DNA from: Myxococcota bacterium
GTDB lineage: Bacteria > Myxococcota_A > UBA9160 > UBA6930
Length of the DNA: 64,000 nucleotides
Direction: 5' to 3'
Assembly: GCA_965223705.1 (NCBI GenBank)
Contig: OZ245015.1
Span: forward strand, 4,096,001 to 4,160,000
Shown here: one piece after another, positions 1 through 64,000 of the stretch
Layout of the letters: each line of letters begins with the position of its first letter
Position numbering within the stretch: the first letter of the stretch is position 1
Notes under the pieces: generated by a model
What the model was told of the DNA's origin: nothing
Databases searched by the model: none
Seen by the model: the letters and a program-made list of their open reading frames with translations, nothing else
Position numbers and translations under genes: made by a program

Positions 1-33
1 CTCGGGTGGAACCCGGCGCAGTATAGATCCGTT

Positions 34-900
34 TCACGAACTTCCGCGAAGTCCGTGCAAAAGCGTCGTTTTGATCGTGCGCACGCCGGGCTTGCCGACG
101 GGCGCCGCCGGTGCGGACAGGTCCGCGAGCACTTCTTCGGAGAGCGCGCGCATCTCGTCGAAAATTCGCGTGCCGCGTGCGTGATGCAAGATGGAGCCGG
201 GTGTCGCCGACGCCGAATTCAGCGTTTCGAGCCGCGGGCTGCGCGATAGGCTGGCGGCGTAGTGGGCCAAGCCCCGCTCGACGACCTCGGCGCGAAGGTC
301 GGCGAAAAACCCCCGCCCTCGCGAGGAAGCCTCGGTCCGCCGGTCGACCAATGTGAACACGACCCTCGCCCGAGCCACCGGAACGCGAAGTCGTGTCAGC
401 AGATCGACCAACCGGAAAGCCTCGTCGAGCGCTGTGCGATCCGAAACCGGGAGCAAGATGCGGTCTGCCGCAACAAGCGCGTTTTGCGTCAGCGCTTCGA
501 GGTCGCTCTTCGTGTCGATCAGCACGATACCCGGCCAGTCGCTGCGATCGAGCATCTCCCGGAGGATTCTCGGATCCGCCGCCCGGGCCTTGAGGAGTGC
601 CGTGTCGGGCGGCGTCGGCACGTAGTGCACGCCGTACTCGCCGAGACGAGCGACGCGTTCAAAGCTCCGCTCGGCCCAGGCGTGTTTCAAGTTCCCGGGC
701 TCGCTCCCCCGTCGGCCGTCCGGCGACTGAAGCGCGAACATCCGATCGATCACCCGCTGGTCGTCGAGCCCGACCAACAGAACCGGGAGTTCTTCCCGAA
801 GTGCCCGCAAATAAATGGCGAGGTTCGTCGCGAGGGTCGTCTTCCCGACGCCGCCTTTGTTGGAGCACACCGCTATGACCGCTCGGGGGGTCGAGGTCAC
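34..900 (-). CDS. ParA/Soj-family ATPase
   Basis: Deviant Walker A SNKGGVGKTT, LIDT Walker B region; 288 aa. Confidence 0.85.
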   Translation of the reverse strand: MTSTPRAVIAVCSNKGGVGKTTLATNLAIYLRALREELPVLLVGLDDQRVIDRMFALQSPDGRRGSEPGNLKHAWAERSFERVARLGEYGVHYVPTPPDTALLKARAADPRILREMLDRSDWPGIVLIDTKSDLEALTQNALVAADRILLPVSDRTALDEAFRLVDLLTRLRVPVARARVVFTLVDRRTEASSRGRGFFADLRAEVVERGLAHYAASLSRSPRLETLNSASATPGSILHHARGTRIFDEMRALSEEVLADLSAPAAPVGKPGVRTIKTTLLHGLRGSS

Positions 901-965
901 AGAGTCAGCTTAACCGAAAGGGGTCGAGGCACGAAAAACGCCGGCCGCTCTGGTAGGCTGCCGCG

Positions 966-1703
966 ATGTCGGTCTTGGGATTGATCCCCGCTCGCTACGC
1001 GTCGACGCGGTTTCCCGGAAAGCCGCTGGCGCCGATCCTCGGTGTTCCGATGATCGAACGTGTTTACCGCGGCGCCGCCGAGGCGACCTGCCTCGACGAT
1101 CTGCGAGTTGCGACTGACGACGCTCGGATCGCCGACGCGTGCCGCGATTTCGGAGCAGCGGTTTGCATGACGCGTGCGGACCACGCCACGGGCTCCGACC
1201 GCATCGCGGAAGTTGCCGGCCGCGAGGACGCCGAGATCGTCGTCAACATCCAGGGGGACGAGCCGCTCATCGAAGGCTTTGTCATCGACGCCGCCGTGAA
1301 CGCCCTGCGCGAGGAAAACGATGCGGTGATGTCGACACTCGCCCACGCGCTACCCGCGGTCGCACAGGACGACCCGAACCGTGTCAAAGTCGTGTGCGAT
1401 CAGCGCGGCGGCGCGCTCTACTTCTCACGCGCACCGATTCCCTTCCGACGAAACGCGGACGCTGCGGCTCCCGTCCTGCAACACATCGGTCTCTACGCCT
1501 ATCGTCGCGCGTTTCTTCTCGACTACGCCAAGCTCGCCGCGACGCCCCTCGAGAAGGGCGAAGCGCTGGAACAGCTACGCGTACTCGAACACGGTCATCG
1601 GATTCAAGTGGCGACCATCGAGGCTTGGCAAAGCTTTCCGGTGGACGTTCCGGCGGACGTTCCGCGCGTAGAAGCCGAGCTCATCCGGCGGGGGCGCGAT
1701 TAG
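966..1703 (+). CDS. kdsB: 3-deoxy-manno-octulosonate cytidylyltransferase
   Basis: IPARYASTRFPGKPL, NIQGDEP, HIGLYAY and LEQLR motifs. Confidence 0.95.
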   Translation: MSVLGLIPARYASTRFPGKPLAPILGVPMIERVYRGAAEATCLDDLRVATDDARIADACRDFGAAVCMTRADHATGSDRIAEVAGREDAEIVVNIQGDEPLIEGFVIDAAVNALREENDAVMSTLAHALPAVAQDDPNRVKVVCDQRGGALYFSRAPIPFRRNADAAAPVLQHIGLYAYRRAFLLDYAKLAATPLEKGEALEQLRVLEHGHRIQVATIEAWQSFPVDVPADVPRVEAELIRRGRD

Positions 1704-1942
1704 CCTTCGCGCGACTTCGCTCCGGCGTCGCGAAGCGCCGCGACGCTCGACACCGTCGATACGCCGTAGGGCACGAAAATCGTGAGGAGCATCTTCAGCA
1801 CATCGGCCGTTTCGATCCGGCCGGCGAGAATGCGATCGCCGTAGTTGATGGCGATGAGCAGCGTGCCCACGATGGCCGCGATGCGGAGCGCGCGGCGGAC
1901 CACGTCCGGTCGCCTCGCCAGCTCGAAGAAGCCCGGTTTCAT
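1700..1942 (-). CDS. NrtS-like small membrane protein (80 aa)
   Basis: C-terminal part of ORF 1700..2500; ATG at 1942 overlaps the upstream stop (ATGA); VGTLLIAINYGD...VPYGVST pattern. Confidence 0.7.
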   Translation of the reverse strand: MKPGFFELARRPDVVRRALRIAAIVGTLLIAINYGDRILAGRIETADVLKMLLTIFVPYGVSTVSSVAALRDAGAKSREG

Positions 1943-2601
1943 GCCTCTCGTGAAAACTTGCGCAAGGCGAACAGCAGGGGCGTGACGAGGAGCATCGCGC
2001 CCGCGACGGGTGCCAGGACGTGACCGAGAAACAAGTGAACGGGATCGTCGTACGTGCAGTGGGTCATGCTCGCTATGGTGCTCAGTGCCGCCGAGCCCGC
2101 CGCTGCGGCGATCACGATAAACACCGGCCGCATGGCGGCGGCGCGCCCGGCAAACCAGAGCGCGGCTGCCGAAGGCAATAGAGCCGCGACACAGGCCATG
2201 ATGAGGCACGTCAGATGTGCGGCGAAGGGCGCCGACGCGACGGTCTCCGGGCGGTTGGCGATGAGCAACGACGTGACGGCCGCCGCTACGCCGAGCCCGC
2301 CGGCCCCGACGAAAAAACCGGCGCGAGTCGCCGCTTCGCGGCCCGGCACCGCGGCCGCCAGCGCGGCGATGACGCCTCCGAGGCCCGCCACGCCCAGCGC
2401 CAGAAACACCGCGAGAAGCCCCTTGTCCATCAACAGCACGTCGGCGTAGTCGGATCGCACGCCGAGGACAAACGCACCGATCAGGGAGACCAACAACCAA
2501 AAGGCGACGACCACCACGCCCATCGTGCGCAGCCGCGGAATCGGACGAACCGGCGTGAGGTCTTCGCTCAATGCGCGAATGAGATCGTCCGGGCCCGTCA
2601 T
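1939..2601 (-). CDS. NrsF/DUF1109-family membrane anti-sigma factor
   Basis: DDLIRALSEDLTPVRP N-terminus, about 6 TM segments, Cys motifs (TCL..., HCTYDD...H); follows an ECF sigma. Confidence 0.8.
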   Translation of the reverse strand: MTGPDDLIRALSEDLTPVRPIPRLRTMGVVVVAFWLLVSLIGAFVLGVRSDYADVLLMDKGLLAVFLALGVAGLGGVIAALAAAVPGREAATRAGFFVGAGGLGVAAAVTSLLIANRPETVASAPFAAHLTCLIMACVAALLPSAAALWFAGRAAAMRPVFIVIAAAAGSAALSTIASMTHCTYDDPVHLFLGHVLAPVAGAMLLVTPLLFALRKFSREA

Positions 2602-2624
2602 ACGATCGTCGCCGCCCCCGCCCA

Positions 2625-3191
2625 CTACCATCGTTCGTTCCCGAGTGCGTCGCGCAAGCCGCGATAGCCGCGGTGGGCGCGCAACTTGAGCGCGCCAGAA
2701 CTCACACCGACTCGGTTTGCCGCTTCTTCGACGCTCAAGCCCTCGAGCTTCAGCAAGATGACCGCTTCGCGCTGGGCATCCGGCAGCAACGCGAGCGCGC
2801 GCGACAGCTCGGGCGAGAGACCGCGCTCGAACTCGTCCGGGGAGGGTCCCGTAGCTTTGGGCTCGACGTTCTCGACGTCGACATGGCGTTTCAGGTCACG
2901 GGTTTGTCGACGGCCCCAGTCGATCGCGGCGTTGCGCGCGATGGTCCGAACCCACGGGCCGAGCGGCCGCTCGGGGCGGTAGGTGTGACGCGCCGTGTGA
3001 ATCGAAAGCAGAACTTCTTGCATGACGTCGTCCGCCGCACTCGTATCGGAGACACGTCCGCGGACCACACGGCGAACGAACGGGACGAGATCTTCGAGCA
3101 GTCGGGCGTACGCCGCCTGATCGCCGCCTTGGGCCGCGGCCATCCACTCTCGCCAGCGCGGGTCCTCCTGAGACTGCGTCTCATCGCTCAT
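2625..3191 (-). CDS. ECF sigma factor (SigF/ECF16-like)
   Basis: MAAAQGGDQAAY, DVMQEVLLSIH..RHTY, region 4 ending LKLRAHRG. Confidence 0.88.
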   Translation of the reverse strand: MSDETQSQEDPRWREWMAAAQGGDQAAYARLLEDLVPFVRRVVRGRVSDTSAADDVMQEVLLSIHTARHTYRPERPLGPWVRTIARNAAIDWGRRQTRDLKRHVDVENVEPKATGPSPDEFERGLSPELSRALALLPDAQREAVILLKLEGLSVEEAANRVGVSSGALKLRAHRGYRGLRDALGNERW

Positions 3192-3354
3192 ACGTTCTGC
3201 CACCACGCGGAGTTACGGCCACCGGCCGGGTTGCGGAAAATCCTAGCCATCGGCCCCGCGGGATACAAAATCGAAAAAGCGAAAGATTCTCTGCTACCTC
3301 CCGCCGTTTTTCGCCACTACCGGTACAGCAAAGCCAGATATCCCCTTCCCAGGA

Positions 3355-3387
3355 AGGCCCGGAACCGCACTCTGCGGTTCCGGGCCT
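3355..3387. terminator. 15-bp perfect inverted repeat; possible terminator or stabilising hairpin
   Basis: AGGCCCGGAACCGCA-ctc-TGCGGTTCCGGGCCT, about 30 nt downstream of the 3420 stop; no clear U-tract. Confidence 0.45.
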
Positions 3388-3419
3388 CTCCATTTGGGGA
3401 AAACGTCGATTTCGGGCGC

Positions 3420-3866
3420 TTAGAAGTCGGGCTGGAGGATCAGAACGAGCCGCCCGTCCTGATAGTTCGGCCCACCGATCACGAGAGGCTTGCCGCGTTG
3501 GACCCGGAAATCGCCCTGGGCACTGCCTTTCCAATCGACCGACAGCAAGACGCCGGCATCGGAAATGTCTCCGGCGCGGGCTTTGACGGACGTTCCGTTC
3601 GGGAGTCCATGGCTCCATAGCTGGCCTTCGGCGATGCGGTGGCGGCTGCTCTCGAGGACCTTGAGCGAGGAGTACCGGAGCTGCTTGCCGAGGATCGCGT
3701 GAGCGCGGGCAGCGGCGGGCGTCGACTCGACGCCCGCGCCGGACTCGGAGACCAGGGCGACGGTCAGGGAAACTTGCACGTCGCCGGCCCGAGCCGCGGA
3801 AGCGACCACAAGCAAGAGCAGCGCGAAAAAGGCAACGGCGGGGAGCCTTCGGCTAACCCAGTCCAT
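3420..3866 (-). CDS. Hypothetical secreted protein
   Basis: Signal peptide (RRLPAVAFFALLLLVVASAARA); overlaps the anti-sigma gene end. Confidence 0.7.
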   Translation of the reverse strand: MDWVSRRLPAVAFFALLLLVVASAARAGDVQVSLTVALVSESGAGVESTPAAARAHAILGKQLRYSSLKVLESSRHRIAEGQLWSHGLPNGTSVKARAGDISDAGVLLSVDWKGSAQGDFRVQRGKPLVIGGPNYQDGRLVLILQPDF

Positions 3867-4326
3867 CGATCCTCCTCTGGGACAATTCCTCGGGATCCGG
3901 CCCGGGGACCCAGATGATGGTCGCTTCGGCGTCATCTTGTAAGACCATGACCGCTTTCCCGCGGGCGTCGAGCCACCGAATCGACTCGACCGAGGGAGTA
4001 CCGCTCCCGGGCAGGAGCAGCCACCAGCCGATCGCGAGACAAGCGACCGCTGCGCCGGCGGCCAGTTCCGGCCAGCGCCAGTGCCAGCTCGGCGCGGCGG
4101 CCGCAGCCGGTGACTCGAGCTGCTCGGAAATCCCCGCCCACAAATCGACGGACGGCTCCGCGTGCGCGTCGGCCCGCAGGGCCTCCCCTACTTCAGACCA
4201 ACGCGCGAGCTCCTCCTGGGCCGACGCGTCGTGGCGCAGGCTGCGGCCCACCCACCAACGACTGAGTCCCGAGAGTTCTCCGTCGTGATAGGCGAGGAGC
4301 CGACGTTCTCGACGAGAGAGCTTCAT
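3853..4326 (-). CDS. Single-TM anti-sigma factor (RseA/RsiW-like)
   Basis: LLAYHDGEL motif, DLWAGI, one TM; ATGA coupling to the ECF sigma. Confidence 0.75.
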   Translation of the reverse strand: MKLSRRERRLLAYHDGELSGLSRWWVGRSLRHDASAQEELARWSEVGEALRADAHAEPSVDLWAGISEQLESPAAAAAPSWHWRWPELAAGAAVACLAIGWWLLLPGSGTPSVESIRWLDARGKAVMVLQDDAEATIIWVPGPDPEELSQRRIDGLG

Positions 4327-5018
4327 TCGCCCTCCTCCGGCGCAACGGTTCCCGGGCTGATCCCGGCCGCCAGCAACGTGGCCTTCACTTGTTTGCGCGC
4401 GTAGTGCAAGCGGCTCATCACCGTGCCTTTCGGAATCCCCAGCGCCTTGGCGATCTCTGCGTAACTCAATCCGTCCACCTCGCGCATCACCAACGTGTCC
4501 CGGGGACCTTCGGGGAGTAGCGCCACCGCCTTCGCGATCTGCTCGCGGAGTTCTCCGCGCAGCGTTTCCGCGGCCGGCTCGAAGGCCACGCCCGCAACTT
4601 CGGGCGGCGCCATCTGCCCCGCCGCGACCTCCAGGGGGTCGGCATCTTCGAACTCCGCGAAGCGCTCGGGCCGGGCCCTCCGCTTCATGTCGAGGCACTG
4701 GTTCATCACCAAGCGGTAGAACCAGGTGTAGAATTTCGCGCGGCCCTCGAACTTTCCAAGCGAGCGGTACGCCTTGAGAAAAGCCTCCTGAACGGCGTCG
4801 CGCGCAGCGTCCTCATCCCGAAGCACGCGCCGGGCCAGCCCCAGCGCGCGGCCTTGATAGCGATCGACGAGCACCCGAAACGCATCGCTCTCGCCCGCTC
4901 TCACCCGACGGACGACCTCGGCGTCCGACCAGCCCGCGGGGCCTCGCTCATCCTCCTTACTGAGTTGAGACGGGCCGCCCGCCTTGGGTATTCGCGCTTT
5001 CTCAGGGGTGTCGCTCAA
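4323..5018 (-). CDS. ECF sigma factor (RpoE/SigW-like)
   Basis: DAVQEAFLKAY, FYTWFYR, LSYAEIA..LGIPKGTVMSRLHYAR. Confidence 0.9.
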   Translation of the reverse strand: MSDTPEKARIPKAGGPSQLSKEDERGPAGWSDAEVVRRVRAGESDAFRVLVDRYQGRALGLARRVLRDEDAARDAVQEAFLKAYRSLGKFEGRAKFYTWFYRLVMNQCLDMKRRARPERFAEFEDADPLEVAAGQMAPPEVAGVAFEPAAETLRGELREQIAKAVALLPEGPRDTLVMREVDGLSYAEIAKALGIPKGTVMSRLHYARKQVKATLLAAGISPGTVAPEEGE

Positions 5019-7672
5019 TGAGCCGCTCGCCAGCTCGAGCCGACGCCCACATCCACCGAGAGCGGGACGGAGAGCTCCGCCACGCCCTCCATGTGTTCCC
5101 GGACCCGCTCTTCGAGAGCCTCGCGATCGTTCTCGGACACTTCGAACACCAGCTCGTCGTGGACCTGCAAGATCAAGGCAGCTTCCAGCGGATCGTCCGC
5201 TACTGAGCGATGGATGGTCACCATCGCCTTCTTCATCAGATCGGCCGCGGTTCCCTGAATCACCGTGTTGACGGCCATTCTCTCGGCCGCGCTGCGGAGC
5301 GCGCGATTCTTCGAGCGCAGATCCGGCAAGTAGCGCCGCCGCCCGAGGAGCGTCGTCACATACCCCTCTTCTTTCGCGCGCTCGCGGGTCTCCTCGATGA
5401 AGTCGCGCACCCCGCCGTAGCGCGCGAAATACGCATCGATCGTCTCCTGAGCCTCGGCGCTGGCGATGTGCAACTGGTTCGCGAGCCCGAAGGCCGAGAG
5501 GCCGTAGATGATTCCGAAGTTCACGGCCTTCGCCCGAGCCCGCGCGTCGTCGTCGACGTCCTCGAGAGCGATGCCCGCGACCTCGGCGGCGGTGCGCCGA
5601 TGAATATCCTGGCCGGTTTGAAACGCGTCGATCAGACTCGGGTCCCCGGAGAAGTGCGCCAGGATCCGGAGCTCGACCTGGGAATAGTCGGCCGACATCA
5701 GGATCCGTCCCTCGGCGGGAACGAAAGCTTCCCGAATACGCACGCCGTCCTCAGTTCGAATCGGAATGTTCTGAACATTCGGGTGAGACGACGAGAGTCG
5801 CCCCGTCGCCGCGCCAGTCTGATGAAACGTGGGATGGATCCGTCCGGTTCGTTTGTCGACAAGAGGCGGCAGGGCGACGACGTACGTGCTGCGGAGCTTC
5901 GACAATCGGCGAAACGCCAGCACGTAGGAAGGAAGCTCATGGTGCGCCGCGAGCTGCTCGAGAACACCCTCATCGGTGGAGTAGCCGGTCTTCGTCTTCC
6001 GGATGACGGGCAACGCCAACTTCTCGAACAGGATGTGCTGGAGCTGTTTGGGTGACCCGACGGAGAACTCTTCGCCGGCGAGCTCGAAGATCCGCGCTTC
6101 GATCCGCGCGAGCTCGTCGTCGAACTCCTTCTCGAGCCGGCCGAGCACGCTTTCGTCGATGCGCACACCGCGGCGCTCCATCGCGGAGAGCACTTCGCAA
6201 AGAGGCATCTCGACTTCGCGAAAGAGCGAATCGAGCCCATCGCGCTCGAGAAGCGGCGCTTGGTGCGAGGCGAGTTCGAGAAGGGCCGCGGCTTGATTCG
6301 CGGCCCAGGCCGCTACGTCCGCACGATCGAGCTCGTGAGCGGGCGTCGCCTTCGCGCCTTTCCCGGCCACGTCCTCCCACGCGTCGATTCTTCGATCGAG
6401 AAATCGCGCGGCCTGTGCTTTCGGCGTTCGCGGGGCGGCCGGATCGAGGAGGAAACCGCCGAGCTCGACGTCGAACGCCGGTGCCGGAACGGAACAGCCG
6501 GCTTCGGCGAAGAGGGTCAGCAGCGTCTTGCTGTTCCAGGCCACCCACTCGGGAGCGCCGCGACCCGAGAAGACCTTCGACACCGTGCCCCAGAGGTCGT
6601 CCCGCGTGAGCTTCGAAGTTTCTTCGTTGACGTCGAAGTAGAACGCGACCCCCTCTTCTCCGACCACCGCGATGCCCACCGGATCTGCGGGTAGCCCCCC
6701 CGGGCTGTCGATGCCCGCGGCTACCAACGCGATGCGAGGTGACTTGCGAAGCGCCGTTGCCGCTTTCTTCGCGGCGCCGGACGTCGAAACCGTCGTGCAC
6801 GAAAGTTCGGAATTCGTCGTTTCGGAGGCGGGGGCACCGAACTCGTCGAGGAGACGCGTGAACTCGAGCCGCGTGAACAGAGCGCGCAGGGTGTCGGCGT
6901 CGGGTTCCTGACACACGAACTGCTTCTTGTCCCACGCGACAGGCACGTCCGTACGCAGCGTCGCCAGCTCCTTCGACAGACGCGCGGCGTCGGCCTGCTC
7001 TTCGAGTGCCGTGCGGGCCTTCTTGCCGCTTACCTCGCCCGCGTTTTCCAACAAGTTCTCGAGCGTGCCCCACTCCGTGATCAGCTTGGCGGCGCCCTTC
7101 TCGCCGATGCCCTTCACGCCGGGGATGTTGTCGCTCGGGTCTCCGACGAGAGCGCGCACGTCGAGGAGCTTGTCCGGTGGAACGCCGAAGCGTTCCTCGA
7201 CTTCGGTCGGTCCGACGCGCCGATCCTTCATGGTGTCGAGAAGAACGACCTTCCCCGAAACGAGCTGCATCAAATCTTTGTCCGTCGATACGACGAGGAG
7301 CTCGCCACCCTTCGGCGCCGTGGCAGCCAGGGTCGCGATGACGTCGTCCGCTTCGAACCCCTTCACCTCGAGGATCGGAATGCGAAGTGCCTCCGCGAGC
7401 TCGGGCAACACCGCGAATTGGGCCCGTAGATCTTCGGGCTGAGCTTCCCGGTTGGCTTTGTATTCGGGGTAGAGATCGTTGCGAAAACTCCCTCCCGAAG
7501 GATCCATCGCGATGACGATCCCGTCCGGCTCCTCTTCTCGGAGCACCTTGCGAACCATATTGGTGAAACCGAGAAGCGCGTTCGTCGGAAGGCCATCGCT
7601 GTTGCGCAGCGGCGGGATCGCGAAGAACGCCCGGTAGAAGCAGTTCGCGGCGTCGATGACGACGAGGCGCAT
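5015..7672 (-). CDS. polA: DNA polymerase I
   Basis: 5'-3' exonuclease (EADD, GDPSDNIPGV) and polymerase motifs (DYSQVELR, KAVNFG, LQVHDEL). Confidence 0.98.
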   Translation of the reverse strand: MRLVVIDAANCFYRAFFAIPPLRNSDGLPTNALLGFTNMVRKVLREEEPDGIVIAMDPSGGSFRNDLYPEYKANREAQPEDLRAQFAVLPELAEALRIPILEVKGFEADDVIATLAATAPKGGELLVVSTDKDLMQLVSGKVVLLDTMKDRRVGPTEVEERFGVPPDKLLDVRALVGDPSDNIPGVKGIGEKGAAKLITEWGTLENLLENAGEVSGKKARTALEEQADAARLSKELATLRTDVPVAWDKKQFVCQEPDADTLRALFTRLEFTRLLDEFGAPASETTNSELSCTTVSTSGAAKKAATALRKSPRIALVAAGIDSPGGLPADPVGIAVVGEEGVAFYFDVNEETSKLTRDDLWGTVSKVFSGRGAPEWVAWNSKTLLTLFAEAGCSVPAPAFDVELGGFLLDPAAPRTPKAQAARFLDRRIDAWEDVAGKGAKATPAHELDRADVAAWAANQAAALLELASHQAPLLERDGLDSLFREVEMPLCEVLSAMERRGVRIDESVLGRLEKEFDDELARIEARIFELAGEEFSVGSPKQLQHILFEKLALPVIRKTKTGYSTDEGVLEQLAAHHELPSYVLAFRRLSKLRSTYVVALPPLVDKRTGRIHPTFHQTGAATGRLSSSHPNVQNIPIRTEDGVRIREAFVPAEGRILMSADYSQVELRILAHFSGDPSLIDAFQTGQDIHRRTAAEVAGIALEDVDDDARARAKAVNFGIIYGLSAFGLANQLHIASAEAQETIDAYFARYGGVRDFIEETRERAKEEGYVTTLLGRRRYLPDLRSKNRALRSAAERMAVNTVIQGTAADLMKKAMVTIHRSVADDPLEAALILQVHDELVFEVSENDREALEERVREHMEGVAELSVPLSVDVGVGSSWRAAH

Positions 7673-8317
7673 TCAGTCGGTCCGGCGCAGTCCGCGGAGG
7701 AAGAGCTCGACCATCGCCTCGAAGCTGTCGTCGAGGGAGTTTCGACGGAGCTCGCGGCGAGCGGGCACTTCCTCACTGCGAATCAAGGCGTTGGCCGAGC
7801 TCCACAAGAGGTTGGCCAGCAGCCACGGATCGCAATCCGCGAACTCTCCGCTCTCGACGCCCGCTTCGATCGCGCTGCACAACTCCTGCAAACAGCTCCG
7901 CCACAACCGCGTGACTTCGTCGACGACGGCGCGCGGCAACTCGCCGATGATCGGCTGGTTTTCAACCGCCCAAAAGATCTGGAAGTACTCGGGGTTCTTG
8001 TGCCAGTGCTCGCGATAGAACTGCGCCAGCGAGCGGATTCGCGCTCGCGCGTCGTCTTGTCCCGCCAACGCCTCCCGCAAGCGGGCGAGAAACGCTTCGC
8101 CGTTTTCCGAGAGCACCGCCACGTAGAGCTCGGCCTTGTTCTCGAAGTAGCGGTACAGGGTGCCCTTCGCGAGCCCGGCGCCGGTCGCCACGTCGTCGAG
8201 GTTCGCGTCCATAAAACCGTCCCGGAAGAACACCTCGCGCGCGGCGTCGAGGATCTTCTGGCGCGATGCCGCCTTTCTCCCGGCGCGGGGCGTCGCCCCC
8301 GCTGCATGGGACGTCAT
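7673..8317 (-). CDS. TetR/AcrR family regulator
   Basis: N-terminal HTH AGLAKGTLYRYFENK. Confidence 0.9.
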   Translation of the reverse strand: MTSHAAGATPRAGRKAASRQKILDAAREVFFRDGFMDANLDDVATGAGLAKGTLYRYFENKAELYVAVLSENGEAFLARLREALAGQDDARARIRSLAQFYREHWHKNPEYFQIFWAVENQPIIGELPRAVVDEVTRLWRSCLQELCSAIEAGVESGEFADCDPWLLANLLWSSANALIRSEEVPARRELRRNSLDDSFEAMVELFLRGLRRTD

Positions 8318-8324
8318 GATGGCC

Positions 8325-9281
<957 letters not shown>

Positions 9282-9332
9282 GGGGTCCTCACTTGGTGGC
9301 CCCGGGAGGTTACCTCGGCGCCTCCTCCGGTG

Positions 9333-10334
9333 TCACCCGGACGCCCCGATGCGAAGATCGCGATCGCCGAAGAGTTCTTCGACGAGAACCGTGGCGTAGC
9401 TCCCGGGCGGCAGCCGAAATCGGAGAAGCCAGCGGCACGGTGCTTCGACCCGGACCTCGACGGCGCCGGGATCGACGCGCAGCGGGCGCCGCGCGCCGGG
9501 AAGCCGCACTCCGCGAGGTGGCCGGATCGCAGCCGGCGCAGCAAAGCCTTCCGACGCGAGGACGGCGCGCTCGCGCTCACCCGGCGCGCCGGACGCGAGC
9601 GGCGCGCGCGTGCCGAAGAGTGGACCGCTGGGACTCACGGCGAGTTCCGCGAGGAGCGACTCGAACGCGGCGGGGTCGTCGATCCGCCGTGTTCTGCCGT
9701 CGCGGTGGTCGTACGCGATGTCGCCCATTTCGAGCCGATCGATTGCCGGCCTCTCCGCGAGTACCCGATTGAACAGCAGCGACTGCCACGCCGAAAGGTA
9801 GAAGCGGTCGTCCCGATGGCCGCGTCGCCGGCGCTCGCCGCGAAGGAGCTCTCGCCCTCGCGACGCGTTGCGACCGTCCCCGCCGAAGCGTTGACCTCCG
9901 AAACGGTTCGGCATCCCCGATCGGCGCAGCTCGCGCGCGCGCGCCCGAACGCGCTCAAGCCGGTCGGTGGATGGGCCGTACACGACGAGTTCGAAGTCGT
10001 TGGCGCAGAGCTGGCCGGTCCTCAGTTTTTCGCGACCGCGCACAGCCCGCAGCACGCGCGCGCTCGTCAGCTCGAACGACGCCGCTGCGTCGGGGTCGAG
10101 ACCCGGAACGGAGAACCACTGGCGCGCCACCGCGTGGCGGTCCTTGCGACCGGCGTAGCCGATCGCACGGGACTCGACACCTGCGTGTTCCGCCAACGCG
10201 AGGGCCACCGCTTCGGTGGTGACGCCGGTTTTCTCGACCCAAACATACGTGTGCTCGCCCGCGCCCTCGGGCTCTCGTAGCGCGACTTCGTCGACGCGGA
10301 AGTCTTCGGGGCGCCTCGCGAGTTCGAGTGTCAC
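9333..10334 (-). CDS. truD: tRNA pseudouridine(13) synthase
   Basis: PEDFRVDE, YAGRKDRHAV, NRFGGQRFG, FRLPPGSYAT. Confidence 0.93.
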   Translation of the reverse strand: MTLELARRPEDFRVDEVALREPEGAGEHTYVWVEKTGVTTEAVALALAEHAGVESRAIGYAGRKDRHAVARQWFSVPGLDPDAAASFELTSARVLRAVRGREKLRTGQLCANDFELVVYGPSTDRLERVRARARELRRSGMPNRFGGQRFGGDGRNASRGRELLRGERRRRGHRDDRFYLSAWQSLLFNRVLAERPAIDRLEMGDIAYDHRDGRTRRIDDPAAFESLLAELAVSPSGPLFGTRAPLASGAPGERERAVLASEGFAAPAAIRPPRGVRLPGARRPLRVDPGAVEVRVEAPCRWLLRFRLPPGSYATVLVEELFGDRDLRIGASG

Positions 10335-11116
10335 GGCGCTGCGGCGCGAGCGACCGGTGCGAAAGAACGTCGATGAACGGCGGAGGGACCCCGCTTCGCG
10401 AGCGCCGCCAAGTGATCCGGAGTCGGATAGCCCTTGTGCCGGGCGAAGCCGTAGCCGGGGAAGCGGCGATCGAGCTCCGCCATTTCCGCATCGCGTGCCA
10501 CCTTCGCCACGATGGAAGCGGCGGCGATACTCACTTCGCGCGCATCACCCCGCACGAGAGACGTCTGAGGAATCCGAATGCCGGGGATTCGCCGCGCATC
10601 GACCAGCACATGCTCAGCGCGCGGGAGAAGCGATTCGACCGCGCGGCGCATGGCCAGCAGTCCGGCGTGGTAGATGTTGAGCCGATCGATCTCGGTCGGC
10701 TCCGCGCGACCGATCGCCCAGGCCGTCGCTTCCCCGCGGATTGCCGCGGCCAACTGCTCTCGCGTGTCGGCTGTGAGCTTTTTCGAGTCGTCGAGTTCCG
10801 GCAGGTCTTCGCCATCCGGAAGAATCACCGCGGCTGCGATCACCGGCCCCGCGAGCGGGCCCATGCCCGCTTCATCGACGCCTGCGATGTGAAGAACGCC
10901 GCGTCGACGCAGGGCTCGGCGAATCCGGCGCAACTCCTTTTGCCGTTCCGCCGCGCCCCGAATTCTCTCGAGCCGGCGTCGCGCCTGATCGGCCAGAGCG
11001 GTCGCGCCAGCGCGCGGATCGTCGCGAAGCCGAGCGATCCACGAAGTGAGCGAGCGCTCGTCGTGTGCGTCGCCGAGTTCCTTTCGCAGCACGGAGAGCG
11101 AGAGACGATCCGTCAC
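10331..11116 (-). CDS. rnhB: Ribonuclease HII with N-terminal extension
   Basis: AGVDEAG..PLAGPV, DSKK, IAAASIVAK, HKGY; GTG start overlapping the lpxD stop chosen. Confidence 0.93.
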   Translation of the reverse strand: MTDRLSLSVLRKELGDAHDERSLTSWIARLRDDPRAGATALADQARRRLERIRGAAERQKELRRIRRALRRRGVLHIAGVDEAGMGPLAGPVIAAAVILPDGEDLPELDDSKKLTADTREQLAAAIRGEATAWAIGRAEPTEIDRLNIYHAGLLAMRRAVESLLPRAEHVLVDARRIPGIRIPQTSLVRGDAREVSIAAASIVAKVARDAEMAELDRRFPGYGFARHKGYPTPDHLAALAKRGPSAVHRRSFAPVARAAAP

Positions 11117-12153
11117 GAATCCGCGTCTTCGCGGCCGGCGCGTCGCTCGAGTGCGCGCAGGCGTTTGAAGAGCTCGGGCAACCGTTCCGTCAGCTTCACA
11201 CTCCGGTGCCACTTGCTGCCGTCCATGGCGGGGGCCCCGAACATTCTCGCGCCGGCGGGCACGTCTTCCCGCACGCCGGCGCGACCGCCGATCACCGCGC
11301 GGTCACCGACGCTCAAGTGCCCGAGCACACCGGCCTGAGCCATGATGGCGACTCCGCGACCGGTCCGCGCGCCACCGGCGAGTCCGGCTTGTGAGATCAC
11401 GACGGTGTCGTCGCCGAGCTCGCAGTTGTGCGCGATCTGGACGAGGTTGTCGATCTTGCAACGATGTCCGATGCGCGTGGTTCCCAAACGCGCGCGGTCG
11501 ACGGTGGTATTCGCACCGATCTCCACGTCGTCACCGACCCACACCCCGCCGACTTGCGGCACTTTTTCGAGAAGCCCGCGTTCGTCGAACTCGTATCCGA
11601 AGCCGTCTCCCCCGAGCACCGAACCCGGATGAACGGTGACCCGATCTCCGAGGACGACGCCGTCTCGGACGACCACGCCGGCGTGGAGCTCGCAATCTTC
11701 GCCGATTCGCGCGCCGTCGTAGAGCGTGACGTTCGCGTGTAGCACGCTGCGCGCGCCGATCTCACAACCGGCGCCGACGACGCTTCCCGCCCCGACAGCG
11801 ACGTCTTTCCCCAACGCAGCGGTCGCGTCGACCGTGGCGGACCCGTGGATTCCCGAAGGTCGCGGAGGTGCGGGCGCGAGCATGCGCGCAGCACGGGAGA
11901 AATCGAGGCTCGGGTTCGGGGAGATGATTTCCGCAACGACGCCGAGGGTCACGCCCTCGGGAACGATCACGACGCAATCCGTAGGGGAGCCGGCTTCTTC
12001 CCAGTGTTTGCGTGTCCTGGCAAAGCACAAGTCCGACGGCCCGGCCGTGCGGAGCTCCGAGACACCGCGGATAGCGACGTCCCCGTCACCGCGGCATTCG
12101 CGATTTCCGAGACGAACGGCTAAGTCGGCCGCGCGAGTCGCCGTGGACACCAC
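11113..12153 (-). CDS. lpxD: UDP-3-O-acylglucosamine N-acyltransferase
   Basis: Hexapeptide repeats, GGDGFGY, KIDNLVQIAHN. Confidence 0.95.
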   Translation of the reverse strand: MVSTATRAADLAVRLGNRECRGDGDVAIRGVSELRTAGPSDLCFARTRKHWEEAGSPTDCVVIVPEGVTLGVVAEIISPNPSLDFSRAARMLAPAPPRPSGIHGSATVDATAALGKDVAVGAGSVVGAGCEIGARSVLHANVTLYDGARIGEDCELHAGVVVRDGVVLGDRVTVHPGSVLGGDGFGYEFDERGLLEKVPQVGGVWVGDDVEIGANTTVDRARLGTTRIGHRCKIDNLVQIAHNCELGDDTVVISQAGLAGGARTGRGVAIMAQAGVLGHLSVGDRAVIGGRAGVREDVPAGARMFGAPAMDGSKWHRSVKLTERLPELFKRLRALERRAGREDADS

Positions 12154-12974
12154 TAGCGGGCGAGCAGGACCGCAACGGGGGAGGTGCGCACAATCGATGC
12201 GGCGTTGCTCCCGATGAAGTACTCGCTGATCCGGTTGCGGCCGAACGCGCCAATCGCGATGAGCCCGGCGCCGGAAGAGCGCGCCGTGTCGACGATCTTG
12301 ACGTCGGGGCGACCGAGCGTCGACGACGCTTCCCGCACCTGCACATCGCTCGTCGACAACAGGCGACGCATCTCATCAAAACGGGCGGCGGCGCGACCCT
12401 TGTCTTTGGAATCGACGAAGACGTGGAGCACCTGGCCGAGCTTGCGGGCGAGATCGATTGCGATCTTCGCCGCGACGCGCGATCCGGGAGAACCGTCGAA
12501 CCCGAGCACGACACCGCCGCCAAACTCGGCACCGCGCGGGACGATGATGGACGGCTTCGTGGTTTTTCGAAGCACGCCGTCGACCGTGCTGCCGATGAGA
12601 CCCGAGCGCGACGACGCGCTCAGCCCATCGCGCCCGAGCACGATCAAATCCACGCCCTGGGCACGCTCCGCGATGCGGTCGTCCGCTACGCCGCGCAGCG
12701 TGTCCGTCGTGCAATCGACCCGCATCGATCGCGCGAGATCGGCCAGCCGGCGACACGCCGCTTCGGCCCGCGCTTTGAGAAACGCCTCAATGGGCTCGAG
12801 GGCCGGCTGCGCGACCCCGAGCGCATCCGCTCGAAGTGTCTGCGTCCAGCGCTCTTCGATCACTGTCACACCGACGACGCGCGCCTGGAGCTTGGCAGCC
12901 ATCGCAATGCCGTAGCGTTCCGCGGCCTGCGCCGCTTCGGAGCCGTCGGTCGCAATGAGGATCGATTCGGTCAT
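12153..12974 (-). CDS. Universal stress protein (tandem USP)
   Basis: ILIATDGS, DLIVLG..G, LIGS; second USP domain. Confidence 0.9.
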   Translation of the reverse strand: MTESILIATDGSEAAQAAERYGIAMAAKLQARVVGVTVIEERWTQTLRADALGVAQPALEPIEAFLKARAEAACRRLADLARSMRVDCTTDTLRGVADDRIAERAQGVDLIVLGRDGLSASSRSGLIGSTVDGVLRKTTKPSIIVPRGAEFGGGVVLGFDGSPGSRVAAKIAIDLARKLGQVLHVFVDSKDKGRAAARFDEMRRLLSTSDVQVREASSTLGRPDVKIVDTARSSGAGLIAIGAFGRNRISEYFIGSNAASIVRTSPVAVLLAR

Positions 12975-13029
12975 ACGAGTCTCCGCGGGCCGGAACGCAT
13001 CGAACGCCCCCTCCGCTCTGTGCAGCCAC

Positions 13030-14562
13030 TCACGAGAAGAGCCTGCCTATCGGTGTGCCCCAGATCGCGCGGGCTATGCGCTTCAGGGTCTCGCGCTTGC
13101 GCGCCGTGTACGGGAACCACAGGTATTCGCGCTTCAGGCCGAAGCGGTCGATCGCAATCGCTTGGGGATGCGCGAACGCGCGCCAGCCCGCTTCGCCCGA
13201 GACCACGCCCACGCCACTGTTTCGACGCCCGCCGAAGGGCGCTTCGGGCATCGCGACGTTGATGAAACAATCGTTGACGACGGCTGAGCCGCTCTGGAGA
13301 CGCTTCGCGAGCTCGATTCCCTTGCGCTTGTCGCGTGTCCAGACGCTTCCGGAAAGCCCGAGCTCCGAATCGTTGGCGAGACGGACGGCCTCGTCTTCGT
13401 CGCGTACACGCATGATCGGAAGGACCGGCCCGAAGGTTTCTTCGCGCATAACGTCCATTCCGTGGTGGACGTCCCCGAGCACGGTGGGCTCGTAGAACTG
13501 CGGCCCGCAGCTGGGATTCTTCCTCCCGCCGGCGAGGACCCTCGCACCCTTCGCCACCGCGTCTTCCACGTGTCGCTCGACGACGGCGAGTTGGCTCGGG
13601 AGCGTCATCGGACCGACGTCGACTTCTCCGGTTTCGCCCTGACGCAGTTCCGCGACGCGCTCGAGGACCTTGCGCGAAAACGCGTCCGCGACCTCATCCA
13701 CCACGTAGACACGCTCGCTCGAAAGACACACTTGCCCGGCGTTCGCGAAGGCGCTGTAGACCGCTCCCGAGGCCGCGCGATCGAGATCCGCGTCGGCGCA
13801 GACAATCATGGGATCGTTGCCGCCGAGTTCGAGGATAAAGGGGCGTAGCCGCTGGCCGCAGGCGTGAGCGACGCGTCGCCCCGTCGCGGCGCTGCCGGTG
13901 AAGCAGACGAGATCGAGGTCCGCCTCGACGAGCGCGGCGCCTGTCTCGCCGTCTCCCGTCACGCACTGCAACAACCCCTCCGGAAGATCGGCGGCCTGGA
14001 ACAACTCCGACACGAGCAGGCCCGACTGCGTCGTCCATTCCGAGGGTTTCAGGACGACGGCGTTGCCCGCGACGAGCGCCTGGACGGTCGCTGCGAGGCT
14101 CAGGTAGAAGGGGAAATTCCAAGGACTGATGACGCCGACGACGCCGCGCGGTCGGTAAGACACAAGCAGGCGCTTGGTCTTCAGCAGGTGCGGTGCGATT
14201 TTCTCGTCGGCGAGAATCCGCGGCGCTCGTTTCGCTCCGAAGCGGAGCAGGTCGAGCGACGGGACGACTTCCATCGCGAGCGCCTCAACTAGGGGTTTTC
14301 CCGTCTCGCGATGGACGACCTCGGCGAATTCCTCTTGAAGATCCAGCAGCAAACGATTTGCACGGGCGAGCACACGCGCGCGATTTTCGACGGGCAGCGC
14401 TCCCCACGCGGTCTGCGCCGCCCGCGCCCGTTCAACACAAGCCGCGACGCGGGTCGCGTCGTGGACTTCGACGTCGGCGAGCGCGTCTCCGGTTACGGGA
14501 TTCGTCGGACGCACGATGCGCGCCGCGTTAGGTCTGAACTCGATGGGTTCGAGATGTGCCAC
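13030..14562 (-). CDS. Aldehyde dehydrogenase family protein
   Basis: SPWNFP, FTGS, ELGG, catalytic GQVC, EETFGP. Confidence 0.93.
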   Translation of the reverse strand: MAHLEPIEFRPNAARIVRPTNPVTGDALADVEVHDATRVAACVERARAAQTAWGALPVENRARVLARANRLLLDLQEEFAEVVHRETGKPLVEALAMEVVPSLDLLRFGAKRAPRILADEKIAPHLLKTKRLLVSYRPRGVVGVISPWNFPFYLSLAATVQALVAGNAVVLKPSEWTTQSGLLVSELFQAADLPEGLLQCVTGDGETGAALVEADLDLVCFTGSAATGRRVAHACGQRLRPFILELGGNDPMIVCADADLDRAASGAVYSAFANAGQVCLSSERVYVVDEVADAFSRKVLERVAELRQGETGEVDVGPMTLPSQLAVVERHVEDAVAKGARVLAGGRKNPSCGPQFYEPTVLGDVHHGMDVMREETFGPVLPIMRVRDEDEAVRLANDSELGLSGSVWTRDKRKGIELAKRLQSGSAVVNDCFINVAMPEAPFGGRRNSGVGVVSGEAGWRAFAHPQAIAIDRFGLKREYLWFPYTARKRETLKRIARAIWGTPIGRLFS

Positions 14563-14654
14563 GCGGTTGGACTCCCCTCAGGAATGGAGAGTAAGAGAGC
14601 CCCGCGGGAAATGTCAATCGCGAGAACCGGAAAGTTGGGCTCGGGGGCCGGCGG

Positions 14655-15089
14655 CTAGGGCCGGGGCTCGAGGCCGGCCACGAACCGCAGGAGATCGGTC
14701 TCGGTCAGCATGCCCTCGAGCTGCTCTCCCTTGACGACCGGGAGGCAGCCGATTTTGCGCTCGGCCATGGTCTTCGCGGCCTGATCCACCGTCGCTTCCG
14801 GCGACACGACGATCGGCGGCGAGGACATCACCGCCTCGATCGACACGATGTGGAGGAACGCCCGCCTCTCTTCGGTGCGGTGGCTCGAGAGGTTGGACAG
14901 CGAGGCCCGCAGGAGATCCCGCTCGGATACGACCCCGACCAGCCGGCCGCCGTGGACCACCGGCATGTGGCGGAGGTGGCCCAAGGTCATGATGTCGTCG
15001 ACAGTGGACAAGCGCTCGCCGGCGGAAATGGTAACCACCGATCGATGGCAGATCTCGGAGACCAGGGTGTCCTCGGGGCGTTTCCTCAC
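14655..15089 (-). CDS. CBS-pair protein
   Basis: RHMPVV..GRLVGVVSERD and IGCLPVV...GMLTETD. Confidence 0.88.
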   Translation of the reverse strand: MRKRPEDTLVSEICHRSVVTISAGERLSTVDDIMTLGHLRHMPVVHGGRLVGVVSERDLLRASLSNLSSHRTEERRAFLHIVSIEAVMSSPPIVVSPEATVDQAAKTMAERKIGCLPVVKGEQLEGMLTETDLLRFVAGLEPRP

Positions 15090-15165
15090 AGTTCATCTAT
15101 GCCTGGCGGGCGGGCTTTCGACAAGAATAAAGATACGACGCAGCGAAGCACGCTAGGTTCCCGCC

Positions 15166-16137
15166 ATGCTTCTCGGGATCGCGCTCACGGGTCAGGCGGG
15201 GGCGTCCGACTGGCGACGAGCCCTCCGGACGGTCGAGGTGGCCGAACGCCTCTCCTACCACTCCGTCTGGCTCCCCGAGGGCCACTTTCGCGAAGGCGCC
15301 ACATCCTCTCCGTTGGCCGGCCTGGCGGCCTTCTCCGCGCGCACCGAGCGCATCCGTCTGGCGACGACTTCGATCCTCTTGCCGATCCACCACCCCCTTC
15401 GGGTCGCCGCGGAAGTGGCGACCCTCGACACGCTTTCCGGTGGACGCGTGATCTTGGGCTTAGGGCGTGGCTTTCAGACCCCGATCTTTGAGGGGTTCGG
15501 GGTCGCTCAGAAGAGTAAACGCGATCGGTTCGACGAGGCGCTCGACGCGATCTTGGCCAGTTGGTCCGGAGAACCGTTCCAACTCGACGGAACCTTCTAC
15601 GCGAGTCTCGAAGGCAAGCCCGTCCGGGTGGCGCTTCGCCCGCTGCAGCGGCCGCATCCGCCGCTGGTCGTCGCGGCCTTTGGGCCCAAAGGGCTCCGGC
15701 AGGCCGCGTCGCGTTGCCTCCCTTACTTGGCCTCCCCTCTCGAGACCCTTCCGGTGTTGGAAGAGAATTTCCACGTGTGGCAAGACCATCTGCCTGGACC
15801 GCTGCCCGAAGGAAGTCTGCGGGCGCCGGTGATGCGGACGATTTTCGTGTCGAAGGACGCCGACCGCTGTCGCCGGGTCCGAGAAGCGCTCGAAAAGGAC
15901 GCTCTGCGCCCGAAGGCGAAGGCACCGGCCGCTCTCGCGCGCGCTGCCGAAGGGGATATGGACGAGCGCACCATCGTCGGTGACGTGCGCCAGACCGCCG
16001 ACGCGATCGCCCTCTACCGAGAGCGGTTGGGAATGGATCTCTTGGTCGTGCGGGCCCATCCGCCGACGGCGAGTCAGGAGGAATGCGAAGAATCGCTCGC
16101 TCTACTCGCCGAGGAAGTCATCCCCGCTTCGCTCTAG
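15166..16137 (+). CDS. LLM-class flavin-dependent oxidoreductase
   Basis: VWLPEGHF, TERIRL, PLRVAAEVATLD.LSGGR. Confidence 0.9.
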   Translation: MLLGIALTGQAGASDWRRALRTVEVAERLSYHSVWLPEGHFREGATSSPLAGLAAFSARTERIRLATTSILLPIHHPLRVAAEVATLDTLSGGRVILGLGRGFQTPIFEGFGVAQKSKRDRFDEALDAILASWSGEPFQLDGTFYASLEGKPVRVALRPLQRPHPPLVVAAFGPKGLRQAASRCLPYLASPLETLPVLEENFHVWQDHLPGPLPEGSLRAPVMRTIFVSKDADRCRRVREALEKDALRPKAKAPAALARAAEGDMDERTIVGDVRQTADAIALYRERLGMDLLVVRAHPPTASQEECEESLALLAEEVIPASL

Positions 16138-16322
16138 ACGACTCCGGGATCGGACAACCGCGTGAAAGTCAGAAACGCCATGGCGGGTCGCTTCGAGGAA
16201 TCGCGCATGGCGAACTGCATGCTGTCGAACTTCCAACCGTCCGTGGTCCACTCGTTGAGCGTTCGCTCGATCTCTTCGTCCGTGACGTGGGTCAGCTCGA
16301 CGACCTTGTACAGGGTTTCCAA
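16134..16322 (-). CDS. DUF4177-like small protein
   Basis: YKVVEL..VTDEEIE..LNEW...GW pattern. Confidence 0.7.
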   Translation of the reverse strand: METLYKVVELTHVTDEEIERTLNEWTTDGWKFDSMQFAMRDSSKRPAMAFLTFTRLSDPGVV

Positions 16323-16346
16323 CAGGCGCCCTCCCGCGGCGACGTG

Positions 16347-17090
16347 TCAGGCGCCGAAATACGACTCCAGCGCGCCGATGAGCGAACGAATGTGCGGTCG
16401 CTCTGGAACGATATCGGCCGACCCGCCCCATTTCCGAAGGGCTTCCGTCGTGGCATGGCCGAGCGCGGCGTTGGGCCCGCGCCGCGCCAGGGGATGGACC
16501 GTGGCGGGCAGGGCATCAAACCAAGCGTCGACCGCACTCGGGCTCGCGAAGAGAAACGCGTCGAGGGCGTCCGAGGTGAGGAGATTCGCGAGTTCGTCAC
16601 CGTCGACGTCTTCGCGCGCTGTTCGGTAGAGATGGACGCGGCGGACTTCGACGCCGACCGCGGCGAGACCCTGCTCGAACGTGTCGCTCGCCCCTTCGGC
16701 ACAGGGGAAGAGCACCGCTGCGCCTCGGGGCGACTCCGCCGCGAGAGCCGACGCGAGGCCCTGCGCGCTCTCATCTTCGGGCTTCAGCCGAACGGCGTAT
16801 CCCGCCTCTTCGGCGGCGGCCGCCGTGCGCGAGCCGACGCACGCCACATCCCTTCGAAGCGCGCCGCCGTAAGCCTCGCGAAACCGGCGAACGGCTTCCG
16901 CACTCGTGAACGCGACCCACGAGGACGCGTCGACCTCGTTCGCGAGGTTCGGCGGATCGAGGGGCTCGCTCCGCAAGAGCGGCCGGAGGACAGGCACCGC
17001 GCCGATATCGCGAAACGCCTCACACCAAGGCGTCGCGCGCACGGCGGGCCGCGTGATCAGGAACCGGCGACCTGCGAGAGGGCTTTTCAT
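16347..17090 (-). CDS. hemD: Uroporphyrinogen-III synthase
   Basis: LITRP, FTSAEAV, VGSRTA, FASPSAV; ATGA-coupled to hemC. Confidence 0.88.
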   Translation of the reverse strand: MKSPLAGRRFLITRPAVRATPWCEAFRDIGAVPVLRPLLRSEPLDPPNLANEVDASSWVAFTSAEAVRRFREAYGGALRRDVACVGSRTAAAAEEAGYAVRLKPEDESAQGLASALAAESPRGAAVLFPCAEGASDTFEQGLAAVGVEVRRVHLYRTAREDVDGDELANLLTSDALDAFLFASPSAVDAWFDALPATVHPLARRGPNAALGHATTEALRKWGGSADIVPERPHIRSLIGALESYFGA

Positions 17091-18010
17091 GTCGATGACG
17101 CCCGCAAGGCGGCGAGTACCTCGGATCCGCCCGCGTTGCGAATCTCGTCCGCGGCGCGAACACCGGCCTGTTCCGCATCGCGTGCCGGCGCGGTCGCCTG
17201 TGCGCGAAGGAGCGATCCGTTCCGCGGGTCGCCGAGCAGCGCGCGCAGGTAGATGCTCTCGCCTCGTCGCTCCGCGTAGCCCGCGAGCGGTGCGTGACAA
17301 TCGCCGCCCATTCGAGCGAGAAAAGCGCGCTCGGCGAGGACGCGGCAGCGGCTCTCCTCGTCGTCGACGCCTGCAACCAACTCGCGGGCGGGTCCGCGAT
17401 CGCGTGTCTCGATCGCCAAGCACCCCTGACCGACCGAGGGCAGCAGCACCGAGACCGGCAACCGCTCGCTGATGTGATCCCCGAACCCCAGACGGTCGAG
17501 CCCTGCGCAGGCGAGGACGACGGCGTCGAGCCCTTCTTCGCGGAGCTTCCGCAAACGCGTGTCGACATTGCCGCGAAGCGGCCGGATCTCGAGATCGGGT
17601 CGCGCGGCTCGTAGCTGGCACGCTCGCCGCTCCGATCCGGTGCCGACTCGAGCTCCTTCGCGAAGCTCGGAAAGCGACGACCCGTCCGCCGAAACGAGCG
17701 CGTCCCGCGCGTCGGCGCGCGCCGGAAACGCCGACAACGACAGGCCGGGAGGGAGTTCACCGGGCAGATCCTTCGCGCTGTGCACCGCTAAATCCGCCCG
17801 CCCCTCGAGCAACGCCTCTTCGATCTCCTTGACGAACAAGCCCTTGCCGCCGACTTCGCTGAGAGGGCGATCGACGAACTGATCGCCTGAGGTGGTGACG
17901 ATGACCAATTCGGAAGGGGCTCCGAATTCTTCGCGCAGGCGCGACGCGACGTGCTCCGCCTGCCAGCGCGCCAACGCGCTGCCACGCGTCGCGATGCGGA
18001 GCGCGTTCAC
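17087..18010 (-). CDS. hemC: Hydroxymethylbilane synthase
   Basis: IATRGS.LA, GKGLFVKE, VHSAKD, RGNVDTR, GGDC. Confidence 0.97.
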   Translation of the reverse strand: MNALRIATRGSALARWQAEHVASRLREEFGAPSELVIVTTSGDQFVDRPLSEVGGKGLFVKEIEEALLEGRADLAVHSAKDLPGELPPGLSLSAFPARADARDALVSADGSSLSELREGARVGTGSERRACQLRAARPDLEIRPLRGNVDTRLRKLREEGLDAVVLACAGLDRLGFGDHISERLPVSVLLPSVGQGCLAIETRDRGPARELVAGVDDEESRCRVLAERAFLARMGGDCHAPLAGYAERRGESIYLRALLGDPRNGSLLRAQATAPARDAEQAGVRAADEIRNAGGSEVLAALRASST

Positions 18011-18023
18011 CGAACACCTCGGA

Positions 18024-19307
18024 TCATTCGGGTTCGTCTTCGCCGCCGGGTGCCTCGTCGAGAGCGAACAAATGACGCGCCGCCAGAAGCGTTTCCTCGG
18101 CGTCCTCGCCGCCGGCGCGCATCCGGGAGAGCGGCGCGTGCAGGAGTTTGTTCACCAGCGCCCGAGTGAGCGCCTCCACGTGCTCCTGCTGCTCCGGTGT
18201 GGCGGCGAGCTTCCTGGCGTAGCGCTCGAGTTCGGCGAGTCGCACCGCCTCTGCGCGTGCGCGCAGCTCCTGGATGGCGGGGACCGACGCTTTTGCCGCG
18301 AGCCAGTCCTGGAAACGCACGACTTCTTCGCCCACGATCTGCTCGGCCCGCTGAGACTCGCCGCGGCGATCCCGCGCGTTTCGCTCGGCCACCGCGCCGA
18401 GGTCGTCGATGTCGTAGCGAAAGACGTTGGGGAGCTCGTCGACTTCCGGCGCCACGTTGCGCGGCACGCCGATGTCGACCACAAAGAGCGGCCGGCCGCG
18501 CCGAGTGGATAGCGCTCGCGCGACCTCGTCCCGGCGAAAAAGGGGTTCGCGACCCGCAATCGACGTCAACACGACATCGGAACGGACCAACAAGTCGGGG
18601 AGCTCTTCGAGCCCGTGAGCCGACGCGTCGAAGCGACTCGCCAACCTCGCCGCTCGCGCCGGCGTGCGGTTCGCGACCCGTATTTGAGAGAGCCCCGCGC
18701 CGCGCAGCGCTTCGAGTGCGAGCTCGGTCATGTCCCCGGCGCCGACGAGTAGCGCGGCCTTGTCTTCGAGCCGCTCGAACACGCCGAGGGCCAGCTCGAC
18801 GGCGACGCGCGCGACCGAGACCGGGCGCTCCGCGATGCGCGTTTCGTTGCGCACCCGCTTCGCGGCGCCAAACGCCATCTGATAGAGCCGTGACAAGACC
18901 GGTCCGCACGCGGACGCTTCCGCCGCTTGTCGGTACGCGTCTTTCACTTGTCCGAGGATTTGTGGCTCGCCGACCACCATCGAATCGATCGACGCAGCCA
19001 CACGCAGCACGTGGCGCGCCGCTTCTTCGCCCTCGTAACGATAGAGCGCCGCGTCGAGCTCTTTCGCGTCGACGTCTTGCGAGAGTTCGCGACCGAAGAA
19101 ACCCGCGATCCGAAGGGCGGCGGCTTCGCGGGAAGATCCCACCGCACACAACTCGACTCGGTTACAGGTCGAGAGGAGCACGGCTTCGTCGATGTCGCCG
19201 CCGCGTCGCAGCTTGTCGAGAAGAGGCCGCGGGTCGTCCACCGCGAATTGTTCGCGCAGCGCGAGCGACGCCGTACGGTGGCTCATACCGACGAGAAACA
19301 GATTCAC
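18024..19307 (-). CDS. hemA: Glutamyl-tRNA reductase
   Basis: STCNRVE, SMVVGEPQILGQ, GAGDM, DIGVPRN; start trimmed to the GTG overlapping the upstream stop. Confidence 0.96.
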   Translation of the reverse strand: MNLFLVGMSHRTASLALREQFAVDDPRPLLDKLRRGGDIDEAVLLSTCNRVELCAVGSSREAAALRIAGFFGRELSQDVDAKELDAALYRYEGEEAARHVLRVAASIDSMVVGEPQILGQVKDAYRQAAEASACGPVLSRLYQMAFGAAKRVRNETRIAERPVSVARVAVELALGVFERLEDKAALLVGAGDMTELALEALRGAGLSQIRVANRTPARAARLASRFDASAHGLEELPDLLVRSDVVLTSIAGREPLFRRDEVARALSTRRGRPLFVVDIGVPRNVAPEVDELPNVFRYDIDDLGAVAERNARDRRGESQRAEQIVGEEVVRFQDWLAAKASVPAIQELRARAEAVRLAELERYARKLAATPEQQEHVEALTRALVNKLLHAPLSRMRAGGEDAEETLLAARHLFALDEAPGGEDEPE

Positions 19308-20092
19308 GACAGCACCCCGGCGCCGGCCCAGGCGAGCAGGAGCAGAGCGAAGCCTGTGATCGCTCCGGCTGCGGCGGGTCGTGGTCCTTGACCGACGCCG
19401 AAGCGACTGAAGACCAACACCAGGTAGATGCCCCAAGCGACGAGTGTGGCCGACGCGTGCAGGCTCTGCGGATAAAAGCTGCCCGAGCGCGCCGAGGTCC
19501 AGAAGAAACCGGTGACCACACCGAGCGACAACAAGAGAAACCCGACGGCCAACGAGATGACATTGATGCGATCCAGCGACTCGAGGGAGGGGAGCACGCT
19601 GCCGGCGACGTCGCGCTTCTGCTTGAGTCGGCGATACCGAAGGATGTAGATCAGCCCGGCTCCGCCCGCGACGCCGAGAAGGGCCATGCCCGAAGCGGAG
19701 AGCAGCACGTGGAGGTGGGACCAACCGGCGTGCGGCGTGCCGGGGTCCGGCGTGAGCCCCGGCAATTGCCCCACCAACAGGGCTACCGACAAGAACGCGA
19801 GCGGTGCAACCAGCACGGCGAACCCCGCCCTGCGCCCGCGGGACAAGAACGCGCAGAAGAACAACACGGCCACCCACGCGACGAGTGACGGAACCACCAC
19901 GGGGTCGGCCAGAGAAGGTTTCGGCTCGCGCAGATGCAACGAGTAGAACGCAGCCGCGTGGAAGACGGCGCCCAACGCGAGGAGCCAAGCCGCGACGCGG
20001 GTTTGACGAGACGAGCCTTGGGCGACGCCCAGCGTTCCGGCGACCGCTGCGGCAAAGTACGCGAGCGCGGTGAGTCCGTAAATGTCGAGCAT
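19304..20092 (-). CDS. CcsA/HemX-like cytochrome c assembly membrane protein
   Basis: About 8 TM segments, HVLL, LPSLESLD motif; upstream of hemA. Confidence 0.8.
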   Translation of the reverse strand: MLDIYGLTALAYFAAAVAGTLGVAQGSSRQTRVAAWLLALGAVFHAAAFYSLHLREPKPSLADPVVVPSLVAWVAVLFFCAFLSRGRRAGFAVLVAPLAFLSVALLVGQLPGLTPDPGTPHAGWSHLHVLLSASGMALLGVAGGAGLIYILRYRRLKQKRDVAGSVLPSLESLDRINVISLAVGFLLLSLGVVTGFFWTSARSGSFYPQSLHASATLVAWGIYLVLVFSRFGVGQGPRPAAAGAITGFALLLLAWAGAGVLS

Positions 20093-20096
20093 GGCG

Positions 20097-20660
20097 CTAC
20101 GACGCCCCACCGCCGGGCTTCTGACGCGCCTGCAGTTGTGCCATTTGGGCCGCTACCTTCGCTGCGTCGTTCACCATCTCGAAGACCCGAAACGCCGGTT
20201 CACCCATCAGCACGAAGCGAATTTCGCGCACGGAAGTCTCGCCTGCCAAATGCTGACGCGCTTCGTCGAGGAGCACCTCGGCGCTCTGCTGTAGCGTGAG
20301 CCCGCCTACGCCCGCGCCGATCGCCGGCACGGCCACCGTTTCGAGGCGTTCCGAGTTCGCCAGCAGAAGGCTCGCGCGCAATGAAGCGCGAACGCTCTCT
20401 TCCGTGGCACCGCCACCGGGCTCCATGCCCGCCGCGTGGATACAGCGGCGAGCCGGCAAGTCTCCCGCTCCCGTAATCGCCGCGCCTCCGAGCGGGACGG
20501 GGCCGTGGGCATCGCATTCTTCCTGGATCGCGGGCCCGCCCTTGCTCCGAATCGCCCCGGCCACCCCGCTGCCGAGCTGCAAGGCTGTATTCGCTGCGTT
20601 CACGATGGCGTCGACGCTTTCGTCGGTGATGTCGCCCTCTCGAAGAGTGACCCCCGTCAC
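20097..20660 (-). CDS. Macro domain protein (ADP-ribose binding/hydrolase)
   Basis: GDIT, AIVNAAN..L..GSGVAGAI, PAIGAGVGG. Confidence 0.92.
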   Translation of the reverse strand: MTGVTLREGDITDESVDAIVNAANTALQLGSGVAGAIRSKGGPAIQEECDAHGPVPLGGAAITGAGDLPARRCIHAAGMEPGGGATEESVRASLRASLLLANSERLETVAVPAIGAGVGGLTLQQSAEVLLDEARQHLAGETSVREIRFVLMGEPAFRVFEMVNDAAKVAAQMAQLQARQKPGGGAS

Positions 20661-20695
20661 GACGTGTCGCCCTCTCGGAGGGTGACCCTCGTCAC
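20630..20695. repeat. Imperfect 31-nt tandem duplication (period 35) of the macro-gene 5' end
   Basis: 20630-20660 vs 20665-20695, 3 mismatches. Confidence 0.85.
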
Positions 20696-21306
20696 TCCGG
20701 CCGCAGCTCCGGGAACAACGTGTAATCGACGATCTCGCACAGAGTGTGAAGGAGCGCGATATGCGCCTCCTGAATCCGGCCCGTGTGGTCCGACGGAACG
20801 CGGAGCGCGATTTCGACCTCGTCCCGAAGCTTCCCGCCGCTGCGCCCGGTCAAGCCGATGGTGCGCAGACCGAGCCGGCGCGCCTCGGTCACCGCGGCTA
20901 GCACGTTGCCGCTGTTTCCCGACGTGGAGATCGCGATCAACGCGTCGCCATCGCGTCCGTGCGCTTCCACCAGGCGCGCAAACACGCGGTCGAAGCCGTA
21001 GTCGTTGCCGATCGCCGTCAGATCGGAACTGTTCGCGGTGAGAGCCAAGGCGGGAAGCGCCGGACGGTCCGAAAGCAAGCGGCCGGTCCACTCCGCTGCA
21101 ACGTGCTGCGCGTCCGAGGCGGAGCCGCCGTTGCCCAACAACAGCACCTTGCCGCCCTCTTGAAACGTGCGACACAGGACGTCCGCCGCCGCGACGACCG
21201 GCTGCACCATGCCCTCGGACATCTCGGTCCGCAGCCGCGCCCCTTCCGCGAGGACGTTCCGCATGTGATTCGCTGCGTCGAAAGAACGATTCGAAATGGA
21301 GGACAC
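20692..21306 (-). CDS. gmhA: Phosphoheptose isomerase
   Basis: GNGGSASDAQH, NDYG, STSGNS, IQEAH. Confidence 0.95.
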   Translation of the reverse strand: MSSISNRSFDAANHMRNVLAEGARLRTEMSEGMVQPVVAAADVLCRTFQEGGKVLLLGNGGSASDAQHVAAEWTGRLLSDRPALPALALTANSSDLTAIGNDYGFDRVFARLVEAHGRDGDALIAISTSGNSGNVLAAVTEARRLGLRTIGLTGRSGGKLRDEVEIALRVPSDHTGRIQEAHIALLHTLCEIVDYTLFPELRPE

Positions 21307-21446
21307 CTCGAGAGAGCGCGTGGGACAAAAGTCTAGGAAACGGTCGTTCGACCCGAAACGCCGGCGGGCCGGACCACCCAGGGGGAGAGGCGACGCCTCC
21401 GGGCGGACGCTAGTGTGGGCGGACCAAACGCAGGGAGCGAGAAATC

Positions 21447-21773
21447 ATGGCCGACGTCATCGAAGTCACCGACCAGACTTTTGAAGCTGAAATCGCCAAC
21501 TCGGGCAAGCCCGCGGTGCTCGATTTTTGGGCTGAGTGGTGCGCTCCGTGCCGCGCGATCACACCGATCATCAAAGACCTCGCCGAGCAGTACGGGGATG
21601 ACGTCGTGATCGCCAAGATGAACATCGACGACAATCCGGGAACTCCGGGGAAGTTCGGCGTTCGCGCCATTCCGACGGTTTTGGCGTTCCAGGGCGGTCA
21701 GGTCGTCGAGCAGATCACCGGCGCCAAGCCGAAAGGCGCCTTCGAAGAAATGGTGAAACGACTCATCGACTAG
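21447..21773 (+). CDS. trxA: Thioredoxin
   Basis: DFWAEWCAPC, IPT; 108 aa. Confidence 0.93.
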   Translation: MADVIEVTDQTFEAEIANSGKPAVLDFWAEWCAPCRAITPIIKDLAEQYGDDVVIAKMNIDDNPGTPGKFGVRAIPTVLAFQGGQVVEQITGAKPKGAFEEMVKRLID

Positions 21774-22467
21774 AGGCGCTGCGTTCCGGCGGTTGAAAGA
21801 AGCGGACGGGCCAGTGCCGCCCGACCGCTACGCGGTAAAGCCTGGGATCGGGGTTCGTCACGACCGGGTGCCCAACGAGCTCGAGCAGCGGCAAGTCGGT
21901 AATCGAATCGGTGTAGAACGTGCTCTTGGCGAGATCGATCGATTCGTCTTCCACGAGCTGATTCAGCCAGTAGATCTTCCCTTCTTCGAAGCAGATCGGA
22001 TCGATCACGCGTCCGGTGAAGCAACCGTCCTCGACTTCGAGGCGGGTGTAGAGGATGTGTGAGATTCCGAGCCGCTCGGCGAGCGGGCGCACGACGAACT
22101 TCGTCGCGCCGGACACGATGGCGACGACGTCGCCGGCCTCTTGATGTTGGCGAACCAGCGCGACCGCCTCCGGGTAGAGGGTGTCGACGACGCATTCCTC
22201 GAACCAGGCGGCCGCATCGGCTGCGAGTTCCGCTTCGCGGAGGCCGCGGAACTGCAACAGCGCTTCCTCCGTCCACGCGTGAATATCGAGGAGGCCGACT
22301 TTGTACTGGAGATACGCGCGCAGGCCGGAGAGCATTTCCCAACGACTGACCTCGCCGCGCTCATAGCGGTACTTCATGTACAACGTGCCGGAGTTCTCGC
22401 AGATGAGCGTCTTGTCCATGTCGAAGAACGCTCCGGCCCGGGGACGACCGTTCTCTCGGTGCGACAT
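21763..22467 (-). CDS. HAD-IB family phosphatase
   Basis: FFDMDKTL, IVSG, YTDSITDLPLL. Confidence 0.88.
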   Translation of the reverse strand: MSHRENGRPRAGAFFDMDKTLICENSGTLYMKYRYERGEVSRWEMLSGLRAYLQYKVGLLDIHAWTEEALLQFRGLREAELAADAAAWFEECVVDTLYPEAVALVRQHQEAGDVVAIVSGATKFVVRPLAERLGISHILYTRLEVEDGCFTGRVIDPICFEEGKIYWLNQLVEDESIDLAKSTFYTDSITDLPLLELVGHPVVTNPDPRLYRVAVGRHWPVRFFQPPERSASSR

Positions 22468-22468
22468 C

Positions 22469-23578
22469 TCAGAAAATGTAGCGGCGCATCGAGATGTTGA
22501 TCAGAAAACCGAGCCCGATCAACGCGGCGAGCAGAGCGGACCCTCCGTAGGAGAACAACGGGAGCGGCACGCCGATCACCGGCGCGAGACCGAGCACCAT
22601 GGCGATGTTCATGACGGCCGGCCAGAACAGGACACCCACCACGCCGACGGCGAGCATGGCCCCGAACGTATCCTTCGCGTTGCGGGCCACGACGAGCCCC
22701 CACAGCAGGACCCCGGTGTAGAGCAATAACGTCGTGCCCGCCCCGACGAAGCCCCACTCTTCCGCCAGAACCGAGAAGACGAAGTCCGAGTGCTGGGTCG
22801 GTAGAAACTGCAGCTGCGTTTGCGTCCCTTCGAGGTAGCCGCGACCGAAAAGGCCGCCGGAGCCGATCGCGATCTTGCTCTGGATCGCTTGATACCCCGA
22901 GGACAGCGGATCGCGGCTGGGATCGAGGAAGTCCAGAATTCGATCCCGCTGGTAGTCGCGAAGGGCGAACTGCCAGAGCCCGGCCATCCCCGCGATCCCC
23001 GCCAGCAGGATGACGACCCAGACGCCCATGGGGATGCGCAGGAACGGGAGATAGGTCGCGGCGATGAGGGCCGTGAGTACGGCGACACCGAGGTCGCGCT
23101 GCAAGACGATGATCGCCACCGGGAGGATCGCGATCATCGTCGGAACGAAAAGCTCGCGGACGCGGATCGCCTGGGTCGGCGGGTGATTGTGGAAATAGCG
23201 CGCCATCGCGATGATGAGACCGATCTTCGCGAGCTCGGCGGGTTGCAAGCTGAAGGGGCCGTAGATCAACCAGGAACGGTTGCCCCGCGTGACCGGAGCC
23301 AACACGAGCGTCGAGGCCAGCAAGATCAAGGTGGCGATAAAGATCGGGGTCGCCAAGCGTTCGAGCTTTCGATAGTCGACGAACGCGGCGACGCTGAACG
23401 CGACGGCTGCGACACCGAGGGCCATGAGCTGACGTCGAAACTCCGGTGCCATGCCGTCGCTCGCGCCCGCTGCAGTCGCGGAGTACAAGTTCGCGAGACC
23501 GATGCAGACGAGCAGCAGGATCCACCCGAACAGCAACCAGTCGAAATGCTGGATGGAGCGGCGATCAATCGCGACCAC
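22469..23578 (-). CDS. rodA: Peptidoglycan glycosyltransferase RodA
   Basis: QPAELAK, GYQ..QS.IAIGSGG, HSDF, SYGGS. Confidence 0.96.
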   Translation of the reverse strand: MVAIDRRSIQHFDWLLFGWILLLVCIGLANLYSATAAGASDGMAPEFRRQLMALGVAAVAFSVAAFVDYRKLERLATPIFIATLILLASTLVLAPVTRGNRSWLIYGPFSLQPAELAKIGLIIAMARYFHNHPPTQAIRVRELFVPTMIAILPVAIIVLQRDLGVAVLTALIAATYLPFLRIPMGVWVVILLAGIAGMAGLWQFALRDYQRDRILDFLDPSRDPLSSGYQAIQSKIAIGSGGLFGRGYLEGTQTQLQFLPTQHSDFVFSVLAEEWGFVGAGTTLLLYTGVLLWGLVVARNAKDTFGAMLAVGVVGVLFWPAVMNIAMVLGLAPVIGVPLPLFSYGGSALLAALIGLGFLINISMRRYIF

Positions 23579-25466
23579 GGTGCGTTCCTTCGGCGACCTG
23601 CACTTCGTCGAGAGCGTCTCGGGCGTTCTTCTTGTCGAAGTAGCGTTTCAAGATGCGAGCCGCGATGGGTGCCGCGGCGGAACTCCCGTGAAGACCGTGC
23701 TCGACGAAAACGCCCACGGCGATCTCCGGCGCCTCAACGGGCGCAAACGCGCCGAACCACGCGTGATCGCGGTACCGGACCGGAATGTCCGTCTCTTCCT
23801 CGAAACTCTCGGTCTTGTCGAGCCGTACCACCTGCGCGGTGCCGGTTTTCCCCGCGACGCGAACACCGTCGATCCGGGCGCGGCCGCCGGTCCCGCGCGG
23901 TTCGCCGACCACCGCCTCGAGACCGCGGACCACCAACGCCAGGTGCTCCGCGGATACCGGAACCTCCCCGACGCGTTCGGGATCGGTCTTCGACACGAGC
24001 TCGCCGTCGTTGGTCTCTTCACGCAACAGAATTCGCGGCTTCCAGACCACGCCGCCGTTCGCGATCGCGGCGTAGGACTGCGCGAGTTGGAGCGGAGTCA
24101 TCAGGTTGTAGCCCTGCCCGATCGAGGCCGAGACCGTCTCGCCGGGGTACCACGGCTGTGAGAAGCGTTGTTCTTTCCAAGTCGAGCTGGGGACCAAGCC
24201 GGTCGCCTCTTGCCCGAGAAGGAGCCCCGGTCGACGACCCAGGCCGAAGCCCTTCGCATAGTGAGCGAGGCGATCGATTCCGAGCTTCACCCCGTAGGTG
24301 TAGAAAAAGACGTCGCACGATTCTTTGAGCGCGCGTTTGAGATCGACCCATCCGTGCCCGGGCCGTTTCCAGCAGCGGTAGTTGCGACGGCCGAAACGGA
24401 AATGACCGGGGCAGAATACTTTCGACTCGGAATCGACGATGCCGTCTTCCAACAAGGCCGCGGCGACGAAGGCCTTGTAGGTCGAGCCCGGCGGATAGTG
24501 CGTTTGCGTCGCCCGGTTCTGGAGCGGCTCCCATTCATCGTTGCTGAGCGCCTCCCACGTATCGGCGTCGATGCCCCCCGCGAACGCGTTCGGGTCGTAA
24601 CCGGGGCGCGACACCATCGCCAAGATGTCACCGTTGCGGACGTCGATCGCGACGGCGGCGCCGGGTTTCAGTTCGCCGTCGGGCCTCGGCGCGAACGCTT
24701 CTTCGGCTTCGCGTTGCAGGTCGAGATCGAGCGTGAGGATCAGGCGCCCGCCGCGAACCGCCGGGATCTCGTCGACCACCTCGACCGTTCGTCCGGCCGC
24801 GTCGACGACGACGTTGCGACCGCCGGCGCGGCCTCGCAGATGCGATTGGAAACGACTCTCGAGGCCCGACTGTCCGATCACTTCGCCCGGGCGGTAGTCG
24901 GCGAAGACTTCCCGTGCGAGCTGATCCGCCCGAACTTCGCCGATGGACCCGAGCAGGTGAGCCGCCATCGCTCCACTCGGATAGTGGCGACGAGGTTGCA
25001 CGGCGGTGGTGATGCCGGGCAAGGCATACAGGTGAGCCTCGACGCGCGCCAACACGTCGAAGGGGAGATCGTCGACCAGGAGCACTTGTTGGTGTCGCTT
25101 GCGCCGGCCCAAGCTCTCGATGCGTTCGCGAAACCACTCGGGATCGCGGTCCGTCAGCTGGGCCAGCACGCGGAACGTTCGGTCGGGGCGGCGCATGTCC
25201 GACGGAACGGCCCACAGCCCGAACGACGGACGCGTCGTGGCGAGAATGCGACCCTCGCGGTCGAACACTTCCCCGCGCGGCGCCTCGAGGCGCAGCGTGC
25301 GAATCGAGTTCTGCTCCGAACGACGCTGCAAGACTTCGCCTTCGACAATCTGCAACTGGAACAGACGCACGCCGAACACGGAGAACACAGCGACGATCAC
25401 CACGGCGCAGAAAACCAGGCGGCCTTGGAGAACCACTTCCGGACCTTGCCCGAGCATTCGATTCAT
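23565..25466 (-). CDS. mrdA: Penicillin-binding protein 2
   Basis: PGSTYK, SCD, KTGTAQ; mre operon context. Confidence 0.95.
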   Translation of the reverse strand: MNRMLGQGPEVVLQGRLVFCAVVIVAVFSVFGVRLFQLQIVEGEVLQRRSEQNSIRTLRLEAPRGEVFDREGRILATTRPSFGLWAVPSDMRRPDRTFRVLAQLTDRDPEWFRERIESLGRRKRHQQVLLVDDLPFDVLARVEAHLYALPGITTAVQPRRHYPSGAMAAHLLGSIGEVRADQLAREVFADYRPGEVIGQSGLESRFQSHLRGRAGGRNVVVDAAGRTVEVVDEIPAVRGGRLILTLDLDLQREAEEAFAPRPDGELKPGAAVAIDVRNGDILAMVSRPGYDPNAFAGGIDADTWEALSNDEWEPLQNRATQTHYPPGSTYKAFVAAALLEDGIVDSESKVFCPGHFRFGRRNYRCWKRPGHGWVDLKRALKESCDVFFYTYGVKLGIDRLAHYAKGFGLGRRPGLLLGQEATGLVPSSTWKEQRFSQPWYPGETVSASIGQGYNLMTPLQLAQSYAAIANGGVVWKPRILLREETNDGELVSKTDPERVGEVPVSAEHLALVVRGLEAVVGEPRGTGGRARIDGVRVAGKTGTAQVVRLDKTESFEEETDIPVRYRDHAWFGAFAPVEAPEIAVGVFVEHGLHGSSAAAPIAARILKRYFDKKNARDALDEVQVAEGTHRGRD

Positions 25467-25476
25467 GGGCGGGCGC

Positions 25477-26013
25477 TCAACGCCGATCCGACTTCGCGTC
25501 GATGCGTACGGCGCGGCGTGTTTCGCGTTCGTTGATCGATGCCAACACCGCCGCGCAGGTCGAAGAGACGAGCGGAGCGAAACCGGCGTTCACCAGGGCG
25601 CGAATGCCGAGATCGTGCGCAACACCGAGGTCGAGGGGGAAGCGGCCGCCAAAAAGCGCGGCCAGTCCTGCCGTTCCCGCAGCATCGGCGACCGACAGGA
25701 TCAGCACGAAGAACGCCAGCGCCAGCGGGCGCGCCAGGTGAAACTGCATGCCGACCACGGCGGTCGCGGCAAAGGCCAGCATTCGAAGCAGAGCGTGGTG
25801 GCCGGCCGGCGCTCCGGACAACATGTCGGCTCCGTAGCCCGCCACGAATGCCAGGCTCAGCCCCAAGATGGGTTCTACGTACAGGGCGGCAGCGACAACC
25901 AGGAGAAGAGCCAGATCGGGCACGTACGCCGAGGGTAAGACCGACGAGACCGCGCTCTGGAGAATCAAGGCCGAGATCGCCAAAAACAGAAGCGCGACCG
26001 CCCGCCGGATCAC
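25477..26013 (-). CDS. mreD: Rod shape-determining protein MreD
   Basis: Hydrophobic, PDL..., G...D..SG; lies between mreC and mrdA. Confidence 0.85.
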   Translation of the reverse strand: MIRRAVALLFLAISALILQSAVSSVLPSAYVPDLALLLVVAAALYVEPILGLSLAFVAGYGADMLSGAPAGHHALLRMLAFAATAVVGMQFHLARPLALAFFVLILSVADAAGTAGLAALFGGRFPLDLGVAHDLGIRALVNAGFAPLVSSTCAAVLASINERETRRAVRIDAKSDRR

Positions 26014-26921
26014 GGAACGTTGCCCGCCGGATTCGTACGCGACAGTTCGGACGCGAGGTCGCCCTCGCCCTCGTACAAGAGCTGCATTGTCGGACCGCGC
26101 CGCTTCATCACGAACACCTGTTCGAGGCGACCGAAATCCACCGACGGTTTGACACTCGCGGTGTGCACCAACTGATCGTCGGCGAGCTGCACGGCCTCGA
26201 TCTCTCCGATGCGAAGACCTTTCGGATAAGCGCCGTCGAGGCCCGACGTCACGATGACATCACCGACTTCGACGTCGTCACCTCGGACCATGAGCACGAA
26301 CTCGAGTTCTCCGGTGCCGAGCCCGCGGACGATGCCCCGCGCGCGACTGCGTTGCGTGATTCCGGAGACGGCGCTCTGGCGATCGAGCAGGAGCATTACG
26401 CGGCCCGTGCGCGGCGACGTCGCCGTCACGATTCCGACCAACCCGGAATCCGCGACCACGGGCATCCCGGACCGCACTTCGCCGATGCTGCCCCGCTGCA
26501 GCAACACCGAGCGGAACCACGGGGAAACGTCCTGGCCGACGATTTCGGAAGGCAGCAATGGAATGTCGAAGTCTTCGCGCATTTCGACGATGCGTTGCAG
26601 GTGCCCGCTCGCGACGAGCGCTTCGCGGTACTGGAGCGCTTCTTCTTGGAGCAGGGCAATGCGCTGCTTCAAGCGTTCGTTCTCCGCGCCGAGGTCGACG
26701 AGCGCGACGTAGCGGCGCCAGGCATCGGTCGTCGCACGAACCGGAAGGGTCAGCACCTTCTGGATCGGGACCGCGATCTCGAACAGAACGCCCCGGATCC
26801 AACTTCGGTCTTCCGCATCTTCGCCGCTGGGCGCGCGCTCCTTCACCATCGACACCAGCGTCAGTGTCACGAGGAACGCAAAAAGCGCCGGCAGGCGAAT
26901 CCTCAGCAGAAATTCGCGCAT
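26010..26921 (-). CDS. mreC: Rod shape-determining protein MreC
   Basis: TM, coiled coil ENERLK, VTSGLDG.YPKG. Confidence 0.93.
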   Translation of the reverse strand: MREFLLRIRLPALFAFLVTLTLVSMVKERAPSGEDAEDRSWIRGVLFEIAVPIQKVLTLPVRATTDAWRRYVALVDLGAENERLKQRIALLQEEALQYREALVASGHLQRIVEMREDFDIPLLPSEIVGQDVSPWFRSVLLQRGSIGEVRSGMPVVADSGLVGIVTATSPRTGRVMLLLDRQSAVSGITQRSRARGIVRGLGTGELEFVLMVRGDDVEVGDVIVTSGLDGAYPKGLRIGEIEAVQLADDQLVHTASVKPSVDFGRLEQVFVMKRRGPTMQLLYEGEGDLASELSRTNPAGNVP

Positions 26922-26942
26922 ATCCGCCGTTCTAGGGGGCCG

Positions 26943-28097
<1,155 letters not shown>

Positions 28098-28140
28098 TCA
28101 GCCTACCAACCCCGCGGGTGAGGATCAAGCAAAACACGGG

Positions 28141-28168
28141 TTGACGCGTTTCGCGAGCCAATTAGTTT
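28141..28168 (+). promoter_or_regulatory. Putative sigma70 promoter for the PpiD-like gene
   Basis: TTGACG-N16-TAGTTT. Confidence 0.45.
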
Positions 28169-28226
28169 CGCTCCTCCTTTCCGGCGGCGTTGCAGCCGAT
28201 AAAGTGTTTTTCACCAGGAGGGCTCG

Positions 28227-29723
28227 ATGCTCCGCGTGTTGCGAGAAGGTCAACGTTGGCTGCTGTGGCTGGTCATCATTGGCGTGGGCGGTGTATTCGC
28301 CTTCACGTTCGGCGTAGGTGGTAGCTTTTCGCCCCAGGCGGGCGTGTCCGACGCCGTGTTTGTCGCCGGCCGTTCTTTCAATGGCCGCGACTTCGAGCGC
28401 ATCCGCGACGCGCAAATCCGCTCCTATCGCGAGCAGTACGGGCCGGCGGTGGAGCAGTTCGTCAAGAGCGGCCGCTTCGAACAAATGGCGGCCGACACGT
28501 TGGTACGCGTCGGCGTGCTCGCGTCGGAAGCCGAGCGTCTGGGAATGACCGCCAGCGACGCCGAGGTGCGCGACTACTTGCGCGACTCCCTCGGCGGCGG
28601 CGAGGTCCTCGACCGGGATGCGGTCACTCAATTCGCCCAGCGCGAGTACGGAAGCCTCCGCAGGCTGCAAGAGCGTCTACGCGACGAACTTCTCTCGAAC
28701 AAGCTGTCCCGGGTATTGCGCCGGAGTGTCTCCGTCAGTGACGCCGACGTCCGCGACGCGCTTCGCTATGCGGAGCAGGAGCTCGATATCGCGTGGATCG
28801 GTTTCGATCAGAGCAAGCTGCCGGAAGGAACGGTGCTCTCCGACGCCGAGGTCGAGAAATTTATCGAGGAGAACGCCGCTCGGATCAAAGAATCCTACGA
28901 AGCGCGCATCGACAGCTTCGACCTTCCGGAACGCGTGCGCGCGAAGCACATCCTGCTGACCGCTCCCCAAGGCGAAGAAGAACGGGCGGAAGTCCGCAAG
29001 CAGATCGAGGCGGTACGCGAGCGGATCGTCGGCGGAGAGGCCTTCGAAGACGTCGCGCGAGAAGTTTCGCAAGACCCGGGCTCCGGGAAGCGGGGCGGAG
29101 ATCTCGGCGAGTTCCGCCGCGGCACGATGGTGCCGGCCTTCGATGAGGCGGCCTTTTCCCTCGAGCCCGGTGTGCTGAGCGAGCCGGTCGAAAGCGACTA
29201 CGGATTCCATCTGATCCGGGTCGACGAAAAACTGCCTCCTGAGGTGGTCCCCCTCGAGGAAGCCCAGGATCGGATCGCCCGCGAGCTCCTCGAGTTCGAA
29301 CGCGCCAGAGCGGACGCGGAAGAAGCGTCGGAACAGCTCCTCGAGGACATCCGTTCTGGCAAGAGCCTCACGGAGGCAACGCGCGATCGCGGCCTCACCC
29401 TCGAGCGGCCGGCTCCCCTCCGGAGAAACAACCCCATCGAAGGGCTCGGCTCCGCGGTCGAGCTCGTCGAAGCCCTCTTCGCGCGTGGTGACGTCGGTTC
29501 GCTGAACCAGGTCTTCGACGTGGCGAGCCAGAAGGTGCTGGTCGAGGTCCTCGACCGGCGCATTCCGAGCGACGAGGAACTCGCCGTGAGTTTCGACGAG
29601 ACGCGGGGGCAGATGCTCCGCGACCGGCAGAACTCATTCGAGATCGCGTGGATCGACCAGCGTCGGCAGGAACTTGCCGATGCCGGGCAGCTCTACATCA
29701 ACCCGGAAATGCTCGAGCCCTAG
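28227..29723 (+). CDS. PpiD-like membrane-anchored parvulin PPIase/chaperone
   Basis: N-terminal TM, SurA_N region, RAKHILL...SQDPGS..RGGDLG...GFHLI. Confidence 0.88.
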   Translation: MLRVLREGQRWLLWLVIIGVGGVFAFTFGVGGSFSPQAGVSDAVFVAGRSFNGRDFERIRDAQIRSYREQYGPAVEQFVKSGRFEQMAADTLVRVGVLASEAERLGMTASDAEVRDYLRDSLGGGEVLDRDAVTQFAQREYGSLRRLQERLRDELLSNKLSRVLRRSVSVSDADVRDALRYAEQELDIAWIGFDQSKLPEGTVLSDAEVEKFIEENAARIKESYEARIDSFDLPERVRAKHILLTAPQGEEERAEVRKQIEAVRERIVGGEAFEDVAREVSQDPGSGKRGGDLGEFRRGTMVPAFDEAAFSLEPGVLSEPVESDYGFHLIRVDEKLPPEVVPLEEAQDRIARELLEFERARADAEEASEQLLEDIRSGKSLTEATRDRGLTLERPAPLRRNNPIEGLGSAVELVEALFARGDVGSLNQVFDVASQKVLVEVLDRRIPSDEELAVSFDETRGQMLRDRQNSFEIAWIDQRRQELADAGQLYINPEMLEP

Positions 29724-29744
29724 GAAGCGGCCGGCCACACCCGT

Positions 29745-31319
29745 CTACAGCGTGTGGCCGTCTTCCCCGTAGACGAACGCTTCGAGCCGTTCGCGATACT
29801 CGGAATGGCGCAGCTTCGCGAGAGCCCTTGCCTCGAGCTGCCGCACCCGCTCACGCGAGAGACCGAGCTTGCCACCGATCTCCTCGAGCGTGTGCTCGCG
29901 CTCGCCTTTGAGACCGAAGCGCCAGCGCAGAATGCTGCGTTCACGCTCGCAAAGCTGCCCGATCGAGTCGTCCGACGCGCGTTCGAGTCGAGAGTGATCG
30001 AGACCCGCGAGCGGCGAAACCGGGTTCAAGTCCGCGACGATGTCTTTCACCTTCTTCGAGTCCGTGCCGGGCACTTCCTTCTCGAGGCTCACCGGCTCCC
30101 GCACCATGCGTTGCAGCTGCTCGGCGCGCTCTTCCTCGATCCCCATATCCTCGGCGATCTCGCGCGTGGTCGGGTCGCGACCGAGCTTCTTCTCGAGCGC
30201 GTTGTAGGAGCGGTAGTACTTGAGCAGCGTGTCGTGCACGTGACTCGGGATGCGAATGGTTCGCGAGTGGTTCTGGATCGCGCGGATCAACGCCTGGCGA
30301 ATCCACCAAACCGCATACGTCGAGAACTTGTGTCCGCGCTGATACTCGAACTTTTCTACCGCCCGGATCAGACCGATGTTGCCTTCCTGGATGAGATCCT
30401 GGAACGCGATGCCCATGTTGCGGAAGTCTTTCGCAATCGCCACGACGAGCTTCAGGTTGTGCTGCACGAAGGTGTTCTTCACCTCCGACAGTCGCTCGAA
30501 GGCGTCTTCCGCCAGACCCAGCTGGTCGAGAAACGCCTGGGGCTCCATGCCAATTTCGTATTCGACACCGGCCAAGCGGTGCTCGGCCGTCGCGAGATCG
30601 TCTTCGCGTCGCTTGCGCGCCTGTTCGGTTCGCACGATCCGCTTCGGTGACTTGAGTCGAGAGATCGTCCGCATCTCGCGCTTGACGTAGCGGCGCTTGG
30701 CCAGGAGTTCGCGACGCATGCGTCCGAGAAGCTGCATCGAGAGATCCGCTTCCTTGAGCACACGCGCGGCACGCTTTTCAGTGCGCAGCACCGCTTCGGT
30801 GCGCCCGGCCTCGAGGTGAGCCTCCCGCGTCTGGAGCAGGTTCTCGATCTTCTGCAGGGACGCGTCGACGCGCGCTCCGAGATCTTCGCCCTCCGGTGAG
30901 CCGCTCCCGAAGGACTCGCACATCTTCCCCGTCGCGCGGTTCTCCGCGCGGAGGTTGTTCCAGATGCGCACCGCTTCCTTCGCGCTCCAGGGAATGGCGA
31001 TCATGTTCTCGCGAAACGAAAGCGTCGCCGCCTCGATCTCCTTCGCCAACATGACTTCCTCTTCCTTCTTCAAGGTCGGGATGTCGGCGATGTCGCGGAA
31101 ATACGAAACCAGCGACCCGCGGTCGCTCGAACGCTCGGGCTCACCGGTCGTGTTGAGGCGCTTCGGGTCGACCGAGAGCTTCTTCGTGTTTGCCGCCGCG
31201 CTGCGCGCCGCTTGAGCGTCGGTGTCGGTGCCGACCTCGACGCCTGAATTCTTGCGGAGGCCGCGCTTCGCGCGGGTTTTCGTGGCTCGCTTGCGCTCCG
31301 CGGGTTTATCCGAAATCAA
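29745..31319 (-). CDS. RpoD/RpoS-family sigma70 factor lacking region 1.1
   Basis: Region 1.2, [22 protein letters not shown], region 4 [19 protein letters not shown] start after GGGAAGGGGA. Confidence 0.9.
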
Positions 31320-31634
31320 TGTGTGTCCCCTTCCCAACCGCACGGCGGTCGGCCTCTCTCGTTCGGGTGACTGCGACCGAGCGCCCTTCTTGGGCGGAGT
31401 CGCGCGTCCCGGTTACTTCACAGGGGGGCTGTGAACCTCGCGCCGGACCTGAAGAGTTGGAACCCGCAGCGCCGCTTGAGTTGCGACGCGCTGCATCAAG
31501 GTCGAGAAAAACTAGCCCTCGACCCAAAATTCCGTTTATCGACAGCGACCTACAGCGCTTCCTGCAACACCTCCGCGGGCCTGGGTATCGACTCGTGGGG
31601 GTTCAGGGGGGTCTCCCCGCTAGAGGGGCTCAAC

Positions 31635-31657
31635 CAGCCGTAGCTCAGCTACGGCTG
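31635..31657. repeat. Perfect 11-1-11 palindrome upstream of the sigma gene
   Basis: CAGCCGTAGCT-C-AGCTACGGCTG. Confidence 0.8.
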
Positions 31658-31781
31658 TATTGCCACCACCCCGCTCAAAAAAGATGAAAATCTGCGTTCG
31701 CGTGATTCCCGTGAGAAAACGAGGCAATAGGCGATCGACGGCTTTTTGTGCGCCGCGTCACAGGTCGCCCGGTCCTTGCGG

Positions 31782-32357
31782 CTAGGCGAAAGATTGCTTC
31801 GTGTGGCGGATGAGCTCCATGAACTCGGCTCGGGTCTTGGGATCTTCCTGGAAGGCGCCGCGCATTGAGCTCGTCACGGCAAACGAGTTCTGCTGCTCGA
31901 CCCCGCGCATCATCATGCAGAGATGGATCGACTCCACGACCACCCCGACACCACGCGGATTCAGGACGCTTTCGAGGGTTTCCGCGACCTGCATCGTGAG
32001 GCGCTCCTGGACTTGGAGCCTCCGGGAGAACATCTCCACCAGACGGGGAATCTTCGATAGACCGACGACCTTCCCGTTCGGGATATAGGCCACGTGGGCG
32101 CGGCCGAAAAACGGGAGCATGTGATGCTCGCAGAGGCTGTAGAACCCGATGTCCTTCACCAGCACCATCTCGTCGTAGGAGACTTCGAACAGCGCGTTGT
32201 TGAGGATCGAAACCGGGTCCTGCCCGTAGCCACTCGTGAGGAAGCGCATCGACTTCGCGACCCGAGACGGCGTGCGCTGCAGCCCGTCTCGGTCGGGGTC
32301 CTCTCCGAGCTCCGTCAAGACCTCCCGAACGTAACTTTCGATGGAATCGCTACTCAC
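31782..32357 (-). CDS. folE: GTP cyclohydrolase I
   Basis: [27 protein letters not shown]. Confidence 0.97.
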
Positions 32358-32423
32358 GGGCCCTCCCGGCAAAGGTTCCGAGAGTGCAACGCCTAGGCGC
32401 CCGATTCAAGCGCGGGACGCCGG

Positions 32424-33026
32424 TCAGTATTTGCGGAGGAGGCCGCGGACGACCCCGCGGATCGTCACTTCCGAAGCGTGGAGTTCGATGGGGCGCAGTG
32501 CCCGATTGGCGGGCTCGAGGGTCACCTTGTTGCCGCGCTTGAAGAACTTCTTCAGCGTCGCCTCACTGTCGCGCACGAGGGCGACGACGGTTTGGCCGTT
32601 TCTCGCTTGGCTCGTGCTCTCGACGACCACGAAATCGCCGCTCTGGATATGCTCCTCGATCATCGAATCGCCTCGCACCTCCAGGGCAAACGTCTCCGAG
32701 GGTCGGTGCACCATTTCCCGCGGCACCGACAAGGTCTCCTGCACTTCGATCGCCTCGATCGGCGCGCCGGCGGCCACCAAGCCGAGCAGCGGGATTTCCA
32801 TGGTGCTGTCTGCCGAGCGCTGAATCGGCTCGACAGAACGCGAGTGATTCCACGACTTGCGCAGATAGCCCTTCGCAACGAGGTGGTGGATGTGCTTGTG
32901 TACGGTCGCGACGGATGACAGCCCGAAGTGTTCGCCGATCTCCTTGAGACTCGGCGAATACCCTCGGTCGGCTACAAAGTCACGGATGTAGTCGAAGATT
33001 TCGTGCTGTCGTCGTGTAAGCGCCAC
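32424..33026 (-). CDS. lexA: SOS repressor LexA
   Basis: Winged HTH, VAAG.P cleavage site, GDSM serine, TLKK lysine. Confidence 0.97.
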   Translation of the reverse strand: MALTRRQHEIFDYIRDFVADRGYSPSLKEIGEHFGLSSVATVHKHIHHLVAKGYLRKSWNHSRSVEPIQRSADSTMEIPLLGLVAAGAPIEAIEVQETLSVPREMVHRPSETFALEVRGDSMIEEHIQSGDFVVVESTSQARNGQTVVALVRDSEATLKKFFKRGNKVTLEPANRALRPIELHASEVTIRGVVRGLLRKY

Positions 33027-33048
33027 AACTCCTCCGCCTGATCGGTCG

Positions 33049-33078
33049 GAACAGTGGCGAAACTACGACGAAAGTCAA
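33049..33078 (-). promoter_or_regulatory. Putative lexA promoter with direct-repeat operator
   Basis: TTGACT -35 overlapping TTTC-N7-TTTC, then N6-GTTC. Confidence 0.45.
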
Positions 33079-33104
33079 GGCCTACGCGAGGCCCGGTACA
33101 AGAA

Positions 33105-33317
33105 TCAGCCCATCTTCTCTCGGGCGCGATCGATATCCGCGTCCATGATCGTCTTGCGCTTGTCGGCGATCGCGGAGGCGTGTGCTTCGCGCGCGAGACG
33201 AGCGAGGTAGTCCTCGGTCGCGCTCACCGCACGTTCGATCGCCGACCCCGAAACACGCAGGCCGTCGCCGTGCTTCGAGACCAGTCGCTTTACTACAGCG
33301 TTGGGTATATCACCCAT
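33105..33317 (-). CDS. Histone-fold protein (archaeal HMf-like, 70 aa)
   Basis: MGDIP.A...R, RVS..A, long alpha2, RKTI...DI..A; AGGAG SD 7 nt upstream. Confidence 0.88.
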   Translation of the reverse strand: MGDIPNAVVKRLVSKHGDGLRVSGSAIERAVSATEDYLARLAREAHASAIADKRKTIMDADIDRAREKMG

Positions 33318-33356
33318 GGGTCACTCCTATGGAGACCGTCCGGTGGGGGCGAGCGG

Positions 33357-33385
33357 AATCTAGGAACGGGAAACCGCTCCGTCAA
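33357..33385 (-). promoter_or_regulatory. sigma70 promoter of the histone gene
   Basis: TTGACG-N17-TAGATT. Confidence 0.65.
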
Positions 33386-33399
33386 CACGATCCCTGAGG

Positions 33400-34599
33400 C
33401 TAGGTCCCCCCGGCCGCTGCTTCCGCCGCACGGACCACCGCGGTGATCGCTACGCCGTGGCGGAGCGCCAAGCGCCTGCAGTCGTCGTACTCCGCGGACA
33501 CCGAGGCCGAACCATCCGGTTTTTGGGCGATTTTGACCCGCACCGCCCCGTACTCCGTCGAGACGCGTCGGGATTCCCGGGCGAGCACCCACCGATCGGA
33601 CTCGCCGTAGCGGACGCCCAAGGTTCCGGTCTCGAGAAACAGACGCTCGGCCACAGGCTGACGCCGATCCGGCGGGCACAGGATCCGCAGCGCAAAGCCC
33701 GGCCGGTTTTTCTTTCCGATCGTGTGGGTAAGGGAGACGTCCACGGCTCCCGCATCGAGCAGCCGCTCCAGTACGTAGTCGTAGTGCTCGGGCTGAAGGT
33801 CGTCGAGCTGCGTCTCGATCACGCCGATGCGATCGGATCGGGCGAAGGGCACCTGGCCGAGCACGGCGCGCAGGACGTTCGGCAGCGAGCCTTCCCGCTC
33901 GTTGCCCGCGCCGTAGCCGACGCGGTCGATCACCATCTCGGGGAGCTGCCGAAATTCGTCGACCAACACGCGAAGGAGCGTCGCCCCGGTCGGCGTGACC
34001 GTCTCCCAAGCGATGTCCGCCGGGGCCACCGGAATGCCGCGCAGCAGTTCGAGCGTGGCGGGTGCCGGAACCGGCAGCGTGCCGTGCGCGGTCTCGACCT
34101 GGCCGTGCCCGAGGCTCGGCGGCGTCGCTGTGATCCGCCGAATCCCGAGCGCGTGGGTCGCGAAGGCCGCGCCGACGATGTCGACCAACGCGTCGACGGC
34201 GCCGACTTCGTGAAAGTGGATGTCGTCCACCGAGACGCCGTGAATCTTCGCTTCGGCCCGAGCGAGCGCGAGGAACATCGCCAGCGCCCGCTCGCGAACG
34301 GGCTCTTCGAGCTTCGCGCCCTCGATGCGGTTGCCGATCTCTTCGAGTGTGCGCCGACCGACGGGCTTGCCGCCGCCGCCGACAGCGACGTAGCGAGCGG
34401 CGATCGCGCCACGCATCACCTTGCGGACCCGCAGCGAAAAGGGGACGCCCAACCCGTCGAGGCCCTCGACGAGCTCTTTGCGCGACAAGCCGAGGTCGAA
34501 AAGAGCGCCGAGAAACATATTGCCCGCGATGCCGGAAAAGGTGTCGAGGTGCAGGATCTGTTCGCCGCGAGCGGCGCCCTTCGTTTTCTTCCGACTCAT
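33400..34599 (-). CDS. larC: Nickel pincer cofactor biosynthesis protein LarC
   Basis: SGIAGNMFLGAL, HFHEVGAVD, HG.LPVPAPAT, TPTGA, KKNRPG, EYDD. Confidence 0.93.
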   Translation of the reverse strand: MSRKKTKGAARGEQILHLDTFSGIAGNMFLGALFDLGLSRKELVEGLDGLGVPFSLRVRKVMRGAIAARYVAVGGGGKPVGRRTLEEIGNRIEGAKLEEPVRERALAMFLALARAEAKIHGVSVDDIHFHEVGAVDALVDIVGAAFATHALGIRRITATPPSLGHGQVETAHGTLPVPAPATLELLRGIPVAPADIAWETVTPTGATLLRVLVDEFRQLPEMVIDRVGYGAGNEREGSLPNVLRAVLGQVPFARSDRIGVIETQLDDLQPEHYDYVLERLLDAGAVDVSLTHTIGKKNRPGFALRILCPPDRRQPVAERLFLETGTLGVRYGESDRWVLARESRRVSTEYGAVRVKIAQKPDGSASVSAEYDDCRRLALRHGVAITAVVRAAEAAAGGT

Positions 34600-34630
34600 G
34601 ACTCGCGGCCTACCCGGGTTGCAGCGGCCG

Positions 34631-35383
34631 TCATCGCTCGCGGTTGATCAAGGTAGCCACGACCGCGGCGCTGGTTCCATTGTCGATGTTCACGACGCTG
34701 ACGTTCGACGCACAGGAAGAAAGCATGCCCAGGAGCGCGGCCACGCCGCCGAACGATGCGCCGTAACCCGTGCTCGTCGGCACCGCGATCACCGGGCGGT
34801 CCACGAGCCCGGCCACAACGGAGGGCAGCGCGCCCTCCATACCCGCGACCACGATGAGCACGTGCGCAGCCCGCAATTGCGCGAGACGGTCGAGCAGGCG
34901 GTGGAGGCCCGCGACACCGACGTCCTCGACACATTCCACTTTGTTGCCGAGGCGGCGTGCGACAACGGCGGCCTCCGCTACGACCGGTGCATCGGCGCTC
35001 CCGGCGCTCACGACGAGCACGGTGCCGACCCCGGTGATGGGGACTTCGCCGGGCCCCCACCAAAGCGTGCGGCTCGCCGCGTCGTATTCCGCCCCCGGAA
35101 AGAGCGCGAGCGTATCCCGAGCCAGTTCGGCGTCGACGCGCGTCGCCAGCGCGGGCTGATTCGAATCGCGCAGCCCGCGTGCAACCGCGGCCAAGGTCTC
35201 CGGGGTTTTTCCGGCGCCGAAAATGATCTCGGGCAGGCCCTGTCGAACCGCGCGATGGGTATCGACGCGCGCGCCCGGAACGTCGCGGAACGGAAGCTCC
35301 GCCAACGCGACCATCGCGTTCTCGGGGGAAAGCGCACCCCTCTGGACGCGCTCGAGAAGTTCTAGCAACTGCTCTTTTTGCAC
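34631..35383 (-). CDS. larB: Nickel pincer cofactor biosynthesis protein LarB
   Basis: DVGVAGLHRL, AGMEGALPS, PTSTGYG, VNIDNG. Confidence 0.94.
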   Translation of the reverse strand: MQKEQLLELLERVQRGALSPENAMVALAELPFRDVPGARVDTHRAVRQGLPEIIFGAGKTPETLAAVARGLRDSNQPALATRVDAELARDTLALFPGAEYDAASRTLWWGPGEVPITGVGTVLVVSAGSADAPVVAEAAVVARRLGNKVECVEDVGVAGLHRLLDRLAQLRAAHVLIVVAGMEGALPSVVAGLVDRPVIAVPTSTGYGASFGGVAALLGMLSSCASNVSVVNIDNGTSAAVVATLINRER

Positions 35384-35430
35384 CGACGGAACCCTATCAG
35401 AGGGCCACGGTGCGGCCCATGGTCCGGGGC

Positions 35431-35982
35431 CTACGGTTCTTCGGGGAAGAGCGTGACGGGAATGCGGTAGAGCCCTTCGCGGTCGCGCACGGCGGTTTCC
35501 ACGCGCATCACGCTGCCGGTGCCACGGCGAACGGCCGACACCGCTTCGAGGGCAATACTTCCGTCGCGCGGAACGAGCACCGGAACCGAGGGCCGGAGGT
35601 CTAGCGCCAAGAGCGTTCCGATGGCGCCGATCAAGTGCGAGGCGAGGATGTTCGCCACTTCCTGAAGCGCCGAAACGCGGAGCGCTTCGCGATGGTCGGG
35701 TCCGAGCAGCGTTTCGCCGAGGCGAGCGGCGGTACCTTCGGGAAAACGAATCGCAACGGTTCCGCGAACGGGCCCTTCGATCTCAAAGAACGCAGCAGCG
35801 CACGTGGGTTCCGGATCGCGCGCACCGACGGCGGAGAGAGCCAACACCTGCGGGACATCCATCCAGCACTGCTTTTCGAGAAGAACGGCGAGGGCATCCG
35901 CGGCGTGGCCCGCGCCGACGTTCACCATCTCACGAAGGCGATCGACCCGATCGGACAGAACGTGGCAAGACAGTTGCGTCAT
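35431..35982 (-). CDS. cheC: CheC-like phosphatase (DifG-like)
   Basis: Two E-x-x-N motifs (EMVN, EVAN). Confidence 0.8.
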   Translation of the reverse strand: MTQLSCHVLSDRVDRLREMVNVGAGHAADALAVLLEKQCWMDVPQVLALSAVGARDPEPTCAAAFFEIEGPVRGTVAIRFPEGTAARLGETLLGPDHREALRVSALQEVANILASHLIGAIGTLLALDLRPSVPVLVPRDGSIALEAVSAVRRGTGSVMRVETAVRDREGLYRIPVTLFPEEP

Positions 35983-37597
35983 AGGAGGTGGTGGAGATCC
36001 AATGTGAAGACCGGGCTGCCGTTCCCGAGGACAGTGAGCCCGGCGAGCGCTCGGGCCGCGTCGAGGAACGCCGGCACGGGCTTGACGTAAATTTCTTCTT
36101 GGCCCGCGAGCCGGGTGACCCGGAGCGCGATCCGCGCGCCGCGAACTTCGGTGAGAACCAGGATCGCCGGCCCGTCTCCCGGATCGCTGGACGGGAGCGC
36201 CAGGGTTTCGGCCAGGTCGATCACCGGTACGGGCTCGTCATCGATCAAGGCGAACGCTTCCCGCCCGCTGTGCTCGATCGTTTCCTGCGTCACTTCGAGC
36301 GCGCGCTCCACCTTGCCGATGGGGATCGCGACCATCTCGTTCGAAACGCCCACCAGCAGCACGCGCTGGACGGCGGCGGTGACGGGAACACCGAGGGCTG
36401 TCGACGTGCCGACGCCGAGCTGCGATTCGAGCTCGACCCAGCCGCCAAGGGACTCGACAGTCGCTTTGACGGCATCCATTCCGACGCCCCGACCAGAGAT
36501 CTCGGACACTTCATCGCGCGTGGAGAGACCGGGGCGGAAGACGAGCGCTGCGACTTCGCTCGCCGGAAGATCCTCAGCCAAATCGGCGTGGAGAAGGCCG
36601 GCGTCGACGGCGCGATCGCGAACGGATTCGAGGTCGATCCCGCCCCCGTCGTCACGGACAACCAGGCGAATCGAGTCTTTTTCGCGCTGGGCCGAGACCA
36701 CGATCTGCCCGACGCGATTCTTGCCCCGGCGGACCCGCTCATCGGGGTCCTCGATTCCGTGGTCCACCGCGTTGCGCACGAGGTGAACGAGGGGATCGCT
36801 CAGGCGATCGAGAATGGCGCGGTCGAGCTCGAGCTCCGCACCCTCGAAGACCACTTCGACTTTCTTGCCGGCGGCTCGCGCGACGTCGCGGGCCACCCTC
36901 GGCAGGGGGTCGAGCACGCGCAACAGCGGCGCTGTCCGCAGGGAAAGCGCCCGACGCTGTAGCTCACTGACCGCTCGATCCATGCGGTCGAGCCCCGACG
37001 AAACCGTCCCGCTGGATTCTTCGGAACCGATACGCACCTGCCGAGACGTCAGCACGACTTCGCCTACGGTCGACAGAAAGCGATCCAACGTCTCGGTGCG
37101 GACCCGGACGCTCGGCGTCGCCGTCGGTCCTTTCGCGGGCTGGGCGTCGGCTGGACCTACCGACGCCCGGGCGCTTTTTTTGGTTCTCGCCGCTCGTGGG
37201 TTTCGATCGGCGGCTCATCGCTCGGAACGACCGGCACGGCCAACGCCTCGAGCAGCTCGGCGCCAGCGGCCGGAACCTCGCGGCCCTCGCGAACCGTTGC
37301 CACCATTCCCTCGAGACCTTCGAGTCCGTGAAAGAGAGCGGACAGGCCCGCTTCGTCTATGTGTCCCTCGGTGCGATACGCGTCCATGCGATCTTCCAAG
37401 CGATGCGCCACGTCGGCGATGCTGTCGTAACCGATAGAGGCGGCCATCCCCTTGATCGAGTGAGCCATTCGAAAGGCCGTGTCGATCGCCTCCGCTCGGT
37501 CGGGATCTTTTTCCAGTGCGAGCAATTCTCTCGAGAGCTCGGCGAGATGCTCCGTCGCCTCCTCGAGAAAGAGCTTCTTATACTTCTCGAGATCCAC
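35979..37597 (-). CDS. cheA: Chemotaxis kinase CheA (DifE-like) encoded across a -1 frameshift at about 37175
   Basis: Hpt (FRMAHSIKG) in 37157..37597; SVRV..ETLD dimerisation, HLVRNAVDHG, DDGGG, SGRGVGMD and CheW-like domain in the -1 frame; joined product about 539 aa. Confidence 0.88.
37142..37181 (-). other. Candidate -1 programmed frameshift cassette
   Basis: A7 (37175-37181), 6-nt spacer, 9-bp stem GGGCGTCGG/CCGACGCCC with the 0-frame TAG in the loop. Confidence 0.65.
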
Positions 37598-37965
37598 TAC
37601 TCGCTCTTCTCGAGCACCTTCCCGAGCGTCGCGATTACGGCTTCGGGTTTGAACGGCTTCACGATGAAGTCGAGCGCGCCGGCTTCCAGGGCCTCGGCGA
37701 CGAGGGACTCTTGGCCGAGCGCGCTGCACATCACGATCGCCGCGTTGGGATCGACCTTCACGATGGTTTTGACCGCATCGATTCCGGATCGCTTCGGCAT
37801 CACGATATCCATCATCGTGACGGTGGGGTGCAGCTCCTCCCACTTGTCGACGACTTCGAAGCCGTCGGAAGCTTCTCCGACCACTTCCCAACCTTCCGGC
37901 TCCACAATGTCTCGGATCATCTGCCGCATGAACGATGCGTCATCGGCGACGAGGATACGCTTCAT
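37597..37965 (-). CDS. cheY: CheY-like response regulator (DifD-like)
   Basis: ILVADD, MDIVMP, CSA, KPF. Confidence 0.93.
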   Translation of the reverse strand: MKRILVADDASFMRQMIRDIVEPEGWEVVGEASDGFEVVDKWEELHPTVTMMDIVMPKRSGIDAVKTIVKVDPNAAIVMCSALGQESLVAEALEAGALDFIVKPFKPEAVIATLGKVLEKSE

Positions 37966-38429
37966 CAAAAACCTCCGTGCAGCGAGCTCTCTCCGACGAC
38001 GCCGCGCCGAAAAATCTCACCGACTTGTTGAATCAATTTCTGGGGATCCAGAATTTGCACGACGCGCCCATCGATGGGCCGACGCTCTGCGACGATCGAA
38101 CCGTCCCGCGCGCGCGAGGCGTGGCCGTCGACCAGACCGCAGACGCGGTCGACGGGGACGCCGATCCGAGCGCTCTCCTCGGCTTCGGCCAGGACGAGCA
38201 GGTGCTCCGGCGTCTCGAGATCATTGCGATCGATCTCGAACAAGACTTCCCGGTGGATTACCGGGAGCGCATCGCCGTGGTGATTGGTGATCGCTCCGGT
38301 TCGAGGCGGGACCGTGGGGATACACGCGAGCGGACCGAGCTCTGCCACCTCGGCGACGGATGCGATGGGAAGGGCGTAGGTCGTCTCGTCGACCTCGAAC
38401 AACAAGAGACGCGCCGCCGGACCGTTCAT
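37965..38429 (-). CDS. cheW: CheW-like adaptor (DifC-like)
   Basis: [16 protein letters not shown]...[19 protein letters not shown]. Confidence 0.85.
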
Positions 38430-39697
38430 GACTCGCTGCCGTTTCCCGCTCGGAAGCGCTGCGACAGTGTCCGCATCGCGTCCGCGCGCTGCGTCAAGGC
38501 TTCGGCGGAGCCGACGATCTCGCCCATGGAGTCGAGCTGCTGTTTCGACGCTCCGGCGACTTCTTCCATCGACGCTGCGTTCGTCTCGGCGACCCGGCCG
38601 ATCTCCTGCATCGACTGCACCATGCGTTCGGCGTCTTGCGACTGATTGTCGGCCTCGTTGAAGATCTCTTCGGCGCGCGCCGCGGCTTCGCCGACGGCAC
38701 CGCGAATCTGTTCCAGCGAGAGAGCGATCGTGTTCACGTCCTCGCGACCCTCGCCGATGACCTGGCCGGACTCCCGCATCTCGTCCGCCACGTTCTGCGT
38801 GTCGCCCTCGATCTCGTTGATGAGCTTCGAAATCTCGTCGGCACTTCGTGCGGCGCTCTCGGCGAGCTTGCGGATCTCGTCGGCGACGACCGCGAAGCCG
38901 CGCCCCGCCTCGCCGGCGCGCGCGGCCTCGATCGACGCGTTCAACGACAGCAGGTTCGTTCGCGACGCGACGCTCGTAATGATCTCGGTGATCTGGTGAA
39001 CGTGTCGGGTTTTCGCTTCGAGCTGGAAGACCATCGCTCCCGACTGCTCGACGCGTTCGAAGACACTGCGCATCTTTTCAATCGCGAGCCGCGAGACGTC
39101 GACACCCGAGTTCGCTTTCTGATTCGCTTCGGCCGCGAAGCCAAACGCTTCGCGCGCCCGTCCGGCGTTGAGCTCGATGGCGCTCGCCATTTCGCCCGCG
39201 AGACGCGTCACGTCCTCGATGAGGCGCTGTTGCTGTGCGACACCCGCCGCGACTTCGCCGACCGTGGTGCAGATCCCCTCGCCGCTGCTGCTGATCGAAC
39301 TCGAGGCACTCGCCAGGTGAGCGGCGGCAAAAGAAACGCCTTCCGACGTCGATTGGACCTCGCGCACGAGTTCGCGTAGCGCCTCGAGCATGTTCGAAAG
39401 ACCGGCCACGAAATCGTGTCGCTCGTCGGGAAACTGCGGCGACGCACGCAGTGCGGCGATGTCCGAAAGATCGCCTGCTCCCATCCGTTCCGCAGCGGCC
39501 AGAAGCTCGTGTTGGTGGTGCAGGAAACCGCGAGACGCGACGAATCCGGCGGCGGCGGCGAGGCCCGCGCAGAGAATCAACCCGACCCAAGCGGGCGCCC
39601 CCGCCCAAATCGCCCGGGTCGCCCACGGCGTGAGTGCGCCGAGCCACGCGATGGCGACGGTCGCAGCGACGAACTTATGGGTGAGTGATAGCCGCAC
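38426..39697 (-). CDS. Methyl-accepting chemotaxis protein without periplasmic domain (DifA-like)
   Basis: Two closely spaced TMs, [30 protein letters not shown]. Confidence 0.95.
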
Positions 39698-39705
39698 AAC
39701 GAGGT

Positions 39706-39733
39706 CTATCGGCGACCTCGCCGGGGTGCTTGA
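39706..39733 (-). promoter_or_regulatory. sigma28-like promoter candidate of the chemosensory operon
   Basis: TCAAG-N15-GCCGATAG, 8 nt before the GTG start. Confidence 0.5.
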
Positions 39734-39760
39734 CCGACGGTGCTCTCGCCGGAACTTGCG

Positions 39761-40729
39761 TTAGAAGTGCCGCCAGCCTGCGCCACGGCGAATGCGGCCG
39801 TTTCGGTAACGGAGGTTTCGCGCGGTGATGATCCCGATCTGACGAACTGGCACACCGATCCGAGCCGCGATGCTGGCCTCGCTCCCGGCGCGCGGGGACG
39901 CGGTGAAGAGCAACTCGTAGTCCTCTCCGAAAGCGGTCAATACATCGAGCGGCCGCTTTCCCAGCCGTTCGCAGGCGCGATCGAAACCCCGCCGCCGCGG
40001 CAGCGTCGCCAGATCGATCTCCGCGCCGACTCGAGAGGCTTTCGCGAGATGCGCCAGGTCGGACAAGAGCCCGTCGGAGAGATCGATACATGCGCCGACG
40101 CCCGGCAGACGCGCCAGGCGTCGACCGGCTTCGACGCGCGGTTGCGGCAGCGGGATGCGGTGCGCCGGGCGCCGCCCGGGGTCGGCGGCTCGCCGCGCGT
40201 GGGCGAGGCCCGCCTCTCCCAGGCGACCGGTCACGAAAACTCGCTGTCCGACCCGAGCACCGGATCGCGTGAGGGCCGTGCCGCGCGAGACGGCTCCGAC
40301 CACCGTCGTGTGCAGGGAGAATTGCCGCGCTCGCGTGACGTTCCCGCCGACCACGGGACAACCGAGCGATCGCCCGGCGCGCGCCGCGCCGCGCAAGGCA
40401 CCCCGCGCGAGCGCCGCATCGCTTGAGGGCGGAGCGGCGAGGGACAAGAGTGCGCCCAACGGGCGCGCGCCCATCGCCGCGAGATCGGACAGGGCGCCCC
40501 GCAGCGCGCGAGCGCCGATCCGTGCCGGTCGCTCGGCGTCGATGCGAAAATGAACTCCGTCGACGACGGCGTCGACGCTCAGAGCGACATCTTCGCCGGG
40601 CTTCGGGCGCAGCAGCGCTGCGTCGTCGCCGATGCCCAGGTGGATTCCCGACGAAGCCTCGGCGTCCTTGCGCGCCTCGCGCTCGATCTGTTCGATGAGG
40701 CCGAATTCGCCGAGTTCCCGGAGCTGCAT
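39761..40729 (-). CDS. thiL: Thiamine-monophosphate kinase
   Basis: GEFGLI, GIGDDAA, SDLAAMGA, DLSDGL, GEDYEL. Confidence 0.95.
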   Translation of the reverse strand: MQLRELGEFGLIEQIEREARKDAEASSGIHLGIGDDAALLRPKPGEDVALSVDAVVDGVHFRIDAERPARIGARALRGALSDLAAMGARPLGALLSLAAPPSSDAALARGALRGAARAGRSLGCPVVGGNVTRARQFSLHTTVVGAVSRGTALTRSGARVGQRVFVTGRLGEAGLAHARRAADPGRRPAHRIPLPQPRVEAGRRLARLPGVGACIDLSDGLLSDLAHLAKASRVGAEIDLATLPRRRGFDRACERLGKRPLDVLTAFGEDYELLFTASPRAGSEASIAARIGVPVRQIGIITARNLRYRNGRIRRGAGWRHF

Positions 40730-40759
40730 CGCGGAGAGGCTAGCTTGCTCCGAAGCGGT

Positions 40760-43168
40760 TCAGTTCTTGTCGGCGCGGGCCACCGGCGCGGGAACCCCGG
40801 CGTGGCGCTCCTGACGAAGCGCGGTGCCCTGAGATTCCGGCGATTCCTCCAGTGCGACCCCGAGGGCTTCACTCATGGATTCGATGGGAACAAAGCGCAT
40901 CTTCCGCGAAAGCTCCGCCGGGATTTCCGAGAGGTCCGCCATGTTCGCAGCCGGGATCAGGATCGTGGTCACACCGGCCCGGTTCGCGGCCAGGGCTTTT
41001 TCCCGAATCCCGCCGACCGGGAGCACCCGCCCTCGCAGGGTCACTTCTCCCGTCATCGCGATATCGGGCCGAACGGGAATACCCATCGCCATCGACACCA
41101 ACGCGGTTGCGATCGTGACTCCGGCCGAAGGACCGTCTTTCGGAATCGCTCCCGCCGGAATGTGAACGTGCACCTGCCGGCGGGACAACATCGTGGCGTC
41201 CCACCCGATGCCCTCGAGGTATGAGCGGACGTAAGTGAGCGCGGTCTGCGCCGATTCTTTCATCACGTCGCCGAGCTGACCGGTGAGAATGAGCCCCCGA
41301 CCCTGGGTCAGCGCCGTTTCCAGCCGGAGGACCTCACCGCCGGCTTCGGTCCACGCGAGGCCGTTCACGACCCCGGTCTCGCCCTCGGCCATGGCCGTCT
41401 CGTGGACGTGCTTGGGGGGGCCGAGCAAAGTCGGAAGCGTTCGCTGGTTGACACGAACGAGCGACGTCTGCCCTTCCGCCGCGCGACGCGCGGCCTTGCG
41501 ACACACGGCGGCGACCTGACGGTTGAGCTCGCGCACCCCCGCTTCGAGGGTGTAGTCCGTCACCATCGACGTCAGTGCGGCGGCGGACCAGTGGATGCGA
41601 TCGTCGGGGAGACCCGCCTCGCTCGTCTCTCGCGGAATGAGAAACGAGCGCGCGATCTCGATCTTCTCTTCCGGCGTGTAGCCCGAGAGTCGAATCACTT
41701 CCATCCGATCGCGCAGCGGCCGCGGGATCGGCTCGATCAGGTTCGCGGTGCAGATGAAGAAGACTTCCGAGAGATCGAACGGAACGTTGAGATAGTGATC
41801 GCTGAAGCGCGCGTTCTGCTCTGGATCGAGCACTTCGAGGAGCGCCGCTGACGGATCGCCCCGGTAGTCGGCGCCGATCTTGTCGATCTCATCGAGCATG
41901 AAGACCGGGTTGCGCGTCCCGGCCTGCTTGATGCCTTGAATGATGCGTCCCGGCAGTGCCCCGACGTAGGTCCGTCGATGGCCGCGAATTTCCGCCTCGT
42001 CGCGCGTGCCGCCGATGGAGACGCGAACGAACTCGCGGCCCATGGCCCGGGCGATCGAGCGCCCGAGCGAAGTCTTGCCGACGCCCGGAGGTCCGACGAA
42101 GCACAGGATGGGACCGCGCGAATCACTGCGCAGCTTCCGGACGCCTAGAAACTCGAGGATGCGGTCCTTGATGCTCGAGAGGTGGGCGTGGTCGGCGTCG
42201 AGGATGGCGCGCGCGTTGACGAGATCGAGGCGATCGGGAGATCCCTTCGACCAGGGCAGCGCGACGAACCAATCGAGGTAGCCCCGAACGACTTGTGCCT
42301 CGGGACCGTCCGGATGCATGTGTTCGAGACGAAGCATCTGCCGCATCGCTTCTTCGTACGCTTCGCCGGGCGCCCCGCTCTCTTCGATCTTGCGACGGTA
42401 CTCCGCGAGTTCTTCGATCCGGGGATCGACTTCGCCGAGTTCGAGTTGAATCGCGCGCAGCTGCTCGCGGAGAAATTGATCTCGCTGACCGCGAGACATC
42501 TCCTCCTTCGCTTGCGACTGGATCTCAGCCTGGACCGTGGTGACTTCGAGCTCGCGCCGCAGCATCGCGTCTACGCGACGCAACCGCGCGATCGGATCGG
42601 CGATCTCGAGAACTTCCTGGGCCTCGGCGAGGCGCAGGCGAAGATTCGATGCGATGAGGTCCGCGAGACGGCCCGGATCCTGGATATTGCCCGTAACCGA
42701 GAGAACTTCGGGCGGCAGGTGTTTCAGTGGAATCAGTTCCTCGACGTGCCCGCGCACAGCTCGAATGAGCGCCTCGGTTTCGACGCACCACTCGGGCTCT
42801 TCCGGTTCTTCGATCGGATGAACACACGCCCACCGAGCGGGTTCGTTCTCGACGAACGAGTCGATGCGCGCTTTGCAGAGCCCTTGGACGAGCGCCTTCA
42901 CGCGCCCGTCGGGCAAGCGCAGAATCCGCATGACCATCGCGACGGTTCCGACGCGGTGGAGATCTTCTCCTTCGGGCTCCTCGATATCACCGTTGCGTTG
43001 CGCAACCAACAGGACCAGCCGGTCCCCGGCGAGGGCGTCTTCGAGCGCGCCGATGGAGCGTTCCCGCGCGACGAACAGGGGGAGGACCATGTACGGAAAG
43101 ATCACCAGCTCGCGGAGCGGGAGGATCGGCAGCTCGTCGGGAATCACAACGTCGGAGGAATCGTCCAT
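40760..43168 (-). CDS. lon: Lon protease
   Basis: LPLR N-domain, GPPGVGKTS, PKDGPSAG. Confidence 0.97.
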   Translation of the reverse strand: MDDSSDVVIPDELPILPLRELVIFPYMVLPLFVARERSIGALEDALAGDRLVLLVAQRNGDIEEPEGEDLHRVGTVAMVMRILRLPDGRVKALVQGLCKARIDSFVENEPARWACVHPIEEPEEPEWCVETEALIRAVRGHVEELIPLKHLPPEVLSVTGNIQDPGRLADLIASNLRLRLAEAQEVLEIADPIARLRRVDAMLRRELEVTTVQAEIQSQAKEEMSRGQRDQFLREQLRAIQLELGEVDPRIEELAEYRRKIEESGAPGEAYEEAMRQMLRLEHMHPDGPEAQVVRGYLDWFVALPWSKGSPDRLDLVNARAILDADHAHLSSIKDRILEFLGVRKLRSDSRGPILCFVGPPGVGKTSLGRSIARAMGREFVRVSIGGTRDEAEIRGHRRTYVGALPGRIIQGIKQAGTRNPVFMLDEIDKIGADYRGDPSAALLEVLDPEQNARFSDHYLNVPFDLSEVFFICTANLIEPIPRPLRDRMEVIRLSGYTPEEKIEIARSFLIPRETSEAGLPDDRIHWSAAALTSMVTDYTLEAGVRELNRQVAAVCRKAARRAAEGQTSLVRVNQRTLPTLLGPPKHVHETAMAEGETGVVNGLAWTEAGGEVLRLETALTQGRGLILTGQLGDVMKESAQTALTYVRSYLEGIGWDATMLSRRQVHVHIPAGAIPKDGPSAGVTIATALVSMAMGIPVRPDIAMTGEVTLRGRVLPVGGIREKALAANRAGVTTILIPAANMADLSEIPAELSRKMRFVPIESMSEALGVALEESPESQGTALRQERHAGVPAPVARADKN

Positions 43169-43231
43169 CCTTCGTTGTTTCGTCGGAGCCTCCGCGCGAC
43201 TTGAGGCGCGGGAGACGTCTCCGAGACAGCC

Positions 43232-45328
43232 TTAAGGCTCTGTGACGGAGAGCTCTTGCTTCGCGGGACGCAGATGGGGAGCGGTGCCCGCTTCGTCGAC
43301 GGAGATGATGCGCCCGCGGTGCACACCGAGGAGGTGTGGTCGCTTCGCAGCGTTTCCGTCGGGTAGCACTTTCGTCACTCCGGAAACCCCCGCAGCGATG
43401 CCCGTCCCCCGCAGTGATTCAGCGAGAGATCCGCCGTCACCGTCGCGCAACTGCGATAGGAGCAGGCGCGCCGTGTCGTAGGCGACGGCGGCAAAGGCGT
43501 CGGCGGGTTGACCGAACGTCGCTTTGTACCGGCTGCCGAAAGCGGCCAATGCGGGATGCTCGCTCTCGTCGTAGTAAGCGGAGGTGAAAACAGAACCGCC
43601 GACGTGATTGCGTCCGATGGCGACGAGATCGGGGTGATTCCAATCCGACAATCCGAGGAGGCGCACGCCCGAGATTTCGTGGAAGGTGAGCTGCGGCGCG
43701 ACGAGGGCGACGTTCTGATGCGTGTCGGGAATGAAGAGCGCATCGAAGTCGATGAAAGGCGGCAACGGCTCTCCGCCGGGCCCCTCCATTTCGGCGGCTT
43801 TTGCACGAAGCTCCGCCGCCGTCTCGGGCGACTTCCGCTTGGCTTCGCGGAGCAGGCGGTTCCGCGCGCGGATCGCTCCGAGTTCCGCGTTGCTGATCAA
43901 GCGGTAGCCGACCAGCGCGCGCATTGGATCCGCGAAGTCGGTCGCTCCCGCTTCGTAGCTCGCCACAGCGACGATTTCGCCGCCCCGGGCTTCGACGGCA
44001 TCCCAGAAAAGACCGCGCGCCTGGCGCCCGTATCCATCCCGCGGATACAGCACGCCGAAACGCGACAAGCCGAGCTCGTCCATGGCGTACGTGACGAGCG
44101 TTTCGATCTCCGCGCGCGGCGTCAGGCCGAAGCGGAAGATGCGATCGCCGGTGGTCGCGATCTCCTCGCGGCGCGACAGAGCGAGCAGGGGAATTCCCGC
44201 GCGCTGGGCCGCACGGGCCGCAGCTTGAGATTCCTTGCCGAGGAGCGGTCCGATGATGGCGGAAGCGCCTTCGCGCTCGAGCTCCATCACGCCGCGTTCC
44301 GCGCCCGCCGCCGTGCCACCGGTGTCGCGCACAAGGAGCTCGACGCCACCTCGCACGTGGCGCGCGCGCGCATCGAAAATTCCGGTCGCGAGTGTGATCC
44401 CCTCGAGACTCTTTCTGCCGACGCTCGCGTACGGCCCGGAGAGCGGTAGCAGAACGCCAACCCTGCCCGACTCACGCTCGGGATCGGTCGGCGGGAGAAA
44501 ACGAGCTTCGCGAATCGAGGGGAGCGCCGTCGCGCGCGCGCCGGCGCCGCCTCCGCCTTCGAGCTCGGACAGCAGCAGCGCCAACCGCTCGCCCGATTCC
44601 GCTGAAAGCGGGAGGGCGCCGGCCCGTCGCAACGCGTCTTCCGCGCGCGCGGGTTCGCCCGCCGCGAGCGCGCGGGACGCTTCTTCCAACCAGAGACGAC
44701 CGGCCGGGAAGCTGCGACCGAGTTGTTTCGCAAGCGGTGGCACCGTTCCGGCGGGCAAGCCGCGAATGACGTCGTCGATGAGCGAGTCGGTCGCCGCCGC
44801 GTCGACTTCGTTCTGCTCCCCGCGAAGCTCGGCCAACCAGCGCAGCTGACCGAGGGGATCGTTCCGGCGTCCCGCCAGTTCTGCGAGCCGGCGACGCAGG
44901 ATGCCCCGTCGTTCGGGATCGAGTTGCGAAAGTCGCGCGCCGGACAGCGTCGCGTAGGCGGCATCGAGATCGCCGGACGATTCCTCGATCTCGGCCAGGG
45001 CGAGCCGCGCGTCGAAGCTCGCAGGAGCGCGGGGATAGCGGCGCAACAACTCGCGCATCGTCGCGGTCGCCGTCTCGGGATCTCCGTCTTCCCGTTGGAG
45101 CTCGGCCAGGTCGAGCATCGCCTTCGGCGCCCGCGGATCGCGGGGACGCGTCTCGATCAATTCTGCGAGCGCGCGTTTCTCGGCCTCTCGATCGGCGGAC
45201 GTACCGGCCTCGTAGGTACCGGTGCGAGGCTCGGACGGAGTCGGCATGCGGAACGGCGGGCCCGCGCAGCTGGTGGCCAGCAACAGCGTCGCGCACATCG
45301 CGATTCGGCTCAGGTCGTGTCTACTCAA
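43232..45328 (-). CDS. LpoA-like penicillin-binding protein activator lipoprotein
   Basis: Lipobox LATSC, TPR-like region, GVLLPLSG, IIGPL, FDALFIPD; start uncertain. Confidence 0.75.
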   Translation of the reverse strand: MSRHDLSRIAMCATLLLATSCAGPPFRMPTPSEPRTGTYEAGTSADREAEKRALAELIETRPRDPRAPKAMLDLAELQREDGDPETATATMRELLRRYPRAPASFDARLALAEIEESSGDLDAAYATLSGARLSQLDPERRGILRRRLAELAGRRNDPLGQLRWLAELRGEQNEVDAAATDSLIDDVIRGLPAGTVPPLAKQLGRSFPAGRLWLEEASRALAAGEPARAEDALRRAGALPLSAESGERLALLLSELEGGGGAGARATALPSIREARFLPPTDPERESGRVGVLLPLSGPYASVGRKSLEGITLATGIFDARARHVRGGVELLVRDTGGTAAGAERGVMELEREGASAIIGPLLGKESQAAARAAQRAGIPLLALSRREEIATTGDRIFRFGLTPRAEIETLVTYAMDELGLSRFGVLYPRDGYGRQARGLFWDAVEARGGEIVAVASYEAGATDFADPMRALVGYRLISNAELGAIRARNRLLREAKRKSPETAAELRAKAAEMEGPGGEPLPPFIDFDALFIPDTHQNVALVAPQLTFHEISGVRLLGLSDWNHPDLVAIGRNHVGGSVFTSAYYDESEHPALAAFGSRYKATFGQPADAFAAVAYDTARLLLSQLRDGDGGSLAESLRGTGIAAGVSGVTKVLPDGNAAKRPHLLGVHRGRIISVDEAGTAPHLRPAKQELSVTEP

Positions 45329-46449
45329 TCGAACAGATCTTTCAGCTTGTCGAGGAAGCCCTTCGTCACGGGTGACGTGTCGGTGCCGGTCTCCTCGGCG
45401 AACTCCTCGAGAAGCTCCCGCTGCTTCCGAGTGAGCTTCGCCGGCACCTCGACGAAGATTCGCACGAACTGATCGCCTCGGCGCCCGTCGGCCAGGTTTG
45501 GCAGCCCTTTTCCGCGCAGGCGGAACGTTTTGCCCGACTGTGTGCCCTCGGGGATCTTTAACTGGACCCGCCCCTCGAGGGTCGGTACTTCGATCTCGCC
45601 GCCGAGCGCCGCCTGGGTGAAAGGGATCGGGCGCTCGCAGTGGAGATCCGGGCCGTCGCGCTCGAAGAGTGGATGCGGTGCCACGGAAATCACGACGTAG
45701 AGGTCTCCCGGCGGTCCGCCGGCCACGCCGGCCTCACCTTCCCCGGAGACTCGGAGGCGCATGCCGTCGTCGACACCGGCGGGGACACGAACCGAGAGCG
45801 TCCGCTCGCCTTCGACGCGACCCGCTCCGCGGCACTCGCCGCAGGGATTCCGGACGACGAACCCCTCGCCGCGACATTGGTCACAGGGCCGGCTGATGCG
45901 GAACAAGCCCTGTTGGAAGATGGCCTGGCCCGATCCACCGCAGGACCCACAACGCTCGGGCTCTGTGCCCGGTGCGGCACCGGAGCCGTGACACGCCTCG
46001 CACGCGAGGGTTTTCGGAATCTCGATGCTGGCTTCCAGGCCATCGGCGGCCTGGTTGAGGTCGATCTCGAGGTTGTAACGGAGATCCGCACCGCGCTGTC
46101 CGCGTCCGCGTCGGCCGCCAGCAGCACCTGCGGCACCGAAGAGATCGCCGAACAGGTCGTTGAAGATGTCGCCAAAACCCGAGAAATCGCCGCCCTGAGC
46201 GAAACCACCGCCTCCGCCGGCGCCCGCTACGCCTTCGTGGCCGAAGCGGTCGTACATGGCGCGTTTCTCGTTGTCGGCGAGGATCGCGTACGCCTCGGAG
46301 GCTTCCTTGAACTTCTCTTCGGCGACGGCGTCGTCGGGATTGCGATCGGGGTGGTACTGAAGCGCCAGCTTCCGGTACGCGCTCTTCAGCGTATCCGCGT
46401 CGGCGTCGCGGGAGACTCCCAATACTTCGTAGTAGTCCCGCTTCGCCAA
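45325..46449 (-). CDS. dnaJ: Chaperone DnaJ
   Basis: HPD, G/F region, four CxxCxGxG repeats. Confidence 0.98.
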   Translation of the reverse strand: MAKRDYYEVLGVSRDADADTLKSAYRKLALQYHPDRNPDDAVAEEKFKEASEAYAILADNEKRAMYDRFGHEGVAGAGGGGGFAQGGDFSGFGDIFNDLFGDLFGAAGAAGGRRGRGQRGADLRYNLEIDLNQAADGLEASIEIPKTLACEACHGSGAAPGTEPERCGSCGGSGQAIFQQGLFRISRPCDQCRGEGFVVRNPCGECRGAGRVEGERTLSVRVPAGVDDGMRLRVSGEGEAGVAGGPPGDLYVVISVAPHPLFERDGPDLHCERPIPFTQAALGGEIEVPTLEGRVQLKIPEGTQSGKTFRLRGKGLPNLADGRRGDQFVRIFVEVPAKLTRKQRELLEEFAEETGTDTSPVTKGFLDKLKDLFD

Positions 46450-46501
46450 ATGGTGACTCGTTGCGTTCCGCCGGAGTTATTCGATGGACCGATGCGCGGG
46501 C

Positions 46502-48328
46502 TCAGTCAGAGGCCTCTTCCGCACCGAGGCTCGCGTATAGCGCTTCCGTCATTTGGTAGGAGAGCGTCGAGAGTTCGTCAACGGCTGCGGCGAGAGCTTG
46601 CTCGTCACCGGAGGAGATCTCGGCCTTGGCTTTCTCGATCGCGCCTCGGAGCGCTTCTTTCTGATCGTCCGCGATGTGGTCCGCGTATTCCTCGACGGTG
46701 CGCTCGGTGGAGTAGATCAGGCCATCGGCCTTGTTCACGAGCTCGGTCTTCGCGCGGCGCTCCTGGTCCGATTGGGCGTGCTCGGACGCTTCTTCGACCA
46801 AGCGCGCGATGTCTTCGTCCGACAAGCCGCCGTTCGCGCTCACGCGCACGGCCTGTTCCTTGCCCGTACCGAGGTCCTTGGCGGACACCGCGACGACACC
46901 GTCGGTGTCGATTTCAAAGGCGACTTCGATCTGCGGGACACCGCGCGGCGCCGGCGGAATCCCCACGAGTTCGAAGCGACCGAGGGTCTTGTTGTCCTCG
47001 GCCATCTCGCGCTCGCCTTGGAGCACGTGGATACGCACGACGTTCTGGTTGTCTTCCGTCGTCGAAAATACCTGAGCTTGGCGCGTCGGAATCGTCGTGT
47101 TCTTCTCGATGATCTTCGTGAAGACACCGCCCTGGGTCTCGACGCCGAGCGACAGGGGCGTGACATCGAGCAGCAACACGTCTTCGACGTCGCCCTGAAT
47201 CACACCGCCCTGAATCGACGCGCCGACGGCGACGACCTCGTCGGGGTTCACCGTCTTGTTGGGATCGCGGCCGAAGATCTCTTTGACCTTCTCCTGGATG
47301 CGCGGCATGCGCGTCATGCCGCCGACCAGGATCACGTCCTTGATATCGGCCTTGGAAAGCCCTGCGTCTTCGAGCGCTGTCTCGCACGGCTCGATCAGTC
47401 GATCGATCAAGTCTGCGACGAGCGCTTCGAGCTTCTCGCGCGTCAGCGTCAAATTGAGGTGCTTCGGACCGGACTCGTCGGCGCTGATAAAGGGCAGGTT
47501 GATGTCGGTGGCTTCGGTCGACGAGAGTTCGTGCTTTGCGCGCTCGGCCGCTTCCTTGAGTCGCTGCAGTGCCATCGTGTCGGGTCGCAGGTCGATCTGG
47601 TGTTCGCTCAGGAACGCCTCGATCAAGTGCTCGACGATGCGCTGGTCGAAATCTTCGCCGCCGAGGAACGTGTCACCGTTCGTGCTGCGGACTTCGAACA
47701 CGCCGTCGCCGAGTTCGAGGATCGAGATATCGAATGTGCCGCCACCGAGGTCGAAGACCGCGATGCACCCGGACGTCTCTTGCCCGAGCCCGTAGGCCAG
47801 CGCGGCAGCCGTCGGCTCGTTGATGATCCGCAGGACGTTGAGCCCCGCGATCTTGCCCGCGTCTTTCGTCGCTTGGCGCTGTGCGTCGTTGAAGTAGGCG
47901 GGAACCGTGATCACGGCGTCGGTCACGGCATCGCCGACGAAGTCCGCCGCGATCTCGCGCATCTTGGCGAGCACGATCGCGGAAATTTCCTGGGGCGGCG
48001 CGAGCTTGTCGCCGAGGCGAATCCAGGCATCACCGTTGTCCGAGGCCTCGATGCCGAACGGGGCGATCTTCGCGAACTCGGCGGCTTCGGGCGAGTCGAA
48101 GGGACGTCCGATCAAACGCTTCGCCGCAAATACGGTGCGATCGGGGTTGGTGACCGCTTGGCGTTTCGCGATTTGACCGACGAGTTTTTCGCCCTGATCG
48201 GTGAACGCCACCATCGAAGGCGTCGTGCGCCCGCCCTCGGCATTGGGAATCACCTGCGGTTCTTGACCGTCCATGATGGCGCAGCAAGAGTTCGTGGTTC
48301 CGAGGTCGATGCCGATGACTTTGCTCAT
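46502..48328 (-). CDS. dnaK: Chaperone DnaK
   Basis: [29 protein letters not shown] linker. Confidence 0.98.
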
Positions 48329-48330
48329 CA

Positions 48331-49086
48331 CTAAACCTCTTCGTCGCCGGTTTCGCTTTTCGACGAAACCTCGTCGGCGCCGTCGGGCACGGTCGCGATA
48401 TCGTCCGCAATCGGTTGGGGCGCGGCGGCTTGTTCCGCGAGCGGGGTTTCACTCTTCTTCGAAACGATGACCTTCGCCGGTCGCAACAAGCGATCGCGAA
48501 GCTGATAACCCTTCGCGAACACCTGAACGACGGTGTTCTGCGGAACCGAGTCATCTTCTTGCTGTGCCATCGCCTCGTGGACTGCGGGATCGAACGCCTC
48601 CCCCGCCGCTTCGATCACGGTCACGCCGTGGCGATCGAGCGCTTGAATCAATTCTCTTTGTACGAGTTCGACACCCTGCAACATCGCTTCGAAGTCACCG
48701 CCCGCACTGCTTCGCGCGTGCTCAATTGCGCGTTCGAGATTATCGACCGTTCCTAAAAGGTCCTTGACGATATTCTCGTGGCCGTAGTTGTGGGCGTCCT
48801 GCCGCTCTTTCATCACCCGTTTGCGGTGATTCTCGTAGTCGGCCTGAAGGCGTATGTATTGATCCTGCAGCGCTTCGTGGGCCGCGCGCAGTTCGGTGAG
48901 TTCGGCCTCGAGCCGACCGTCGGAATCGCCCGCATCACCGCCCGATTCTTTCGCGCCGACCGCTTCCGCCGCTTCGCGGAGCGCTTCCTCGAGCGCCGGG
49001 TTCGGCGGAAGAGTCCCGCCCGAGGCCTCGTCGGAAGCGTCGCCGTCGTTCACCCTGTCGTCGTCGTGGACGTCGCCCTGACTCAC
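48331..49086 (-). CDS. grpE: Nucleotide exchange factor GrpE
   Basis: [31 protein letters not shown] start with GGAGA SD. Confidence 0.95.
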
Positions 49087-49212
49087 GTGTTCTCCATCGA
49101 ACGAACCGTTCGCCGTCCTATCGGCAAAACGGACGTTCAGTCGTAACACCCTGTTTTTCGTAGGTCAAACACCATGGACCGAAGTTCCAGGAGCCGCGAT
49201 TTTCCCGTGTGG

Positions 49213-50376
49213 TCAGAGCAGTTCCAGGAGGACGCTATCCGCGATGCGGCGTCCGGAAGGCGTCAATTTGAGGTGTCGCCCGAGCGTGACTGCGACGAGT
49301 TCCGCGGCCTGGAGCGCGACGAGACGCGCGCGCAGGAGCGAGCCGGCGTCCGTGTTGAATTCTCGGCGGAACGCGCGGAGATCGAGGCCGCGGTCGGTTC
49401 GCAGCGCGAGAAAGACCGCTTCCCGCATCGCCTCGTCCCGAGAGAGAGCCGGAGAGCTTTTCTCGGCGTGGCCATTGTCCTCCACTCGCCGAAAATACTC
49501 TTCCAAGAGGCGCGGATTCTCGGGGCGTCTCCCGTACGGCGCGGACGACCCGTTTGGATCGAACGAGCTCGCGCCGACGCCGAGCGCCAACACCGGGCGT
49601 CGCTCCCAGTAGCGCCGGTTGTGGAGCGAAGCGAAGCCGGGGCGCGCGAAGTTCGACAATTCGTAGTGGCGGTAGCCCGCCCTCTCGAGGGTCTCCCACA
49701 CGGTTTCGAGCATCGCGTAGCCGGTTTCCTCGTCGGGCAGCGCGAGCTTGCCGCGCGGGGCGGCGCGCGCGAAAGGCGTGTCGCCCTCGATCGTCAGGGT
49801 ATATGCAGAAATGTGTTCGGGAGCGAACGCCAACGCGCGGTTCAGATCGCACTCGAGCGATGTGAGCGTTTGGCCGGGCGCGCCGAAGATCAGGTCGAGA
49901 GACACGTTGTCGAAGCCGGCGTCACGGGCGGCGCGAAGGGTCGCGTCGCACGCGTCCCTCCGGTGGGCCCGGCCGAGTCGCCGGAGCGTCGTGTCGTCGA
50001 AGGACTGAACACCGATCGACAAGCGGTTCACTCCGCGCGCGCGAAACGCCGGCAGACGCTCTCGCTCGAGCGTGCTGGGGTTCACCTCGAGCGTCACTTC
50101 GCGCGGTTGCCCGGGAAAGTGTCGGCCCACCGCGTCGAGGAGCCTGGCCACACTCTCCGGGCGGAGAAGAGACGGCGTTCCGCCACCGAAATACACCGTG
50201 GCGACGCGGGCGCCGGCGAAATCTCCGGCCCGTTGTCGCAGCTCCCGGATGAGCGCGTCGAGGTAGCGCGTTTCCTCTCCCAGGGAGAGCGTCGGGCGAG
50301 GGACCACCGCGAAGTCGCAGTACGGGCAAACGCGTTCGCAGAAGGGAATGTGGAAATAGACGCCGACGTCGCTCAC
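49213..50376 (-). CDS. hemW: Radical SAM heme chaperone HemW
   Basis: YFHIPFC...CPYCDF, GGGTPS, YELSNF, HNRRYW. Confidence 0.92.
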   Translation of the reverse strand: MSDVGVYFHIPFCERVCPYCDFAVVPRPTLSLGEETRYLDALIRELRQRAGDFAGARVATVYFGGGTPSLLRPESVARLLDAVGRHFPGQPREVTLEVNPSTLERERLPAFRARGVNRLSIGVQSFDDTTLRRLGRAHRRDACDATLRAARDAGFDNVSLDLIFGAPGQTLTSLECDLNRALAFAPEHISAYTLTIEGDTPFARAAPRGKLALPDEETGYAMLETVWETLERAGYRHYELSNFARPGFASLHNRRYWERRPVLALGVGASSFDPNGSSAPYGRRPENPRLLEEYFRRVEDNGHAEKSSPALSRDEAMREAVFLALRTDRGLDLRAFRREFNTDAGSLLRARLVALQAAELVAVTLGRHLKLTPSGRRIADSVLLELL

Positions 50377-50415
50377 CGAGGACAGCGTACTGGACCTCCG
50401 GTACCCTCGTCCCGG

Positions 50416-53001
50416 GTGAGCGCAAGCCTCGAGCACTCCACATCGAACTCCGAGCTCCGAGCAGAGACTCTGCCGTCGGGTCTGCGTGTGCTCGCGCGCA
50501 CCTCGCGACGCGCGCCGGTCGCGGAAGTGCAGGTGTGGGCCAAGGTCGGCTCGGCGGACGAGGCCGATGACGAGTCCGGGATCGCCCACTTCCATGAGCA
50601 TATGCTCTTCAAAGGCACCGAGCGGCGCGGGCTCGGGGAAATCGCGGGCGATATCGAAGGGCGCGGCGGCTACCTGAACGCCTACACGAGCTTCGACGTC
50701 ACGGTCTATCACGCGACCTTGCCGAAGGAAGCGGTCGACGTCGGCATCGACGTCCTCGCGGACGCGACCCAGCACAGCGTCTTCGCCGAGGAGGAAGTCG
50801 AGCGGGAGATCGAAGTCGTCCTCGAAGAGATCCGTCGCTCGGAAGACACGCCGCACCACGTGCTCGGTGACGCCATCTTCGAAACGGCGTATCGCGAGCA
50901 TCCTTATCGCCGGCCGATTCTCGGCAGCCCGGAGAGCGTCCGTCGCATGACGGGCCGCCGCGTCGCCGACTTCTACCGGCGCTGGTATCGCCCGGACAAC
51001 TTGATGGTCGTGGGCGTCGGTGATTTCGACGTCGACCGTTTCGTCGAAACCGTGGCGAAGCATTTCCCAGGCGATGTGTCGGCGCCGCGCGCTCGGGCGC
51101 GCAAGGCGGAACCGGCCGTTCTCGCGCCGCGCATTCGGATCGTGCGCCGCCCGTTCGAGCGCGGTTGCTTGGAGCTCTGTTGGCCCAGCGTCTCATTCGA
51201 CCACCCCGATACGCCGCTGCTCGATCTACTCGCGTTTATCCTGGGCGAGGGCGAGAGTTGCCGACTCGTCCGTCGCTTGAAAGAAGACGCCGACGTCGCG
51301 GATCGCATCGACGCTTCCTCTTATACACCCCTCGATGCGGGCTTGTTTGGGGCCAGCGCCGATTTCGATCCGGCCCAGACCCGCGACCTCGTCTCGCGCC
51401 TCGCCGAAGAGATCGAACAATTGCGCCACGAACCGGTGAGAGCGGAAGAGCTCGACAAGGCGCGCGCAAACTTCCTGGCAGCGGAGCACTGGGAGCGCGA
51501 GAGCGTCTCGGGCCAAGCGCGCAAGCTCGGCACTTTTGAGCTCCTGGCCGGCAGTGCAGATCGCGAAGTCGACTATCTCGCGCGCGTCGCCCGCGCGACG
51601 CCGGAAGATCTTCTCGAAGTCGCCCACCGTTGGTTGGTTCCGGAGCGAGCGCTACTCGGCGTCGTCCTCCCCGAAAACGCCGACACCGAAGACGCTCACC
51701 TGAAAGAAGCGCTCAGCGAAGGCACGGAGCGGTGCTTGCGGCGTTACCGGACACCGCGACGGTCTGCGCCCGTAGGCGACGTCGTGAGCTTCGAGCTCGA
51801 TTCCGGCGCGCGCCTTCACGTCGTCCCGCGGCGCGAGCTCCCGATTGCCGCGCTCCGCTTCGCGATGCTCGGCGGGCTCCTCGCGGAAGACGCCGCCACC
51901 GCCGGCGCGGCCCATTTCCTCGCCGGGATGTGGATGCGCGGCACAAAGAAACGCAACGCCGCGACCTTCGCTCGCAACGTGGAAAGTCTGGCCGGAGATG
52001 TCGACGGGTTCTCCGGACGAAACAGCATCGGCTTGACCGTCGAAGGTACGAGCGATCGGTTGCTCCCGCTTCTCGATCTCGCGGCGGAAGCGCTTCTCGA
52101 ACCGGCTTTTTCAGAAGAAGAGCTCGACCGCGAGCGCAGCGATACCTTGGCCGCGCTCGCGCGCCGCGAGGATCGCCTCGGAGCGCGCGTCTTCGACCTC
52201 TTCTGCGAAACGATGTACCCGACGCATCCGTATCGCTTTCCGCTCCTCGGCACCGAGAGCGCTGTGAACCGGTTCACGCCGGAAGCGCAACAGGCACTGC
52301 ACGACCGAATCGTTCGCGGCGGTAACCTCGATATCGCCTGTGTCGGCGACGTCGATCCGGACGAACTGGCGTTGGCACTTTCCGTTCGCCTGACGGCGCT
52401 CGAACCGGGTCGAGCCGGTTTTGCGCTGCCCGAAGAAGACGCGGTTCCGGAGGGTCCCCGCGAAGTGGTCGCGACGAAAGATCGCGCGCAGGCGCACTTG
52501 GTTCTGGGATTTCCCGGGCTTCGCCTCGACGACCCCGACCGCTATGCCCTCGACGTGTTGTCTCAGGTGTTGGGCGGGCAGGCGGGCAGGCTCTTTATGG
52601 AGCTTCGCGACAAGCGCAGCCTCGCATACAGCGTGTCGGCGTTCGCCGCGGAAGGGCTCGCCCCGGGCTATTTCGCGTTCATGATCGCGACCGCTCCCGA
52701 TAAGTTCGAAGACGCGAAGCGCGGGCTCTATGAGGAAGTGGCGCGCTTGTTCGACGAGCCTCCGGACGCGGCCGAGCTCGACGCGGCCAAGCAGCAGATC
52801 GTCGGGAGCTTCGCGATCGAAAGCCAGCGCGCCGGCGCCCGCGCTTTCCACATGGCGCTCGACGCGCGCTACGGACTGGGCGTCGACAACGCGACACACA
52901 CCCCGGAACGCGTGCGAGCGGTGTCGAAAGATGACGTCCGCCGCGTCGCAGAACGCATCTTTGATATGGACCGCTCGATCTTGGCGGCGATTCGGCCGTA
53001 G
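50416..53001 (+). CDS. M16 (pitrilysin-family) zinc peptidase
   Basis: HFHEH inverted zinc motif, NAYTS, second degenerate M16 half; start trimmed from ORF 49174. Confidence 0.9.
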   Translation: MSASLEHSTSNSELRAETLPSGLRVLARTSRRAPVAEVQVWAKVGSADEADDESGIAHFHEHMLFKGTERRGLGEIAGDIEGRGGYLNAYTSFDVTVYHATLPKEAVDVGIDVLADATQHSVFAEEEVEREIEVVLEEIRRSEDTPHHVLGDAIFETAYREHPYRRPILGSPESVRRMTGRRVADFYRRWYRPDNLMVVGVGDFDVDRFVETVAKHFPGDVSAPRARARKAEPAVLAPRIRIVRRPFERGCLELCWPSVSFDHPDTPLLDLLAFILGEGESCRLVRRLKEDADVADRIDASSYTPLDAGLFGASADFDPAQTRDLVSRLAEEIEQLRHEPVRAEELDKARANFLAAEHWERESVSGQARKLGTFELLAGSADREVDYLARVARATPEDLLEVAHRWLVPERALLGVVLPENADTEDAHLKEALSEGTERCLRRYRTPRRSAPVGDVVSFELDSGARLHVVPRRELPIAALRFAMLGGLLAEDAATAGAAHFLAGMWMRGTKKRNAATFARNVESLAGDVDGFSGRNSIGLTVEGTSDRLLPLLDLAAEALLEPAFSEEELDRERSDTLAALARREDRLGARVFDLFCETMYPTHPYRFPLLGTESAVNRFTPEAQQALHDRIVRGGNLDIACVGDVDPDELALALSVRLTALEPGRAGFALPEEDAVPEGPREVVATKDRAQAHLVLGFPGLRLDDPDRYALDVLSQVLGGQAGRLFMELRDKRSLAYSVSAFAAEGLAPGYFAFMIATAPDKFEDAKRGLYEEVARLFDEPPDAAELDAAKQQIVGSFAIESQRAGARAFHMALDARYGLGVDNATHTPERVRAVSKDDVRRVAERIFDMDRSILAAIRP

Positions 53002-53007
53002 CCGCTT

Positions 53008-54765
53008 TCAGGGAGCGATGGCCAGGCCGTCGCCCCGTGGATCCGTGCCCCCGAAAAAGCGCCCTCCCCCTGCGTCGACGTGAATTGCCTGGGCGCTCGA
53101 CCAGAAGCGCCCCGACACCTCGACGTTGTGGCCGCGGTCGCGGAGGGCCTCGATGACATCCGCGGGGACGTCGGGCTCGACCAGCAAGCGATCGGGGAGC
53201 CACTGGTGATGGAATCTCGGGGCCGATACCGCCGCCTGCACGTCCATCCCGTAGTCGATCACGTTCAAGATCGAGAGCAGCGTCGTCGTGATGATGCGAG
53301 GGCCACCGGGGCTGCCGGTGATGAGGAACGGTTCTCCGTCGCGCAGCACGATCGTCGGCGTCATGCTCGAGAGCGGTCGCTTCCGCGGTGCGACGGCGTT
53401 CGCACCGCGCGTATCGACCAAGCCGAACGCGTTCGGCGTGTCGAGGGCAATCGAGAAATCGTCCATCTCGTTGTTGAGCACCACGCCGGTGCCCGGCACC
53501 GTGATCCCCGAACCGAACAACAAGTTGATGGTCTGGGTGACCGAGACCGCGTTGCCCGCGGCGTCGATGACCGAGAAGTGCGTCGTGCCTCCGTCGTGGG
53601 GCGCCTCACCCGGGCCCGCGACTTCGATCGCGACCTCGTCGAGATGCCAGGTGAGCGGCGAACGGCTCCAGCGGGGCGGGTTGATCCGCGCGCGCAGCTT
53701 CTCGGCGTAGGTGGCCTTGCCGAGCCATCCGGGGATCTCGACGAAGTCCGGATCGCCCAAGTGCGCAGCGCGATCGGCGAACGCGAGCTTCATCGCTTCG
53801 GTGATCACATGGAGGCTCTTCGACGAGCCCGCCCCGCGTGCGGCGAGATCGAAGCCTTCGAGAATCTGAAGCATCGAGACCAGCGCCAGGCCGCCTGAGG
53901 ACGGCGGCGGGAACGACAGGACCTCGTAGCCGCGATATGTCCCGCGGCTGGGTTCTCGAACGGCTGGGCGATACGCAGCGAGATCTTGTGCGGTGAGTAT
54001 GCCCCCCGCCTCGCGGGCCGCCGCGACCATCCGGTCGGCGAGCTCCCCCTTGTAGAAAGCGCCGGGACCGGCCGAGGCCAAGTGGCGGAGGGTCTTCCCC
54101 TTCTCGGGTTGGCGCAGCACGGTTCCCACGAGCGCTTCCGGCGGCTGACCGCGCACCGGCAGCTGAATGGCCGCGGTCGCGGGGAACCGATCGGCGAGTC
54201 GGTCGTCCCAGAACGCGAGCGAGCGCGCGTGGCTGCGCCCCAGCGCGAAGCCCTCTTCCGCGATTCGGATCGCCGGCTCGACCAGCGTCGCAAACTCGAG
54301 ATTCCCCCACTGCTCCCGCGCGAGTTCGAGGCCGGCGACGAGCCCTGGGGTCGCGACGGCCAGCCCACCCCACCGCGACGCGTCCTTCGCGACACCCTCG
54401 GCGACGTACATGTCGCGCGAAGCAGCGGCCGGCGCCGTCTCTCGCGCGTCGACGGCGTACACCTCGCCGCTCGCGAGTCGAACGAGAAGGAAGCCGCCGC
54501 CGCCGATTCCGGAGTGGTGTGGGTCGCTCACGGACAGCGCCAACGAGATCGCGACCGCTGCATCGATCGCGTTTCCACCCGCTCGCAAGATGGCGGCACC
54601 CGCCCGGCTTGCATCGACCTGTGGGGTAACCACCATGCCTCGCGTGCCTACAACGGGCGCTGGTGCGGCACCGAAGGCCGGATAGGCGAACGCGACGAGA
54701 GCGAGAACGAGAAGCTTCAGCGGACGCTTCCGGTGGCCGAGTGACTGGCGATGACGAGCCGACAC
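53008..54765 (-). CDS. ggt: Gamma-glutamyltransferase
   Basis: GGNAIDAA, SGIGGGGF, TTHFS nucleophile, LNNEMDDF, SSMTP, GSPGG. Confidence 0.96.
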   Translation of the reverse strand: MSARHRQSLGHRKRPLKLLVLALVAFAYPAFGAAPAPVVGTRGMVVTPQVDASRAGAAILRAGGNAIDAAVAISLALSVSDPHHSGIGGGGFLLVRLASGEVYAVDARETAPAAASRDMYVAEGVAKDASRWGGLAVATPGLVAGLELAREQWGNLEFATLVEPAIRIAEEGFALGRSHARSLAFWDDRLADRFPATAAIQLPVRGQPPEALVGTVLRQPEKGKTLRHLASAGPGAFYKGELADRMVAAAREAGGILTAQDLAAYRPAVREPSRGTYRGYEVLSFPPPSSGGLALVSMLQILEGFDLAARGAGSSKSLHVITEAMKLAFADRAAHLGDPDFVEIPGWLGKATYAEKLRARINPPRWSRSPLTWHLDEVAIEVAGPGEAPHDGGTTHFSVIDAAGNAVSVTQTINLLFGSGITVPGTGVVLNNEMDDFSIALDTPNAFGLVDTRGANAVAPRKRPLSSMTPTIVLRDGEPFLITGSPGGPRIITTTLLSILNVIDYGMDVQAAVSAPRFHHQWLPDRLLVEPDVPADVIEALRDRGHNVEVSGRFWSSAQAIHVDAGGGRFFGGTDPRGDGLAIAP

Positions 54766-54802
54766 GGCGCGACGCTAACACACGCGGGGCGAGGAGAATC
54801 CG

Positions 54803-55513
54803 GTGAAGCGACCTAATCCGCTCACACTATCGCGACTTACCGTCGCCCTATTCGCAGCCTCACTGGTGATCGCCGCCTGTGGCGCCGAAGAACCGCCGCC
54901 CGACCCGCCGAAACTGACCCGCGTTCCGGTCCCCGTACCCGAAGCGACCGGCCCGAGACCCGTGGTGGCGGTCGAGGTCGCCGAGTTCGGGACGATCCAG
55001 ATCGAGCTCTTCCCGGACGTCGCGCCCAAAACCGTCGATAACTTCTTGAAACTCGCCGACGAAGACTTCTACGTCGGGACCACCTTCCACCGCGTGATCC
55101 CGGAATTCGCGATCCAAGGCGGCGACCCGCTCTCGAAAGATCGCGACCCGCGCAACGACGGCGCCGGCGACCCCGGCTACGTCATCGAGGACGAGTACAC
55201 ACAGATCGCGCATCGCCGCGGCATCGTTTCCATGGCCAACAAGGGCCACCCGAAGACCGCCGGCTCCCAATTCTTCATCGTGGTCGAGGACCAACCGCAC
55301 TTCGACGGGAAGTACGCCGTCTTCGGCCGCGTGATCGAAGGCATGGACGTCGTCGACAAGATCAGCGTGACCCCGCGCGACGTCTACGGACGCTACGGCC
55401 CGCCCGATCGGCCGCGCGAGAACGTGGTGATCGCCGGAATCGAGCAGATCTCCGATGGCACCGCGGCGTTGGCAAAGAACGAAGAACCCATCGCCGGCGA
55501 GGACGCGCCCTAG
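54803..55513 (+). CDS. Cyclophilin-type PPIase lipoprotein
   Basis: Lipobox VIAAC, APKTV.NF, FHRVI, QGGDP, GSQFFI. Confidence 0.92.
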   Translation: MKRPNPLTLSRLTVALFAASLVIAACGAEEPPPDPPKLTRVPVPVPEATGPRPVVAVEVAEFGTIQIELFPDVAPKTVDNFLKLADEDFYVGTTFHRVIPEFAIQGGDPLSKDRDPRNDGAGDPGYVIEDEYTQIAHRRGIVSMANKGHPKTAGSQFFIVVEDQPHFDGKYAVFGRVIEGMDVVDKISVTPRDVYGRYGPPDRPRENVVIAGIEQISDGTAALAKNEEPIAGEDAP

Positions 55514-55549
55514 CCCACCCCGCATCCAGCCGGTAGATTTCCGCTTCCT

Positions 55550-55625
55550 GGCCCGGTAGCTCAGTTGGTAGAGCACCTGACTGAAAATCAGGGTGTCGGC
55601 AGTTCGATTCTGCCCTGGGCCACCA
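55550..55625 (+). tRNA. tRNA-Phe (GAA)
   Basis: GGCCCGG/CTGGGCC acceptor stem, anticodon arm CCTGA-CTGAAAA-TCAGG, GTTCGA T-loop, encoded CCA; 76 nt. Confidence 0.97.
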
Positions 55626-55775
55626 TTCATTCCCATCTCAAGCTAGTCAGGCACAGACAACGCCGAGAACTGGATGCTCGGGGCTCACTCCCACGTTCCC
55701 GGACGGGCGGAAAGAGCGGGACGCTGCGTCTCGACGAGCCGCCTCGAATCGTCACACCGCTAGAATCTCTCGCGA

Positions 55776-56339
55776 ATGACCCTCTTCGAGTACATATCCG
55801 TCGCGATTTCGTTGGTGCTGTCGCTCGCGGCGGTGCGGGTGTTGGGCGGACTTTCGGTGGCGTTCGCGGAAGGGCGGCGGTTCTGGGTGCACGCGGCCTG
55901 GCTCGTGATGGTGCTCGGCATCTCGGCACTCGTATGGTGGAACTTCTGGTCGTTCCGAGACGCTGATTGGAACCTCTTTCGGTTTCTCATGGTGCTGGCA
56001 GCGCCAGGCTCGATCTACCTCATGGGCGCAGCTCTCGTACCCGAGAGCCCCGGCGAGGTCGCGTCGTGGGAGGAACACTTCTTCTTCGCGCGAAGACGCT
56101 TCTTTCTGGCGCTCGGTGCGTTCTTCGTCACGGTGTCGACGACGTCCTACGTGCTCCTCGAGATCCCGTGGATGACTGCCGCGCGGGCTTCCCAGATTGT
56201 GGGCTTCACGCTCGCGGTAGTGGGCGTGGTGTCGCCGAGCCCGCGGGTACATCGCATCCTTCCGATCGCCTTTGCCGTACTGCTCGCCGCTGTCTCGTTC
56301 CTGATCTTCGAGCGGCCGGGGTCGCTCAACGACGTCTAG
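55776..56339 (+). CDS. Hypothetical integral membrane protein
   Basis: MTLFEYISVAISLVLSL start, about 6 TMs. Confidence 0.8.
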   Translation: MTLFEYISVAISLVLSLAAVRVLGGLSVAFAEGRRFWVHAAWLVMVLGISALVWWNFWSFRDADWNLFRFLMVLAAPGSIYLMGAALVPESPGEVASWEEHFFFARRRFFLALGAFFVTVSTTSYVLLEIPWMTAARASQIVGFTLAVVGVVSPSPRVHRILPIAFAVLLAAVSFLIFERPGSLNDV

Positions 56340-56473
56340 CGATGACTCTTCGGCTGCGGGTTGACGTTGGCGAGCGAATGGTCTCAGCCGGGCGATGAAG
56401 CTAGGTTGCGGGTTCCGCGCCAACCGATCGGTTCGCTTGCGAAGCTTTCGTACCGGCATCATTGAGGACCACC

Positions 56474-57262
56474 ATGGACTCCGCGCCCTTCCCGAAACCC
56501 ACCAAAGATTTCGAACGCGCGAAGCGCGACATCGTCGAGTACGGGCTGTGCGTCATCCCCGACGTACTCACGGGCGACCAACTGGCGCGCACGCGACAGC
56601 GCCTCTACGAGGCCACCGAGTGGGACGCGCAGCGGGGGCTCACGGGCGATCCATTTGTGCTCGACGTCGACGCGAGCAACCGCCGCGTGTGGGCGCTCCT
56701 CAACAAGGGCTGGGAGTTTGTCGAGATGGCCGAGCATCCCGTGGCCCTCGAGCTACTCCGTTCCGTGTTGGGCTGGCCGATGCTGCTCTGCAACATCAGC
56801 GGAAACATCACCGGGCCCGGCGGTGACGCGGGCGTGCTGCACGCCGATCAGATCTTCTCGCCCGAGCCGTGGTCGGCGGCTTACGGCGCGAACGCGGTGT
56901 GGATGCTCGATGATTTCACCGAAGCCAACGGGGCGACCCGTATCGTGCCGGGTAGTCACCGCTTGAACCGGATACCGCGCGAGGACGAACTCGAAACGGA
57001 AACGGTGGCGCTCGAGGGTGCGGCCGGAACCCTGGTCGTCATGGAGGCGCGCGTCTGGCACCGGACCGGTGCAAACCAGACGCGCGATTCGTATCGGGGC
57101 GGGGTATTCGGTTGGTACACGCTGCCGATCTACCGCACCCAGGAAAATTGGTTCCTCTCGCTCAACCCGAACGTTCGACAGAGCGCGTCGGATACCCTCC
57201 TCGAGCTACTCGCCTTCCGAACGGAAGGTCTCGGGTTGGTGAACGGCGCGTCGCCGATCTGA
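56474..57262 (+). CDS. PhyH-family Fe(II)/2OG dioxygenase
   Basis: LHAD, LDDFTEANGATRIVPGSH, WHRTG. Confidence 0.9.
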   Translation: MDSAPFPKPTKDFERAKRDIVEYGLCVIPDVLTGDQLARTRQRLYEATEWDAQRGLTGDPFVLDVDASNRRVWALLNKGWEFVEMAEHPVALELLRSVLGWPMLLCNISGNITGPGGDAGVLHADQIFSPEPWSAAYGANAVWMLDDFTEANGATRIVPGSHRLNRIPREDELETETVALEGAAGTLVVMEARVWHRTGANQTRDSYRGGVFGWYTLPIYRTQENWFLSLNPNVRQSASDTLLELLAFRTEGLGLVNGASPI

Positions 57263-57272
57263 GGAATGCCGT

Positions 57273-58481
57273 CTAGGCCACGATTACCGTCGCGGGATCG
57301 GCGGCGGCGAGTGCCGTCTCGCGATCCGGTTTGGGCGGATAGATCCACTCCGTGTTGATGCTTCGCTTGAGTGCCTTGGCGTCCTCGCGCACCATCTTGA
57401 CCTCGCGCTCCCAGCCTTCGGAATAGACGGCTCCCCACGGACCGAGATCGAGACACGTCACGTACTTGGGCTGGCTGTACGGTAAGAGGGGCTGACCCAG
57501 AAGGTCCGCGGCCGCGTTGTGCCCGGCGTAACGCCCGAGGCTCAAGGCGTGTTGGCACGACATCAGGGCGGTGTTCCCCAGGTCGTCCGTCGCGGCCAAC
57601 GCCGTGTCGCCTGCTACGAAGACCTCGCCGGCACCCTTCGCGCGCAGCTCGCGGTCCACGTGAACGCGACCCAAGGAATCGTGTTCACCGGGGATCTGGG
57701 CGGCTAGGGGATGCGCGCGAAGCCCCGCCGTCCAGACCACCGTCTGTGCCGGGATTCGCTCGCCGGATGCGGTGGTCACCCCGTCGGCGTCGACCGACAC
57801 GGCAGCGGTCGACATCATCACTTCCACCGCTTCACTCGCGAGCGCTTCTTCGATGTACGGTCGCGGTCCCGGCCCGAGGTCGGGACCAATCTCCTGCGCA
57901 CGCTCGAGGAGAACGACGCGAAGCGCCGTGTCGTCACCGAGGATCGCGCGCAGCCGCTTCGGCATGTCGGCCGCCGTCTCGATTCCGGTGAACCCGCCAC
58001 CGGCGATCACCACCGTATTTCGACTCGGGCTCTCCGGCCGTTCAGCGAGCGAGTGGAGATGTTCGTCGAGAGCGACGGCACTCGAGAGCTGATCGACGTT
58101 GAAAGCGTGTTCTTGCAGACCGGGAATTTCCGGCAGGAAGACGGTGCTGCCTACGGCCAGGACGAAGCGGTCGTAGGGCAGAACGACGCGCTCGTCGTCG
58201 GGCGACCGCACCTCCAACTGGCGTGCCTCGGGCCGAATGGCTTCGACCCATCCGGGTACGTGTTCCACACCAACGGCGTCGAACAAAGGGCCGATGTCGG
58301 GAGCCATCTCGTCGAACGCCGTCTCGTAGAAACGCGGCCGGATATGAAGCTCGGGTTTCGGCGACACGACGGCGATCGCAATGTCGCTTTCTTTGCCTGC
58401 CATCGAGACTGCGCGTGCAGCTGCCAGTGCGGCCCACATTCCGGCGAATCCCGAACCTGCTACGACGATCTTCTGAGTCAC
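57273..58481 (-). CDS. NDH-2-like NAD(P)/FAD oxidoreductase
   Basis: GSGFAG, GGGFTGIE, WTAG, AGD, CLDLG. Confidence 0.9.
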   Translation of the reverse strand: MTQKIVVAGSGFAGMWAALAAARAVSMAGKESDIAIAVVSPKPELHIRPRFYETAFDEMAPDIGPLFDAVGVEHVPGWVEAIRPEARQLEVRSPDDERVVLPYDRFVLAVGSTVFLPEIPGLQEHAFNVDQLSSAVALDEHLHSLAERPESPSRNTVVIAGGGFTGIETAADMPKRLRAILGDDTALRVVLLERAQEIGPDLGPGPRPYIEEALASEAVEVMMSTAAVSVDADGVTTASGERIPAQTVVWTAGLRAHPLAAQIPGEHDSLGRVHVDRELRAKGAGEVFVAGDTALAATDDLGNTALMSCQHALSLGRYAGHNAAADLLGQPLLPYSQPKYVTCLDLGPWGAVYSEGWEREVKMVREDAKALKRSINTEWIYPPKPDRETALAAADPATVIVA

Positions 58482-59017
58482 TCTCGTCCTCCGTGCGGCG
58501 CTGAGTTCTTGGCGCCGCGGCCCAATTGTCTCTCATGGAGCCAACCGCGGATGTCCTCCGAGAACCGGCGCGGAGCCTTCCGACCGACGCGGGCGGCCAG
58601 GCCAGCGAGCGTCTCCTCCGCAAGGCTCTCGCGCATCGCCGCTTCTGCGCGAAGCATGACGGCGTGGATCGAACACACCCCTTGCGTGGCCCACCGGGGC
58701 GCCGAATCGCCGAAGACGGCACAACGGTCGCGGACCTCGCGACACTCGAAGAGCGGCTTGTCGCCTTCGATGGCGTCCACCACGTCGAGGACCGTGATCT
58801 CGGAGGGCGGGCGCGCCAGCCGGTAGCCACCATGAACGCCTTCGGCACCGGACACGATTCCTGCCTTCTCGAGCTTGGGAAAAATCTTTGCGACGAAGGA
58901 AGGCGAAACGCCCTGCAACTCAGAGAGATCGCGGGTGCTCGGTTGGCCCACACCGGCGTCCACCAACCAGAGCAGGCAGTGAAGCCCATATTCGACTCCG
59001 CTTGTAAGGTGCGGCAT
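58478..59017 (-). CDS. Rrf2-family regulator, RsrR-like
   Basis: VEYGLHC, GGYRLAR..EITVLDVV.AIEG, FECREV, CSIH. Confidence 0.9.
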   Translation of the reverse strand: MPHLTSGVEYGLHCLLWLVDAGVGQPSTRDLSELQGVSPSFVAKIFPKLEKAGIVSGAEGVHGGYRLARPPSEITVLDVVDAIEGDKPLFECREVRDRCAVFGDSAPRWATQGVCSIHAVMLRAEAAMRESLAEETLAGLAARVGRKAPRRFSEDIRGWLHERQLGRGAKNSAPHGGRE

Positions 59018-59053
59018 AACGAAGACTATATCAGTCCGCGTTTAATCGTGCAA
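59018..59053 (-). promoter_or_regulatory. sigma70 promoter overlapped by an 11-3-11 inverted repeat operator
   Basis: TTGCAC-N17-TATAGT-N7-ATG; AACGAAGACTA-tat-CAGTCCGCGTT (8/11 symmetric). Confidence 0.7.
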
Positions 59054-59109
59054 TCGACAGAGCGCGAAAGCGACATCTACTTCTGAGCGCGCGACGTATC
59101 TGTCATTGC

Positions 59110-59778
59110 ATGTCCGCACTGCTTCGTCTCGTGGTGATTTCGATTGCTGCCTTCCTTTGCGTCGGTTTCACTCCCAACCGTGAACAGACCGAGCGTTTCC
59201 TAAGAATTTTGGCGGAAAGCGGTTTCACGATTGAAGACATTTCGACGGCTCTCGATGCTGAGCCGACGTGCCGGGACATAAGTCCGCCGAGCTGCGTGAT
59301 CTCAATTCTCAATCCGTCGAAACACGAATGCTCGTGGAGCCAACGCCGCTGCAAAGTGCGCAGTTGGGATGGTCGACACTGGAACGACCACGTATCGCCC
59401 TACCCATGCTCGCTTTCCTGTACGTATCACTACAGAGCGGGGATTCCGGCCAGTCCCTACGGAGGGACCGATTGTTTCTTCGAGATCGCTGATCCGCTTC
59501 CGGAGCGGCTCGTGCCGGATCTCTCTTTCCTTCTAGACGAGTGCGAGGTGCGCGATCGGATGCAACACGGTGCTTGTGACATGCGCGATCGCGGATCAAC
59601 GATCAAGATCGGGCCAGCCGTCGCCTGGTGTTTTCAGGTGGGACCTGACGGGTCACAGAACCTTCGGTCATCCAACCGAAAAGGGACTTCAAGAATGCGT
59701 GAGAACGCTGCGGAGACAGGCGAGCGACGAAGCGTATCGTTTGTGTCAATCCGGGCAGCAGACCCGCGACGGGTTTGA
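59110..59778 (+). CDS. Hypothetical Cys-rich protein with a possible signal peptide
   Basis: 222-aa ORF filling an otherwise empty, visibly lower-GC gap; no recognisable motif. Confidence 0.4.
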   Translation: MSALLRLVVISIAAFLCVGFTPNREQTERFLRILAESGFTIEDISTALDAEPTCRDISPPSCVISILNPSKHECSWSQRRCKVRSWDGRHWNDHVSPYPCSLSCTYHYRAGIPASPYGGTDCFFEIADPLPERLVPDLSFLLDECEVRDRMQHGACDMRDRGSTIKIGPAVAWCFQVGPDGSQNLRSSNRKGTSRMRENAAETGERRSVSFVSIRAADPRRV

Positions 59779-59969
59779 GAAGCAGCTGTACCAAGCTGTC
59801 GGTCTTCTGTATGAAAAGTGTTGGTGGCCACCCCCTCGCGCCATAACAAGGTCTAGTCGAGCTCGCGGGGGAACAGGAGCCCCGCCCCCGCATGCTACGA
59901 TCGCGCTCCCTTGATTTGGAGCATTCCCCATGGCCCTACGACTCGCCCGTGCCTTCGCCACGTCGCTCG

Positions 59970-60108
59970 ACACGCGCTCGATCGCGCGCAGTGGCGCGAC
60001 CGTCTGGCTGCCTTGGAAGCAGAGGGAGCGACCGAGATCGCCTACCAGCCGGCGGGCAAGGACATCGCCCGCGAGCTCGAAGCGTTCGCATCGGTAGTGA
60101 AGGGCTAG
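59970..60108 (+). pseudogene. C-terminal remnant of an LLM-class oxidoreductase
   Basis: WRDRLAALEAEGATEIAYQPAG.DIARELEAF resembles LLM C-termini; no N-terminal part; left boundary approximate. Confidence 0.5.
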
Positions 60109-60127
60109 AGCGCCCAAGGAGCCATCC

Positions 60128-61540
60128 TTGACACGTTGCCTGATCCGTAACGCGACGGTCGTCTCCATCGACTCGTCTATCGGGAACCTTCCCCGCGCCG
60201 ACATCTTGATCGAGGATGGACGCATCGCCGAGATCGGGACCGATCTCGAAGCGAGCGCCGACGAAGTGTTCGATGCCGAGGGCTACATCGCGTCGCCGGG
60301 TTTCGTCGACACGCACCACCACGTGTGGCAGACCGCCATGCGTTCCCTGACCGCCGACTGGAGTCTCGGCGACTACGTTGCCGGAATTCGCGTCGTCGCC
60401 AGCACCCGCTATCGGCCGCAAGACATGTACGCCGCGACCCGGCACGGCCTCGTCGAAGCGTTACACGTGGGTGTGACGACGACGGCCGACTACTGCCACA
60501 ACATCCTCTCCCCCGACTATGCGGAGGAAGCGCTGCGCGGCACGATCGACTCGGGCGCGCGCTCGATCTGGTGCTACGGCTTCAACACACCCCCCGGAGC
60601 CGAGACAGCCTTTCCCGATGTCGACGCCCGCGGGCGCTTTCTCGAGGCGTTCGCGTCCCGGCATTTTTCGTCGCGCGACAGTCGGATCACCCTCGGTGTA
60701 TGTCCGGAGGAGAGCTTGTTCTGGGAGGCGGATCCGTCCGTCGGTGCGAAGCAGTTCCGTTTTGCGCGCGCTTGCGACGCTCGCGTCTTCTGGCACTGCA
60801 ATTCGAGTCGATCCGCCACCGGACAGCCGACGCTTGACGTGGCGGCGATCGCCGAGCACGACCTGGTCGGTCCGGACATGACACTGGTGCACATGGGCGG
60901 ATCGCACGACACCGAGTGGGATCGCGTCGCCGATGCCGGCGCGAGCTTCAGCTTCACGCCGGAGACGGAACTCCAGATGGGGATGGCGTTCCCCAACATC
61001 GAACGGGCGCAGCAAAAGGGGATTCCGTTCGGGTTCGGCATCGACATCGTTTCCAACAACAGCGCCGATCTTCGCTTCGCCCTTCGCATGGTCCTCCAGG
61101 CGGAACGCCATCGCCGCTCCGAGAACGGCGGCATCGCGGGAATCGCGCAGCAAGGCCTCGACCTGTCCTGCGCCGACGCGCTTCGCTGGGGAACCCTCGA
61201 CGGCGCGCGCGCTTGCGGTCTCGAACAAAGCGTCGGCTCGCTGACCCCCGGGAAGAGAGCCGACATCCTGTTGCACGACACACGACACCTGACCATGGTG
61301 GGCTACGACCCGAGCCAACCGGAAGCTGCCCTGATCCTTCACGGAAATCCCGAGGCCCTGCGCCACGTGTTGGTGGATGGCAAGTTCGTGAAGCGCGACG
61401 GCGTCGTCGAAGGTGCGGAAAGCGCGAGTCGCCAGCTCGCCGAGACGAGCGAGCATATTTTTGGCGAGCTCGAACGCCTCGGCGGCACGCCGGGAATCCT
61501 GGCGGCGGGCTACGAGGTATTCGCCGGTCTCGGCGGCTGA
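60128..61540 (+). CDS. Amidohydrolase/deaminase family protein
   Basis: PGFVDTHHH, GSLTPGKRAD; AAGGAG SD before TTG. Confidence 0.9.
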   Translation: MTRCLIRNATVVSIDSSIGNLPRADILIEDGRIAEIGTDLEASADEVFDAEGYIASPGFVDTHHHVWQTAMRSLTADWSLGDYVAGIRVVASTRYRPQDMYAATRHGLVEALHVGVTTTADYCHNILSPDYAEEALRGTIDSGARSIWCYGFNTPPGAETAFPDVDARGRFLEAFASRHFSSRDSRITLGVCPEESLFWEADPSVGAKQFRFARACDARVFWHCNSSRSATGQPTLDVAAIAEHDLVGPDMTLVHMGGSHDTEWDRVADAGASFSFTPETELQMGMAFPNIERAQQKGIPFGFGIDIVSNNSADLRFALRMVLQAERHRRSENGGIAGIAQQGLDLSCADALRWGTLDGARACGLEQSVGSLTPGKRADILLHDTRHLTMVGYDPSQPEAALILHGNPEALRHVLVDGKFVKRDGVVEGAESASRQLAETSEHIFGELERLGGTPGILAAGYEVFAGLGG

Positions 61541-61546
61541 AGCGCT

Positions 61547-61738
61547 CTAGACGGGCTCGGCGCTCACCAAGATCGCCGCGATCAGGCACGGCTCCTCAGT
61601 CCGAACGCTCCACGCGTGATTGGTGCCGCGTTGCACCAGCACGTCGCCCGGTCGGAGGCAGACCGCGCCGTCCGAGAGGAAGACCGAGCGGCCTCCCGCA
61701 TTGTGTCCGGTTACGACGCGTCGGATTGATTGGGGCAT
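61547..61738 (-). pseudogene. Internally deleted cupin-domain gene (63 aa)
   Basis: N-terminal RRVVTGH...SVFLSDG fused directly to C-terminal LRPGDVLVQRGTNHAW. Confidence 0.6.
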
Positions 61739-61761
61739 GCCGGCTTTCCATCGGTTGGAGG

Positions 61762-62205
61762 CTAGAGGTTTGCGAGCTCGGACTTTCCGTAGTCGACCGT
61801 CCGCCAACGCTCGGGGCGCATGACATAGACCGTCGCGGGTTCCGACTTCGTCGCTTCGACGAAGGCGTCCCCGCCCTTTTCCCCGAAGTAACGCCGCGCC
61901 ATAGGCCGCGAGTCGCCTTCGACATCGGCAGGTCGAGTTTCGACGATCGGCCCCTCGACACTCACGTATTGGTACGTCGGTGGAGTTTCGGTTTGTGCGA
62001 CCAGCGTAAACCGCCCGGCCTTCTCGAGGCAGCGCGCTTTGGCGGAGCGCGTCCCGGTGATCACCCGAATGCCGCGCTCCGGCGTGTAGTCGTACCAGAT
62101 CGGTGCCGAGAGCGGCGGGGCGCCCTCCTGTTCAATTGCGATCACCCCGACGTGCAATCCGGCGAGAAAGGCATTGCGTTCGTCTTCCGTCATCTTGGTC
62201 GACAT
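61762..62205 (-). CDS. Pyridoxamine 5'-phosphate oxidase-like (split-barrel) protein
   Basis: ERNAFLA..HVGV, PIWYDY, YQYVSVEG, PERW.TVDY. Confidence 0.85.
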   Translation of the reverse strand: MSTKMTEDERNAFLAGLHVGVIAIEQEGAPPLSAPIWYDYTPERGIRVITGTRSAKARCLEKAGRFTLVAQTETPPTYQYVSVEGPIVETRPADVEGDSRPMARRYFGEKGGDAFVEATKSEPATVYVMRPERWRTVDYGKSELANL

Positions 62206-62297
62206 GGGTCCTCCAGGGCGGCCCATGGTACCGCGCCGTACCCGGTTGCGTGGCCCCCTGCCCCGCATCGTGCGACCGTCTTGTGAGGAGAAACCCC

Positions 62298-63290
62298 GTG
62301 ATCGAATCCATCACCGCCTTGGGATTCCCGTGGCAGACGCGAGATCCCTTCCTCTTTTGCGCCTACCACAAAGATGACTACCCGAAGGGAAGCGAACACC
62401 AGGGGCCGGCGACGTCGCTGGCGGGGCGACACCTGGGTCAAGACTTCGATCCTCGGGGTGGCTGGCGGATGTATCACGGCACGGTCGTGCCGGGATTCCC
62501 ACAGCACCCGCACCGCGGTTTCGAGACGATCACCATCGTGAACCGCGGCTACGTCGACCATTCGGATTCCCTGGGAGCGACGGCCCGTTTCGGACCGGGG
62601 GACGTTCAGTGGCTTACCGCGGGTCGCGGAATCGTCCACTCGGAGATGTTCCCGCTTCGAGAGCGCGACGCGGAGAACCCGCTCGAATTGTTTCAGGTGT
62701 GGCTGAACCTGCCAGCGGTGAACAAATTCGCCGACCCCTACTTCACGATGCTCTGGCGCGACGAGATTCCCGAAGTGCGATCGGGCGATACCCGCGTTCG
62801 GGTGGTCGCCGGACGCTACAGATCGGCGAAGGCGCCACCGTCCCCGCCCTCTTCCTGGGCCTCACAACCCGGCGCGGACGTCAACGTGTGGACGATCGAG
62901 ATGGGGGCCGGGGAGCGCCTCAGGCTGCCGGAGGCCTCTGCGGGGATTCATCGGACCCTGTACCTCTACGACGGGGATGCGCTTTCGATCGCCGACACGC
63001 GCGTTCCGGTGAACCACATGGTCGCGCTGCGCCCCGACGTCGAGGTGCCGCTCGAAAACAGCTCGGAAACCGCGCGGCTGCTGCTCCTCGAGGGGCGTCC
63101 GATCGGAGAGCCCGTAGCGCACTACGGTCCCTTCGTGATGAACAGCGAGGAGGAACTGCGCCAAGCCTTCGCGGACTACCAGCGAACGGGTTTCGGTGGC
63201 TGGCCCTGGCCGACCGATGCGCCCGTACACGCCCGGGAAGAGGGGCGCTTCGCCGTTCATGCCGACGGTCGCACCGAGCGACAGAGCTAG
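62298..63290 (+). CDS. Pirin family protein
   Basis: DPFLF, HPHRGFET, HSDS, GIVHSE, QVWLNLP, GPFVMN; GAGGAG SD. Confidence 0.93.
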   Translation: MIESITALGFPWQTRDPFLFCAYHKDDYPKGSEHQGPATSLAGRHLGQDFDPRGGWRMYHGTVVPGFPQHPHRGFETITIVNRGYVDHSDSLGATARFGPGDVQWLTAGRGIVHSEMFPLRERDAENPLELFQVWLNLPAVNKFADPYFTMLWRDEIPEVRSGDTRVRVVAGRYRSAKAPPSPPSSWASQPGADVNVWTIEMGAGERLRLPEASAGIHRTLYLYDGDALSIADTRVPVNHMVALRPDVEVPLENSSETARLLLLEGRPIGEPVAHYGPFVMNSEEELRQAFADYQRTGFGGWPWPTDAPVHAREEGRFAVHADGRTERQS

Positions 63291-64000
63291 GCGGGAGCCC
63301 CGCCGCGAACGAGACGCCCGGGGAGCGCTCCTGTGTGCTCGCCTCCCTCGAAGGTGACTTCGCCGCTCTTGATGGTCGCGGTGTAACCCCGGGCCTTTTG
63401 GATCAAGCGCTTACCGCCGGCGGGGAGGTCGTACACCATCTGCGGGTCTTCGAGCGCGAGCGCATCGAAGTCGATGATGTTGAGATCCGCGCGATAGCCG
63501 GGAGCGACGACGCCGCGATCGTGCAAACCATAGAGCCGCGCGGTGTCCTGCGTCATCTTGTGCACAGTGTAAGGGAGAGAGAGCTTCGGTCCCTTCGTTC
63601 GATCGCGCGCCATGTAGGCCAGCATGTAGGTCGGAACGCTGGCGTCGCACAGCACGCCGCAGTGCGCGCCGCCATCCGACAAGCCGAAGACCGACAGATC
63701 GTTCTCGATGGCGAGACGCTGTTGTTCGAGATCTCCGCGGTACTTGCCGAACAGGTAGAGCAGAGGCCGCCCCTCCGACATCGCGTCCATCAACGCTTCG
63801 CGGACATGGCAGCCTTTCGCCTCGGCGTGACCGGCGACGGAGTCGGCGTAGCTCGGCTCGTAGCTCAGGTCTTCGGGCAGCACGAACATCTTGTCCCAGG
63901 TCGAGATCATGCGGTTGGTGTCGCGGTAGCGAGACACCTTCGCTTCGTCGGCCATGACGTTGGCCCGGAAGGCCGGGTCCCGGAGCTTCCGGCGCTGCTC
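63287..64000 (-). CDS. N-acyl-D-amino-acid deacylase family amidohydrolase (5' end outside window)
   Basis: GLSDGGAHC, DRG.VAPG.RADLN, DLPAGG.RL, GALPGRLVR. Confidence 0.88.
   Translation of the reverse strand, partial: EQRRKLRDPAFRANVMADEAKVSRYRDTNRMISTWDKMFVLPEDLSYEPSYADSVAGHAEAKGCHVREALMDAMSEGRPLLYLFGKYRGDLEQQRLAIENDLSVFGLSDGGAHCGVLCDASVPTYMLAYMARDRTKGPKLSLPYTVHKMTQDTARLYGLHDRGVVAPGYRADLNIIDFDALALEDPQMVYDLPAGGKRLIQKARGYTATIKSGEVTFEGGEHTGALPGRLVRGGAPA

Follow-up and report, generated by a model that had tools for sequence, protein, structure and literature searches.

A histone gene between larC and lexA

The window, i.e. the whole stretch of 64,000 nucleotides analysed here, carries on its minus strand a stand-alone histone gene, flanked by larC and lexA and preceded by its own Shine-Dalgarno sequence and promoter elements (Table 1). 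Translation of the ORF gave exactly the 70-aa product reported by a sequence-only reading of this DNA, and the AGGAG and TTGACG-N17-TAGATT motifs pointed out there are both present. The sigma-70-like promoter (33385-33357) is the sole promoter-like site within positions 32500-34000, vs. 0.2 +/- 0.5 sites in shuffles of the same region. Fifty orthologue loci were read (the 30 best-scoring and 20 chosen from weaker matches), and a promoter-like pair was found at 30 of them vs. none of 197 upstream control windows, a lenient control as these are mostly coding DNA. This conservation of the promoter suggests that the histone gene is expressed.

Table 1. Features of the histone locus (window positions) and the two other histone genes of the same genome (positions on contig C1 of genome G000)
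Feature	Position	Strand	Basis or remark
Histone gene, 70 aa, single histone fold, HMfB-length alpha2, full alpha3	33105..33317	-	ORF translation, profiles, alignments
Shine-Dalgarno AGGAG, 6 nt before ATG	33324..33328	-	Sequence; SD-like word at 44/50 orthologue loci
-10 element TAGATT	33357..33362	-	Promoter scan
-35 element TTGACG, 15 nt past the larC stop	33380..33385	-	Promoter scan
larC (nickel pincer cofactor biosynthesis), conserved upstream neighbour	33400..34599	-	Profiles; same strand, 45/50 loci
lexA, direct downstream neighbour in the window genus	32424..33026	-	Profiles
FtF-type histone: short fold, basic N-terminal tail, FtF Arg/Asn signature	G000:C1:505634-505846 (L044:3635-3850)	+	
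ZZ histone: Cys-rich ZZ-type domain fused to a dimer-type fold	G000:C1:821925-822104 (L086)	-	Coordinates are those of the fold

The genes around the histone are mrdA, mreC, mreB, a PPIase gene, a sigma-70 factor gene, folE, lexA, larC and larB, with cheC/A/Y, an MCP gene, thiL and lon as further core neighbours. Among the 18 larger ORFs scanned around the histone, none matched a mobile-element family above cut-off, in agreement with the core-gene setting described before. The chemotaxis cluster (35431-39697, minus strand) comprises the MCP gene, an ORF taken as CheW-like from its position, cheY, cheA and cheC; the best scores of CheA and CheY were obtained against haloarchaeal models, below cut-off, and the cheA reading frame appears to be broken into two ORFs (37157-37891 and 35979-37088).

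Most relatives have a convergent groESL separating the histone gene from lexA; in some, an esterase gene lies between larC and the histone, both identifications being made by eye on the translated ORFs. In the window genus, groESL is absent and lexA lies 78 nt downstream of the histone gene, the interval (33027-33104) being without clear terminator. As the terminator scan near the histone found one terminator vs. 0.8 expected, i.e. chance level, and the hairpin downstream of the gene is not unusual (z 0.98), read-through from the histone gene into lexA is possible. The adjacency of larC and the histone is probably positional only.

The histone gene is under purifying selection, with dN of 0.06-0.11 and dS of 0.85-2.2 between the window gene and four close orthologues, and a median pN of 0.17 and pS of 0.65 over 46 orthologues. 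An overlapping plus-strand ORF of 130 aa (33054-33446) was discarded, since an antisense frame over a comparable span is open in only 11 of 47 orthologue loci.

Fold, DNA contacts and tetramer sites

The histone passed the Pfam profiles Histone (45.9 bits vs. a cut-off of 26.4) and CBFD_NFYB_HMF (32.3 vs. 21.4), a search with the latter having been proposed by the sequence-only reading; with NCBIfam archaea_histone (NF043032), it scored 36.8 bits, under the cut-off of 50. The best PDB sequence matches are H3 chains, gap-free over residues 8-67, and A51 falls on the H3 His before AKR, which we take to be H113. The HMfB register was set via protein P0212, which is gap-free against 1A7W and to which the window histone (P0001) aligns with one extra L1 residue, in line with the single 1-aa gap to HMf seen earlier by eye. 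From L1 to the C-terminus, the alignments to P0212/HMfB and to H3 are gap-free: alpha2 and alpha3 are full-length, and the stand-alone histone is of HMf length and not shortened. In this register, P5, R11, R21, R54, T56 and D61 correspond to HMfB P4, R10, R19, R52, T54 and D59, so that the kept N-terminal Pro, alpha1 Arg, L1 Arg, RKT, R-D bridge and full alpha3 were recovered, and HMfB L46, H49 and L62 indeed read S48, A51 and R64. P5, K10, R11, R21, R54, K55, T56 and D61, including the equivalents of R10, R19, RKT and the R52-D59 clamp of HMf, are invariant in all 50 class orthologues. The protein shows neither an extra domain nor a C-terminal extension nor a defining operon partner; its net charge is only +2 (13 K+R, 11 D+E) with a pI of 9.3, the charge ranging from +1 to +4 among orthologues.

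Concerning known systems, the window histone resembles HMfB/HMfA (PDB 1A7W, 5T5K) and HPhA (1KU5) in its single fold with full alpha3, and HMf in its alpha2 length (R19-R52 and R21-R54 both spanning 33 residues) and in the kept P4, R10, R19, RKT and R-D clamp; its nearest Atlas clusters outside Myxococcota are archaeal histones (0.92-0.90). Unlike HMf, it has a bacterial host, the S/A/R replacement of L46/H49/L62, one extra L1 residue, M-D in place of K56-A57, a score below the NCBIfam archaeal cut-off and a separate clade in a tree of low resolution (SH-aLRT 88). With HBb/Bd0055 of Bdellovibrio bacteriovorus, it shares the bacterial stand-alone singlet form, the lack of the tetramer His, the RKT motif and, putatively, dimeric DNA bending; in HBb, however, alpha2 is shorter, alpha3 truncated and the sprocket Arg missing, whereas the window histone has full lengths and R21, and stands apart from alpha3 histones in the tree. 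Face-to-face (FtF) histones (HLp of Leptospira perolatii, HTkC) have the histone fold in common with it and are found in Myxococcota, the same genome encoding one, but their signature Arg and Asn, at -6 and -2 from the L2 Arg, are S48 and D52 in the window histone; among the 50 orthologues, site 52 is Asn in eight and site 48 is never Arg. Sixteen residues follow the L2 Arg in the window histone, vs. eight in the FtF type and ten in the dimer type of the class.

According to Schwab 2024 (PMC11390915), alpha3 histones (bacterial dimer, FtF and ZZ) have an alpha3 cut to 3-4 residues and an alpha2 shorter by 4-5. The window histone falls outside this description; in our alignment, a 4-residue alpha2 gap occurs only in the dimer and ZZ rows and a larger one in the FtF row. 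It also shows none of the defining features of ZZ, IHF, coiled-coil, RdgC, Methanococcales or phage histones. The 'Undefined' class of the same survey is described as confident only as monomer and dimer. Hocher 2023 (PMC10627809) calls a shorter alpha2 diagnostic of bacterial singlets, and the surveys PMC11390915 and PMC12701072 (Hu 2025) give nucleosomal histones as exclusive to archaea. Table S1 of Hocher 2023 holds DKAI01000097.1-5 (Deltaproteobacteria bacterium UBA6930), 91% identical to the window histone, and OGV57618.1 (Lentisphaerae), which by eye resembles the P0272/P0273 branch of the family; both are table rows, and the full-length type is undiscussed in the main-text parts consulted. 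A search of the Hu 2025 supplement gave no match, and no description as a family was found in the literature searched, a body that excludes most subscription journals; the Schwab 2024 supplement may class the window histone. The sequence-only reading, which proposed a possible distinct type of chromatin protein, had overlooked the catalogued orthologue, the presence of three histone-fold proteins in the genome and the extension of the family beyond the class. Judged from its sequence, the window histone is a catalogued but undescribed prokaryotic histone variant, outside the alpha3 families and failing the tetramer test of nucleosomal histones.

That test derives from Henneman 2018 (PMC6136690), where L46, H49, D59 and L62 are required for tetramers, and it is echoed in Hocher 2023, where Bd0055, lacking the tetramer residues, wraps DNA in an HTkA-like manner once they are grafted in. 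The window histone fails this published dimer-dimer criterion, as fits the earlier view that it would not build classical hypernucleosomes. His at site 51, the H49 site, was found in none of 50, 120 and 115 family proteins (overlapping sets), vs. 35 of 37 HMf-type metagenome loci used as control. Across the 50 class orthologues, site 48 is S35 L6 A5 I2 C1 V1 (entropy 1.5 bits), site 51 A31 K5 E4 S3 R3 plus four others (2.0 bits; A/K/E/S/R/T/D/Q/G over the class) and site 64 K30 R8 A5 plus seven others (1.9 bits), whereas DNA-contact and dimer-core sites are invariant. Such variation fits a loss better than a conserved new interface, and the tetramer interface, previously called 'rewired', looks lost.

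A genuine rewiring, i.e. a bacterial (hyper)nucleosome formed through a different four-helix bundle, perhaps only on DNA, is unlikely. The small A47, S48 and A51 would permit close packing, and charged pairs around H46/D52/K-R64 would stand in for the His-Asp and Leu contacts. Full-length alpha2 and alpha3, as a bundle needs, are kept at constant length (33 residues from L1 Arg to L2 Arg in 120/120 and 114/115 family proteins), although L1 in the family is longer by one residue, site 18 being D/E in 25/50 orthologues. Among the 120 closest relatives, A51 (118), S48 (112) and, to a lesser extent, H46 (80) are retained, so some constraint acts at the almost fixed A51 and S48, but over the class site 51 takes nine residues and site 64 eight (about 2 bits), and by the scoring of Henneman 2018, replacing L62 with a long charged residue is a disabling type of change. 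Also in favour of a rewired bundle are the family-specific R40, M58, D59 and R66, near-invariant for no known reason, and site 48, which is His or Tyr in 37 of the 115 proteins of the wider family. It is similarly doubtful that this bacterial family of nucleosomal-length histones, which would have been fixed in the class ancestor and also occurs in MAG records of Verrucomicrobiota, Lentisphaerae, Planctomycetes and Acidobacteria, wraps DNA via a His-free four-helix bundle; if it did, this would be the first bacterial nucleosome-like fibre built from a full-length fold, within a multi-histone chromatin (long, FtF and ZZ, the HBb-like form being swapped in once or twice).

With four copies, ESMFold2 gave a homodimer score of 0.67, vs. 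0.00 for the best control; for calibration, 20 of 30 solved pairs reached the mark, as did 1 of 23 single chains. Contact agreement was at least 88% and pLDDT at least 81, the best contacts being antiparallel alpha2 and L1-L2 pairs. A handshake homodimer is supported by this prediction, although the program may have reproduced histone dimers that are already solved. Confident contacts joined two copies only and have no weight for or against a tetramer, residues 47, 48, 51-53, 60, 64 and 67-70 not being named in them; histone tetramer predictions made without DNA are considered unreliable by Laursen and Luger (10.1101/2025.06.26.661778). The single-chain AlphaFold2 model merged alpha2 and alpha3 into one helix (pTM 0.54), so that the fold was not recovered, and Foldseek with this model gave no match at E <= 0.001. 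Neither this single-chain model nor its Foldseek search was informative.

Distribution of the long histone and of its companions

Of the 225 genomes available for an uncultured class of Myxococcota, probably GTDB UBA9160, 136 carry the long histone, as the window type is called hereafter; the carriers belong to both orders, and the gene is mostly downstream of larC. It is present in 76 of the 118 high-quality genomes and in 136 of the 154 genomes outside families f5 and f11, and is single-copy in all carriers but one. The sole second copy (L058, G064:C31:11345-11551) and its larC resemble family f10, and the contig may be mis-binned. The 12 named relatives are MAGs titled Myxococcota or Deltaproteobacteria, except two titled Spirochaetales, taken for mislabels, and distant family members carry the source labels Verrucomicrobiota, Planctomycetes and Acidobacteria. 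In the phylum sample, matches outside the class came from eight genomes (best E 1.1e-8), none of them with a clear orthologue and the seven weakest being alpha3-type.

Two further kinds of histone were observed. In genome G360, from another class of the phylum, L075:2229-2552 (minus strand) codes for a histone fold of full length that is extended at its C-terminus; an HU/IHF-like ORF (by eye) follows immediately downstream, as fits the IHF-histone arrangement of Schwab 2024. Doublet histones (P0156, P0177, P0196, P0198, P0206, P0215, P0245 and P0265) scored well against the long-histone family profile and have no H49 equivalent.

In the histone tree (74 rows, 70 columns), 26 of 27 family rows form the one clade mentioned above, apart from alpha3 histones and HMf-like rows; support is low, and as 38 of 71 inner branches are unresolved, no donor can be named. 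Contamination or recent transfer was ruled out by synteny, class-wide presence and a GC content of 0.63 vs. 0.647 for the contig. A phage origin is unsupported, three viral contigs matching at 33-40% identity.

The window genome encodes three histone-fold proteins (long, FtF-type and ZZ) as well as two HU/IHF proteins. Its FtF-type histone has no Pfam match, and its ZZ histone reads RMT in L2 where RKT is expected. At two loci of family f4 (L085 and L087, in G037 and G038), a ZZ-type domain is followed by two tandem histone folds, and G195:C50:163422-163790 may encode an FtF doublet, as two FtF-type matches follow each other there in what seems to be a single open frame of 167 aa.

The FtF-type histone occurs in 208 of 225 class genomes (116 of 118 high-quality ones), so that nearly every carrier of the long histone has both. 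A partnership, in which the long histone would act as heterodimer or 'capstone' with the FtF type, limiting or tuning its tetramer wrapping, has a parallel in the capstone variants proposed in archaea (PMC8775648, citing Stevens 2020). We regard it as quite improbable, given that the two genes are unlinked (505634-505846 vs. 4129108-4129317 on G000:C1), that the alpha2 lengths differ, that a homodimer is predicted with confidence, and that f11 keeps the FtF histone in 64 of 68 genomes without any long histone.

As a whole, none of the 71 genomes of f11 (68) and f5 (3) has the long histone. In the five well-assembled f11/f5 genomes checked, the roughly 1.5 kb following larC are free of histones, and larBC persist where the long histone is lost. 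Weak f11 matches, at first sight a diverged orthologue, proved to be alpha3 histones of HBb-like type encoded elsewhere in the genome. When an f11 singlet of this type served as query, strong matches (E <= 4.2e-19) were found in 63 of 68 f11 and 3 of 3 f5 genomes (66 of 71), and each of the 17 loci read there codes for a stand-alone singlet some 60 aa long. Weaker matches came from 106 genomes of the other families; among the 52 read, including the strongest, 50 are ZZ fusions, the remaining two are cut off by a contig end, and none is a stand-alone HBb-like histone. Long and HBb-like singlets were never seen together in one genome among the loci read. The two appear complementary in distribution, which suggests replacement and a dimeric DNA-bending role, and hints that they do the same job. 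Related genomes are not independent, and the singlets of f5 and f11 have a neighbouring gene in common, so a single event may be involved; a quick LarC tree, which sets f5 apart from f11 weakly (support 84), hints at two. The replacement pattern amounts to only one or two evolutionary events.

A probable DNA-bending homodimer

The long histone is probably a chromosomal, vertically inherited nucleoid protein that acts as a sequence-independent DNA-bending homodimer, HBb-like in action with an HMf-length fold, beside the FtF-type histone. Its gene codes for a conserved, single-copy, full-length histone fold under its own promoter, and the product is predicted to form a handshake homodimer. From the kept HMf DNA contacts (R11, R21, R54-K55-T56 and D61) and the pI of 9.3, we infer that this dimer would bind the DNA backbone without sequence specificity, and it would bend about 30 bp, a footprint taken from HMf-type dimers. 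The loss of L46/H49/L62 suggests that neither stable four-helix-bundle tetramers nor hypernucleosomes would be formed. From the complementary distribution, the long histone would fill the slot held in f11/f5 by the HBb-like bacterial-dimer histone, and would work beside the near-universal FtF-type histone (which would wrap DNA), the ZZ histone and the two HU/IHF proteins. This reading is weakened by the low net charge of +2, by the constraint seen at A51 and S48, by the single-chain model with its merged helices and by the small number of events behind the replacement pattern.

A narrower role, as transcription cofactor, scaffold or larBC/groESL-tied function instead of bulk chromatin protein, is very unlikely: the low net charge, the stable position between larC and groEL and the dispensability in f11/f5 are consistent with it, but none of the canonical backbone-contact residues varies, the gene is preceded by a near-consensus promoter of its own, it is often parted from larC by an esterase gene, larBC outlast it and the protein lacks any additional domain.

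As a core gene retained across a bacterial class, the full-length histone is no contaminant but a stable exception to the published surveys cited above. In it, helix length is uncoupled from the loss of the tetramer His, two features confounded in HBb, which makes the question of wrapping vs. bending testable on a natural protein. With its four histone types, the class offers a natural system for the division of labour and replacement among bacterial histones.

Follow-up and report, generated by a model that had tools for sequence, protein, structure and literature searches.

A cheA gene divided between two reading frames in uncultured Myxococcota very probably yields a free phosphotransfer domain and a full-length kinase by programmed slippage

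The window analysed here, a stretch of 64,000 nucleotides from a Myxococcota bacterium (assembly GCA_965223705.1, contig OZ245015.1, positions 4,096,001 to 4,160,000), carries a chemosensory operon in which Pfam matches place the genes in the order MCP, CheW, CheY, CheA and CheC/X, a Dif-like arrangement (Table 1). The genes of the Dif operon of Myxococcus xanthus presumably follow the order MCP, CheW, CheY, CheA, CheC. The loci of the Myxococcaceae and of Anaeromyxobacter that were compared are 41-46% identical to ours and fall in a neighbouring clade. At the downstream end of cheA, the ATG of the cheC/cheX-like gene overlaps the cheA stop codon (ATGA).

Table 1. Features of the Dif-like operon and of the cheA frame junction (positions are those of the window)
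Feature	Position	Strand	Basis or remark
MCP-like receptor gene, first in the Dif-like operon	38426..39697	-	Pfam MCPsignal, E 2.5e-36
cheW-like gene	37965..38429	-	Pfam CheW, E 1.8e-17
cheY-like response regulator gene	37597..37968	-	Pfam Response_reg, E 7.3e-27; its last bases are shared with the GTG that opens the Hpt frame
Zero frame of cheA: Hpt (P1) and linker, 146 aa	37157..37597	-	GTG 37597 to TAG 37159-37157; product of standard decoding
-1 frame open upstream of the heptamer	37182..37214	-	last -1-frame stop at 37217-37215
Slippery heptamer A_AAA_AAA	37175..37181	-	in phase, CC[A AAA AAA]; inside the 58-nt overlap
Spacer between heptamer and stem, 6 nt	37169..37174	-	sequence and predicted fold
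Hairpin, 10-bp stem and 7-nt loop	37142..37168	-	predicted structure
Heptamer and downstream -1 frame of cheA: linker, P3 dimerisation, P4 ATPase, P5 CheW-like	35979..37181	-	stop at 35981-35979
cheC/cheX-like phosphatase gene	35431..35982	-	Pfam CheC, E 2.8e-11; CheX, E 5.2e-09

The cheA gene is spread over two frames. The zero-frame product ends in EPKKAPGRR and contains an Hpt domain (Pfam E 3.7e-16) with His46 located within the sequence AHSIKG. The -1 frame, open from 37214, translates as KKSARASVGPADAQPAKGPTATPSVRVRTETLDRF and matches H-kinase_dim (1.1e-05), HATPase_c (1.7e-13) and CheW (5.5e-17). The domain set of a CheA kinase, namely Hpt with its phospho-His, dimerisation, HATPase_c and CheW-like domains, is thus present in order across both frames, with all Pfam matches above the cut-offs. 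The two frames overlap by 58 nt (37182-37214 together with 37157-37181), and this is the only place at which a change of frame can occur. Joining them at the heptamer would give a product of 141 + 398 = 539 aa, with the predicted junction peptide ...EPKKSARASVGP. A P2 domain is absent, only about 21 codons separating the A run from the P3 motif; in Myxococcus-type relatives the Hpt and core matches are 400-670 nt apart. In the predicted hairpin, positions 37168-37159 pair with 37151-37142 through nine Watson-Crick pairs and a closing G.U, and the zero-frame TAG begins on the final paired base of the 5' arm and runs on into the loop. The first-pass annotation had placed both open frames and their 539-aa join at these same coordinates, and the in-phase A_AAA_AAA and 6-nt spacer that it proposed were confirmed at 37181-37175 and 37174-37169. 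Its perfect 9-bp stem was correctly positioned, with a length that had to be amended to 10 bp by the additional closing G.U.

Runs of this kind are rare in the genome (4.56 Mb, 64.7% GC), which contains 95 A/T runs of 7 or more; by simple arithmetic from this count, the chance of finding one on a given strand in a 58-nt window is approximately 6 in 10,000. The downstream 45 nt starting at position +4 fold with -22.9 kcal/mol, a stability equalled in 1.3% of the windows of the same gene, and with a z of -3.2 against dinucleotide shuffles; for a longer 71-nt stretch z was only -1.48. The SD-like element upstream of the window's run is weak (-3.3 kcal/mol, the 45th percentile of its own gene). 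Both tRNA-Lys(CUU) and tRNA-Lys(UUU) are encoded, and AAA makes up only 26% of the lysine codons of the genome. A genome-wide scan for frame transitions at A/T runs of at least 7, based on GC3 and open frames, picked out three places resembling gene boundaries but not the cheA site, and is no guide to other recoding sites or to the quality of the assembly.

Orthologs were sought (E <= 1e-100) in 193 genomes of one order of uncultured Myxococcota and were present in 160 of them. From 148 of these genomes 149 loci were retrieved, with a further 21 from genome contigs, and the census was based on 142 distinct loci that had both parts. The first-pass annotation had proposed that orthologs be examined for the same split and slippery site, and both recurred: in 124 of the 142 loci the two parts are offset by -1 and their overlap holds an in-phase A_AAA_AAA, while 15 are in frame and 3 are in a +1 relation. 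An A run is present in 132 loci (124 in the -1 relation, 3 in +1 and 5 in frame). In all 124 split loci AAA AAA follows a codon ending in A, and 119 of them reach a zero-frame stop no more than 39 nt from the heptamer, compared with 21% of control positions (+1 frame of the same genes). The run is seven A's long in 67 split loci, eight in 13, nine in 13 and ten in 31; since all four lengths keep the -1 relation, the runs grew by substitutions or whole codons and not by frame-changing indels.

The split is kept across nine family codes at 55-72% core identity. The more distant CheA/DifE genes (35-47% identity; relatives in Myxococcus, Anaeromyxobacter, Sporomusa and Methanosarcina) are all in frame. 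Trees were built by a quick method and, for 146 rows, by FastTree. The split clade received an SH-aLRT of 100 with in-frame forms nested inside it, and at least 13 changes of frame state were counted on the FastTree tree. An order-level clade of uncultured Myxococcota has the split as its ancestral state. The five in-frame loci that still carry an A run are L158 (A8) and four of genus g47 (A10). In L158 the linker reads RKKSPELEPP, and the -1 frame of its relatives reads KKSPELEP; in g47 a -1-frame stop lies 4-14 nt from the in-frame run, so that the polarity is reversed. An extra stand-alone Hpt gene was not found with this query in three in-frame genomes (G009, G026 and G027), in which all Hpt matches fell within open frames of 541-916 aa. 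Given the 15 in-frame lineages and the lack of such a gene in these three, free Hpt may be dispensable.

The sequences flanking the run differed with its length. In the 80 loci with A7-8, the 45 nt downstream had a mean dG of -22.7 to -23.0 and a mean z of about -1.8, and downstream windows were at or below 5% of shuffles in 35 loci, compared with 14 for the upstream windows (mean z -0.50 for A7 and +0.11 for A8). An SD-like 6-mer starting 8-16 nt before the run was found in 42 of these 80 loci, against a background of 11.6%. In the 44 loci with A9-10, downstream z was about -0.5 and 6 loci were within the lowest 5% of shuffles; 5 had the SD-like motif, equal to background. The relation between run length and structure gave a Mann-Whitney p of 2e-7, or 5e-4 on genus means, both of which overstate independence; a test on independent pairs had no power (7 pairs on supported branches, median p 1). 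The association between run length and flanking signals is therefore not secure phylogenetically. For a subgroup of 24 loci, the 9 bp of a stem starting 13 nt downstream were 95.8% paired, two of these pairs had changed on both sides, and 0 of 500 shuffles equalled the covariation score of the stem. The covarying hairpin that the first-pass annotation had proposed to look for was found in part, as downstream structure enriched among A7-8 loci and as some covariation in one subgroup. The window's nearest relative, L002, is in frame and lacks the window's hairpin, and the two genomes of the window's own genus gave no match.

The length of the run was also checked in sequencing data. The heptamer was present as A7, with no differences, in the per-run contigs of four runs; these belong to one study, which is probably the source of the assembly, and contigs drop rare variants. 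The search of sequencing runs also returned one RNA run, with a share of words of 0.09.

One possible explanation for these data is transcriptional slippage, in which RNA polymerase inserts an extra A at the A7/T7 tract and the resulting A8 mRNAs, a share of the total, encode the full kinase with no shift by the ribosome. Known sites of this type typically have runs of nine or more, and the hairpins known to stimulate them lie upstream, in the nascent RNA. The window has instead a minimal A7 run, exactly in phase and with a hairpin at 6-nt spacing; the structure of A7-8 loci is mainly downstream (35/80 against 14/80), and an SD-like motif held at a fixed distance (42/80) has no role in transcription. 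The long-run relatives point the other way, as 44 loci with A9-10 have neither a downstream structure nor an SD-like motif, and in the three loci that need +1 a one-base deletion in the mRNA would suffice, which polymerase slippage fits better. The efficiency of E. coli cassettes is described as rising with the run, from 10% for 7 A's to 40% for 9 and 63% for 11 (PMC3711429), also in favor of this mechanism. The same source classes A runs longer than seven under transcriptional realignment (PMC3711429), a length that the A7 of the window does not reach and that the A9-10 runs of 44 of the 124 split relatives do. For the window itself we regard slippage by the polymerase as unlikely, though it is the most probable of the alternatives.

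The remaining explanations carry far less weight. Homopolymers mutate fast, and slippage of the A run at the DNA level could toggle full-length CheA, the allele present here being 'off'; the 13 or more frame-state changes and the five in-frame loci with an A run are in line with such phase variation. It predicts mixed states among species, however, whereas 124 loci were in the -1 relation, 3 in +1 and 5 in frame; the -1 relation is constant from A7 to A10, the contigs of the four runs held only A7, and the mixture of in-frame and out-of-frame run lengths, among close relatives or within a population, that marks a phase-variable gene was not seen. We consider it very improbable. An equally poor candidate is a pair of separate genes, one for a free-standing Hpt and one for a kinase core that lacks P1 and has its own start, the A run being incidental. 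Split CheA kinases do exist (CheA3/CheA4 of R. sphaeroides; PMC6829392), and a GTG follows the run in the -1 frame of some loci. In the window, however, the -1 frame offers no start codon before TTG 37088, which already belongs to the conserved P3 motif; no ATG, GTG or TTG was found in the -1 frame between heptamer and P3 in 16 of 43 loci, this one included, and a start codon with an SD precedes P3 in only 6 of the 43. Independent initiation of the core frame was rejected on these counts. Two genes would also leave unexplained a conserved in-phase A run in a linker of 65-78% GC, and L158 and other in-frame relatives translate the same linker peptide. As for a sequencing or assembly error, raised by the first-pass annotation as a homopolymer miscount, or a recent pseudogene, long reads do miscount homopolymers and an assembly of only two contigs suggests that such reads were used; but A7 appeared in four per-run contig sets, the same split recurs in 124 loci from many assemblies, and domains and catalytic motifs are intact in both halves. 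The chance that the split is an artefact or a decayed gene is close to negligible.

Taken together, the presence of the same split in most related uncultured myxobacterial genomes indicates that a single cheA gene very probably gives rise, by programmed slippage, to a free phosphotransfer domain as well as a full kinase. We are highly confident that recoding of one kind or the other, ribosomal or transcriptional, takes place, and moderately confident that in this window it is -1 ribosomal frameshifting. As both flanking signals are enriched at the A7-8 loci and neither is at the A9-10 loci, the window most likely uses the ribosomal route, while its long-run relatives may slip transcriptionally. 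The programmed -1 frameshift put forward by the first-pass annotation, with a free Hpt and a full-length kinase as its products, is in this way supported by the A7 of the contigs, the split in 124 of 142 loci and the structure at A7-8 sites. Ribosomes reading straight from GTG 37597 would stop at TAG 37159-37157 and release the 146-aa free Hpt. A fraction would slip back by one base on A_AAA_AAA (37181-37175), where two Lys-tRNAs could re-pair perfectly, probably helped by the 10-bp hairpin 6 nt downstream, and these ribosomes would translate P3, P4 and P5 in the -1 frame as far as 35979, producing the 539-aa kinase. That the slip is made by the ribosome rather than by RNA polymerase we infer, as we do its efficiency. 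Free P1 would presumably be phosphorylated in trans and serve as a diffusible phosphocarrier or sink. The first-pass annotation likewise suggested a phosphate sink or shuttle, with recoding setting the ratio of kinase to free Hpt, a role that would be in keeping with this picture but stays conjectural.

The nearest parallel is dnaX. In E. coli its -1 ribosomal frameshift takes place at A_AAA_AAG, flanked by an SD-like element upstream and a stem-loop on the 3' side; in Thermus thermophilus the gene relies on transcriptional slippage on an A run. The cheA site shares with dnaX a slippery heptamer of Lys codons with a hairpin a few nucleotides downstream, an upstream SD-like motif in about half of the A7-8 relatives, and, on the present reading, long and short products of one gene with a common N-terminus. 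The cheA family likewise contains a class of short runs with flanking signals and one of long runs that lack them, and in g47, with its reversed polarity, an immediate -1 stop. It differs from dnaX in that standard decoding would give the short product and the shift the long one (except in g47 and L158), in that the heptamer ends in A and not G, which fits a genome also having tRNA-Lys(CUU), and in that the gene encodes a signalling kinase. The dnaX motif names are used here as in PMC3711429 and PMC4066793. In the OrfA-OrfAB arrangement of the IS3/IS1 families, too, standard decoding gives a short upstream product and a -1 shift gives the fusion, and a cluster of A_AAA_AAA insertion sequences with a stimulating stem-loop is described in PMC4066793. 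Unlike these elements, cheA is chromosomal, vertically inherited and part of an operon, is not mobile, and its products are signalling domains.

Other chemotaxis systems offer further comparisons. The cheA gene of E. coli yields CheA(L) and CheA(S) by alternative in-frame initiation, the short form lacking the phospho-His part of P1. Here also one cheA gene would give two proteins that differ in P1; unlike CheA(S), which arises from an internal start, the short form would be P1 alone. In R. sphaeroides the kinase CheA4 phosphorylates the His domain of CheA3 in trans (PMC6829392), and split kinases are also the subject of PMC3591291. This system provides a precedent for a working free Hpt, with P1 on a separate polypeptide as substrate of the kinase core, but it is encoded by two genes and involves neither a fused form nor recoding. 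The FSscan prediction of a +1 hotspot in E. coli cheA (PMC2790909) likewise concerns frameshifting within cheA. That site is unrelated, being a +1 site with a different motif in an intact gene, free of an A run, outside the P1-P3 linker and with no conserved split.

To our knowledge, conserved programmed frameshifts are known in few bacterial cellular genes, namely dnaX, prfB, copA and a handful more. No report of -1 recoding of cheA was found in the literature searched. Neither the main text nor two of the three supplementary files of PMC3711429 mention chemotaxis or CheA (the remaining file may list gene clusters), and the first 300,000 of the 449,034 characters of PMC5009743 hold no matching mention of such genes. 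A single-frame gene caller would report the locus as a small Hpt protein followed by a CheA that lacks its N-terminus, and the pathway may consequently be mis-annotated in 124 of the 142 loci.

A broader scenario, which we offer tentatively and hold to be rather less than probable, is that the cell needs a fixed ratio of free P1 to full-length CheA and that the linker site has moved in evolution among three decoding solutions: a ribosomal -1 shift (A7-8 with SD-like motif and hairpin, the class of this window), transcriptional slippage (bare A9-10), and the reversed polarity of g47, in which slippage would make the short form. Free P1 would then be a phosphocarrier or sink, and the Dif-like pathway would work partly in the manner of a split kinase. 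The family offers a natural comparison, at one homologous site, between a short run with signals and a long run without them. If the reading presented here is true, it would extend the list of conserved programmed frameshifts to a kinase of signal transduction, with the site kept across one order of uncultured Myxococcota. Recoding of cheA would complement CheA(L)/CheA(S) of E. coli and CheA3/CheA4 of R. sphaeroides as a new way of setting chemosensory stoichiometry, in which a single gene supplies both a free phosphotransfer domain and its kinase.

The cheA gene of the window is divided between two frames on the minus strand. Its zero frame encodes a complete Hpt domain (Pfam, E 3.7e-16; His46 within AHSIKG), while the -1 frame, which translates as KKSARASVGPADAQPAKGPTATPSVRVRTETLDRF, carries the H-kinase_dim, HATPase_c and CheW-like domains (Pfam). 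The minus-strand sequence, the Hpt reading frame and its -1 continuation had been described in the first-pass annotation and were all borne out by the sequence, its translations and Pfam; of the hairpin proposed there, the spacer and the nine Watson-Crick pairs stood, and a further closing G.U pair was found. Fusion of the frames at the two Lys codons would give a product of 141 + 398 = 539 aa. The predicted short product consists of P1 and the linker, and the long one is a P2-less CheA, in whose translation the N, G1, F and G2 motifs are legible.

The genes neighboring cheA encode an MCP, CheW, CheY and a CheC/CheX protein (Pfam), in a Dif-like order. Directly 3' of this chemosensory operon are genes for a nickel-insertion protein (Pfam Ni_insertion, E 6.1e-129) and for a protein of AIR-carboxylase type (Pfam AIRC), similar to the lactate-racemase cofactor proteins LarC and LarB, with a LexA gene beyond them. 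Upstream lie an AIR-synthase-related protein (Pfam AIRS, AIRS_C), which could be of the ThiL, SelD or HypE type, and Lon protease.

Positions of the cheA recoding site, its reading frames and surrounding genes
Feature	Position	Strand	Remarks
cheA zero frame	GTG 37597 to TAG 37159-37157	minus	146 residues; GTG overlapped by the stop codon of a cheY-like gene
cheA -1 frame	open from 37214; stop 35981-35979	minus	preceding stop at 37217-37215
A7 run	37181-37175	minus	in phase, CC[A AAA AAA]
Hairpin	37168-37159 pairs with 37151-37142	minus	9 Watson-Crick pairs and closing G.U, 7-nt loop, 6-nt spacer from A7
First ATG/GTG/TTG in -1 frame	TTG 37088	minus	within conserved P3 motif
Ni_insertion and AIRC genes	33400-35383	minus	
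LexA gene	32424-33026		
AIR-synthase-related protein	39761-40729	minus	
Lon protease	40760-43168	minus	
Second CheA of the same genome (G000)	C1:1602255-1603406		core 36% identical; single open frame of 876 aa, unsplit

The A7 split is not an error: in Logan contigs of four runs the site appeared with 0 differing letters and 0 gaps, at word depths of 3.4-16.6. The choice between A7 and A8 thus fell to A7 in contigs, not raw reads; rare variants are invisible in such data, and one contig set (X4) spans 37081-37500 only. One sample supplied three of the runs and another sample the fourth, all within a single study that is probably the source. The site also exceeds chance. The genome (4,559,241 bases in 2 contigs, 64.7% GC) holds 95 A/T runs of at least 7. 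The 45 nt starting at +4 from the cheA heptamer fold at -22.9 kcal/mol, a stability equaled by 1.3% of windows in the same gene, with a z of -3.2 against dinucleotide shuffles; for a longer 71-nt stretch z is only -1.48.

A kinase-core ortholog was present in 31 of 41 related genomes, at 61-71% identity. Among the first 20 loci, the Hpt part and the core stood in a -1 relation in 18, each with an in-phase A_AAA_AAA located 3-39 nt upstream of the zero-frame stop; in the remaining two, which were in frame, an A run was absent. A genome_contigs scan added 21 more such loci, labelled as uncultured Myxococcota or 'Deltaproteobacteria' MAGs and a few as other phyla. More distant CheA genes from that scan (35-47% identity; relatives in Myxococcus, Anaeromyxobacter, Sporomusa and Methanosarcina), counted where the Hpt part was located upstream, were all in frame. 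Across the order, an ortholog was detected at E <= 1e-100 in 160 of 193 genomes, and 149 loci were retrieved, from among the matches listed, in 148 of these 160; 12 matches fell outside that listing, one genome, in which the match begins at base 21 of a contig, was left out, and seven retrieved loci end at a contig edge without the Hpt part. Both parts were available for 163 loci, 142 of them distinct. In this comparison of orthologs, which the first-pass annotation had proposed as a check, the split and the slippery site were kept together, with the in-phase heptamer inside the overlap, in 124 of the 142 (A7 in 67, A8 in 13, A9 in 13 and A10 in 31); 15 were in frame and three showed a +1 relation. 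Nine family codes include the -1 form.

In a quick IQ-TREE analysis of 70 core proteins the split genes formed a clade with an SH-aLRT of 100, within which in-frame forms were nested at separate places, and a FastTree tree with 146 rows requires 13 or more changes of frame state. A single origin of the split followed by repeated losses would be the simplest history, on trees that carry no independent outgroup root.

The split cheA is very probably one gene and not two. Between heptamer and P3, a start codon is absent in 16 of 43 split loci and is accompanied by a Shine-Dalgarno (SD)-like motif in only six; the counts cover the first 45 split loci, less two that the motif pattern missed. The same linker is translated by in-frame relatives, as in L158, with RKKSPELEPP against the KKSPELEP that its own relatives encode in the -1 frame. 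The zero frame terminates promptly after the heptamer: in 119 of 124 loci no more than 39 nt separate the two (median 12 nt), as compared to 21% (median 117 nt) at control positions drawn from the +1 frame of these core genes. AAA AAA follows a codon ending in A in all 124 split loci, although across 688 long ORFs of the window's genome just 26% of Lys codons are AAA.

Recoding of one kind or the other, by ribosome or by polymerase, is very likely. The signals flanking the run vary with its length. In the A7-8 class (80 loci) the downstream 45 nt had a mean dG of -22.7 to -23.0 kcal/mol and a mean z of about -1.8, ranking within the lowest 5% of shuffles in 35, and an SD-like 6-mer occurred 8-16 nt before the run in 42; in the A9-10 class (44 loci) the corresponding values were -19.5 (A9) and -13.8 (A10) kcal/mol, about -0.5, six and five, with a background rate for the SD-like motif of 11.6%. 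Upstream of the A7-8 runs, 45 nt were less structured (mean z -0.50 for A7 and +0.11 for A8; 14/80 within 5% of shuffles). The two classes differed in downstream z (raw Mann-Whitney p 2e-7), also by genus means (26 vs 24; p 5e-4) and inside one family (f11). As a strict independent-pairs test found only seven pairs and had no power, we regard this association as a lead.

As for the covarying hairpin sought in the orthologs, one subgroup of 24 loci has a 9-bp stem that begins 13 nt beyond the heptamer and shows 95.8% pairing (slid controls, 33-57% of cells); two pairs are changed on both sides, and the covariation score is reached by 0/500 shuffles. The stem is also constrained by the coding sequence in which it lies. 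No match to the kinase core was obtained in G001 and G002, the two other genomes of the window's genus (2.1-2.3 Mb, half the size, 75-87% complete), which leaves nothing closely related with which to compare the hairpin of the window. The window combines A7 and a hairpin with only a weak SD-like element, and its genome has both tRNA-Lys(CUU) and tRNA-Lys(UUU). From dnaX, in work reportedly by Tsuchihashi and Brown in 1992, a heptamer ending in AAA, not AAG, is the one expected to slip well in an organism with both tRNAs. Ribosomal -1 frameshifting is the probable mechanism in the window. Slippage of the polymerase on the same run is rather unlikely, yet possible given that in E. coli cassettes an A7 run gave 10% shifting, 9 A's 40% and 11 A's 63% (PMC3711429).

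Five in-frame loci retain the run, which is A10 in four species of one genus, g47 (L120, L137, L142, L157), and A8 in L158. Beyond the run, each of the five meets a -1-frame stop after 4-14 nt, the +1 frame being open for 9-228 nt, and standard decoding would yield the kinase and a slip the free Hpt. E. coli dnaX has this polarity, the reverse of that in the window. The -1 stop may have arisen by chance, since no more than two evolutionary events underlie the five loci and a conserved Pro/Ala-Glu motif supplies the stop through its NCT GAG codons. At the three +1 loci (genus g42: L133 and L152, both A7; also L179, A10) the Hpt frame is offset by one base from the core frame in the opposite direction and the run is read as NAA AAA AAG; either a +1 shift or an mRNA lacking one A would be required.

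A full-text literature search turned up no paper describing a -1 shift in cheA, nor does one appear in the main text and two of three supplements of PMC3711429, in the first 300,000 characters of PMC5009743 or in PMC4066793. FSscan lists E. coli cheA as a predicted +1 hotspot (PMC2790909); that case concerns another motif and an intact gene.

No stand-alone Hpt gene was found with our query in three genomes with an in-frame cheA (G009, G026, G027); free Hpt may therefore be dispensable to the pathway. P1 on a separate polypeptide serves as kinase substrate in CheA3/CheA4 of R. sphaeroides (PMC6829392), and modelling of split kinases gives ultrasensitivity and bistability (PMC3591291). On the strength of this precedent and these models, the free Hpt could act as a diffusible phosphocarrier or sink, with shift efficiency determining its ratio to the kinase.
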